Of a stretch of DNA of 46,450 nt, positions 1-46,450 are shown piece after piece (the stretch's first letter is position 1; every line of letters begins with the position of its first letter). Below the pieces are notes generated by a model that was not told where the DNA came from, ran no database searches, and was given only the letters and a program-made list of their open reading frames with translations. Source of the DNA: Candidatus Limnocylindrales bacterium. Lineage in GTDB: Bacteria > Moduliflexota > Moduliflexia > Moduliflexales > JAUQPW01. The stretch spans positions 62,001 to 108,450 of the forward strand of contig DATMBG010000002.1 of the NCBI GenBank assembly GCA_035559535.1, read 5' to 3'. The translations under genes were made by a program, and so were the position numbers.

Positions 1-1
1 A

Positions 2-1231
2 GGTTTAACGGCAGGAGTTGCCGGGTTTTATAGGGATGTTATAGAATTGATCAATAGCCTGCAAAAACCCGTTGTAGCCGTGGATATCCCCTCGGGACTG
101 AGCTCAGATACGGGAGAGATACCGGGAAGCTGTATCCGGGCGGATCTGACAGTAACCTTCGGATTGCCAAAGCGAGGTCTCATCCTCTACCCTGCGGCAG
201 AGTTCGTCGGAGAACTCAAGGTAATTCCCATCGGAATTCCTGAGAAGGTGATTTCAGAGGCCGGTATCAAAGTTAATCTCCTAGAAGCCCAGGATATACA
301 GGCTGCTTTAGCGGGTAGTCAGGTAATTAATCGTCCGGCCAACTCCCATAAAGGAACCTATGGGCATGTACTGGTCATAGCAGGTTCCAGGGGGAAGACG
401 GGAGCGGCCTTGATGAGCTCGCGGAGTGCTCTTCGGGTGGGAGCCGGTTTGGTCACTTTAGGTTTACCTGAAAGCCTGAACGATTTCTTGGAAGCAGCGT
501 CCTTCGAAGTGATGACCGTACCTTTGCCGGAGACCTCTGAAGGAACCTTTAGCCATAAAGCTGCTGATTGGATCTTGATGGGCGCAGAGGGTCGAGCCCC
601 TCTATCGGCAGGAAAAAATGTCATCGCCTTGGGCCCCGGGCTTTCAACCCATCCTGAGACCCTGGAGTTGGTTTACGATCTCGTTCAGAACTCCCATCAA
701 CCTCTGGTAATTGACGCCGATGGAATCAATGCCTTAGCCCGAAAACCTGAGATTTTACTCCAGGCCCAGGCTCCGGTGGTTATCACCCCTCATCCTGGAG
801 AGATGGCCCGATTTCTGGGAGAGAAAAACATTCAATCCCGACGAATTGAAGTGGCCCAAGAAACAGCTAAGAAATATGGAATCTATGTAGTTTTGAAGGG
901 AGCCCGGACGATTATCTGCGATCCAAATGGAGAAGTTTTTATTAATTTAACCGGTAACCCGGGAATGGCGACAGGAGGAACCGGAGATGTGCTCACCGGA
1001 ATTTTGGCCGGGTTAATCGCCCAGGGGCTACCCATTTTAGACGCCCTAAAAGTAGGGGTTTATCTTCACGGCCTGGCGGGGGATCTGGCCGCACAAGATA
1101 AAGGAGAACCCGGTCTAATTGCCGGGGATGTGATGGAACAAATTCCCTATGCTATTAAAAAATTGTCCTCTGTGGGTTATCCGTTGTCCGTTGTTAGAAA
1201 TTCGTTGGGAGAAGTCCTGGCTAAAAACTAA
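2..1231 (+). CDS. nnr: Bifunctional NAD(P)HX epimerase/dehydratase (YjeF family), 5'-truncated by the window edge
   Basis: Frame is open from position 2. End of YjeF_N domain (VAVDIPSG, ADLTVTF) followed by carbohydrate-kinase-like domain (SHKGTYGHVLVIAGS, ALGPGL, VIDADG, ITPHPGEMAR, GNPGMATGGTGDVLTG). Confidence 0.95.
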   Translation, partial: GLTAGVAGFYRDVIELINSLQKPVVAVDIPSGLSSDTGEIPGSCIRADLTVTFGLPKRGLILYPAAEFVGELKVIPIGIPEKVISEAGIKVNLLEAQDIQAALAGSQVINRPANSHKGTYGHVLVIAGSRGKTGAALMSSRSALRVGAGLVTLGLPESLNDFLEAASFEVMTVPLPETSEGTFSHKAADWILMGAEGRAPLSAGKNVIALGPGLSTHPETLELVYDLVQNSHQPLVIDADGINALARKPEILLQAQAPVVITPHPGEMARFLGEKNIQSRRIEVAQETAKKYGIYVVLKGARTIICDPNGEVFINLTGNPGMATGGTGDVLTGILAGLIAQGLPILDALKVGVYLHGLAGDLAAQDKGEPGLIAGDVMEQIPYAIKKLSSVGYPLSVVRNSLGEVLAKN

Positions 1232-1270
1232 CTAAAATAACAAGGGACAACAGGTAATCAACAGGAGACA
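1163..1270. repeat. Degenerate inverted heptamer arrays (STRR-like)
   Basis: TTGTCCTC..TTATCCG TTGTCCG TTGTTAG on the left, then complementary-type CAAGGGA CAACAGG units on the right, spanning the nnr stop codon. Confidence 0.5.
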
Positions 1271-1279
1271 AAAGAGTCT

Positions 1280-2029
1280 ATGTTAAAATGGTTTGAAAAC
1301 AAATACCTTTCAATCCTCCTGCTACTCTTTGCGGTAGCTTTACTGACGGGTTGTGGGGCCGTCCTTGGTCCGAATTCACGAACGGTTTTTTTGGAAACAG
1401 GAGAAGATTACCTGGTTTCTGGAGATTATGACCAGGCCATAAAAACTTTCGATTCGATTCTAACCGATAATCCCAAAGATGTTAAAGCCCTGGTGGGTTC
1501 CGGAATTGCATATTACCAGCAAGGGAAGTATGAAAAAGCCTTAGAGAAGCTTACTCGGGCCAAAGAATTAGACCCGGATGATGAACAAGCCCGTCTCTAT
1601 CTGGGTTTAACTTACCTTAAAAAAGGAGAAGATCAGAAAGCCTTAGCAGAGTGGAAAGAATACACCGAGCTCATTTCAACCGGCAAGTTCACCGATCTCG
1701 TCCGACGGGCCATAGCTATTTTGAGTAAAGAAAATGTCACTCTGGAAGAACGCGACTTTGTAGTATCCAGTATCGAGTATGCAACCCAGCAAGAACGAAA
1801 AGTCCTTGTTCAGGATCTGGGAGTCGGTGGGGGAAGTTCCTATTCTATAGGGTCCTCAACCTTAGGCTATCCTCCTTTTGGGATCTTTAATTACAATTAC
1901 GGATACGGATCAGCTCTTCAACCGGTACCTTCGAATACTTATATCATCATCAGGACTACCCCATCTCCGACCAGGACTAATATCCGGGGTGGGATAGAGA
2001 CGAGAATTCGAACTTTACAGGGTAAGTAA
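1280..2029 (+). CDS. TPR-repeat lipoprotein
   Basis: Signal peptide with lipobox LLTG-C. About three TPR motifs (GEDYLVSGDYDQAIKTF, GIAYYQQGKYEKALEKL, LGLTYLKKGEDQKAL). Low-complexity G/S/Y tail. Confidence 0.85.
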   Translation: MLKWFENKYLSILLLLFAVALLTGCGAVLGPNSRTVFLETGEDYLVSGDYDQAIKTFDSILTDNPKDVKALVGSGIAYYQQGKYEKALEKLTRAKELDPDDEQARLYLGLTYLKKGEDQKALAEWKEYTELISTGKFTDLVRRAIAILSKENVTLEERDFVVSSIEYATQQERKVLVQDLGVGGGSSYSIGSSTLGYPPFGIFNYNYGYGSALQPVPSNTYIIIRTTPSPTRTNIRGGIETRIRTLQGK

Positions 2030-2040
2030 ACATCGCCCCG

Positions 2041-2113
2041 TGTTTGTTGTCTGTAGTTCGTTAGGATCTGTTAGGGACCGCGAACAACGGATAGCGGACC
2101 ATAGACCGTGGAT
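2041..2113. repeat. Inverted heptamer arrays (STRR-like)
   Basis: TGTTTGT TGTCTGT AGTTCGT followed by CGCGAAC AACGGAT AGCGGAC CATAGAC CGTGGAT, with 7-nt periodicity and complementary arms. Confidence 0.6.
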
Positions 2114-2740
2114 AAAAATTGGATTCTTTTTGTTGTCCTGTTGTTAAGTATCACCTTTTTTGCTTTACCGGCCTTGGCAGAAATTAAAGCAGGGACTTCA
2201 GAACTGGGGTTAAGTTTAGGCGTCCTTCGAGGAGATGATCTTGGCTCGGTTTTAGTATCTTTTCCAGATGATCCGACCACACCTCAGGATGAAAGTCAAG
2301 TTTTACCCTTTGAGACTCAAGTAAAAGACGGCTTCTTCCTGGGGTTTGAATATACCTTTCATTTTACAACCTGGTTGGGTACAGAACTGGATCTGGCCCT
2401 TATCCCCAATGTATCCGTGGAAGCTTCGGATTTAGGTAAGCTCTTCGACATGGACATTCGTTTCTTCAATGCCAACGCCGTTGTACATCTACTGAATGGT
2501 CGCTTTGTTCCCTTTGTAACGGCTGGAATTGGAATTGCCGACTTCAGTAGCGAAACCATCGATTCGACCCAGTTCATCAATGAATCCGACTTTGCACTCA
2601 ACTTTGGAGGTGGTTTCAAAGTATTTTTGACCGATACTTTTCTTCTTCGGGCAGATATCCGAGATTATCGAACGACACCTGAAGATTTAAATACCCTGAA
2701 CCTGATTCGGATTAGTGGAGGGGTTGCGTTTACCTTTTGA
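2108..2740 (+). CDS. Outer-membrane beta-barrel protein (OmpA/OmpW-like 8-stranded class)
   Basis: Sec signal ending ALPALA. Amphipathic strands, PFVTAGIG and FALNFGGGFK motifs, C-terminal Phe (GGVAFTF). Confidence 0.85.
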   Translation: MDKNWILFVVLLLSITFFALPALAEIKAGTSELGLSLGVLRGDDLGSVLVSFPDDPTTPQDESQVLPFETQVKDGFFLGFEYTFHFTTWLGTELDLALIPNVSVEASDLGKLFDMDIRFFNANAVVHLLNGRFVPFVTAGIGIADFSSETIDSTQFINESDFALNFGGGFKVFLTDTFLLRADIRDYRTTPEDLNTLNLIRISGGVAFTF

Positions 2741-2752
2741 TTTTTATTCAAG

Positions 2753-2814
2753 GTGGGAAGTGTGGGGGGGGGGAGTAGAGTGAAGTATCGGCCCTCCCTT
2801 CTATCTCCCCATCC
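2753..2814. repeat. G-rich/C-rich inverted short-unit array containing a G10 run
   Basis: GTGGGAAGTGTGGGGGGGGGGAGTAGAG ... CCCTCCCTTCTATCTCCCCATCC, intergenic if the SDR starts at 2831. Confidence 0.45.
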
Positions 2815-2830
2815 GAGACGAAGGACAGAG

Positions 2831-3592
2831 TTGGTCTACGACAAGCTAAAACTAGATGGAAAAGTTGCCCTGGTCACAGGAGGTGGGCGGGGTTTGGGAA
2901 GGGCTATGGCTCAAGCGCTGGCAGAGGCAGGGGCCGACGTAGTTGTTGTAAGTCGAACGGTTCAAGAAATTGAAGAAACTGCTGATTCCATTCGGAAAAT
3001 GGGAAGGAAGGCCCTGGCAATCCCAACCGATATCCTCCAGATTCAGCAGGTAGAAAAGGCCGTCCAGATAACCCTGAAAGAATTTGGGAAGATCGATATT
3101 CTGGTCAATAATTCGGGAGTTGCGGTGGTTAAACCTCTGTTAGATCTTACCCTGGAGGAATGGAATCAGGTTATTCAGACCAATTTAACCGGGGTTTTCA
3201 TTGTATCTAAAACGGTCGGAAAGCACATGGCCGAGCGAAGGCAGGGAAAAGTTATCAATATGGCTTCCGTTGCCGGGGTTCGAGGTGTTACGACCCTATC
3301 GGCTTATGCAGCCAGTAAAGCCGCTGTGATTAACCTCACCCGATGCATGGCCGCAGAATGGGTTAAATATAACATTCGAGTCAATGCCATTGCCCCGGGT
3401 TATTTCTATACTTCTATGTCTGCACCTGGTTTAGATAATGAAAAAATTCGGGAAGCCATTCTCTCTAAAATTCCCCTTCGCCGGGTGGGACAACCTGAAG
3501 AACTTGGACCCCTGGTGGTATACCTGGCTTCCGAAGCATCCGATTTTATGACCGGAGAAACTATCTTTATTGATGGAGGTCAATCTATCTGA
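2831..3592 (+). CDS. Short-chain dehydrogenase/reductase (gluconate 5-dehydrogenase/KduD/FabG-like)
   Basis: TGGGRGLG, NNSG, YAASK, VNAIAPG motifs. Probable start is TTG at 2831 after AAGGA; the ORF-track start at 2753 translates repeat DNA. Confidence 0.9.
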   Translation: MVYDKLKLDGKVALVTGGGRGLGRAMAQALAEAGADVVVVSRTVQEIEETADSIRKMGRKALAIPTDILQIQQVEKAVQITLKEFGKIDILVNNSGVAVVKPLLDLTLEEWNQVIQTNLTGVFIVSKTVGKHMAERRQGKVINMASVAGVRGVTTLSAYAASKAAVINLTRCMAAEWVKYNIRVNAIAPGYFYTSMSAPGLDNEKIREAILSKIPLRRVGQPEELGPLVVYLASEASDFMTGETIFIDGGQSI

Positions 3593-3684
3593 TGGAAGAG
3601 GTGTGGGAGAACGGAGGAATGGGGGAAAGGAGATTCTAAAAATCGATCTTTCTGACTCTCCGATCTCTTTATTCTTCCCTTCTT
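3593..3684. repeat. Purine-rich/pyrimidine-rich inverted octamer-like array
   Basis: GGAAGAGG TGTGGGAG AACGGAGG AATGGGGG AAAGGAGA followed by TCTGACTCTCCGATCTCTTTATTCTTCCCTTCTT. Confidence 0.45.
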
Positions 3685-3696
3685 TAATCCCCTGAC

Positions 3697-4782
3697 GTGG
3701 GCGATAAAATTCAACAGAACGGAGACATCTATCAAACTAAGGAACTTCTCCGCGTCCTTTCATACCTTCAATACCCTGTAGCCCTTTTGAACCTGAGCGG
3801 AACGATAAAATGGGCCAATCCGGCCCTGGAGAGACTTTGGGGTTACAACCAGGAGGAATTGAAAAGAAAAAAAATAACTTTCCTTTACTCCAAGGAATCT
3901 CGAAAGAACTTGCCAAAAATTCAAGAGATCTTAACTAAAGATAGCTGGCAGGGTGACCTTGTGGTTCTTAGAAAAGATAAAACAGAATCTCCTGTCTCTG
4001 TAGCCCTCCAGGTCATACGGGATGACGAGGGAAAACCGCTATCCCTCCTCAAACTTATTCAGGAATTAACTTCCCAAAAAGCCATGGAAAAACAGTTGAT
4101 CCAATCTGAAAAGCTGATTGTGATCGGAACTTTAGCGGCAGGAGTTGCCCACGAGCTGAATCAACCCCTTATGGTCATCCGGGGCTACACCCAGATTCTT
4201 CTCTCTAACCATCAGAATGATCCCGAATTAAAAGACTCCCTTAAAAGAATTGAAGGGCAAACCACTCGAATGATGAAGATCATCCAACATCTGAGGGATT
4301 TTTCCAGAGGATCCACCGGAATGAAGGAACCCCTCTCCATCAATCAAATCATTGAAAATGCCTTTACTTTACTTAATCAACAACTGAAAGCTCACAATAT
4401 TGAGGTTATCAAGGAGCTGGCTCAAGACCTCCCTCAAATTAAGGCCGATGCCAATCAATTGGAGCAGGTCATTATCAACTTAATTGTAAATGCCCGGGAT
4501 GCCCTGGATCAAAAGGGAGGTGGAGAAATCAAAGTGGTCAGTCGCTTTAAAAAGCCCGATAAGGTAGAGGTTTTAGTCTCGGATACAGGGATTGGCATGC
4601 CACCCCATATAAAAAATCACATTTTTGAACCCTTCTTTACCACTAAGGAAGCTGGAAAAGGAACCGGCCTGGGATTGAATATCAGTCAGAGAATTATTAA
4701 AGATCATGGAGGAGACATCTCTGTGACCAGTACGGAAGGGAAAGGAACAACCTTTGTTCTGACCTTCCCGATCTATAAGTAG
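3697..4782 (+). CDS. Cytoplasmic PAS-domain sensor histidine kinase (NtrB-like)
   Basis: PAS domain (WANPALERLWGY, WQGDLVVLRKD). H-box AHELNQPL, N-box QVIINLIVNARDA, DTGIG, FEPFFTTK and GTGLGL. Confidence 0.92.
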   Translation: MGDKIQQNGDIYQTKELLRVLSYLQYPVALLNLSGTIKWANPALERLWGYNQEELKRKKITFLYSKESRKNLPKIQEILTKDSWQGDLVVLRKDKTESPVSVALQVIRDDEGKPLSLLKLIQELTSQKAMEKQLIQSEKLIVIGTLAAGVAHELNQPLMVIRGYTQILLSNHQNDPELKDSLKRIEGQTTRMMKIIQHLRDFSRGSTGMKEPLSINQIIENAFTLLNQQLKAHNIEVIKELAQDLPQIKADANQLEQVIINLIVNARDALDQKGGGEIKVVSRFKKPDKVEVLVSDTGIGMPPHIKNHIFEPFFTTKEAGKGTGLGLNISQRIIKDHGGDISVTSTEGKGTTFVLTFPIYK

Positions 4783-4786
4783 CAAC

Positions 4787-4905
4787 TTGTTTGATGTTCG
4801 TTGTTCTCAACAATCGTTGGCCCCTATAGATAGATGGTTAATTAGCCGTCCGTTATCTGTTGTCCATATGGATAGGGATACACTATGGACAATGGACAAC
4901 GGAGA
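4787..4905. repeat. Inverted heptamer arrays (STRR-like)
   Basis: TTGTTTG ATGTTCG TTGTTCT; TCCGTTA TCTGTTG TCCAT pairing with ATGGACA ATGGACA ACGGAGA. Confidence 0.6.
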
Positions 4906-4911
4906 AAACTC

Positions 4912-5886
4912 ATGAAACCTAAAGTGTTTGTCTCTAGAATGCTTCCGCAGAGTGCCCTGGATATCATCAAACAGAACTGTGACATGGAGCTTAATACCGC
5001 CGATGTTCGATTGAGTAAACAGGAGTTAATCGATAAAATCCGCGATAAAGAGGGCCTTCTTTGCCTTTTAACAGATACCATCGATGCCGAGGTTTTAAAC
5101 TCCAGTCCCACGCTTAAAATTGTAGCCAATGTTGCCGTTGGATATAACAATATTGATGTTAAGGCCGCCACTCAAAGAAAAATTATGGTTACCAATACAC
5201 CCGGGGTTTTGGATAATACAACCGGTGATTTTACGTGGGCTTTACTTCTGGCCGTTGCCCGTCGGGTCGTCGAAGCAGATAAGTTTACCCGGGCAGGTCT
5301 TTATAAAGAATGGGGGCTTCAATTATTCCTGGGTGCAGATGTTTATGGAAAAACCTTAGGTATTATCGGATTAGGAAGAATCGGACAGGTGGTTGCCAAA
5401 CGGGCCCAGGGATTCGATATGCGGATCCTTTACTATGATGTTGTAAGAGCCAAACCGGAAATCGAAGAACGTTACAAAGCCACCTTTGTGGATAAGGATA
5501 CCCTTCTGAGGGAATCTGATTTTGTGACATTACATGTCCCTTTATTCCCTGAGACTACCCACTTCATATCCACCCGAGAATTTAACCTTATGAAACCCAC
5601 AGCTTTCCTGATCAACGCCTCACGAGGACCTGTGGTGGATGAAGCAGCCCTGGTAGAGGCTTTAAGAACCAGGCGAATTGCCGGTGCGGCTTTAGATGTT
5701 TATGAGAAGGAACCTGAGATTCATCCGGGTTTAATTCCTCTGGATAATGTGGTTCTGGCTCCTCACATTGCCAGCGCTTCTGTAGAAACCAGGACAAAAA
5801 TGGCCGTCATGGCCGCAGAAAACCTGGTTGCAGGCGTTACAGGGAAAAGACCTCCCAATCTCGTAAATCCAGAAGTTTTACAGTAA
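4912..5886 (+). CDS. gyaR: D-2-hydroxyacid dehydrogenase, glyoxylate/hydroxypyruvate reductase type
   Basis: MKPKVFVSR start after GGAG. AVGYNNID, TNTPGVL, GIIGLGRIG, INASRGPVVDE, LDVYEKEP, APHIAS motifs. Confidence 0.88.
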   Translation: MKPKVFVSRMLPQSALDIIKQNCDMELNTADVRLSKQELIDKIRDKEGLLCLLTDTIDAEVLNSSPTLKIVANVAVGYNNIDVKAATQRKIMVTNTPGVLDNTTGDFTWALLLAVARRVVEADKFTRAGLYKEWGLQLFLGADVYGKTLGIIGLGRIGQVVAKRAQGFDMRILYYDVVRAKPEIEERYKATFVDKDTLLRESDFVTLHVPLFPETTHFISTREFNLMKPTAFLINASRGPVVDEAALVEALRTRRIAGAALDVYEKEPEIHPGLIPLDNVVLAPHIASASVETRTKMAVMAAENLVAGVTGKRPPNLVNPEVLQ

Positions 5887-5930
5887 CCCGTCCACCTGAC
5901 AGGCAGGAAGGGAAGGAATTAATTTAGAAT

Positions 5931-5959
5931 TATAAGGCGAAACCCTGTTTCGCCTCTCC
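5931..5959. repeat. REP-like palindrome / possible terminator hairpin
   Basis: AGGCGAAAC-CCT-GTTTCGCCT, perfect 9-bp stem downstream of gyaR. Confidence 0.55.
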
Positions 5960-6055
5960 TAAACTCAAGACCCCCCGCTCTCTGACTTCCCACTCAGAGT
6001 AATAAGCTGCTCAGAGAGATCCTGTTTCCATACTGATTTGGCAAAATGATGACTT

Positions 6056-6712
6056 ATGAACCCTGTCATGTTAAGGAAAATCATTGCCCGGCAATATCAA
6101 TGGCATGAAGCCCGATTTCAAACCCAAAACGTTTCTATTTCGGGCTCTGATCCGATTCCGGTCGTTGAGCCGAAAATCTGTACGGTTCAAGATATTTACA
6201 AATGCCTTCATCAAGGAGAGTTTGGAATGGGTCATCTTATTGGGGATGTAGATCAGGCCCGAGCCTGGTTTAAAAAGGAATTTGAGGAAGCTATCCCCGA
6301 GGAAGAAGAACCTCTGAGAGAAATAGTCTCTATAGATGGCCAGACCCTCCGAATCAATTTCCGTCCTTATAAGGCCCGGATCGGTAAGGATCCGGTTGCC
6401 AGAGAGAAACTTTTTCAGATTTGTGTGGAATCAGCCCGTAGTTCTCAAGGATCTCCAGAACACTTTTTTACTCTCTTAGAGACCTTTCTTCAGCTTAATC
6501 AGAACCACACTATTCAAATCAAAGGGATTATTTACGCCTTTCCGTTTAAGGTTCTGGAGGGTTTTCTTGAAGGAATTCAACAAACCTGGCGAGATACCGG
6601 ACAGGTTCCCGTTTATCATCATTCGGAGGTCTATCGGATCCATAACAGGCCTGCCTATCGGGTAGTAAACAGGAAGTTTTTAGCCGAGCTCCTACCGGGC
6701 TCGGTGGGATAG
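6056..6712 (+). CDS. Hypothetical protein, probably conserved
   Basis: 218-aa ORF with motif-like blocks QDIYKCLHQGEFGMGH and HHSEVYR..NRPAYRVV. No function recognised. Confidence 0.7.
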   Translation: MNPVMLRKIIARQYQWHEARFQTQNVSISGSDPIPVVEPKICTVQDIYKCLHQGEFGMGHLIGDVDQARAWFKKEFEEAIPEEEEPLREIVSIDGQTLRINFRPYKARIGKDPVAREKLFQICVESARSSQGSPEHFFTLLETFLQLNQNHTIQIKGIIYAFPFKVLEGFLEGIQQTWRDTGQVPVYHHSEVYRIHNRPAYRVVNRKFLAELLPGSVG

Positions 6713-6781
6713 AGAACTTTTATACCCATGTAAATTTCAGAAAAGTTTTAAAATAACTCTGTTCTCGTGGATTTCTTGTAA

Positions 6782-6872
6782 TACCAACTTCCCATTGAAA
6801 TTCGATCTGAGCATAGAGGCATGTTGCAACGTACCCTTGCCCTCTGGGGATAATTTCAAAATGAATTTGGTC
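6782..6872. repeat. MITE-like element: imperfect terminal inverted repeats enclosing a degenerate REP palindrome
   Basis: TACCAACTTCCCATTGAAATT ... AATTTCAAAATGAATTTGGT around ATAGAGGCATGTTGCAACGTACCCTTGC (6813-6840). Confidence 0.5.
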
Positions 6873-6892
6873 TAAGAAATTCTTCAAAAATG

Positions 6893-6936
6893 AAAAAGCC
6901 TGAACAGAGTTCATTTGAGCTTTGTTCAGGCTTTTT
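6893..6936. terminator. Bidirectional rho-independent terminator
   Basis: AAAAAGCCTGAACAGAGTTC-ATTT-GAGCTTTGTTCAGGCTTTTT between convergent genes. Confidence 0.85.
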
Positions 6937-6956
6937 GGTGCCAGGCCAGATTCAGC

Positions 6957-7310
6957 TTACTTATTAAGCCAGGGCCATTTAACAGCTTCTGCAGAGAAAG
7001 TCGTAGTTCCTACCATCTTACCCTCGATGGTTACATTCTTCTTTTCCTCGGCTGAAAGTCTCGGAATATCTTTTAGAAGAGGAGATTCCTGTAGAAGAAC
7101 CAACTTACCATCCTGGGTTTTAACCACGTGGGGATGATCCCCACCCGGGCAAACTCCTGGCTCGAGTTTTACTCCATCGGCCGTCGGCAATACACAATAA
7201 ATATGCCCTGTAATAGCCTGTTTTTCCTCTGCAGCCAGAACTAAGGTCGCCGTGAAAATCCAGAGAACCACCATGACCCCGGATATGACTTGTTTTAGAT
7301 TCAATCTCAT
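6957..7310 (-). CDS. Small exported protein with two Cys (possible OB-like beta fold)
   Basis: Sec signal ending TLVLA. Mature part ITGHIYC...CPGGDHPH..KTQDGK...VTIEGK. Confidence 0.75.
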   Translation of the reverse strand: MRLNLKQVISGVMVVLWIFTATLVLAAEEKQAITGHIYCVLPTADGVKLEPGVCPGGDHPHVVKTQDGKLVLLQESPLLKDIPRLSAEEKKNVTIEGKMVGTTTFSAEAVKWPWLNK

Positions 7311-7449
7311 AATTTACCTTTAATTTTTACAGGGATAAGGTGGAAAAGATCTTAGAGACCTTTTCTCCTTATTCCTGTCATATCTGACGGTTTATATTAA
7401 GAATGTCAGACCATCCACTGGCTTTGAAGTCTTCAGGAGAAGATTTTGA

Positions 7450-7534
7450 GATCCTCAACTTTAAGTAGATAATCTTAGCAGGCAGGAGGCCTGCACTCTC
7501 AAAAGGATTCCGATCCTCGACTTTAAGTAAATAA
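7450..7534. repeat. 23-bp direct repeat pair separated by 39 bp containing a small hairpin
   Basis: GATCCTCAACTTTAAGTAGATAA (7450-7472) and GATCCTCGACTTTAAGTAAATAA (7512-7534), 2 mismatches. Confidence 0.8.
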
Positions 7535-7602
7535 CTCTCCTTTATAAATTAGTCGTTTGAATGAAAAAGTTATTACAACGACGGGTGCTGTCATCTATCT
7601 AT

Positions 7603-9822
<2,220 letters not shown>

Positions 9823-9949
9823 CCTAAATCCCTCCTCCTAACAGATAAAAATTACCCTTGCGAATTTAGTGTAACTTCAATTAATTTGAAAGGCAATATT
9901 TTTAAAAACTTTAATGATCTGTTTAAATTTAAATAGGTTGTATATCATC

Positions 9950-10396
9950 ATGGGAAAAAAGAATGTTCATGGAACACGAGAAAACCTGGGATTTTTATTG
10001 GCGAGAGCTTCCCAGCGATGGAATGAGTTGTTATACGAAGGTTTTTGTCGGGCTAACTATCCCGATGTACGCCCCGCTTATGGTTCTATTTTGATTCTAC
10101 TTTTTGAAGAAAATGGCTTACAGATGGGGGAACTTGCAAGGCGAGCCCGACTTAGTAAACAAACCATGACGACCCTCATAAAGGCCATGGAACAAAAAGG
10201 ACTTGTCATACGTAGGCGAGACCCGGAAGATGCCCGAGCCTTTCGTATTTACCTGACGGCTCGTAGCCGCCGTTTTAAGGCTGTAGCCGAAGAGGTTTTA
10301 AACGAGCTGGATGAGCAGGTAAAAGCTCGACTGACTCCGGAACAGGTATCCATATTAAGGAATTCTCTCAAAGCACTCCTGAACCTCTCCCGCTAA
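9950..10396 (+). CDS. MarR-family transcriptional regulator
   Basis: wHTH GELARRARLSKQTMTTLIKAMEQKGLV and wing RRDPEDARAFRIYLT. Start uncertain (9914 or 9950). Confidence 0.9.
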   Translation: MGKKNVHGTRENLGFLLARASQRWNELLYEGFCRANYPDVRPAYGSILILLFEENGLQMGELARRARLSKQTMTTLIKAMEQKGLVIRRRDPEDARAFRIYLTARSRRFKAVAEEVLNELDEQVKARLTPEQVSILRNSLKALLNLSR

Positions 10397-10616
10397 CCTG
10401 CCCAACTTAGAAACTGTTCAGGTTGACTTGTTGAATTCTCCAAAGGTTGTAACACCTGATTTATCCCTTAAAATCATTCCCATAATCCTCAACAAATTAG
10501 TCTTATATAGAACCATCTCACAGGGAATGGCTCTATTAGGAATCCTGAAAATCCAGGGTCTTAAAGCGTGAAGGTTCGTTTTTATTTCTTCTGGTAGGAA
10601 GGCTTTCAGGTTCAAC

Positions 10617-11339
10617 TCAATGGGATGGCTTCCACTGTCGGGCATCCAGAGACTGGCCGGTAACTTCTTTAGCTTCTGGGGAAGCCAGATAAACAAAAAC
10701 CTCCGTAATATCTTCAGGCTTTGGTAAGGTAGTCGGATCTTCTTCTGGATAAGCCAGGGCGCGCATTCGGGTAGCGGCTTTTCCGGGATTTACAGAATTC
10801 ACCCGGATTCCATAGGCTCTGACCTCTTCGGCCAGAACCTTTGTTAAATACTCAACGGCGACTTTGGAGATCGCATAAGGACCCCAGTGGGTAGCGACCC
10901 GATGAACCACACCGGAAGAGAGATTGATGATACTCCCGGTACGCTGTTTCATCATAATGGGGAGAACTTCCCGACAGCAGAGAAAGGTTCCTTTGAGGTT
11001 TACATCCAATGTGAGATTCCAGTCCTGGGTTGAGACTTCTACCAGAGGAACTCGCGGAGTCAAGACCCCTGCATTATTGATCAACGTATCGATCCGTCCA
11101 AAGGTTTCCATCGATTTTTGCATCATCTCCCGAACTTCCTCTTCCCGAGAAACATCGACTTTAAGAGGAAGGGCCTTCCGACCCTGTTGTTGAACTTCCG
11201 AGGCGGTTGCCAGGATTTCAGATTCGGTTCGGGCTACCAAAATTACATGACTTCCTTCTCTGGCAAAGGCTAAAGCCAGGGCTTTTCCAATCCCCCGGCC
11301 TCCCCCGGTTATAAGGGTAATCTGATCTTTTAACCTCAT
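10617..11339 (-). CDS. SDR oxidoreductase, YciK-like
   Basis: TGGGRGIG, NNAG, YAISK, VNPG..ATRMRALAYPEEDP. Its ATG overlaps the upstream TGA (ATGA at 11339-11336). Confidence 0.9.
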   Translation of the reverse strand: MRLKDQITLITGGGRGIGKALALAFAREGSHVILVARTESEILATASEVQQQGRKALPLKVDVSREEEVREMMQKSMETFGRIDTLINNAGVLTPRVPLVEVSTQDWNLTLDVNLKGTFLCCREVLPIMMKQRTGSIINLSSGVVHRVATHWGPYAISKVAVEYLTKVLAEEVRAYGIRVNSVNPGKAATRMRALAYPEEDPTTLPKPEDITEVFVYLASPEAKEVTGQSLDARQWKPSH

Positions 11340-11965
11340 ATTTGACCCCCCTCCGGACCCTCCAGGCTTTTCCATAAATAAAGCGTGGCCACAGTTCGAT
11401 AAGGCCTCCAGGGTTCGGCCAGGTTCCGAATAACATGAGCCCGTGGAAGTTCCTCGAGTTGATAGGCCTTCTGAATGGCTTTCCGCAATCCCAAATCATC
11501 CACAGGAAGTACATCCAGTCGACCCAGACTGAAAATAAGAAACATCTCAGCAGTCCATCGACCAATTCCTTTGACCTGAATTAAATTTTGGATGATCTCT
11601 TCATCGGACATTTGACGCCACTTCTCCAGGGAAAGAGTTCCATCCTTAAATTTAAGGGCCAGATCTTTCAGGTAGACAGTTTTCTGTCTGGATAAACCTG
11701 CAGAGCGGAGTTGTTCATCTGGGGTATTGAGGATATCTTCAGGTGCCAGACCACGACCATCATAAAGTTCTAACAGGCGATTAAAGATGGCCCTGGCGGC
11801 TTTGCCACTGATCTGTTGCCAGATAATGGCTTTTGCCAAAGATAAAAAATAAGGACCTTGAAGTGAGAAAGTAAATCTCCCTACCTGTTCGATAATCCGG
11901 CTGAGAATCGGATCATTTTTCTTTAAGGCCGCCACAGCACCTCTTAGAGAAATTCTTCGGACCAT
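11336..11965 (-). CDS. alkA: DNA-3-methyladenine glycosylase II (AlkA/HhH-GPD family)
   Basis: IIWQQISGKAA, HhH VKGIGRWTAEM, LPVDDLG (catalytic Asp), WRPYRTVATLYLW. Confidence 0.9.
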   Translation of the reverse strand: MVRRISLRGAVAALKKNDPILSRIIEQVGRFTFSLQGPYFLSLAKAIIWQQISGKAARAIFNRLLELYDGRGLAPEDILNTPDEQLRSAGLSRQKTVYLKDLALKFKDGTLSLEKWRQMSDEEIIQNLIQVKGIGRWTAEMFLIFSLGRLDVLPVDDLGLRKAIQKAYQLEELPRAHVIRNLAEPWRPYRTVATLYLWKSLEGPEGGQI

Positions 11966-12101
11966 AGCTACTTTACCCTTCACATAAAAAAAATACTTTT
12001 CTTTATCTTTAGACAAGATATTTTATTTATTAACATCGCAAAAAATTCAAATTCAGTAAAACCCAATCCAGAAGAACAGATAAGAGAGAGGAGGAAATAA
12101 C

Positions 12102-13139
12102 ATGAAAAAAATGCCCCTATTATCCCTAATCATCCTATTTTCTATGGTGTTTGTTCCATCAAAAGCCGAAGCTTTAAAACTTGTGACTTACTCCTTTGAG
12201 GGAGAAATGCGGATAGGAGCTCTTCTGGATGATAATAAAGTGGTGGATCTTAACCGGGCTTATCAAGCGCTTTTGCAACAGCGGGGAGATCCCAGGCCTG
12301 AAGCTATGGCGGTGGCTGTTGTTCCATCGACTATGCTGGAATTTCTCCAGGGGGGCGAGAGATCCCTGGAGGCTGCCAGGGAAGCGCTGGCATTTGTCCA
12401 AAAGGAATCTACTTCAAAGCTAAAAGCAGAAGGCATTCTTCGGGATCTGGCGTCGGTAAAACTAGAGGCCCCCATTCCCAGACCATCCAAAATTACCAAT
12501 TTGGGTCTTAACTATCGGGACCATGCCGCCGAGACAGGACAAGAAGTTCCTAAGGTTCCTTTACTCTTCGGAGTATATCCCAGTGCGGTCATCGGACCTG
12601 GGGATGCCATCGTTATTCCCATGGGGAGTGAAGAACCTGATTATGAAGCCGAGCTTGGAGTAGTAATCGGTAAACGGGGTAAACATATTCCTCCCGAAAA
12701 AGCTATGGATTACATTGCCGGTTACCTCATTGTCAACGATGTCTCAGCTCGAGATTGGCAGCGACGGACCAGCCAGTTCCTGATCGGTAAAACTCCCGAT
12801 ACCTTTAAACCCATGGGACCTTATCTGGTAACTAAAGATGAAATCCCCAATCCCCATAATTTAACCATTAAGCTATGGGTTAACGACGAGCTACGTCAGA
12901 ATTCCAATACCGGGCAACAGGTTTTTAAGATCTGGGATGTAATCGCTTACATTTCAAATATCTGGACCTTAGAACCTGGGGACATAATTTCCACCGGTAC
13001 TCCGGCAGGAGTTGGACAGGCCCGTAAGCCCCCTGTTTTCTTGAAACCTGGAGATCGCGTGCGAATAGAAATCTCCGGTCTGGGTCTATTGGAAAATCCG
13101 GTAGTGGCGGAAAAACAAGTTGTAGAAGAAGGAGGCTAA
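12102..13139 (+). CDS. Fumarylacetoacetate hydrolase (FAH) family protein with N-terminal signal peptide
   Basis: [59 protein letters not shown]. Leader MKK-hydrophobic-AEA. Confidence 0.92.
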
Positions 13140-13149
13140 ACACCGTAAA

Positions 13150-15081
13150 ATGGCTCATCCCCAAATAGCACCTTATGGTTCCTGGAAATCGCCCATCACT
13201 GCAGATCTGGTTGCCTCTGGAGCCCTGCGACTAGAGCAGATCGTTCTGGATGGGGAAGATATTTACTGGATTGAAACACGTCCGACCGAAGGGGGACGGA
13301 ATGCTATTGTGAAATATACCCCGGAGGGGCAGATGAGGGAAGTAATTCCTCCCCCATTCAATGCTCGCACGCGGGTCCATGAATATGGGGGCGGTTCTTT
13401 TGGGGTCAGAGGGGGAACCCTTTATTTTTCAAACTTCACAGATCAACGGGTTTATCACCAAACTCCCGGTTCAACGCCGCAGCCGCTCACCCCTGACACA
13501 AATTTTTACTATGCCGATGGGGTTATCGACCCTTACCGGAAACGGATGATCTGTGTACGAGAAGATCATACGGTAGCCGGCGGTGAACCCATAACCACTC
13601 TGGTAAGTCTGGATCTGGAGAAAGGGGGGCCCGGTGAAGTACTGATTTCCGGAAATGATTTTTATGCCTCCCCTCGCCTCAGTCCCGATGGATCTCGTCT
13701 GGCCTGGCTCACCTGGAATCATCCGAATATGCCATGGGATGGAACTGAATTATGGGTCGGTGAGATGAGAGAGGAGGGTTCGCTGGGCCGGACCCAGTGG
13801 GTAGCCGGAGGTATTGAAGAATCCATTTTTCAACCCGAATGGTCTCCAGATGGCCTCTTATACTTTGTCTCTGACCGAACCGGTTGGTGGAACCTCTACC
13901 GCTGGCGGGATGGAAATATCGAACCCCTGTATGAAAAGGAAACTGAGTTTGGAAGACCCCAATGGGTTTTTGGACTATCCACTTATGCCTTTGAGTCCTC
14001 CCACCGCATAATCTGTACCTATACGCAACACGGGATCTGGTACCTGGCAACCCTGGACCTGGAAACCTGTCGACTGAATCCTTTAGAAATTCCTTATACA
14101 GAAATAGCCAGTCTACGAGCAGTACCGGGTAAGGCAATATTTATCGCCGGGTCCCCCACCGAACCGGCATCAATAGTCCAGCTTGAGATAGCTACTAAAC
14201 AGATCCAGGTGTTACGCCGTTCCAGTAATATTGAAATAGATTCCGATTATTTATCCATTCCTCAACCCATAGAGTTCCCAACGGAGCAGGGGCAGACGGC
14301 CCATGCCTTCTTCTATGCACCTAAAAATCGAGATTTCAGAGCTCCAGCCGATGAACGACCTCCCCTGCTCGTTAAGAGCCACGGAGGCCCAACCGCGGCT
14401 ACCTCCACGACCCTCAATCTGGGTATTCAATACTGGACCAGTCGAGGAATTGCCGTCCTGGATGTGAACTATGGAGGCAGTACCGGATATGGACGGGCTT
14501 ATCGGCAACGGCTCAACGGCCAATGGGGTATTGTGGATGTGGATGATTGCGTGAATGGAGCCCGTTATTTGGTGGAACGCGGTGAAGTCGATGGAAATCG
14601 TCTGGCCATCGACGGGGGAAGTGCAGGAGGGTACACCACGCTGTGCGCGTTGACCTTCCGGAACCTTTTCAAAGCCGGTGCTAGCTATTATGGCGTTAGT
14701 GATTTAGAGGCTTTGGCGAAGGAGACTCACAAGTTCGAAGCCCATTATCTGGACAGCTTGATAGGCCCTTACCCGGAGCAACGAAATCTCTATCGGGAGC
14801 GCTCCCCCATTCACTTTACCGACCGTCTTTCCTGCCCCATTATTTTCTTCCAGGGGCTCGAGGACAAAGTAGTTCCTCCCAACCAGACCGAGAGGATGTT
14901 CGAAGCTATACGCACAAAAGGATTACCGGTAGCTTATCTCCCCTTCCCGGGTGAACAACATGGCTTCCGTCGTGGGGAGAATATTAAACGGGCTTTGGAG
15001 GCCGAGCTTTACTTTTATTCCAAGATTTTTGGGTTTACCCTCGCGGATCCTATTGAACCGGTGTTAATTGAAAATCTTTAA
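13150..15081 (+). CDS. S9-family prolyl oligopeptidase/acylaminoacyl peptidase
   Basis: [21 protein letters not shown] (Ser), FQGLEDKVV (Asp), EQHGFR (His). Confidence 0.95.
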
Positions 15082-15147
15082 AAAGGGGCCTATCCTTACT
15101 CCCTCCCGTATAAAATCCGCCCTTTTCTAAATCCACCGAAAAAGGTA

Positions 15148-15954
15148 TTATTCCAACTTACCAAAACGACGTCGATATTCCTCAAGTAATTGTTCTGCTC
15201 GTTCAGCCCGTTGCTTTTCCTGTTCAGCTCGCTGCCTTTCTTGTTCAGCTCGCTGCTTTTCCTGTTCAGCTCGCTGCCTTTCTTGTTCAGCTCGCTGCCT
15301 TTCCTGTTCAGCCCGTTGCTTTTCCTGTTGAGCCAGTTCCCAAGGGGTTGGTACCACACTCCCATCTTCCTTTATCCAACGCAACCATCCCCCTCGTATA
15401 CCCAAATAGAGTCCCGTTGTCGGGGAATAGATTTTTCCTTCCTCATCCGGTTCCACTTTTTCATATCGTGTACCGTGCAAATGATACCCATAAAACTCTT
15501 GAGAGAACGGATCGTAAAGATAATACTCTCCTGTCCGAAACACTCGCTCGTACAAGGTTTTCTTCTCCCCTTTATCCTCCTGCCTCGTAGTATCAGACAG
15601 TAGTTCTATGATTACATCGGGAAAGCGCATTCCCTCCTGCCACACTACCCAGCTCTTCCGCTCTCGGTCTTCTACATCCAGTACTAAGAAAAAATCGGGT
15701 CCTCTAAACTTCCTTTTACTTTGTGGGTCATAATGTAAAAACATATTCCCCCCCACATAGTAATTTTTTCGATCTGACCAATGTACCTTGAGGGATTCAA
15801 TCAAAATGTTCATCTGATCTCGATGCCGTGCGGTTTCCATGGGTTCTCCATCATCATAGGGCAAGTCATCCTCTGTGGGAAGGGATTTAATACTTTCGAG
15901 GATTTCTGGCTCAGTGATGGGTTCCGTAAGGGAAGATAGATCTGGAAAGCTCAT
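15148..15954 (-). CDS. Uma2/DUF820-family PD-(D/E)XK endonuclease-like protein with coiled-coil tail
   Basis: DDGEPMET..H, GPDFF, PDVIIELLS, D..EKK.LY, EYYLYDP motifs. Confidence 0.9.
   Translation of the reverse strand: MSFPDLSSLTEPITEPEILESIKSLPTEDDLPYDDGEPMETARHRDQMNILIESLKVHWSDRKNYYVGGNMFLHYDPQSKRKFRGPDFFLVLDVEDRERKSWVVWQEGMRFPDVIIELLSDTTRQEDKGEKKTLYERVFRTGEYYLYDPFSQEFYGYHLHGTRYEKVEPDEEGKIYSPTTGLYLGIRGGWLRWIKEDGSVVPTPWELAQQEKQRAEQERQRAEQERQRAEQEKQRAEQERQRAEQEKQRAERAEQLLEEYRRRFGKLE
15201..15326 (-). repeat. Six tandem 21-bp repeats encoding heptads QE(K/R)QRAE
   Basis: Units start at 15201, 15222, 15243, 15264, 15285 and 15306: GTTCAGCYCGYTGCYTTTCYT on the + strand. Confidence 0.95.
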
Positions 15955-16176
15955 ACCATTCTCCTGGAAGTTAAAGGTTCAAAAAGGACTAACTCTTTCA
16001 ACCAAATTTTAATTTTATTTTAATTTTAACCTGGATTAAGATTGGATTCAAGAAAAAATTACTCCTCAACAAGGGGTCCTCTTTTTACCTTCCCGGGGGA
16101 CTACTCATGGCTGCCAACAATTAAATTTGCCAGATCGACGGGAATGGCTTACCCTTATAAGGGAGGTGATACCAGC

Positions 16177-17961
16177 GTGTCGGATCACAAAATACTTCGC
16201 TGCACCCGGGACTTTATAGAACTTCTTAAAAAAGAAAACCAACTATGGATTCTGGAAGATGAGGTGGACCCCCATCTGGAGTTGGCCCAGATCCAGCGTG
16301 AGGTTTGTCGAAGAAAAGGACCTGCGGTGCTCTATACCCGGGTTAAAGGAACCCCTTTTCCCGTTGTAACCAATCTATATGGTTCTGCTCAACGATTGGA
16401 ATTGGCCTTTGGGGAACGGCCCTTTCGATTTATTCAAAGGCTGGCCGAGATGATTCACCAATTGATGCCACCTACGGCCAAGAAACTATGGGCTACACGA
16501 AATGTGTGGGGGCAGGTTTTGAGAATCGGTCTGAAAAACCGCCGACGAGGAGCCGTTTTTGAGAATTCTATCCAACCGGTGGATTTGATGCAACTCCCTC
16601 AGATTAAAAGCTGGCCCGAGGATGGAGGGGCTTTTATTACTCTGCCGCTGGTTTATACCGAAAGTCCTTCCACTGGAAAAAGTAATCTGGGGATGTATCG
16701 GATGCAAATGTTTGACGCGACCCATGCAGGTATGCATATTCAAATCCATCGTGGGGGTGGATTTCACTATCATGAAGCGGAAACCTCCGGTAATCCCCTG
16801 CCGGTTAATGTCTTCATAGGGGGACCCCCTGCCATGACCCTTGCGGCCATAGCCCCCTTACCGGAAGATATTCCCGAATTGCTCTTTGCTTCTTTATTAA
16901 TGGGACAGAAATTGGAAGTAGGCAGACCGGATAAAGCCTTCGGGCGTATTGTCTGGGACAGTGACTTTTGCCTGCAAGGATGGATCCCCCCTGGGAAAAG
17001 ACGACCTGAAGGACCTTTCGGCGATCACTATGGTTACTATTCCCTTTGCCATGAGTATCCTTACATGGAAATTAAATCGATCCATTATCGAAAGGGAGCC
17101 ATTTATCCCGCTACCGTAGTCGGCAGACCTCCCCAGGAAGATCACTACATTGCAGAGTTTTTACAAGAACTTTTAGCTCCACTTTTTCCCTTAGTAATGC
17201 CCGGTGTGATGAAGGTTTGGGCTTATGAAGAGTCCGGGGTTCATTCTCTGGCCGGAGCAGTAGTCAAGAACCGCTACTATAAAGAGGCCTTTACCAGTGC
17301 CTTGCGAATCCTGGGGGAAGGTCAATTGTCCCTGACCAAATTTTTGCTGGTTACCGATCAAAATGTGGATCCCAAGAACTTTAAAGAATTCTTCACCCGG
17401 ATCCTCGAAAGGGCCGATTTTCGACAAGATCTTTTTATTCTTTCCAACATATCTCAGGATACTTTGGATTATACAGGACCCAGGATTAATGAAGGAAGTA
17501 AAGCTATTTTATTGGGGCTTGGAGAAAAAAAACGGACTCTGCCAACCCAGTGGCGAGGGACCTTTAAAAGTCCACAATTCACCCATGCCGAATATTTCTG
17601 CCCCGGAGTCCTTTGTGTAACCGGAACCTCATTTAAACACCGCCCCGATCTGGCTCTTGATTTGGTTCAAGAGCCTGCCATTCAAGACTTTGCGATGGTT
17701 TTTCTATTAGACGATGCCCGGGCAGCCGTCCGATCTCCAGAAGACTTCATCTGGCATGTATTCACACGCTTTGAGCCAGCCGCAGATATTTACGGACGGA
17801 AAGTGGAAGTACGATTTCATCTGGGTATAGAAGGACCTGTGGTCGTTGATTGTCGACTCAAACCCTGGTATCCTAAAGTCTTAGAAGAAGACCCTGAAGT
17901 AGCCAGGCGGGTTCAACAAAAGTGGGGAGCCACTCTGGATACCCTATGCAAACAAGGGTAA
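16177..17961 (+). CDS. UbiD-family (prFMN-dependent) decarboxylase, long form; possibly menaquinone futalosine-pathway type
   Basis: WPEDGGAFITLP, NLGMYRMQ, EGPFGDHYGYY, ATVVGRPPQED, DTLDY. GTG start at 16177 after GGAGGT. Confidence 0.9.
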   Translation: MSDHKILRCTRDFIELLKKENQLWILEDEVDPHLELAQIQREVCRRKGPAVLYTRVKGTPFPVVTNLYGSAQRLELAFGERPFRFIQRLAEMIHQLMPPTAKKLWATRNVWGQVLRIGLKNRRRGAVFENSIQPVDLMQLPQIKSWPEDGGAFITLPLVYTESPSTGKSNLGMYRMQMFDATHAGMHIQIHRGGGFHYHEAETSGNPLPVNVFIGGPPAMTLAAIAPLPEDIPELLFASLLMGQKLEVGRPDKAFGRIVWDSDFCLQGWIPPGKRRPEGPFGDHYGYYSLCHEYPYMEIKSIHYRKGAIYPATVVGRPPQEDHYIAEFLQELLAPLFPLVMPGVMKVWAYEESGVHSLAGAVVKNRYYKEAFTSALRILGEGQLSLTKFLLVTDQNVDPKNFKEFFTRILERADFRQDLFILSNISQDTLDYTGPRINEGSKAILLGLGEKKRTLPTQWRGTFKSPQFTHAEYFCPGVLCVTGTSFKHRPDLALDLVQEPAIQDFAMVFLLDDARAAVRSPEDFIWHVFTRFEPAADIYGRKVEVRFHLGIEGPVVVDCRLKPWYPKVLEEDPEVARRVQQKWGATLDTLCKQG

Positions 17962-18160
17962 CTCAGGAGTTTTAAGAACTCTACCAGGGGTCATTCCCTA
18001 TTCCCCATTCGACTGAAGCCTGTCGGGGGATAAATTCCTTGAAACCCAGGACCCGGGCCATCCTCCGACAAACTCCAGACGGGCCGGGTAAAGAAACCCA
18101 TTTTCCCGATTAATTTAAAAGGGTTACTTTCGGAAATATCCCCTATGACCTCGGCTCATT

Positions 18161-18721
18161 TTATCGTACACCCCCCGTGGAGGCACCACCCGTTGGGCTC
18201 TCACTTCCAGACGTACTGCCGGTTGCACCACTTATACCGGGTCCGGTTCTGTTCAACAGGCTACCCGATGTAGAGGTATTCCCCGGGGTAATCCCACCGG
18301 TTGTGGTTCCACTCTTTGGACTTGTCGTACCACTCTGTGTAACTGGACCGGTTGCAGTACCCGCCGTCGGAAAATGGCTTGTTCCACCTGATGCAGGATT
18401 ACCTGGAGTTGTACTCTCCGGGGTCATAGAAGGAGTACCTCCGGTTATCCCGGTTCCTGTACCGGTTGGATTACCGGAACTGGCATTACCCGGGCCGGTT
18501 ACCTTCCCGCCCGGATTATCGGTTGGGGTTGTAGCGATACCAGAACCTGGCGTACTATCCGGGGTATTACCTGCCCCTCCGACAATAGTCCCCCCAATAA
18601 TGCCCGGTCGATTACCCCGTGTAACTACCCCGACGCTTTCCGTGTCTCTTTTATTTTCATGTACACATCCTGTAATTACCAGGAAGACCAGACTGACTAT
18701 CCCTAATTCCCTCGTAAACAT
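18161..18721 (-). CDS. Gly/Thr/Ser/Pro-rich low-complexity lipoprotein
   Basis: ATG at 18721 after AAGGAAGGA. Lipobox VITG-C. The mature chain is almost wholly G/T/S/P. Confidence 0.65.
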   Translation of the reverse strand: MFTRELGIVSLVFLVITGCVHENKRDTESVGVVTRGNRPGIIGGTIVGGAGNTPDSTPGSGIATTPTDNPGGKVTGPGNASSGNPTGTGTGITGGTPSMTPESTTPGNPASGGTSHFPTAGTATGPVTQSGTTSPKSGTTTGGITPGNTSTSGSLLNRTGPGISGATGSTSGSESPTGGASTGGVR

Positions 18722-18920
18722 ACTCCATTCCTTCCTTAAAGGGTTAAACAAATTTAAACTTACCTTAAACTAAATATAACTTATTTAAGTCTTGTTTTAC
18801 AGTTTTAAATTATTTACTACCTTTTATTCATCGAAAGCCGGATTCATGAAAATCTGTTTATCCTTTTGGATGCTTTTCGATATTACTACCTTGTAAAGTT
18901 AAATTTGAATAACCGTTCTG

Positions 18921-18964
18921 CCCTCACCCCCGGCCCCTCTCCCGAAGCTTGGGGAGAGGGGAGT
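18921..18964 (+). repeat. REP-like element of the CCCTCACCCC..CCCCTCTCCC..GGGAGAGGGG class
   Basis: Perfect 10-bp stem 18934-18943/18952-18961 preceded by CCCTCACCCC. Confidence 0.75.
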
Positions 18965-19231
18965 TGGAGATGAAAGCCACATTATAAGGTCAAAATTAAG
19001 GTAATCGGGTATGAAATGGAAGGAACTTGCGGCTTCCTTTCGTTTGTTCCTGAACCGGAAAAATTCTCTTTTTAAAAAAAGGATTTGACGAAGCGAGAAG
19101 AATCGGTTTTTATAAGATAACTCCGGAGGGAGGAACTTTCACCTTTAAAGGCCCTAGAAGGGAGTTAAGTTTGCTTTAAATCTCCGGATCGGCGAACTTA
19201 TCCCATGGTGTGGGAATTAAAGGAGGGCAAA

Positions 19232-20329
19232 ATGAATCGGGTTCATCAAATCCTTTTTTTAAATAGAAAGACCTTAGGGTTTTCCATAGGCCTGATAGCT
19301 ATTGTTTTTGGGGCTTTGGGAATGACGGCTCCTAAAAGCGATATGCCCAGGCATGAAGACATGGTAACGGCTGCCCAAAAATTCTTGGAAGCATTAGGTC
19401 CTGGACTGGGAGCCAGGGCTGTTTTCCCCTTTGAGAGCGAAGAGAGGTTCAAGTGGCATTTTGTTCCCAATGAAATGTTTAAAAGAAGTGGTGTAAGTAT
19501 CAAGGAAATGACCTATGATCAGCGAAAGGCCGCCCATGCCTTACTTCGGAGTGCTCTTAGTTCCCAGGGATACCTTAAAGCCACCAGTATTATGCAATTG
19601 GAAGCCGTTCTCCGAGAGATTGAAGATAGAGCGGGAACTCGAAGATTCGATCGGGATCCCGAGCTTTACTGGTTTAGGATCTTCGGAACCCCTTCCAATG
19701 ATTCACCCTGGGGATGGAGCGTGAGCGGGCATCACCTTTCCCTTAATTTTTCTTCGGTTACCAACGAACTGACGGCGACCACCCCCCTGTTTACAGGTTC
19801 AAATCCGGCCCATGTTCTGGAGGGTCCCTATACAGGATTACGTATCCTGGCAGCAGAAGAAGATCTTGCCCGTGCACTTCTTGCCAGTTTAGATGAAAGT
19901 CAGCGTGCCAAAGCCATTCTTTCTCCAACTGCCCCCAAAGATATTCTTACAGAAAATGCCCGAAGACTCAATCTGGAAGCACCAACAGGACTCCCCGTCT
20001 CTGAGATGAATGAAAATCAGCGGAGTCTGCTCATGCGCCTGATCGCGGAATATATTCAAAACCTGCGGCGGGACCTGGCCCATGCTAAGCTTGAGAAGAT
20101 CAAAAAGGCAGGAATTGAGAAAATTTATTTTGCCTGGGCCGGGAGTACGGAACCGGGTAAAGAACATTATTATCGTGTCCAGGGGCCGAACTTACTGATC
20201 GAATACGATAATACCCAAAATAATGCCAACCACATCCATGCCGTTTTAAGGGACCCTGAAGATGACTTCGGAGAGGATCTACTTCGCAAGCACTATGCAG
20301 AAAGCGAACATCATAAGAAAAATCAATAA
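19232..20329 (+). CDS. DUF3500-family exported protein
   Basis: N-terminal hydrophobic segment. W.FVP, R.GV, FGTP....WGW...GHHLSLN, P.F.GSNP, FAWAG, HYYRVQGP, IEYDNTQNNANHIH...RD...DFG. Confidence 0.88.
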   Translation: MNRVHQILFLNRKTLGFSIGLIAIVFGALGMTAPKSDMPRHEDMVTAAQKFLEALGPGLGARAVFPFESEERFKWHFVPNEMFKRSGVSIKEMTYDQRKAAHALLRSALSSQGYLKATSIMQLEAVLREIEDRAGTRRFDRDPELYWFRIFGTPSNDSPWGWSVSGHHLSLNFSSVTNELTATTPLFTGSNPAHVLEGPYTGLRILAAEEDLARALLASLDESQRAKAILSPTAPKDILTENARRLNLEAPTGLPVSEMNENQRSLLMRLIAEYIQNLRRDLAHAKLEKIKKAGIEKIYFAWAGSTEPGKEHYYRVQGPNLLIEYDNTQNNANHIHAVLRDPEDDFGEDLLRKHYAESEHHKKNQ

Positions 20330-20337
20330 CCATACTA

Positions 20338-20438
20338 GTTTGGGGACACGGGGACTTCGGGACGCGGAGACTGGGAGACACGGGGACCTTGGAAGATAGA
20401 GATATTTCCCCGTGTCCCGAAGTCCCCGTGTCTCAAAC
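20338..20438. repeat. ~32-bp imperfect inverted repeat built of GGGACACG-type units
   Basis: GTTTGGGGACACGGGGACTTCGGGACGCGGAGA versus TCCCCGTGTCCCGAAGTCCCCGTGTCTCAAAC, between convergent genes. Confidence 0.85.
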
Positions 20439-20467
20439 CGGGTCCAGTTCGTGGATAAATAAAATCC

Positions 20468-22315
20468 TTACTCCAGGTAAATCCGATAAGGCCACCATGC
20501 AAAGAAATGCTCGTTTTCCAGGGCGGCCAGTTCTTCAAGCTCCTGTTGAAGTTCCAAAATACTATCGGGCAGTTTTGTATTTATACGGGTTTCCCTCAAT
20601 CTCTTAAGTAAAATCTGGAACGGATTTTCTATTTTAGGATAGGCTACCAGCGTAATATCCTTTTCCTTAGGAATACCTATTTTCTCCTTTAAAATTTCAA
20701 TGGCCGTCTCTATACCGCCTAATCGGTCTATCAGTCCCAACTCTACCGCACGCTTTCCCGTCCAGATCCGACCCTGTGCCACAGCATCCACTACTTCCAA
20801 CGGCATCCTTCTTCCCTGGGAGACTTTGCTGATAAACTCATCATAACCGGCCTGAACATTGTGCCGAAATCTTTCCCGTTCTTCCTCTGTAAAGGTACGA
20901 ACCGAGGTAAACATGCCTGCGTTTTTACCTCGCTGGAGGGTCTCGATATTCAACCCGATCAGATCGTATAGCCCTTTCGTGCTGAACTTTCCACCAAAAA
21001 TTCCAATAGAACCGGTAATGGTTAAAGGATAAGCTACAATACAATCGGCGGGAACCGAAATATAGTAGGCACCGGAAGCTGCTACATCCGCCATAGAGAC
21101 AACGACCGGCTTTTTTTGTCGGGCTTCTTGAATACTGTTCCAGATAATATCCGAGGCCTGAGAACTTCCACCGCTGCTATCCACCCGGAGAAGAATACCC
21201 TTGATCTTTTTATCTTCAACAAGGTTTTTAATTAGTTTAACCAGGGTGTCTGAACCGATCTGATTAGAGCCTCCCAGAGCATTTACACTTCTTCCAGATA
21301 CAATAATTCCCTGGGCATAAATAATGGCTACTTTTTCCCCTTCTTCATGCAATCCCGGAGCTTTAACAGAAACACGGGCATATTGGGTATTGTTCAGTTT
21401 ATTTAAAGGGGTTTTCTTTTCGGTGATGCGCCATCGGGTCAGCCATTTCTCCCAAACAGTTTCTTCCTTCTCAACTTGAGAATCGGCTTCTTCGGGAAGC
21501 CCCAGTTCCCTTCTCAACTTTTCATCGAGTTGGCTCTCATAAACCAACTCGTTAACTATCCCTGCAAGCAGGGATTCATAGGCTGTGTAAAGGCCATTAT
21601 CGATCCATTCCTTTACCCGACTGATAGGAACCCCACGGGCCGCTGCTATTTGTTCAACATACCCATTGTAAAAATCGTCTAAAAGATCATTCATGACTTC
21701 CCGATGATCTTCAGACATGCTATCCCTTATAAAACTTTGGGGAGCCGTTTTGTATTTGCCGATGTAGACAAACTCAGGGGTAATACCTATTTTATCCAAC
21801 ATTTTTCTGTAAAAGGGAATCTCTACCCGTATACCACCTAAAAAGGTCTCTCCAGAAGGGGACAGATAAATTTTATCTGCGGGACTGACCAGGAAATACG
21901 ACCGCATCCCGATATCCTCTAAGTAAGCAAATACCTTTTTCCCGGATTCCTTGAACTTTATAAGGGCCTCTCGTATTTCCTGGGTGGTTGTAAACTTTGC
22001 ATGAAAGCGTTTGATATTCAAAAGAATCCCAATGATTCTTTTATCTATGGTTGCTTTTTTAAGGTTGTTTAAAATCCCTTGAAGAGTTTGAATATCTTCA
22101 CCGGCCAGCCTGGTAGTAAAGGGATCCATGGGAGGCATATCCAGAATACTCCCTTCCATATTTATAACCAATACCGTATCAGGTTTTACTTTGGGTTCGC
22201 GAAAGAATTCCCAGTATAAAACCCCGATAAAGACAAGGAACAGAATAAAAAAAAGAATTCTTAAGCCCATTAAAAAATTTTTAAGCAGATTCCATAGGAT
22301 CCTTATATAACCCAT
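20468..22315 (-). CDS. sppA: Signal peptide peptidase SppA, long two-domain type
   Basis: N-terminal TM segment. GKYKTA (Lys), LRVDSSGGS, SMADVAASGAYY (Ser), TITGSIGI, AQGRIWTG. Confidence 0.95.
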   Translation of the reverse strand: MGYIRILWNLLKNFLMGLRILFFILFLVFIGVLYWEFFREPKVKPDTVLVINMEGSILDMPPMDPFTTRLAGEDIQTLQGILNNLKKATIDKRIIGILLNIKRFHAKFTTTQEIREALIKFKESGKKVFAYLEDIGMRSYFLVSPADKIYLSPSGETFLGGIRVEIPFYRKMLDKIGITPEFVYIGKYKTAPQSFIRDSMSEDHREVMNDLLDDFYNGYVEQIAAARGVPISRVKEWIDNGLYTAYESLLAGIVNELVYESQLDEKLRRELGLPEEADSQVEKEETVWEKWLTRWRITEKKTPLNKLNNTQYARVSVKAPGLHEEGEKVAIIYAQGIIVSGRSVNALGGSNQIGSDTLVKLIKNLVEDKKIKGILLRVDSSGGSSQASDIIWNSIQEARQKKPVVVSMADVAASGAYYISVPADCIVAYPLTITGSIGIFGGKFSTKGLYDLIGLNIETLQRGKNAGMFTSVRTFTEEERERFRHNVQAGYDEFISKVSQGRRMPLEVVDAVAQGRIWTGKRAVELGLIDRLGGIETAIEILKEKIGIPKEKDITLVAYPKIENPFQILLKRLRETRINTKLPDSILELQQELEELAALENEHFFAWWPYRIYLE

Positions 22316-22607
22316 AACCTTGCTCCTCTTTGAAAGAAACAGTTTAAGGACTGTTAAATATTTCCCTGGTAACCTTTCAAATATGAGGTTATGTTAACTT
22401 TTTGTACAAGAAGTTTACAAGTATAAATGGAATCCGAGAGCAAAAGGAGGACAAAAGATCTTGACTCTTTGGCCAATTTATTACATAAAATGAGAAATAA
22501 CGGCTTTAACCGTCCTGAAATGTCAGGCTACCCAGGTTCGCAGGAAACGCCTTATAATCCTGGGAAGAGATAGGAACATCCCAAGATAGCTTGGAAAGGA
22601 GATTTCT

Positions 22608-24215
22608 ATGGGAAATTTAAAAGTTCCAGAAGGAATGCAGATAACGGGTAAGATTACCCCAGAATTTGAACAAATATTAACTTCCGAAGCCCTAAACTTT
22701 ATAACCAGCTTGGAACGGGAGTTTGGAGAACGTCGCCGGGCCCTTCTACAAAAGCGAGTTGAAAGGCAGGCCGAGATCGATGCCGGTCAGATGCCTGATT
22801 TTTTAGCTGCCACCGAAAATATTCGGAAGGGTTCCTGGAAGGTGGCCCCTATTCCAGCGGATTTACAGAAACGGTGGGTTGAAATTACGGGACCTACCGA
22901 TCGAAAAATGATGATCAATGCCTTTAACTGTGGTGCCGATATATTTATGGCAGACCTGGAGGACGCCAATTCACCGACCTGGCAAAACATGGTAGAGGGA
23001 CAAATCAACCTGCGGGATGCTGTTGAGAGGAAGCTGGAATTTACCAGCCCGGAAGGAAAAAGTTATAAACTCAACGAACAGATCGCAACCCTGTTGGTAC
23101 GTCCAAGGGGCTGGCATCTCCATGAAAAGCATGTTTTGATCGATGGTAAACCCATGTCCGGTTCACTCTTCGATTTTGGCCTCTACTTCTTCCATAATGC
23201 TCGAAAACTGGTAGAAAAAGGAACCGGACCTTACTTTTATCTCCCCAAGTTGGAAAGCCATCTGGAGGCCCGACTCTGGAATGATGTCTTTGAAATGGCT
23301 CAGGACACACTGGGTATTCCCCGGGGTACCATTAAAGCCACGGTACTTATTGAAACGATTCTGGCGGCTTTTGAAATGGATGAGATTCTCTATGAACTCC
23401 GGGATCACATCGCAGGACTCAATGCGGGACGTTGGGATTACCTGTTCAGCATCATTAAAAAGTTCCGGAACCGATCAGACCTTAATTTGCCGGATCGGGC
23501 TCAGATAACGATGACCGTACCATTTATGCGGGCCTATACAGAACTCCTTGTCAAAACCTGCCACCATCGCGGAGCCCACGCAATTGGAGGTATGGCTGCC
23601 TTCATTCCCAGCCGTAAAGATCCCAAGGTTAATGAAGTTGCTCTGGCCAAAGTTCGTGAGGATAAAGAGCGTGAATCCAGAGACGGTTTCGACGGTACCT
23701 GGATCGCACATCCCGATTTGGTTCCTGTGGCCCGGGAAGTGTTTGAAAAAGCTTTACAGGGTAAACCCCACCAGAAAGAGCGGCTAAGGGAAGAGGTCCA
23801 GGTCTCGGCAAAGGACCTGCGGACCTTTGTGGTACCTGGGGGTCAAATCACGGAAGGAGGGGTTCGTAATAATATTAGCGTTGCCTTACAGTATATTGAA
23901 TCCTGGCTCCGAGGTATCGGTGCGGTGGCTATCTTTAATTTGATGGAAGATGCAGCGACTGCAGAAATTTCCAGATCTCAATTATGGCAGTGGGTCCATA
24001 ATCCCCATGCTGTCCTCGATGATGGACGAAAGGTAACCGTTGACCTCTATCGCGCCTGGCTACCCGAGGAATTGGAGAAGATTAAATCCCTGTTCGGCGA
24101 AGCACGCTATCGTACAGGAAAATTCGACCTGGCTCGACAAATTCTGGATAAGCTGGTGCTGGAGAGAGATTTCATCCAGTTTTTAACTTTGCTTGCCTAC
24201 GATTACCTGGATTAG
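22608..24215 (+). CDS. aceB: Malate synthase A
   Basis: [66 protein letters not shown]. Confidence 0.97.
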
Positions 24216-24256
24216 AAAAAGAAGGGGGAATCTATCCCCCCCTCTTTTCTTCTTTC
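24216..24256 (+). terminator. Rho-independent terminator after aceB
   Basis: AAAAGAAGGGGGA-ATCTA-TCCCCCCCTCTTTT followed by a T-rich tail. Confidence 0.7.
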
Positions 24257-24380
24257 TACTCCTGCTTTTCGATTTAAAGGTTAAGCAACTTTAAAAGTAC
24301 TTGAGTCTCCCATCTACAAGTGCCATGAAGACTTCACCTTGATACGATAAAGAAAGGAATCAGCAAGGAGAAACTTAACT

Positions 24381-27300
24381 TTAGCCGGCTTGAAGAAGGG
24401 CCTCGTGCATAGCTTCTGCCACGATTTCTTCTGGATGGGCATAGTGGTAATCGCGGAGCTGGTAGTAGTAAGAACGGACACGGGATAACTGGGGAATAAG
24501 GCTTTTACTGAGCTCTTGAACCCGATCTCTCAGAATGGCTATCTGCTCCATTTCCAATCTTATACCCATAAAATGAACGATATGCAACAGGGTCTTGACC
24601 TGCTCGGTTTCCAGAAACTTGTTCTCAAGGATCCTTAACTTGGCTTCTATAAGAAGCATCTGGTAAAGAAGGGCATTCTTCTCCTTGGAGGCTTTCATAG
24701 CTCCCAACTGGCCTAAAAGGGCCTGATACTCGAAAGCCCATTCGGGTAGGGTAGATTTCGTGATAACATTAACCTTGGAAAGCGTTCGACCGAAGAAGTC
24801 CAGGAGTTGACTGAATTTCGAATAGGCATTGTTTTTAAACCATATTTTAATGGTTACAGGACAGTTTTTCATTCTGCCGATCAGGGAATTAACTTTGTCT
24901 TGCTCTTCTCTTAACTCCTCGATGAGAGTTCCTAAATTCTCACTTTTACGCTTGAAAACTTTTTCAAGTTCCCGCGTGCCAGGGGAGTATGGTAGCATGA
25001 GCTCCAGATCTATAAGCCTCAAGTCAAGTAAATCTTGAGCCGTTTTTTCCAACTTTTTGAGCTTTTCATTTGCCTCCCGGTCTAAAATCAAGGCTCGGGT
25101 TTTAGAAAGTAAATTCTCCAACTTCTTTTCCTGTTCTTTTATTTCAATGGCAATCTTCCAACCCATTTGCTTGAGTTTTTCCCTGTCTGCTTCCAGGTCA
25201 TCCGGGCCATTATTACCTTTATCTACCGGTTTTTCTTCAAAGGCCGGCTTTTCTTCTTTTCCCTCTTCTACTTTATACCTCGCCACCCATCTTTTAGAAC
25301 TCCCAGGAGTGGTAACCCGGTCAATCATGCGTTCTAACTCTTCCGGATTTTCGCTGAACCCACTGAAAATAATGGTCTGAGCCTTTTCCTTCAGTTCAGA
25401 AATCGTCTCTGCCAGCTCTTTATCCTCCAGGGTTAATAATTCTAAAATTTCGGCATCTATCCCTTCTAAAGTTGCCTCTTCAAGGGTCAAGGTACTGTCT
25501 AAGTGAGCTATTCTCCAAAGTATTTTATGATACTCTAGAAGGATCCGGTAAGCTTCAAATAAATAGTTCAGTTTCGGGTCATTGTATTTTTTGAAACTCA
25601 TAAGTTCCGGCTTAAGAGCACGGAAGAGGGTAATGTCCCTCAAGTTATAGGCCGACATCGCAAAAACAATCCCGCTGATTAGAACGGTGATCGCATAGGA
25701 AAAATCTTTGGAATAGGCCAGATCGGAATTGGAAATTAACAGCTTAGAAAAAGGGCTAATGAGGGCAAAGGTCTCGTCTAAAATAGCTTTGGATTGTGGC
25801 TCAACGATTTTATCTCGAATAAAAGTTGCCTTAGCAAATAAATCCAAAAACCTCTCCCGATCATCTAATTCAGTCTTAACAGGTTTTACTGCAGGAGTTG
25901 GTAATTGGGTTTTTTGTAAAATACCGAGAAACAAAATAAAATCCTGGGCTGTAAAACCATCGCTTATAAAATGATGGGTTAAAACCTCCAGAATTTCTTC
26001 TAAAACTGCCTTCCGAATTTTTGAAGAACCGGGATCTAAAAAGGTTTCCAGTTTTTTATTCAAAATTTCTCTATATGCTGGCGGGCAACCCCTGTTCAGG
26101 AGAGCCATAAGGGATTTTTTAGCTTTGATTTTTTCAGAAGGTTCAGAAGAATTAGCCAGTTCACCGAGTCTGGTTTTAAGTGCCGTTTTGTACTCTTCGC
26201 TTTTACTGTATACACAAATTTCATGAAACAGAAGTTCAAATTGCTCTTCTTCCAGCCGGGTCGGAATAACGGCCATGGCTCCCTTTAAAAACTCCTGTTT
26301 AATTTCTCCATCTACATCCATGGGAGACTCAGGCTCTGGAAAATCTTCAGGATGATAAACTTTCCGCACTGTCTGTTCATCTGGAACGATCGGTATAAGA
26401 TCTTCTGATCTGGCCGCAGAGCAGAGGGTTTCAATCAGTAAACCCTCCCGACAGGTTTTGGGTTGAATCGTTTCTCCCTGCTGATGAGTTTCAGGAAACC
26501 CGTACCCGGTAATTGGAGAAGGAAGAGCGGTCAAAACCGGGAGTTTCTTCCCATCAGGCCCATTTGACAGGATGTTAACTTCCGCAAAGTCTTTTTCCCC
26601 CATCCGGGTTGTCTCCTGGGTTAATTCAGGAAAAGTTTTATTCAAAGATAATCCGATACCGGAGGGGATCAAAATCTCTACTCTGGGAGCAAGATTTTTT
26701 AACCAGGTCGCATCGACTTCTGGACAATTCAGGCAGATAAAACCATTGGCCGGAAATCCTCCTGGATCGGAAGATCTTAAGTGAGAAGATCGGGCTTGAA
26801 GACTTCGTAAAGCCAGAAAGCCTATGATCACACCCAGGTCGTAACAGATGAAGACCTTTCGTCCCTTCGGGATGAGTTTGTAGAGGAGACGTAAATTTTC
26901 CAATTTTAATAGAAGAACTTCCAGCCATTGAGAATATCCTTCGGTAGGAAACGCTCCAAAGGGGTATGCCGTCGTCTTAAGGGGCAGGGTTCTCCAACCG
27001 GGTACCTGGTACAAAGGAACAGATTGAAAACCCAAACCGGGTATTACAATAAGTAGATCTTCAACACCCTCTCGGGCTAATTGATAAATCCGCTGTTGAG
27101 TCAGTAGGGCATCGGTAACCTGGCGCATAACGGAACCAATACCGGGTTTTCTGCCCATATATAAACTGTCTTGATCGTTTTCCTCCTCAGGTTTCAGGTC
27201 TGCTCTGACGAAATATCGATCATGACCCTTTTCAACCTCTACCAGATTCCAGACTTGCTGAGAGGCTGTTTTATTACCCAAATCGGGAATGAGAAATTGC

Positions 27301-29351
27301 CTGATCTCATGGAGATTCTGACTCGTAGAGAGGATATGAACTTCCAGGGGAACTAAATTTTGGTTGATCAATTCCTGGGCTGAAGAGAAGTTTTGGGTAA
27401 TGGTAACAGGACCTAAATATCGAACAATTGTCTCTTCACCCAGCCGAAGCTCCAGATATCTTATATTTTCTGTTAAGTTTTTTGCAGAAATGGCGAATCG
27501 CTCAATCTCTCGATAATAATTCGCTACCATTTTATCTATCCCGTTCAGTCTTTTATAGAAGTGGATAAGCTCCTTAACGGTTATAAAAGGCACATCGAAC
27601 TTATGCACGGGAACTAACTTCAAGAGGTCATAGTTTAAGCTTTCCCTGATGGCTTGTTCTAAATGAAGGGGATAGCGGGAATGTTGAGTATTGGACCTTT
27701 TACCTTTCAAACCCTGCCGGTGAACAAATTTGCTTCCCAATAATTCCTCGAGCTCCTGATCGTTGAAAACCCAATCTAATTCTATATGGAATATCTCTCT
27801 CAAGCCTTTACAAACCTGTCGGGGAGTAACCATCAAGTCGGTTCTTTCTGCTGCCTGGATAACGGTTTGATAAAGCAGTTCATCCTCCACCAATTCGATA
27901 AGTCGAGGCCTGATCTCTGCAAGAATTGCCAGTAATGCCGTCCGACCTCTGATAATTTCTTCGCTGACACCATTCGCAGTAGCATGGGCATACCGGTAAT
28001 ACCATCTTTTAAACCCTTGATTATGTTTGTGTTTCCTGCCGTTTGAACCAGAATGATGAAGAATTTCATTTAGCAGCCAAAGCTCCCGATTGGACAGGCG
28101 TTCTAAATCTCCTTCTCTCAGTTTTTCTAATAGAATCTCCAGTTCTGGCCGTTCTTCCTCTTCTTCGCCCAAGAACAGTAAAAACAGGTCTCCTATTTTT
28201 CCCTTGAGCATCTTTACAGTGTCCCTTGCCAGAAGGATTCGATCTTCTACAATTTCCGGATCAAACAAATCCTCATAGACGATCATAAATTTATCTGCAA
28301 AGTTAAGGGAGGATCTGGGATCCTTTTTCGTTTCTGTTCCGTATATTTTTATAAAATCCCCACAGGCTTCGTGAAAAGTTACAGAAAATCTACCTTTTTG
28401 GCTCTCCTTGATCTTTTTATATCTTTGAAGGCGCTCCAGGGTGGGTGCAAGGTTTAGGTCGGCAGAAAGTTTTAAGTTATGCTGGTAAAAGAAATTTAAA
28501 TAATCCAGTATTTCTCCCAACTGCTCACCGGATACTATCAGATCAGACATCCGATGGACCACATCCATTAAATTTTGATCTATGGCCGAAGATGGATCCA
28601 ACTCGTAAAAAACCGTGATATCATCTGTATCCCAATGGTTTTTCTTGATTTGAACCAGGAAATGGGTCAGCAGGGATAATTTGAGTTCCCACAAACCCTG
28701 GTTGAGGGTCTGCAGAATATGGGTTTTGGAGTGTTGGGTGCCGGTCTGGAATTTAAGTTGAAGGGCAGGGTCTTTTAAAATTCGTTCCAATATTTGATAT
28801 TCTTCACCTAAGATCTCCTTACCCTCTGAATTTTTGCGCTTTAGAATCTTGCCGTAAGCCTCTAAAATTTTAACGGGATCTGCGAAAATGCAGAGATACT
28901 CCGCCAGATAGTCTAACAAAATTCGTGCTACACCCTCATCATAGCGCTCCGTGATGGGTCTACCCAGTTGATGACGCAGGAGTGCCACATAATCCTGGAT
29001 TGCCAAGATGATTTCTAGAGGAAATCGTGCATTAAAAAGAACTTTACCCTCCTTTTTGATATCTTCCAGCATCGAGATGATTTGACATTGGGCATGGTCT
29101 AACCTTTCCAGGATACGATTCAGCACTCCTCTCCATTTAAAGTACTCTTGCCAGGCTTTAGAATCTTTTTTGATGTGCACCACCAATTTAGTGGTATCAT
29201 AATTCCATACTTCACAGGCCTGAACATTTTGCTCGACCATTGCCTGAAGCGAGGACAATCCTTTTATAAAAAAATCAGGAGAGTCTAAAGGATACTCCCT
29301 CTGGATAAAACACTTTTCCCTGGGCAATTGTAAAAAATCACTTGAATCCAT
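24381..29351 (-). CDS. Very large hypothetical protein (1656 aa): helical N- and C-terminal regions, central alpha/beta-hydrolase-like segment
   Basis: Uninterrupted 4971-bp ORF. Leu/Glu/Lys-rich, coiled-coil-like C-terminus. LIVIPGLG...VFICYDLGVII...GFICLNCP at about aa 765-880. Confidence 0.85.
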   Translation of the reverse strand: MDSSDFLQLPREKCFIQREYPLDSPDFFIKGLSSLQAMVEQNVQACEVWNYDTTKLVVHIKKDSKAWQEYFKWRGVLNRILERLDHAQCQIISMLEDIKKEGKVLFNARFPLEIILAIQDYVALLRHQLGRPITERYDEGVARILLDYLAEYLCIFADPVKILEAYGKILKRKNSEGKEILGEEYQILERILKDPALQLKFQTGTQHSKTHILQTLNQGLWELKLSLLTHFLVQIKKNHWDTDDITVFYELDPSSAIDQNLMDVVHRMSDLIVSGEQLGEILDYLNFFYQHNLKLSADLNLAPTLERLQRYKKIKESQKGRFSVTFHEACGDFIKIYGTETKKDPRSSLNFADKFMIVYEDLFDPEIVEDRILLARDTVKMLKGKIGDLFLLFLGEEEEERPELEILLEKLREGDLERLSNRELWLLNEILHHSGSNGRKHKHNQGFKRWYYRYAHATANGVSEEIIRGRTALLAILAEIRPRLIELVEDELLYQTVIQAAERTDLMVTPRQVCKGLREIFHIELDWVFNDQELEELLGSKFVHRQGLKGKRSNTQHSRYPLHLEQAIRESLNYDLLKLVPVHKFDVPFITVKELIHFYKRLNGIDKMVANYYREIERFAISAKNLTENIRYLELRLGEETIVRYLGPVTITQNFSSAQELINQNLVPLEVHILSTSQNLHEIRQFLIPDLGNKTASQQVWNLVEVEKGHDRYFVRADLKPEEENDQDSLYMGRKPGIGSVMRQVTDALLTQQRIYQLAREGVEDLLIVIPGLGFQSVPLYQVPGWRTLPLKTTAYPFGAFPTEGYSQWLEVLLLKLENLRLLYKLIPKGRKVFICYDLGVIIGFLALRSLQARSSHLRSSDPGGFPANGFICLNCPEVDATWLKNLAPRVEILIPSGIGLSLNKTFPELTQETTRMGEKDFAEVNILSNGPDGKKLPVLTALPSPITGYGFPETHQQGETIQPKTCREGLLIETLCSAARSEDLIPIVPDEQTVRKVYHPEDFPEPESPMDVDGEIKQEFLKGAMAVIPTRLEEEQFELLFHEICVYSKSEEYKTALKTRLGELANSSEPSEKIKAKKSLMALLNRGCPPAYREILNKKLETFLDPGSSKIRKAVLEEILEVLTHHFISDGFTAQDFILFLGILQKTQLPTPAVKPVKTELDDRERFLDLFAKATFIRDKIVEPQSKAILDETFALISPFSKLLISNSDLAYSKDFSYAITVLISGIVFAMSAYNLRDITLFRALKPELMSFKKYNDPKLNYLFEAYRILLEYHKILWRIAHLDSTLTLEEATLEGIDAEILELLTLEDKELAETISELKEKAQTIIFSGFSENPEELERMIDRVTTPGSSKRWVARYKVEEGKEEKPAFEEKPVDKGNNGPDDLEADREKLKQMGWKIAIEIKEQEKKLENLLSKTRALILDREANEKLKKLEKTAQDLLDLRLIDLELMLPYSPGTRELEKVFKRKSENLGTLIEELREEQDKVNSLIGRMKNCPVTIKIWFKNNAYSKFSQLLDFFGRTLSKVNVITKSTLPEWAFEYQALLGQLGAMKASKEKNALLYQMLLIEAKLRILENKFLETEQVKTLLHIVHFMGIRLEMEQIAILRDRVQELSKSLIPQLSRVRSYYYQLRDYHYAHPEEIVAEAMHEALLQAG

Positions 29352-29611
29352 AAACCTATTTTATAAGGTCGAGAAAGGCATTTAAGGGGTGTCCTGGAGA
29401 TATCTTTCGGCAAGGTTAATTTAACCAGAAATACGACCCTAAAAGAACAACTTACAGGGAAAGTAATATTCCCTCTTTATTCCTGAGTCCCTTATATACC
29501 TTATGAGTATTAATGTAAAACGGTTATTAAAAAAAATCAAAGAAAGTGATATTTTTCTTATATTCTAGACAAATATTATAAGATAAATACGAGAGTTTTC
29601 TTTTTTATCCT

Positions 29612-29641
29612 TTGACAGGGTTTAAAGGGATTCATTATTAT
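29612..29641 (+). promoter_or_regulatory. Putative sigma70 promoter
   Basis: TTGACA-18 nt-TATTAT, 50 bp upstream of the ATG at 29691, in an AT-rich divergent region. Confidence 0.5.
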
Positions 29642-29690
29642 TTTTTGGTTTAATTTTTTATAACTGTAATTATCGTGTTAAAAATGAGTA

Positions 29691-30815
29691 ATGAAATCGG
29701 TTATAAAGTCTAGAGAACAACGTATCGCATATTTTATCTCTCCCCACGGTTTTGGCCATGCAGCCAGGTCGGCTGCGGTCATGCAAGCCTTACAGGAGCA
29801 AAATCCAGGGATTCAATTTGAGATTTTTACCCGGGTACCGGCCTGGTTTTTCCGAGAATCCTGGATAGAAAATTTTAATTACCACCCTTTGTTAACAGAT
29901 ATTGGACTCGTACAGAAAACCCCCTTGATAGAAGATCTTGGGGAAACAGTCCGGCAATTAAATCACCTCCTGCCGTTTGATTTTTCTCAAATTCAGAACC
30001 TGGCAGAATGGATTAACAGGCTAAACTGCCAGCTTGTGGTCTGTGATATTGCCCCCATGGGGATTGCCGTAGCCAAAGAAGCCGGAATTCCTTCCGTATT
30101 GATCGAAAACTTTACCTGGGATTGGATCTATGAAGGATACCTGGCTCAGGAGCCCGGATTAAGTTCTCAGATAAACTACCTGCAGGGGTTATTTAACCAG
30201 GTAAATTACCGTATTCAAACGGAACCTGTCTGCGCCTATCGCTCAGCCGATCTTATAACCCCACCGGTGAGTCGGAAAGTCAGAACCCCTCCCCTCCAAA
30301 TTCGGGAGAAATTAGGGATATCTCCCCAGGACAGGATGGTTATGATCACCATGGGGGGAATCCCCGATCAATACAGATTTCTAGAGGAATTGGAGCGCCA
30401 GCACGATGTTTATTTTGTGATTCCTGGAGCCGGGGAATCCTTGGAGATTCGAGGCACCCTCATCCTTTTACCCCACCATTCTAATTTTTACCACCCGGAT
30501 CTGATCCATGCCTGCGATGCCGTTGTCGGTAAATTGGGATATAGCACCCTTGCAGAGGTTTATTATGCCGGGGTTCCTTTTGGTTATGTTATACGATCCA
30601 AATTTCGGGAGTCTCAGGTACTGGCCGCCTATGTACACCGCAAAATGAGGGGTTTAGCCTTTGCAGAAACGGAATTTCAAAACGGAAACTGGTTGTCAGG
30701 CTTATCAGAGCTGTTGGCTTTACCTCGAATTTATCCGGACCATCCCAACGGAGCCACCCAGATCGCGAATTTTATTCGCCCATTACTCGATCTTATCGGT
30801 TCCTCCACTTCCTAG
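29691..30815 (+). CDS. GT-B fold glycosyltransferase-like protein (resembles the N-terminal domain of L-arabinokinase)
   Basis: AYFISPHGFGHAAR, VVCDIAP, NFTWDWIY, ITMGG, DAVVGKLGYSTLAE, R..F.E. Confidence 0.82.
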   Translation: MKSVIKSREQRIAYFISPHGFGHAARSAAVMQALQEQNPGIQFEIFTRVPAWFFRESWIENFNYHPLLTDIGLVQKTPLIEDLGETVRQLNHLLPFDFSQIQNLAEWINRLNCQLVVCDIAPMGIAVAKEAGIPSVLIENFTWDWIYEGYLAQEPGLSSQINYLQGLFNQVNYRIQTEPVCAYRSADLITPPVSRKVRTPPLQIREKLGISPQDRMVMITMGGIPDQYRFLEELERQHDVYFVIPGAGESLEIRGTLILLPHHSNFYHPDLIHACDAVVGKLGYSTLAEVYYAGVPFGYVIRSKFRESQVLAAYVHRKMRGLAFAETEFQNGNWLSGLSELLALPRIYPDHPNGATQIANFIRPLLDLIGSSTS

Positions 30816-30883
30816 ATAAGACCCTTTCACCCTTTTTCCCTTGAGGATTTTTTCTAAGGAAGCTTTTAAGGATATTTTTTGGG

Positions 30884-30983
30884 CCTACCTGCCGGTCCTC
30901 CCTTCCTTCCCAGGGAAGAGAGGATAGAGACCCAGGCCATCCCCCCGAGTTCCCCCTTCCTGCGTCGGGAAGGGGGTTAGGGA
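30884..30983. repeat. Inverted doublet of REP-like hairpins (REPIN-like)
   Basis: CCTACC..CCTCCCTTCC..GGAAGAGAGG and TCCCCCTTCC..GGAAGGGGGTTAGGGA. Same class as 18921-18964. Confidence 0.6.
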
Positions 30984-31081
30984 GAAGTCACTTCTATATC
31001 TTACACTGGGTTTCAACGCGGAAATGGAATGGCAGTTGTAGCTTAAACGTTCTCGTTTGAAGTTAAGCATCAATACAAGTC

Positions 31082-32167
31082 TTACTTCAGACTGGTACTG
31101 AGTTTAACCTTGTGGAGGGATTTTCTAGATTCGATAGACTTCTTTTGATAGTAATTGAAAGCTGCATCTAGCAGGGCTCTGGTTGCATTAAATCGGGCTT
31201 TACTGGTGGGAGAACCCAGAGTGACCGCAATAAGGCGCAAATCATTCCGTTTAGCGGTTGCCGCAAGATTAAAGCCTGCCTTACGGTAGTAGCCCGTCTT
31301 AAGTCCGTCGAGTCCTCGAAAAGATTTGAGGAGTTTATTGGTACTGGTAATTCGATAGCGTCCATTCCGAATTTTAACCGCCGGTTTAGAACTCCACTGG
31401 AGAACTTTAGGATATTTGATAAGTTCCCTGGCTAAAATAGCCATATCATAAGCACTGGAAACATTGTCATATCCGTTTTCAGAAGGAAGGCCATGAACAT
31501 TTACAAAAAGGGTATCCTTCATGCCCAACTTTTGGGCATAAGCATTCATAAGTCTGACGAAATTTTCCTGATTTCCGGCGATATATTCGGCTACTGCTAC
31601 CGCGGCATCATTGGCAGACCTGATTAAAACAGCCTCTAATAGCTCTTCTAAAGTTAACACCTCTCCGGGTCTTAAATTAATTCGGCTTCCCTCTACCCAA
31701 CTGGCATCTTTAGATATGGAGACCTTATCCGTGAGATGGATCGTGCCCTGTCTTACTTTATCCATAGCCACCAGGGTCACCATCATTTTGGTCAAAGAGG
31801 CAGGAAGAAGCCTTTCACGAGGATTATCCTTGAACAGCACCTCGCCTGTGTTGGCATTCATGACAATAGCAGCTTTATAGGCTTTGCCTGAAGCTCTTTT
31901 AGAAGAGCGCTTCTGGGCATATAGTCTTTTCTTATAGGAAGTTCGTTTATAATTTCTGGCGATCTTTTTAGAATAGGTTTTTTTATGAAGCGTTACATCC
32001 TTCTGTCTCTCCCGTGCGGATGAGGACAAAGGTTTGCTCTTACGGGAAGTTTTAGATAAGGTAGATCCCTCTACCGATCGGAATGCCGAAGCTGGGGAAG
32101 GATCAAAAAGTAGAAGAGAAAAAATGGCTATGAAAATTAAAGAAAACCTTAAACTCTGCTGTTTCAT
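31082..32167 (-). CDS. D-alanyl-D-alanine carboxypeptidase/endopeptidase (peptidase S11)
   Basis: Signal peptide and a Lys/Arg/Ser-rich linker. SxxK (PASLTK), SxN (SAND), HGL and KTG motifs. Confidence 0.93.
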   Translation of the reverse strand: MKQQSLRFSLIFIAIFSLLLFDPSPASAFRSVEGSTLSKTSRKSKPLSSSARERQKDVTLHKKTYSKKIARNYKRTSYKKRLYAQKRSSKRASGKAYKAAIVMNANTGEVLFKDNPRERLLPASLTKMMVTLVAMDKVRQGTIHLTDKVSISKDASWVEGSRINLRPGEVLTLEELLEAVLIRSANDAAVAVAEYIAGNQENFVRLMNAYAQKLGMKDTLFVNVHGLPSENGYDNVSSAYDMAILARELIKYPKVLQWSSKPAVKIRNGRYRITSTNKLLKSFRGLDGLKTGYYRKAGFNLAATAKRNDLRLIAVTLGSPTSKARFNATRALLDAAFNYYQKKSIESRKSLHKVKLSTSLK

Positions 32168-32457
32168 GCTTTACTACCTCCGCTTCTTTGCTTCTTTACA
32201 AAGTCTTTAACTGTTTCCATAGTCCCACTTCAATTCTGGCCGGCTACTAAAGCATTTCTTGTTTCAAAAGTCAAGAGGAATGTGTATTTTCTTAATAAAC
32301 TATTTGACATTTATCCGGCTTCAAATTCTAATAGGGGGAAGTAGGAGGATTTACCTTAAAGGCACAAAGGGTTTGAAGAAAAAGAGTATGGACCCAGGAA
32401 ATTCTCCCACAGGCCCATACTTCCCTTGTGATGACCCCTTAGAAGGAGGATTAAAAC

Positions 32458-32685
32458 ATGAAGGAACCAGGAAGGGATATAGACGTAAATCCAGAGAAGA
32501 AATTGCTTACCCCGGAGGCTTTCAGACAAATTCTGGGATTTGCCGGTCTTGAACTTAACGATCAGGATCTAGAAGCCTTGGCTCCAAGGGCAGCTCACCT
32601 ACTTCAAACCATTGCTCCATTAGGGGATATGGATTTGGCAGATGTCGAGCCTGTTCTCTGGTTTGATATTCTTAAAGGAGGATAA
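32458..32685 (+). CDS. Small GatC/AtzG-like amidase partner subunit
   Basis: 75 aa with GGAGG RBS. Pattern AGLEL...DLE.L...L....L...DL.DVEP. Ends 5 bp before the amidase. Confidence 0.65.
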   Translation: MKEPGRDIDVNPEKKLLTPEAFRQILGFAGLELNDQDLEALAPRAAHLLQTIAPLGDMDLADVEPVLWFDILKGG

Positions 32686-32690
32686 AACGG

Positions 32691-34106
32691 ATGAACCTAC
32701 AAGAAATCTCTTCCTTCAATATTCGCCAGCTTTCCACTGCTTTTGCCAGGAAAGAACTTTCTCCGGTAGAAGTCGTCCAGGCCATTTTCTCTCACATCAG
32801 TGAAACGAATCCCCGGTTTCATGCTTTTATTACCATTTTGCAGGAATCAGCCCTCCAAGAAGCTAAAGAAGCAGAAGCCAGGTTCCGTTCTGGTAACATT
32901 TTCGGTCCCTTACAGGGGATCCCCATAGCCCATAAGGACATTATTTATACCCGAGGTATTCCTACTACCGCAGCGTCCAAGGCTTATGCCGATTTTATTC
33001 CCTCGTACGATGCAACCGTGGTAACACGCTTAAAAGCTGCCGGAACGATTCTTATAGGTAAAACCAATTTACATGAGATTGCCTTTGGACCGACCAGCGC
33101 CGTATCCCATTACGGACCGGTGAGGAATCCCTGGAATTTAGAACACATTGCCGGGGGTTCCAGCGGGGGATCTGCCGTAGGAGTTCTCGTTAAATTATGC
33201 TGGGGGGCTACCGGAACCGATACCGGGGGATCTATTCGAGTCCCTGCTTCGGCGTGCGGAGTTGTGGGAATAAAACCGACTTACGGCAGAGTAAGTCGCC
33301 ATGGAGTAATTCCTCTGGCCTGGACCCTGGATCATATAGGTCCGATAACGGGATGTGTGGAAGATGCCGCTTTGTTACTGGAAGCCATGGCCGGATATGA
33401 CCCCAATGATTTAACCACCAGCCAGCAACCGGTTCCCAACTACATCCGGTCCCTTACCGGGGATATTCGAGGTCTCAGAATTGGGGTCCCCAAAGAGTAT
33501 TTCTTTGAACGGGCCGAGGACGAAGTAATACAGGCAGTTCGCGAAGCCATCCGGGTATTGGAAAATCTGGGGGCCTATCCTGAGGAAATTTCGCTCCCAC
33601 ATATGAAATATGCCCCTTTGGTCCGCGGGGCTATTATCTTTGCAGAGGCTAGTGCTTACCATGAAAAAGCCTTGCGAACAAGATGGAAAGACTTCTCTTC
33701 CGATATTCAGGGTAAACTCACCCTGGGAGCAACCATTCCAGCCAGGCGCTATATTCAAGCCCAACAAGCAAGACGCCTGTTAGAAAGGGACTTTCTTAAC
33801 GCTTTCCAACGTGTGGATGTGATCATCACCCCCACACTTCCGGTTGTTCCTCCCAAAATCGGTGAGGAGGTCGTTAAGATCAAAGGGACAGAAACCGATA
33901 TAGCCGGAGCTCTTATCCCGTTCACTTTTCCCTATAATGCAACGGGTTTACCTGCTATCTCCGTTCCTTGTGGATTTTCAGCTTCGGGATTACCTATCGG
34001 GTTGCAGATTGGAGGAAAACCCTTTGACGAGGAAACCGTCCTTCGAGTTGCCTACGCCTATGAGCAGCAAACACCCTGGCGGAATAAGAAAATACCCGGT
34101 CGGTGA
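32691..34106 (+). CDS. Amidase signature family enzyme (GatA/AtzE-like)
   Basis: GIPIAHKD (Lys), GKTNLHE, GGSSGGS, GTDTGGSIR. Confidence 0.95.
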   Translation: MNLQEISSFNIRQLSTAFARKELSPVEVVQAIFSHISETNPRFHAFITILQESALQEAKEAEARFRSGNIFGPLQGIPIAHKDIIYTRGIPTTAASKAYADFIPSYDATVVTRLKAAGTILIGKTNLHEIAFGPTSAVSHYGPVRNPWNLEHIAGGSSGGSAVGVLVKLCWGATGTDTGGSIRVPASACGVVGIKPTYGRVSRHGVIPLAWTLDHIGPITGCVEDAALLLEAMAGYDPNDLTTSQQPVPNYIRSLTGDIRGLRIGVPKEYFFERAEDEVIQAVREAIRVLENLGAYPEEISLPHMKYAPLVRGAIIFAEASAYHEKALRTRWKDFSSDIQGKLTLGATIPARRYIQAQQARRLLERDFLNAFQRVDVIITPTLPVVPPKIGEEVVKIKGTETDIAGALIPFTFPYNATGLPAISVPCGFSASGLPIGLQIGGKPFDEETVLRVAYAYEQQTPWRNKKIPGR

Positions 34107-34163
34107 GGAAAGAATCCAGAGTATAGGGCAAGTAGAGGTTTGATGCGAGTGCTTTTCCCCCAT

Positions 34164-34250
34164 TTATTCTGAACCCTCCCCTCGGTTCAGGATAAACTTA
34201 TGGAAGGGCAATCCCTACCGGCACTGGGATCGCCCTTCGATTTTGCTCAG
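34164..34250. repeat. Tandem hairpins resembling a degenerate palindromic repeat element
   Basis: TTATTCTGAACC..GGTTCAGGATAA and GAAGGGCAATCCC..GGGATCGCCCTTC, then CCCTTCGATTTTGCTCAG, between convergent genes. Confidence 0.55.
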
Positions 34251-34324
34251 ATGCTTGGGGTGCAGCAGCTTGTCCACCTTGCCAAAATGAACATAACAAA
34301 ATAATCGGTACACCTAATATTAAC

Positions 34325-35794
34325 CTAACCTTGAAAAGTTAAATAAAGATAGAGGATTCCCATACCGACATAGGCAAGAGTACATAAACCCATTAAAATC
34401 TGGGTGATGGGATGGGGTTTGATCCAGTTGGGAAAAACTTTAGGAAGCAGGACATAATTCAGATAGATAAGACCCGGACAGAAAAAACCCATAGCTAAAA
34501 ATGAAACAACCCCACGAAGGACAATCAATTGACCGGGTTGGGCCATCGCCATGGTAATAACGGTTAATACGGTAAATATCGCTACAAAGATATAATACCA
34601 AGTTCGGTAATGGAGTTTTTGAGCTCCCGGAATGTTGGAGTAAAAGAAATCGGCCTGGACGCGGGAATAGCCGTCGGTAAGTTGTAACCAGGCATCACAG
34701 AGGAAAGCGGCAGCCACAATGAGAAACAGGGCTTTACCTATAGGACCCCAGGCCACTTCAAAGAAGGCAGATTGCACCACGGCGATTTCCCATCCCTTGG
34801 GGATTTTACCTTCCGGTAACAGAAGAGCAAAGGCGAGCCAGCACATAATCATGGTGGTAAGGAAATTTAAAAAAACTCCGATAAAGTTCTCGAAACTAAA
34901 ATAATGGACCCAGCCTTTATAATTTCGCTTATTTTCCTCGGTATCCGTGAAAAAAAAGCCCGTAGCAGGGATTGCTTCCGCTTCCCCTGTGATCGGTGAA
35001 GTAACCCGTCCGATAATTTTCCCCATTCCGATTCCTTTATCGCGCATCCAGTAACCGATGAATAACTGACCAAAACCCCCTGCTCCGGCAAATGCAATGC
35101 TGGTAACCAGGGTATTTAAATCCTTAGGATCCCAATTTTCTACCTGGCTCGGTAAGGTCAAACGAGGAATTAAAGCAGCAAAGAAATCCCCACTTACTGC
35201 AAGAACTTTTTCCTGGAATAAAGCAAAAATAATCCCGGTCATGGTAATAAACACAACCACCATGGAAAATTTTTCAATAATATTGTAGACCACTCGACCG
35301 AAGATCAGGGCGATCAGATAGATCCCAATGGTCAGGTAACCCCAGAACAAAGACTGACCCCTCGGAGTCCAGCCTGATGGGAATCCCGTCAGGGCAGCCA
35401 GGGCAGTACCTCCGGCAGAAGCATAGGCACCAAACCAGGCATTCTCGATAAAGATTCCAATCCACATGATCCAGGCATATACCCGGCTGACTCTACTAAA
35501 GCCGGTCATAGGTGTCTCACCCGTTGCAACGGTATAGCGACAGATTTCTAGATTCACCCAATATTGAAGCATAGAGGCCGGAATTAATAAACCCAAGAAC
35601 GCAGCGCCATACTTGGCCGTCAAATAGGGCCACCAGATAAGTTCTCCAGAACCCTGAGCCAAGGCAGCCCACAAGATACCGGGTCCTATATAAGCAAAAA
35701 TTCCCATAAAGGTTGGAAGTGTTGCTAATTTAAGAGGAGCTAAATTTCCCAAGAAAGCCTCCTCAGCAGTTCTAGAAGCTATATTTTTCGCCAT
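34325..35794 (-). CDS. Nramp-related (APC superfamily) membrane transporter
   Basis: About 11 TM segments. IGPGILWAALAQGSGELIWWP and EICRYTVATGE. Lacks the canonical MntH DPGN motif. Confidence 0.85.
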   Translation of the reverse strand: MAKNIASRTAEEAFLGNLAPLKLATLPTFMGIFAYIGPGILWAALAQGSGELIWWPYLTAKYGAAFLGLLIPASMLQYWVNLEICRYTVATGETPMTGFSRVSRVYAWIMWIGIFIENAWFGAYASAGGTALAALTGFPSGWTPRGQSLFWGYLTIGIYLIALIFGRVVYNIIEKFSMVVVFITMTGIIFALFQEKVLAVSGDFFAALIPRLTLPSQVENWDPKDLNTLVTSIAFAGAGGFGQLFIGYWMRDKGIGMGKIIGRVTSPITGEAEAIPATGFFFTDTEENKRNYKGWVHYFSFENFIGVFLNFLTTMIMCWLAFALLLPEGKIPKGWEIAVVQSAFFEVAWGPIGKALFLIVAAAFLCDAWLQLTDGYSRVQADFFYSNIPGAQKLHYRTWYYIFVAIFTVLTVITMAMAQPGQLIVLRGVVSFLAMGFFCPGLIYLNYVLLPKVFPNWIKPHPITQILMGLCTLAYVGMGILYLYLTFQG

Positions 35795-36180
35795 TTTGTA
35801 CCTCCTTGAAAAGAACTTTCTCCTGTGCTTATTGGAGAAAATCTTGGTTATTTGGCCTAATCATCCCACCATCTTATCCTCACCCTCATCCTCACCATAC
35901 CGGGAAGGATAAATCAAGCAAAAAATACGGAAATGGTATTAAAAAATAAAGGATTGACTTTTTTCCAAGGACCGACTATACCTGACCGAATATATCCTTG
36001 AGGTTAAAACTTCTTGGAAGGAGAGAAAATTCTTAAAAAAATCCATCCAGGAGCCAAGATATGAGGATAATCCCACAGGCTTTAGGCCTAATGGATCTTT
36101 TGGAGCAAGATATTCCATTTTGTATCCAAACATTTCGGGTTTAAAGTAAGATAATAAAAAGTAAGATAATAATTGATTCC

Positions 36181-36208
36181 GTAAGGGCACGACGCGCCGT
36201 GCCCTTAC
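36181..36208. repeat. REP-like palindrome (GTAR class)
   Basis: GTAAGGGCACG-ACGCGC-CGTGCCCTTAC, 11-bp perfect arms, directly 5' of the amidase RBS. Confidence 0.85.
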
Positions 36209-36225
36209 TAAAGGAGGAAGATTTT

Positions 36226-37632
36226 ATGAACCAAGAAGACCTCTGTTTTATGCCGGCAACCGACCTGGTAGCAGCTTTTCTGGCGAAGAAATTATCTCCT
36301 GTAGAGGTTATGGATGCCGTTATTGCACGGATTGAACGAATCAATCCCATAGTAAATGCTTTCTGTACCTTAACCCTGGAAGAGGCCCGTCAAAAAGCAA
36401 AGGAGGCTGAGGTAGCCATCATGCGAGGAGATCGCTTAGGGCCTCTGCATGGAGTTCCTGTCTCCATTAAAGACTTAGTTATTACCAAAGGGGTAAGGAC
36501 CATGCGGGGATCTAAAATTTATGAGAATTATATACCCGATGAAGATGCCCCGGTGGTAGAGCGCTTGCGGGATGCCGGAGCCATTATGCTGGGTAAGACG
36601 ACCACCCCAGAGTTTGGATGGAAGGGCGTGACCGATAGTCCGGTTACCGGCATCACACGTAACCCCTGGAATCTGGAACGGACCTGTGGAGGATCCAGTG
36701 GGGGAGCTGGGGTTGCCGTTGCGGCAGGTCTGGGGCCGATTGCCCAGGGTTCTGATGGTGGAGGATCGATTCGTATCCCCAGCAGTTTTTGTGGCATTTA
36801 TGGTCTAAAACCTACGTATGGCCGGATAGCCGCTTATCCCCCCAGCGCTATGGAGACCTTTTCCCATCTGGGTCCGATGACCCGAACGGTCAAAGACGCA
36901 GCTCTTATGATGCAAGTCATGGCTGGTCCTGACGAGCGGGATCGCCTCTCTCTCCCCGCCCAAAATATAGATTATCTGGCCGCCACCGAGGGAGATATTC
37001 GCGGGCTCCGCGTGGCCTGGAGTGTCGATTTGGGTTATGCCGCTGTCGATCCGGAAGTGGCACGAATCACCGAAGCGGCTGCGAAGGTATTCATCGATTT
37101 AGGATGTCAGGTAGAAGCGGTCGATCCGGGATTTGGGAATCCAGAGCCCTTTTTTGCAATCTTTTGGATCGGAGGAATCGGTACCTTTATCAGTGATTAC
37201 CTTCCCAAATGGGAATCCCAAATGGACCCGGGACTGCTTACGTTTGCCGAGCAACTCAAGAGTCTGACTGCAAAGGACTATGTCCAGGCTACTTTTAAAC
37301 GGGTAGAATTCTGGCAAAAGGTCCGAAAATTCTTTGAGAAATACGATTTGCTTCTGACCCCTTCCGTTGCAGTACCTCCCTTCCAGATCGGGATCAACTC
37401 ACCTCCGGAAATCGCAGGTGAAAAAATTTCCTGGATCAACTGGACGCCTTTTACCTATCCTTTTAATCTCACCGGACAGCCTGCTGCTACGGTCCCTTGT
37501 GGTTGGACCCAGGATGGGTTACCGGTTGGTCTACAAATTGTAGGTCGACGCTACGATGAAGCCACCGTACTCAGAGCCTCGGCGGCCTTTGAGAGGGCAA
37601 AACCCTGGGCAAATAAACGACCGAAGCTATAA
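36226..37632 (+). CDS. Amidase signature family enzyme
   Basis: ATG at 36226 after AAGGAGG. GVPVSIKD, GKTTTPEFG, GGSSGG, GSDGGGSIRIP. Confidence 0.95.
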   Translation: MNQEDLCFMPATDLVAAFLAKKLSPVEVMDAVIARIERINPIVNAFCTLTLEEARQKAKEAEVAIMRGDRLGPLHGVPVSIKDLVITKGVRTMRGSKIYENYIPDEDAPVVERLRDAGAIMLGKTTTPEFGWKGVTDSPVTGITRNPWNLERTCGGSSGGAGVAVAAGLGPIAQGSDGGGSIRIPSSFCGIYGLKPTYGRIAAYPPSAMETFSHLGPMTRTVKDAALMMQVMAGPDERDRLSLPAQNIDYLAATEGDIRGLRVAWSVDLGYAAVDPEVARITEAAAKVFIDLGCQVEAVDPGFGNPEPFFAIFWIGGIGTFISDYLPKWESQMDPGLLTFAEQLKSLTAKDYVQATFKRVEFWQKVRKFFEKYDLLLTPSVAVPPFQIGINSPPEIAGEKISWINWTPFTYPFNLTGQPAATVPCGWTQDGLPVGLQIVGRRYDEATVLRASAAFERAKPWANKRPKL

Positions 37633-37640
37633 ATAGAAAA

Positions 37641-37684
37641 AGAGGATGGGGAAAGGAAAAAATCAGGGCTTTCTCCCATCCTCT
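37641..37684. terminator. Stem-loop downstream of the amidase (possible terminator)
   Basis: AGAGGATGGGGAAAG ... CTTTCTCCCATCCTCT, preceded by an A-run. Confidence 0.5.
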
Positions 37685-37695
37685 TGACAATAAGT

Positions 37696-37725
37696 AGTAG
37701 GGGCGTAAGGCCTTACGCCCCTACT
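37696..37725. repeat. REP-like perfect palindrome (GTAG class)
   Basis: AGTAGGGGCGTAAGG|CCTTACGCCCCTACT, perfect 30-bp palindrome. Confidence 0.9.
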
Positions 37726-37760
37726 TTGGTCAATAGTTGATAAGCCAGGGTAGAGGGTAT

Positions 37761-40700
37761 CTATTTCAAACGGGATTCACATCGGGCATGGTCCGTTAAA
37801 ACCTGGATTCGATGAACCAGGACCTCAAAAATACCCTGGGAAACGGCCGGATAATCTTCCAGGATTTCCCAAAAACTCTCCCGGTCCAGTTTTAAACAGA
37901 GGCAATGTTCCAGGGCGCGAGCAGAGAAAAGACGGGGTTGACGCGTGAGCACCTCCAGGGTACCGAAACTTTCACCGGGTTTAACCAATTCTACGTGCCC
38001 GGAAGTTCGGTGTAATTCCACATTTCCACTCACCAGGCTAAAAATCTCTTGAGCCACCTCTCCTTCGGTAAATATAACCTGACCGGGTTGAAACTCTACT
38101 TCCTCACTTTCATTGCTAAGCAAAAGTAATTCATGGGGACCCAATCGGGAAAAAATATCGGTCTTACCCAAACTTTCTAGTTTCTGAATCGTGGTAAGGG
38201 AAAGATTTTTTTCTTGTGGATGATCGGACGTTTCCATTTGTGCGCACCTCCAATTTAAAGTTTCCTCAACCAGGGATAAATCGGGAAGGGCCTCAAGAGC
38301 CTGCTTAATGGCATCTTTCCATAAGACCAATTCAGCAGGGGTAAGATCGGCTATTGCCGCTGCAGCCGGCAGTGGATCCCGATCTAACAGATAATGGAAT
38401 AGCAGGTCTCTACGTTCGGTGGGGTTAGGCGACCTTTCCTCTCTTTGTTGATGGGGTTCTAATAAAGGGAGAATACCATTTCGATGCCTGGGGCTGAGAA
38501 TTTCATCTAAAAATTCCAAAGACGCCTCTACATAGGATCTGTTTCCCCTGAGTAAAGCCAGATAAGCATTGTAAATCCGAGTCGGTTCATAGAGTAGACC
38601 TAACAGGCGAAAAATGCGCTCACGGGTCCAAATCTGTCTTTGATATAGAACGGCCTCCATGAGCCCCTTGGGCCTTGGTGAAAAAGATCGAGCAAATTCG
38701 ATTTCTCTTTTAAGGATATCCATTTCCCATTCTAATAAGGACTCCAAAGAGGAGCGGAAAGGTTCAAGGGATTGATGTTTTTGAAGCCGGTTTAAGGCTT
38801 TAATCGCCAAAAACCGGAGAACTAAATCTGATTTCCTGGCCGTTGCCAGGAGCAGCCAGGGAACCCGGGGTCCACCAATATCTGCCAGAATCTTGAGAGC
38901 CAACTTCTTTTGCTCAAGAGATCTTCGATCGTCTTCCAATACCCGTCTGAGATGGGGAAATAGCGATTCCCCGTAACCGGTAAGTGCCGTACGAACTTCA
39001 GATCGTAACCCCGGATTTCGTAAGGCTTTTATCAAAGTTGGGGCAACACTGGAAGGGTGAGTTCGGGCAATACCGTGTAAAGCGGCCTTCCTGACTTCAG
39101 GGGAAGGATCTGATAACAATTGTTGATAAAGCTGATCCGAGAAGGCCGAAGGTCTTGCATATTCCAGAACATGGGCTATTTCTATACGGACTTCAGGATG
39201 AGACTGATCTAATGACCGGGATATCAACTCTTCCAGCTTCTTATATCCCATCTGTTGCATAGCATCTGACTCTCCATTTAATAGGGAAGCACAGGCAGCA
39301 GCTTGTAGAGCCAGGTCAGGATGCCTTAGAAAACGTTGAAATTTTCTAGTTCGACGCGAGGAACGGCAGCCCAGGTAATGAACCGCTTCAATTTGAACCC
39401 TCCGATCAGGATCCTTCAGCAAGGGTTTAACTTGATCCGAGAGATTTTCATCCTGTGAAAAGAGTACTTGCAGGGCTTTGAGTCGGATCTCTTTATCCCT
39501 ATGTTTAAGGAGAACTCCTAAATAGGATCCCAAATCATGATGGTTACTGGTTTCCAGGAGTTCTAATAAATCCAATAACGTCTGTTTTCCGGAACTCCGA
39601 AGTACCTCGGGAAGAAGGCGATAAAAATCAGGTGTAAAGAGGGTCTCTTTGACAGCTGCCAGGTCAATTTCTTCGTATTGGAGGGTGGCTTCTAACATCT
39701 GGGGATATTCACGGCGTAAAAAAACGGTGGAACCGATCCAGATCCCCAAAAGGGGTAAACTGATCCCAGCAAGGACAGAAACAGGAAGATGAGCTACCGA
39801 GAACAATAAGACCAATAACAGAGCTGCTATCCCTTCCGCCACCCGCACACCGATGATCTCAATAAGGGATTTAAGCCGGATTTTAGTAGGATCTGGAAGA
39901 ATCGTATAAAGAACTTCCAGGGAAGAACGATCAACCGAATGTTTAAAAAGCTGCTCACTTCCTTTGAGAAAGACCACCGACCATAAGGAGTTCGTGGCCA
40001 GGGTCAGGCTGTTACCAATCGCCAAAGCCAGGGGAAGGAAAGAGAGAGCGGTAGCTGCTCCCAGGCGCCTCATAATCCAAGAGGTGGCAAATATCTGGAA
40101 AATTAAGGCAGCACCTCCTAAATAGGCGTAGAAAGAACCAAAGAAAGTTGCTAATTGTTGATCTGTCGCCAATTCTCTTTGAGCAATAACCTTAAATTGG
40201 AAATCGGCAAAAGCAGAAACCAGAGTACTGATTGCTACCACCATCAGCACCAGGATAACAAACCGCCGTCGGATCTGTATGGGTTCCTTGGAGGAACTGG
40301 AATTTTCCTTACCCTCATTTTTGGGGGTAGATAGAGTCCAACTCATTACTAAGGTAAGAAACATCAAGACTGCTGCGGTTGGAAGTAAAGCCGGAACATC
40401 CCAGCCTTTGGCAATCCATTTGGAGAATAATCCTCCCATGCTTCCCCCTACAATCCCACCCGCTCCGATGATCCCTAGGGTCCGTTTAGCCTGTCGGGTC
40501 AGAAGTCGTTGATTAATCAGCGACCAAGCCTGAACAGGTGCTAACGTTCCAAAAATATCGGCCCATACAAAGAGCAAGGGAATTGCCAATCCCCATTTTT
40601 CATGGATTCCCATCCAGAGTAAGAGAGTTCCACCTATAAAAACAATCAGACAGGCGCTTATGGCCCAACCTAGGGAAAAAACCCTATACAAACGCAGATA

Positions 40701-40910
40701 GGTAACGGTAACTAAGGAAGTGGTAAGGGTGGTAAGAACCTCAAAATAAGGTAATACCCACGTTGAATAGTGGCTAAGAAAGAGGGCATCCCGAGCCGAT
40801 TTAAGAACAATGAAAGCAGCAATCACGGTGAAGAGCAAAAACGCAAAGAGAAAACTCAGCCCTCGCTCCTCTGTTTTCAACGGAGAAAGGATATTCAACT
40901 GGATTCTCAT
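37761..40910 (-). CDS. NTT/Npt1-like (TLC) MFS transporter fused to HEAT repeats and a C-terminal cNMP-binding domain
   Basis: About 12 TM segments with K.ARDALFL, QAKR..G.IGAGG..GG, DFQFK, F...YAY. HEAT-like repeats (DPDRRVQIEAV, DPSPEVRKAAL). cNMP fold (IFTEGE...IFSLVSGNVEL, PGESFG...PR). Confidence 0.88.
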   Translation of the reverse strand: MRIQLNILSPLKTEERGLSFLFAFLLFTVIAAFIVLKSARDALFLSHYSTWVLPYFEVLTTLTTSLVTVTYLRLYRVFSLGWAISACLIVFIGGTLLLWMGIHEKWGLAIPLLFVWADIFGTLAPVQAWSLINQRLLTRQAKRTLGIIGAGGIVGGSMGGLFSKWIAKGWDVPALLPTAAVLMFLTLVMSWTLSTPKNEGKENSSSSKEPIQIRRRFVILVLMVVAISTLVSAFADFQFKVIAQRELATDQQLATFFGSFYAYLGGAALIFQIFATSWIMRRLGAATALSFLPLALAIGNSLTLATNSLWSVVFLKGSEQLFKHSVDRSSLEVLYTILPDPTKIRLKSLIEIIGVRVAEGIAALLLVLLFSVAHLPVSVLAGISLPLLGIWIGSTVFLRREYPQMLEATLQYEEIDLAAVKETLFTPDFYRLLPEVLRSSGKQTLLDLLELLETSNHHDLGSYLGVLLKHRDKEIRLKALQVLFSQDENLSDQVKPLLKDPDRRVQIEAVHYLGCRSSRRTRKFQRFLRHPDLALQAAACASLLNGESDAMQQMGYKKLEELISRSLDQSHPEVRIEIAHVLEYARPSAFSDQLYQQLLSDPSPEVRKAALHGIARTHPSSVAPTLIKALRNPGLRSEVRTALTGYGESLFPHLRRVLEDDRRSLEQKKLALKILADIGGPRVPWLLLATARKSDLVLRFLAIKALNRLQKHQSLEPFRSSLESLLEWEMDILKREIEFARSFSPRPKGLMEAVLYQRQIWTRERIFRLLGLLYEPTRIYNAYLALLRGNRSYVEASLEFLDEILSPRHRNGILPLLEPHQQREERSPNPTERRDLLFHYLLDRDPLPAAAAIADLTPAELVLWKDAIKQALEALPDLSLVEETLNWRCAQMETSDHPQEKNLSLTTIQKLESLGKTDIFSRLGPHELLLLSNESEEVEFQPGQVIFTEGEVAQEIFSLVSGNVELHRTSGHVELVKPGESFGTLEVLTRQPRLFSARALEHCLCLKLDRESFWEILEDYPAVSQGIFEVLVHRIQVLTDHARCESRLK

Positions 40911-41027
40911 TTCTTTTTAGAAAAAAATTCTCTTAAAAAGACCTAAAGTTTCAGATACTCAAATTAAATACTCTAAGATCTCAAGGAACCTCTCTTTTCT
41001 CTAAATATCCATCTAAATTTCTCAGCC

Positions 41028-41043
41028 AGCAAGAATTATGCCC
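41028..41043 (-). promoter_or_regulatory. Putative sigma54 (-24/-12) promoter
   Basis: Minus strand reads GGGCATAATTCTTGCT (GG-N10-GC with GGCA and TTGC), about 120 bp upstream of the transporter ATG. Confidence 0.6.
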
Positions 41044-41183
41044 ATCAGGCTTGAAGAGGACATAAGAGAATTATCTATACTCTCAACCGGCTAAGAGGTC
41101 TTGCCCAGATGAGATCTAGAATAAGGACCGGGTCACCCACAAGAAATTTCCCTTGAATTTGAATTCCAGGCTATGAAAAACAC

Positions 41184-41212
41184 TTGATCCTGAAGGTCAG
41201 ATCATTTATACT
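41184..41212 (+). promoter_or_regulatory. Putative sigma70 promoter
   Basis: TTGATC-17 nt-TATACT, about 355 bp upstream of the kinase ATG. Confidence 0.5.
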
Positions 41213-41567
41213 CTATAATGACCTAAATCCATAAAAGGAATTGACTGAATACCTCCCCTGTAAACTGCGTGGAAGAGTCCATCTGCAGAGGACAAAATTC
41301 TTCCTGCCGAAACGATTAGAGCTTTAAAGCCCCTTAAACAATTTTCTCAGGTCTTTAAATGGTCTGAGAATGAACGGTACATAGGATGAAAGTCTTATAA
41401 AATTTACCAGGCTTGACGAAGCCGAATCCAGGATAGTGTATATTATAAAGGTATCAACCTTGCATCTGGTTTTGATTCCATAGTTCTGCAAAGGTTGAAG
41501 GAACCAACTTTATAGTGAACGGCCCTACCTTCTGTAAAACCAGGGGTATCGGATAACCGATGAAGTC

Positions 41568-43958
41568 ATGATAGGTCAGATGATTTCACATTATAGAATC
41601 CTTCAAAAACTCGGTCAAGGGGGTATGGCAGAAGTCTATCTGGCCGAAGATACGAGACTTCACCGTCAGGTTGCCCTAAAATTTCTTTCCTCTTCCCTGA
41701 GGGGGGATGAAGAAATCCGAACCCGTTTTGAGCGAGAAGCCCAAGCGACAGCCACTCTCCACCATCCTAATATTGTTGTTATCCATGAATTGGGCGAGTT
41801 CGAAGGGCGATTCTATATCGTCATGGAATATGTAGAAGGAGAATTATTGCGAGAACTCATCGATAAAAGGACCCTCTCGCTTCAGGAAGCCCTGGGCATT
41901 ACCATACAAATTTGTGATGGGTTAAGTAAAGCCCACCAGGCAGGGATTATACATCGAGATATCAAACCGGAGAATATCGTTCTGAGTCAGGATGGTTGGG
42001 TGAAGATCCTGGATTTTGGTCTGGCCAAGTTGCAAGGAGCCAGCAAACTTACCGAGGAGGCCTTCACCCTGGGTACTGTTGATTATATGTCTCCGGAACA
42101 AGCCCAGGGAGAGTCTATCGACCATCGAACGGATATCTGGTCTTTAGGCGTGGTACTTTATGAAATGGTCACCGGTAAACTTCCTTTTTACTCAGAGTCT
42201 AAAATGGCCGTTCTTTACCAGATTGTTAATGAAGAGCCCCACCTGCTACCTTTGGTCGATGCCGGAATGCCCAGGGAGTTAGAAATCATCTTGAAAAAGG
42301 CCCTGCAGAAAAATCGTGAAAAGCGCTATCAATCGGTAGATGAATTCAAAGCAGATTTGAGATCCCTCCAGAAAGGAAGGAGTTTAGAAGCTCCCATTAA
42401 ATTGATCGCTAAAACAGAGCCTCGCCGGAGAAAGCAGTTTTATTTTTATTTTATTTTGATGGGCACCCTGGCTTTACTTATCGGGGGAGGAGGCTATATT
42501 TTCAAGTCTGAACTCATCAATTTGGGATTGCAAATTTTAAATACCCGTCTACAATCCCCGGGACCGATTTACCTGGATAAATATCGGATTGCCGTATTGC
42601 CCTTCGCCAGTATCAGCCCTGATCCAAAGGATGAATATTTTGCCGACGGGATAACAGAAGAGCTTATTTCAACCCTTTCAAAAATCGACGATCTCAGTGT
42701 CATCGCCCGTACTTCTGTTATGCCTTATAAAGGTACCACCAAAAGTATTGCCGAAATCGGACAGGAGTTAAGGGTTGGAACCATCCTTGAGGGTAGTGTT
42801 CGCAAAGCAGAAAATAAGTTACGGATCACCGTGCAACTCATAGATGTACAAAGCCAGGCCCATCTGTGGTCCCAGGAATATGATCGAGAGTTTAAGGAGG
42901 TATTTGTCATCCAAAGCAATATTGCCCAGAGGGTTGCAGAGGCATTAAAAGTACAACTCATGGTAGGAGAAAAGCGACAGATCGAAAGGCAGGCAACAGA
43001 GAATGTGGAAGCCTATACCTGGTACTTGAGGGGAAGATATTTTCAGGGCAAAAGGACTGAGGAAGGATTAAAGACGAGTATTGAATACTTTGAGCGGGCG
43101 ATCGAAAAAGATCCGTTTTATGCCTTGGCCTATTCGGGACTGGCCGATTCGTATAACTTACTGGCCATTTATGGTTATCTTTCTCCCAAGGAAGCTTACC
43201 CCAAGGTAAAAATGGCAGCAGGAATGGCCTTAGAAATGGACGACTCCCTGGCTGAAGCCCATACCTCCCTGGCTTTTACCAAACATCGTTTCGATTGGGA
43301 CTGGTTGGGAGCCGAGAGGGAGTTCAAGCGTGCCATTCGGTCCAATCCCAGCTATGCTTCAGCGCATCACTGGTATTCACTCCTTTTGAGCCAGATGGGA
43401 CGGACCGAAGAGAGCTTCGCAGCAATTAAACGGGCTCAGGAGTTGGATCCCCTCTCCTTGGTCATAAATACCGATTTAGGAACTTACTTCTATTATACCC
43501 GACAATACGACCAGGCGATTGCATACTATCAGAAAACCCTTGAAATGAGCCCGGACTTTGCCCGGGTGTATCTGGATCTGGGTACAACTTATGAGCAAAA
43601 GGGAATGTATAAAGAAGCCATTGCGACCTTCCAAAAAGGCGTTATGCTTTCCGGAGGTAATTCACTGATGATGGCATCGCTGGGACACGCCTATGCCGTA
43701 TCGGGTAGACGAGAGGAAGCACGAAAAATCCTCCATGAGCTACAACATCAAACCAATCAGGAGTATATCGTACCCTATGCCGTTGCACTCATTTATATCG
43801 GTCTTAATGAAAAGGACCAGGCTTTCCAGTGGTTAGAAAAAGCTTATGAAGAACGCTCCGGTTGGTTGGTGTTCCTCAAGGTAAATCCCCTACTCGATCC
43901 CCTGCAAAGCGACCCGAGATTCGGCGAATTACTCAAAAAGATAGGTCTGGAAAAGTGA
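41568..43958 (+). CDS. Hanks-type Ser/Thr protein kinase with hydrophobic segment, TolB-N-like domain and TPR repeats
   Basis: LGQGGMAEV, VALK, HRDIKPEN, DFG, YMSPE. IAVLPF...EYFADGITEELI. Multiple TPRs. Confidence 0.95.
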   Translation: MIGQMISHYRILQKLGQGGMAEVYLAEDTRLHRQVALKFLSSSLRGDEEIRTRFEREAQATATLHHPNIVVIHELGEFEGRFYIVMEYVEGELLRELIDKRTLSLQEALGITIQICDGLSKAHQAGIIHRDIKPENIVLSQDGWVKILDFGLAKLQGASKLTEEAFTLGTVDYMSPEQAQGESIDHRTDIWSLGVVLYEMVTGKLPFYSESKMAVLYQIVNEEPHLLPLVDAGMPRELEIILKKALQKNREKRYQSVDEFKADLRSLQKGRSLEAPIKLIAKTEPRRRKQFYFYFILMGTLALLIGGGGYIFKSELINLGLQILNTRLQSPGPIYLDKYRIAVLPFASISPDPKDEYFADGITEELISTLSKIDDLSVIARTSVMPYKGTTKSIAEIGQELRVGTILEGSVRKAENKLRITVQLIDVQSQAHLWSQEYDREFKEVFVIQSNIAQRVAEALKVQLMVGEKRQIERQATENVEAYTWYLRGRYFQGKRTEEGLKTSIEYFERAIEKDPFYALAYSGLADSYNLLAIYGYLSPKEAYPKVKMAAGMALEMDDSLAEAHTSLAFTKHRFDWDWLGAEREFKRAIRSNPSYASAHHWYSLLLSQMGRTEESFAAIKRAQELDPLSLVINTDLGTYFYYTRQYDQAIAYYQKTLEMSPDFARVYLDLGTTYEQKGMYKEAIATFQKGVMLSGGNSLMMASLGHAYAVSGRREEARKILHELQHQTNQEYIVPYAVALIYIGLNEKDQAFQWLEKAYEERSGWLVFLKVNPLLDPLQSDPRFGELLKKIGLEK

Positions 43959-44105
43959 AGAGCGGGATTGTAAAAGTCCTCTCAGGGATTAATAACCTGA
44001 TAAGCCGTTTTCTGGTATGGCGAAAAATAGAAAATGGATTATCTTCTTAACAGGGAAAAGATATTTTGAAATGGGTCTTTAAAAAAGAAGCGAGGGTTCT
44101 ACTTT

Positions 44106-45104
44106 ATGGTTTTTGTGGTTCTTCTGGCGCTTTTACTGGCATTGGTCTTTGATTACATCAATGGATTTCACGATGCTGCCAACTCTATAGCTACTGTAGT
44201 TTCAACGCGTGTCCTATCCCCCAAACAGGCCGTTGTTTGGGCGGCATTTTTTAATTTTGTGGCCGCTTTTGGCTTTGGGGTTCATGTAGCTAACACCATT
44301 GGAAAAGGGATTATTACCCCCGGGATTGTAACAGAGTACGTTATTTTAGCCGGGCTTATAGGAGCCATTACGTGGAATTTACTAACCTGGTATTATGGAA
44401 TACCCAGCAGTTCTTCCCACGCTTTAATCGGAGGATTTATAGGAGCAGCCATAATCAAAGGCGGACCAGGAGTCCTTATCTGGAGCGGGTTATCTAAAAT
44501 CCTCCTTTTTATTGTGCTATCCCCCCTTATCGGTATGATCTTAGGGTTTAGTTTCATGGTTGCTACTTACTGGATTTTTCGAAACTTTTCACCCTGGATG
44601 GTTGATACCTATTTTCGTAAATTGCAACTGGTTTCGGCGGGGTTGTATAGTTTAGGTCATGGAACCAATGATGCCCAGAAGACCATGGGGATTATTTCCA
44701 TTCTGCTATTCAGCGCCGGATGGTTGGGGGATACTTTCTATGTACCTTTCTGGGTGGTTCTTCTCAGCCATGCAGCCATTGCTTTGGGGACCTTAGCCGG
44801 TGGATGGCGAATTGTTCGAACCATGGGAACCAAAATAACCAAATTAAGACCGGTGGGGGGATTTTGTGCAGAAACTGCAGGGGCCATAACCCTCATAGGA
44901 GCCGCTACGGCAGGTATTCCCATCAGCACGACCCATACTATAACTGGTGCCATTATCGGTGTAGGAGCCACCACCCGTTTGTCGGCCGTTCGATGGGGAG
45001 TAGCCCGGGAAATCGTCTGGGCCTGGATATTAACCATCCCTTTGTCCGCTCTCATCGCGGGTATCTCGTATTTTTTAATTGAACAGATCCGCTCGATTTT
45101 TTAA
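44106..45104 (+). CDS. pit: Inorganic phosphate transporter, PiT family
   Basis: NGFHDAANSIATVV, PSSSSHALIG, HGTNDAQKTMG, GIPISTTH. Confidence 0.95.
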   Translation: MVFVVLLALLLALVFDYINGFHDAANSIATVVSTRVLSPKQAVVWAAFFNFVAAFGFGVHVANTIGKGIITPGIVTEYVILAGLIGAITWNLLTWYYGIPSSSSHALIGGFIGAAIIKGGPGVLIWSGLSKILLFIVLSPLIGMILGFSFMVATYWIFRNFSPWMVDTYFRKLQLVSAGLYSLGHGTNDAQKTMGIISILLFSAGWLGDTFYVPFWVVLLSHAAIALGTLAGGWRIVRTMGTKITKLRPVGGFCAETAGAITLIGAATAGIPISTTHTITGAIIGVGATTRLSAVRWGVAREIVWAWILTIPLSALIAGISYFLIEQIRSIF

Positions 45105-45116
45105 AAGGAGGCTTGG

Positions 45117-45761
45117 ATGCTAAATCATTTTATTAAGTTATTGTTACCCCCCAGTGATCAATTTTTACCTTTATTAGAAGAGGCAGCTCAAAACCTGTGG
45201 GCGGGGGCCCAGGTCCTAAAAAAACTCAGTTTTGCCCAATCAGAAGAGGAAATTTTTAAAATTGTTCGGGAACTCAAGGATGTGGAACATCGGGGAGATG
45301 AAATTACACGAACCATCCTTGAAGATCTTAACCAGACCTTCGTAACCCCGCTGGATCGAGAAGATATCCACGCTTTAACAACCTCTCTGGATGATGTCCT
45401 CGACTACCTCTACGCCTGCGGGGAGCACATCCAGTTATTTAAGCTAAAAGCCCTGACGGAAGATATGAAGAACCTCGTCAGTATCATTGGGGAGTGCACC
45501 GAGGAACTTCGCAAAGCTGTCCCTCTTTTAAAAAATTTGCGAAACTCCGACCAGATTAAAACACGTTGTATCCGATTAAGCAAGTTAGAAACCGAAGGAG
45601 ACGATGCCTTTCGGCAGGCTATGTCCAGGCTTTTTGAGAAAATTGAAGATCCTGTAGAAATTATAAAACAGAAAGATATTTTGGAAGCTATGGAAAATGC
45701 CATAGATAAATGTCGTGATGCAGCAGATGTTCTTTGGGGGGTTGTTATCAGTAACGCCTAG
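45117..45761 (+). CDS. DUF47/PhoU-like phosphate transport regulator
   Basis: EHRGD, TFVTPLDREDI, LETEGD, E.AID.C.D. Adjacent to pit. Confidence 0.92.
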   Translation: MLNHFIKLLLPPSDQFLPLLEEAAQNLWAGAQVLKKLSFAQSEEEIFKIVRELKDVEHRGDEITRTILEDLNQTFVTPLDREDIHALTTSLDDVLDYLYACGEHIQLFKLKALTEDMKNLVSIIGECTEELRKAVPLLKNLRNSDQIKTRCIRLSKLETEGDDAFRQAMSRLFEKIEDPVEIIKQKDILEAMENAIDKCRDAADVLWGVVISNA

Positions 45762-46117
45762 GTAGCTTCCTGAAACTCATAATACGAAACCCTCAAGAAC
45801 CGATTAAGAATCTCTTCAAGTTTTTGTCTAGAAATGAAACCCTGGATCCTCACCAAAGGAATTTCTCCATCCAGGAGAAGCAAAGTCGGTAAAGAAAATA
45901 CCTCATAGTCAACTAAAAGTTGATTTGTTGGGTATTCTTCAACATTGATCTGCCTGAACTCCAGTTCTCCTTTATAAGAATTCCTGAGCTCTGAGAGAAC
46001 AAGAGCTAAAGATCGAGAAACCCGGCAAGCAGGAGCATGAAAATGGAGTAAAAGAAGAGGGGCTGTCAGGGTAGCAGCCTTCTTGGAAATCTTTTTACAA
46101 TCGGTTAATACATTCAT
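45758..46117 (-). CDS. Thioredoxin-fold protein with atypical CxxS site
   Basis: LLHFHAPACRVS, INVEE, YEVFSLPTLLLL (cis-Pro), RIQG. AAGGAGG RBS. Confidence 0.75.
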   Translation of the reverse strand: MNVLTDCKKISKKAATLTAPLLLLHFHAPACRVSRSLALVLSELRNSYKGELEFRQINVEEYPTNQLLVDYEVFSLPTLLLLDGEIPLVRIQGFISRQKLEEILNRFLRVSYYEFQEAT

Positions 46118-46313
46118 ACAAAAATTCCTCCTTTCGGCTTTCGAAAAGTTAAGCTAATTCCTTATCTTACATCTTAAGTATAAAGTGTAATTATTAACCC
46201 TTTATGATGGAGGGATTATGTTTTAGTAACCCTTTTCAGAAAGATTAAGGGGTTGACAGGGTTAGGAGACAGACATCTATTAATAGATGGATGGAAAAAT
46301 ACTGGTTCAAACC

Positions 46314-46450
46314 TACTGATCTTTGCATAAATTGCTAATAATCTCTAGCTATAAGTTAGACAGGGAAGTAAAATAAATTTTATGAAACTGACCCTGTCAA
46401 ACCAAACTAAGGATTGGCGCGAAGGCCGCCGTCTTCGCGCCTTGGAACTC
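46314..46450 (+). mobile_element. Left end of an IS630-family insertion sequence (truncated by the window end)
   Basis: TA dinucleotide followed by putative IRL CTGATCTTTGCATAAA, then the start of a transposase-like ORF. Confidence 0.65.
46382..46450 (+). CDS. IS630-type transposase, N-terminal HTH fragment
   Basis: Translates MKLTLSNQTKDWREGRRLRALEL and is open to the window end. WREGRRLRAxEL is the N-terminus I recognise from IS630-family wHTH transposases. Not in the ORF track. Confidence 0.7.
   Translation, partial: MKLTLSNQTKDWREGRRLRALEL

Follow-up and report, generated by a model that had tools for sequence, protein, structure and literature searches.

A candidate non-catalytic, lipase-like alpha/beta module inside a giant orphan protein from a poorly known bacterial lineage

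A giant orphan protein and the motifs of its candidate domain

Within the window, the whole stretch of 46,450 nucleotides analysed here, the minus strand carries a giant open reading frame (ORF) whose product, P0001, is among the six members of an orphan family, all annotated as 'hypothetical'. Using residues 700-1000 as the query in a search for homologues, we recovered five relatives, and a full-length profile search recovered the identical five; P0001 and its homologue P0006 are ~53% identical. A profile of the region matched none of the proteins of 217-714 aa at E<=10, and when 1.84 billion representatives were searched exhaustively by phmmer, the only returns were the family itself and P0007, a repeat protein that was judged to be a chance match. 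Since these searches yield six members, a deeper alignment is not buildable. The gene is present in two of the 41 related genomes searched (G000 and G001, both from the same genus) and was not found in seven genomes of the same order that are 77-97% complete. When related loci were sought, genome contigs yielded only the locus of the congener (L003) and metagenome contigs yielded none. Comparison with the congener gave a dN/dS of 0.24 for the whole protein, a pattern which shows that the giant protein is under purifying selection.

The initial annotation had read five motifs in this protein as the elements, in canonical order and spacing, of a cryptic alpha/beta-hydrolase domain with an aspartate at the nucleophile elbow. 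All five were located within the one 1656-aa minus-strand ORF, in the order described. The features of the ORF and of the candidate domain are as follows.

24381..29351, minus strand: giant ORF P0001, a stop-free translation of 1656 aa
27147..27446, minus strand: beta-rich subdomain (aa 636-735; beta-beta-alpha-beta-alpha-beta-beta by DSSP of model 1), upstream of the alpha/beta part and containing RADLKPEEEN
27069..27140, minus strand: long helix IGSVMRQVTDALLTQQRIYQLARE (aa 738-761), predicted in both models
27030-27056, minus strand: LLIVIPGLG (aa 766-774), strand and loop at the position of the beta3/HG (oxyanion) loop
26979-26999, minus strand: GWRTLPL (aa 785-791), beta4-like strand
26955..26999, minus strand: the GWRTLPL strand with the stretch that follows it (aa 785-799), including the invariant K792 and Y796-P-F-G799
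26892-26936, minus strand: YSQWLEVLLLKLENL (aa 806-820), amphipathic helix motif
26874..26936, minus strand: amphipathic, alphaB-like helix (aa 806-826), predicted in both models
26808-26861, minus strand: RKVFICYDLGVIIGFLAL (aa 831-848), elbow motif with Asp838
26787..26861, minus strand: strand RKVFIC, turn Y-D838-L-G840 and helix VIIGFLALRSLQAR (aa 831-855), an elbow-like strand-turn-helix
26838-26840, minus strand: codon of Asp838 (gtc on the plus strand, GAC as coding sequence)
26721-26744, minus strand: GFICLNCP motif (aa 870-877)
26721..26750, minus strand: ANGFICLNCP (aa 868-877), beta6-like strand with invariant A868, N869 and G870
26658..26684, minus strand: RVEILIPSG (aa 890-898), beta7-like strand of low conservation
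26454..26651, minus strand: least conserved stretch of the protein (aa 901-966; 11% invariant, pLDDT 21-28 in model 2), containing His956
26406..26453, minus strand: predicted helix EGLLIETLCSAARSED (aa 967-982), at the position expected for the final helix of a minimal alpha/beta hydrolase

No helix was predicted between the beta3-like and beta4-like strands. Across the six homologues, P771, G772, G774, F775 and Q776 are invariant in the LLIVIPGLG region, the loop of which has a Pro in place of the lipase His. Invariant residues also make up 67% of positions in the window aa 736-762 and 77% in the window aa 806-835. Apart from the candidate domain, the protein is largely helical.

Comparison with lipase families and structure models

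We compared the arrangement of these motifs with that in 18 bacterial PGAP1/DUF676-like lipases drawn from genomes. An HG motif lies upstream of the nucleophile Ser in 12 of the 18, and in ten of these 12 its Gly is 61-89 residues from the Ser (35 in the other two); in P0001 the distance from G772 to D838 is 66 residues. Likewise, 14 of the 18 lipases have a [GSA][ST]P motif 13-39 residues beyond the Ser, mostly at 26-33 and at 39 in the giant lipase encoded by the same genome, and P877 lies 39 residues after D838. The order and spacing described as canonical thus agree with those of real bacterial PGAP1/DUF676 lipases, even though the elbow pattern, in its relaxed form [GASC]x[SDC]x[GAS], occurs four times in P0001 and is non-specific when taken alone. 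P0001 shares this order and spacing with the minimal hydrolases of the PGAP1/DUF676 and class-2 lipase types (PF07819, PF05057), the elements common to P0001 and the PGAP1/DUF676 lipases being a strand with an xG-x-G loop, a GW-strand, an amphipathic helix, a strand-Sm-x-Nu-x-Sm-helix unit and a strand ending in xxP. The motifs themselves differ: where PGAP1/DUF676 lipases, as exemplified by the 18 bacterial sequences, have an HG loop, an xHSxGG elbow and, beyond beta6, PHxG, P0001 reads PG, CYDLG and CPEV, and has no PHxG.

Database searches with the whole protein returned no Pfam match at E<=1 and no NCBIfam match, and the two rows returned by PADLOC (E 0.023 and 0.043) were chance matches outside the region. 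None of the six family members matched any alpha/beta-hydrolase family in Pfam at E<=10, in contrast to the PGAP1/DUF676 lipases. Against the PDB, phmmer gave chance matches only and a profile search a single chance match (E 1.5). Profile-profile comparison by hhalign was then used to set the six-sequence profile against the 18 bacterial PGAP1/DUF676-like domains. This aligned aa 763-852 over 81 columns, placing LLIVIPGLG opposite the HG loop and D838 opposite the nucleophile Ser, with a score of 23.9 (P 0.013) and a Prob of only 3.3%. The reversed-query control scored 10.8, and 23.9 was reached by none of 155 shuffles in total (0 of 40 column shuffles, maximum 20.2; 0 of 115 block shuffles, maximum 23.3); one null comparison, the reversed query against SDR, scored 22.4. 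The corresponding alignments scored 15.5 in the wrong register for Abhydrolase_1 (Prob 0.2%) and 12.1 for Lipase_3 (Prob 0.06%), whereas these families readily detect one another (Prob 99 and 93).

Language-model features were also compared. In the ESM-Atlas, P0001 (aa 730-990) and P0006 (aa 765-1005) have neighbours that, where a family is assigned, are all alpha/beta hydrolases (DUF676, DUF900, Lipase_3, PGAP1, Abhydrolase_1, palmitoyl thioesterase and Lipase_2), and so fall in the PGAP1/DUF676 and class-2 lipase-type families among others. Their scores are 0.89-0.91, although scores of ~0.9 also arise for 4-10 per 100 shuffled proteins, and the shared-feature counts are low (122-142 of 256). 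The hhalign and language-model results together lend only moderate support to the idea that the arrangement of the motifs is more than chance.

The alpha/beta-hydrolase fold consists of an eight-stranded, mostly parallel sheet of order 12435678 flanked by helices, as outlined in PMC3531081. Confidence in the two AlphaFold (AF2) models of P0001 is low (mean pLDDT 41.5 and 37.0); in both, DSSP assigns five strands alternating with helices over aa 766-894 and places D838 between a strand (831/832-835/837) and a helix (839-854/855). In the superfamily the nucleophile occupies an Sm-x-Nu-x-Sm turn that joins beta5 to the helix after it; at this level of confidence, residue 838 may occupy the corresponding position. 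A Foldseek search gave no match at E<=0.001 for either model; the top-ranked match for model 2 was 3bdv, at a non-significant E of 0.04. Many small alpha/beta hydrolases appear among the weak matches of model 2, with the longest aligned spans, and VIA aligned 149 residues of it with 4qnn (Z 5.8) and 141 with 1auo (Z 5.1). For neither model did VIA yield anything significant or unique: its best Z, 6.2, was tied between ANL ligases, enolase-superfamily barrels, TrpA and alpha/beta hydrolases. Taken together, the spacing, the profile alignment, the language-model neighbours and the placement of strands and helices in the models are weak evidence for an alpha/beta-hydrolase-like domain.

Conservation of the elbow and of the catalytic positions

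In the alignment of the six homologues, column 838 reads D, D, D, D, N, N, with Asn in P0005 and P0006, so that the residue proposed to stand in for the lipase Ser is Asp in four members and Asn in two; G840 is invariant, and the elbow motif as a whole reads C/G-x-D/N-x-G. Column 875 has Asn in P0001 and Asp in the other five. His956 is His in four of the six, the remaining two having a His at 957. A search for a His and an acid that might partner Asp838 found neither to be invariant between 841 and 982, and the six-homologue alignment contains no conserved catalytic triad. The variable nucleophile position and the lack of a conserved acid and His set the family apart from the PGAP1/DUF676 lipases, as does the embedding of the P0001 domain mid-way in a 1656-aa protein. 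Three members, P0002-P0004, do combine D838 with His956 and with Asp875, which follows the beta6-like strand, so that their Asp/His/Asp set is formally complete.

Conservation falls sharply beyond the elbow. The invariant fraction drops from 0.62 (801-840) to 0.08-0.22 (841-1000), the latter being the least conserved part of the protein, and dN/dS against the congener is 0.175 for aa 736-840 and 0.416 for aa 841-1000. As the supposed catalytic aspartate is not conserved, the domain is most likely an inactive module, for binding or as a scaffold, as opposed to a new enzyme; judged from these sequences, catalysis by it is unlikely.

Competing readings and the probable role of the domain

Of the two options offered by the initial annotation, a pseudo-lipase or scaffold fits these data better than a lipase scaffold switched to Asp chemistry, given that residue 838 varies between Asp and Asn and that no downstream His or acid is invariant. 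An active hydrolase with Asp838 as its nucleophile, as in haloalkane dehalogenases and epoxide hydrolases, was the bolder of the two. Asp nucleophiles are known in this fold, according to PMC3531081, four of the six members share with such enzymes (Abhydrolase_1 type) an Asp at the elbow position, and P0002-P0004 carry the D838/D875/H956 set. We nevertheless consider it very unlikely, as P0005 and P0006 have Asn838, P0001 itself has Asn875, His956 aligns across all six only with a one-residue shift, and these residues fall in the region of the protein with the lowest conservation. Moreover, in the true Asp-type enzymes of the same genome the motif is GHDWG or GHDRG, and Pfam Abhydrolase_1 (PF00561) detects them at E 8.8e-34 and 1.7e-33, whereas P0001 has no match to this family. 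Also improbable is a reading in which the domain is a previously unseen alpha/beta-hydrolase branch with Asp-nucleophile chemistry based on Asp838, Asp875 and His956, the set complete in P0002-P0004, with P0001 (Asn875) and the two distant homologues (Asn838) as recently inactivated sensors, or in which the domain is a new alpha/beta fold that mimics lipase motifs; in the new-fold version, the giant family may be confined to one candidate-phylum lineage. A link to the lipase-like SesB effector domains of NLRs, which had also been raised, found no support: such an architecture would place a NACHT or NB-ARC P-loop NTPase beside the lipase-like domain, and P0001 has no Walker A, no GxSxG and no Pfam domain.

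The most serious competitor, a real possibility if a clearly lesser one than the preferred reading, is a generic Rossmann-like or flavodoxin-like three-layer alpha/beta domain with no alpha/beta-hydrolase ancestry, in which the lipase-like motifs would have converged from a buried strand and a Gly-rich helix start. The core strand topology would be identical in a flavodoxin-like fold, the structure matches are to mixed alpha/beta folds (Z 4.8-6.2, Foldseek E>=0.04), only one of the three alpha/beta-hydrolase profiles gave any signal, the null comparison came to 22.4 against the real 23.9, and conservation is lacking in the second half, the expected place of the acid and His loops (pLDDT 21-28 at aa 901-966). 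Against this stand seven collinear elements at lipase-like spacing, a profile alignment in the expected register that exceeds 155 of 155 shuffles, and family-bearing language-model neighbours that, for two homologues, come from the alpha/beta-hydrolase clan only. We give little credence to a very divergent protein-kinase-like or pseudokinase module spanning ~aa 636-880, with CYDLGVIIG as an alphaF-like helix and RADLKPEEEN as a catalytic-loop relic. The weak Foldseek matches of model 1 are nearly all protein kinases (E 0.0075-0.06, TM ~0.12), VIA aligns aa 640-719 with kinase N-lobes (Z 4.3-5.0 over ~70 residues), and hhalign pairs RYFVRADLKPEE locally with iiHRDIKPaN; yet the model is of low confidence, HRD, DFG and Gly-rich GxGxxG motifs are all absent from P0001, the distant homologues have Ser or Asn in place of Asp764 (the would-be HRD position), and hhalign against 23 bacterial kinase domains (Prob 0.3%, score 16.7, 19 columns) falls below its reversed-query control (17.4). 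The stretch 833-851, flanked on both sides by basic residues, has the highest hydrophobicity of any 19-residue segment in the protein (Kyte-Doolittle mean 1.9) and contains a G840xxxG844 pair, but the chance that it forms a membrane-spanning or inserted helix in place of a buried strand-turn-helix is slight in the extreme: both models give a strand and then a helix, P0005 and P0006 carry D/H, N, R and P there (mean hydropathy 1.09 and 1.05), and no signal peptide or other membrane architecture surrounds it.

The reading that we favour, at roughly even chances, is that of a degenerate, non-catalytic alpha/beta-hydrolase-like module. Residues ~760-985 would make up an alpha/beta domain of the doubly wound type, most likely derived from the small lipase-type (PGAP1/DUF676/class-2 lipase) alpha/beta-hydrolase fold but very divergent and catalytically dead. 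Asp838 would sit at the nucleophile-elbow position without acting as the nucleophile, and its alternation with Asn is what might be expected of a helix N-cap or hydrogen-bonding residue. From the motifs and their conservation we infer both this fold and a pocket: the conserved loops, P771-G-x-G-F-Q776, K792, Y796-P-F-G799, [D/N]838-x-G840 and A868-N-G870, would lie at the C-terminal edge of the sheet, accompanied by two almost invariant helices (738-761 and 806-826). These loops and helices make a ligand- or protein-binding scaffold probable, with no covalent catalysis, and we suggest that this is probably the role of the domain inside the giant protein.

ABHD5, the neuroligins and the thyroglobulin domain are readily recognisable from sequence as alpha/beta hydrolases, the rest of their fold being well conserved; in P0001, unlike in ABHD5-type proteins, conservation is lowest in the second half of the domain, and its membership of the fold is only putative. 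Non-catalytic proteins of this fold are nonetheless well known, among them the neuroligins and thyroglobulin's C-terminal domain, as described in PMC3531081. ABHD5/CGI-58, a non-catalytic member, has Asn153 at its elbow and acts via binding partners, according to PMC9694394; the P0001 family resembles it, as there described, in the replacement of the nucleophile, with Asn at this position in two of six homologues.

Because the Asp is not conserved, the understanding of hydrolase chemistry is unchanged by these data. If the assignment is right, the domain would be the non-catalytic remnant of a lipase-type scaffold, carried by a giant orphan protein in a poorly known bacterial lineage and diverged beyond detection by any current family model. 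It would then be useful for annotating the six-sequence family and as a test case for remote-homology methods, and the candidate domain is so far the sole handle on the function of this 1656-aa protein.

P0001 and its family

All five motifs named in the initial annotation were found in the translation of the giant P0001 gene, in the order quoted, and the codon of Asp838 was located. The gene is monocistronic.

Features of the P0001 gene and its neighbours (window coordinates; aa positions from motif search in the P0001 translation)
24381..29351, minus strand: giant ORF (P0001), stop-free translation, 1656 residues
aa 766-774, minus strand: LLIVIPGLG
aa 785-791, minus strand: GWRTLPL
aa 806-820, minus strand: YSQWLEVLLLKLENL
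aa 831-848, minus strand: RKVFICYDLGVIIGFLAL
aa 870-877, minus strand: GFICLNCP
26838-26840, minus strand: Asp838 codon, read in the P0001 ORF
22608-24215, plus strand: malate synthase gene, convergent with the P0001 gene
29691-30815, plus strand: glycosyltransferase gene, divergent from the P0001 gene

The gene arrangement around the homologue on the congener's contig (L003) is identical. Further along (window 32691-37632), a 489-aa ORF without a Pfam match (34325-35794, minus strand) lies between two plus-strand amidase paralogues, one at 32691-34106 and the other at 36199-37632.

Within a collection of 5.8 billion proteins P0001 has five relatives (1649-1948 aa, 51-90% full-length identity), recovered with either aa 700-1000 or the full-length profile as query; where named at all they are called ‘hypothetical protein’, and all five lack Pfam domains. 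When aa 700-1000 was searched exhaustively by phmmer against 1.84 billion cluster representatives, no relatives beyond this family emerged, the sole extra match, repeat protein P0007, being judged a chance one, and the region profile matched none of the proteins of 217-714 aa at E<=10. The gene was present in two of 41 genomes searched, the window's own and the congener's, and was not found in seven genomes of the same order (completeness 77-97%). It evolves under purifying selection, with an overall dN/dS of 0.24 against the congener. The metagenomic homologue P0005 (1948 aa) carries an N-terminal extension of ~270 residues (alignment columns 13-260) that is absent from the other five sequences.

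Predicted structure and comparison with lipases

Scanned whole, P0001 matched no Pfam family at E<=1, and the aa 636-1030 piece of none of the six members matched an alpha/beta-hydrolase family at E<=10. An NCBIfam scan of P0001 likewise gave no family, PADLOC returned two chance rows only, outside the region of interest, and searches of PDB sequences with a single sequence and with a profile yielded chance matches only. Walker A, GxSxG, HRD, DFG and HG motifs were all absent from P0001.

AlphaFold2 was run on alignments of six sequences only and both models were poor (mean pLDDT 41.5 and pTM 0.45 for aa 636-1030; 37.0 and 0.31 for aa 733-1000). Their secondary-structure strings agree.

Secondary structure in both low-confidence AlphaFold2 models
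aa 738-760: helix
aa ~766-770: strand
aa ~787-790: strand
aa 808-826: helix
aa 831/832-835/837: strand
aa 839-854/855: helix
aa 870-873: strand
aa 878-887: helix
aa 892-894: strand, then an unmodelled stretch
aa ~967-982: helix, after the unmodelled stretch

In both low-confidence models Asp838 sits at a strand/helix junction, as a nucleophile elbow requires, a placement that can only hint at such an elbow. Neither model had a Foldseek match at E<=0.001; the weak list for aa 733-1000 is headed by the YdeN-like alpha/beta hydrolase 3bdv (E 0.04) and also holds thioesterases, CALB, APT1 and a hydroxynitrile lyase, but likewise HypB, TrpA and others. When the same model was aligned by VIA, a structure-alignment search, to 48,161 chains, the best Z was 6.2, where 7-8 is typical without a true match. 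ANL ligases, enolase-superfamily barrels, TrpA and ~12 small alpha/beta hydrolases fell within one Z unit, and the longest aligned spans, 133-149 residues at Z below that no-match level, were alpha/beta hydrolases.

The six-sequence P0001 profile was also compared with family alignments assembled from genome matches.

Profile-profile (hhalign) comparisons of P0001
18 bacterial PGAP1/DUF676-like lipase domains: score 23.9, Prob 3.3%, P 0.013; 81 columns, aa 763-852
23 bacterial protein-kinase domains: score 16.7, Prob 0.3%; reversed query 17.4
Abhydrolase_1: score 15.5, Prob 0.2%; wrong register
Lipase_3 (4 sequences only): score 12.1, Prob 0.06%
SDR control: score 17.3; reversed query 22.4

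The PGAP1-like signal is the best of the five family comparisons, is in the expected register, and is only just over noise. In this alignment LLIVIPGLG falls on the HG loop, VPGW on the G[W/y] preceding beta4, the amphipathic helix on alphaB and RKVFICYDLGVIIG on kv.lVgHSMGGlvaR, so that Asp838 lies on the nucleophile Ser. The reversed query scored 10.8, and none of 40 column shuffles (maximum 20.2) or 115 block shuffles (maximum 23.3) reached 23.9; true alpha/beta-hydrolase families found one another at Prob 99% and 93%.

The family-bearing ESM-Atlas neighbours of P0001 aa 730-990 were all alpha/beta hydrolases (DUF676, DUF900, Lipase_3, PGAP1, Abhydrolase_6 and Abhydrolase_8; scores 0.89-0.91), and those of aa 765-1005 of P0006, a ~53% identical homologue, came from the alpha/beta-hydrolase clan only (Abhydrolase_1, palmitoyl thioesterase, Lipase_3, DUF676, PGAP1 and Lipase_2; 0.89-0.90), at scores that 4-10 of 100 shuffled proteins also reach and with low shared-feature counts. 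They may be taken as a lead towards this clan. The motif spacing of P0001 is canonical for lipases: of the 12 real lipase sequences in which an HG precedes the Ser, 10 have a distance of 61-89 from the HG Gly to the Ser, and P0001 has 66; from the Ser to the Pro past beta6 they span mostly 26-33 whereas P0001 has 39, the same as the genome's own giant lipase.

A second giant ORF of this genome (L060, contig C21, 1521..6029, minus strand, 1502 aa) has a hydrophobic N-terminus, a genuine PGAP1/DUF676-type lipase domain (LILIHG, IIAHSMGG, ATPHHG; Pfam DUF676 E 9.3e-9, PGAP1 E 5.5e-8) and then long repeat regions; no similarity was seen between it and P0001.

Conservation around Asp838 and rival readings

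Of the six aligned sequences, four have Asp at position 838 and two have Asn (CDNLG, CHNLG). Asp and Asn can replace each other as helix N-caps. An Asn at the elbow is a hallmark of non-catalytic ABHD5 (PMC9694394), a likeness to the two Asn-bearing members here, and non-catalytic members of the fold are common (PMC3531081). Gly840 and Gly844 are invariant (6/6). Past the beta6-like strand, at position 875, five of the six carry Asp and P0001 carries Asn; His956 is present in four homologues, with a His one residue later in the remaining two, and the alignment holds no invariant His or Asp within aa 841-982.

The invariant-column fraction is 0.55-0.62 over aa 721-840, joint highest of the protein; across aa 841-1000, in successive windows of 40 residues, it falls to 0.15, 0.18, 0.08 and 0.22, among the lowest interior windows (only 441-480, at 0.12, and 281-320 and 1361-1400, at 0.15, lie in the same range). 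Against the congener, dN/dS is 0.175 for aa 736-840 and 0.416 for aa 841-1000. The conserved positions lie in the C-terminal loops of predicted strands (P771-G-x-G-F-Q776, K792, Y796-P-F-G799, x-G840, A868-N-G870) and in helices 738-761 and 806-826, whose polar faces are invariant too. This pattern argues against catalysis: the alignment shows neither conservation of Asp838 as a nucleophile nor a conserved triad.

The initial annotation had offered a switch to Asp chemistry as one option, which the Asp/Asn variation at position 838 and the lack of a conserved triad make unlikely. Active Asp-nucleophile chemistry might occur in P0002-P0004, which carry D838, D875 and H956, but is improbable across the family: two of six members have Asn at 838, P0001 itself has Asn875, and Pfam recognises the true Asp-type hydrolases of the genome (GHDWG, GHDRG) at E ~1e-33. 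The latter, L062 and L073 (contigs C57 and C22), are ordinary Abhydrolase_1 proteins with Asp at the elbow (E 8.8e-34 and 1.7e-33). To the main rival, a flavodoxin-like or generic Rossmann-like domain, we give a lower but substantial probability; it would fit the mixture of folds around VIA Z 6.2 and the lack of a Foldseek match at E<=0.001, but the PGAP1-like alignment is in the expected register and scores above all 155 shuffles.

A kinase-like reading is very unlikely, with neither profile nor motif support: nearly all weak Foldseek matches of the aa 636-1030 model are kinases and VIA aligns aa 640-719 with kinase N-lobes (Z 4.3-5.0), but the hhalign score of 16.7 lies below that of the reversed query (17.4), and HRD and DFG are absent. 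The part concerned, aa 636-735 (window 27147-27446, minus strand), is a predicted beta-beta-alpha-beta-alpha-beta-beta subdomain, weakly protein-kinase N-lobe-like, whose invariant R-x-D-L-x-x-E-E-N locally resembles the kinase HRDLKPxN loop; profiles lend this no support. Seven genomes of the order (G002-G008) hold many Pkinase-domain matches, often clustered, in open frames of ~1600-1690 aa that look like giant Ser/Thr kinases forming a family in this lineage, and a relation between them and P0001 was not detected. A membrane helix at aa 833-851, the most hydrophobic stretch of P0001 (mean 1.9), is likewise very unlikely, as in the distant homologues this stretch contains D/H, N, R and P and averages only 1.05-1.09. 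A second conserved hydrophobic stretch, FSYAITVLISGIVFAMSAY (aa 1217-1235; window 25647-25703, minus strand), has Kyte-Doolittle means of 1.44-1.71 across all six homologues; it may be either a buried helix or a membrane anchor.

The alpha/beta-hydrolase interpretation in the initial annotation finds partial support: the spacing and the PGAP1-like register favour a lipase-like layout, but Asp838 is not conserved as a nucleophile. We put at about an even chance the reading of the region as an alpha/beta domain with a layout closest to a minimal lipase-type alpha/beta hydrolase. The domain may belong to that superfamily but, having no conserved triad, falls outside its catalytic definition. Most likely, it is a non-catalytic binding or scaffold module.
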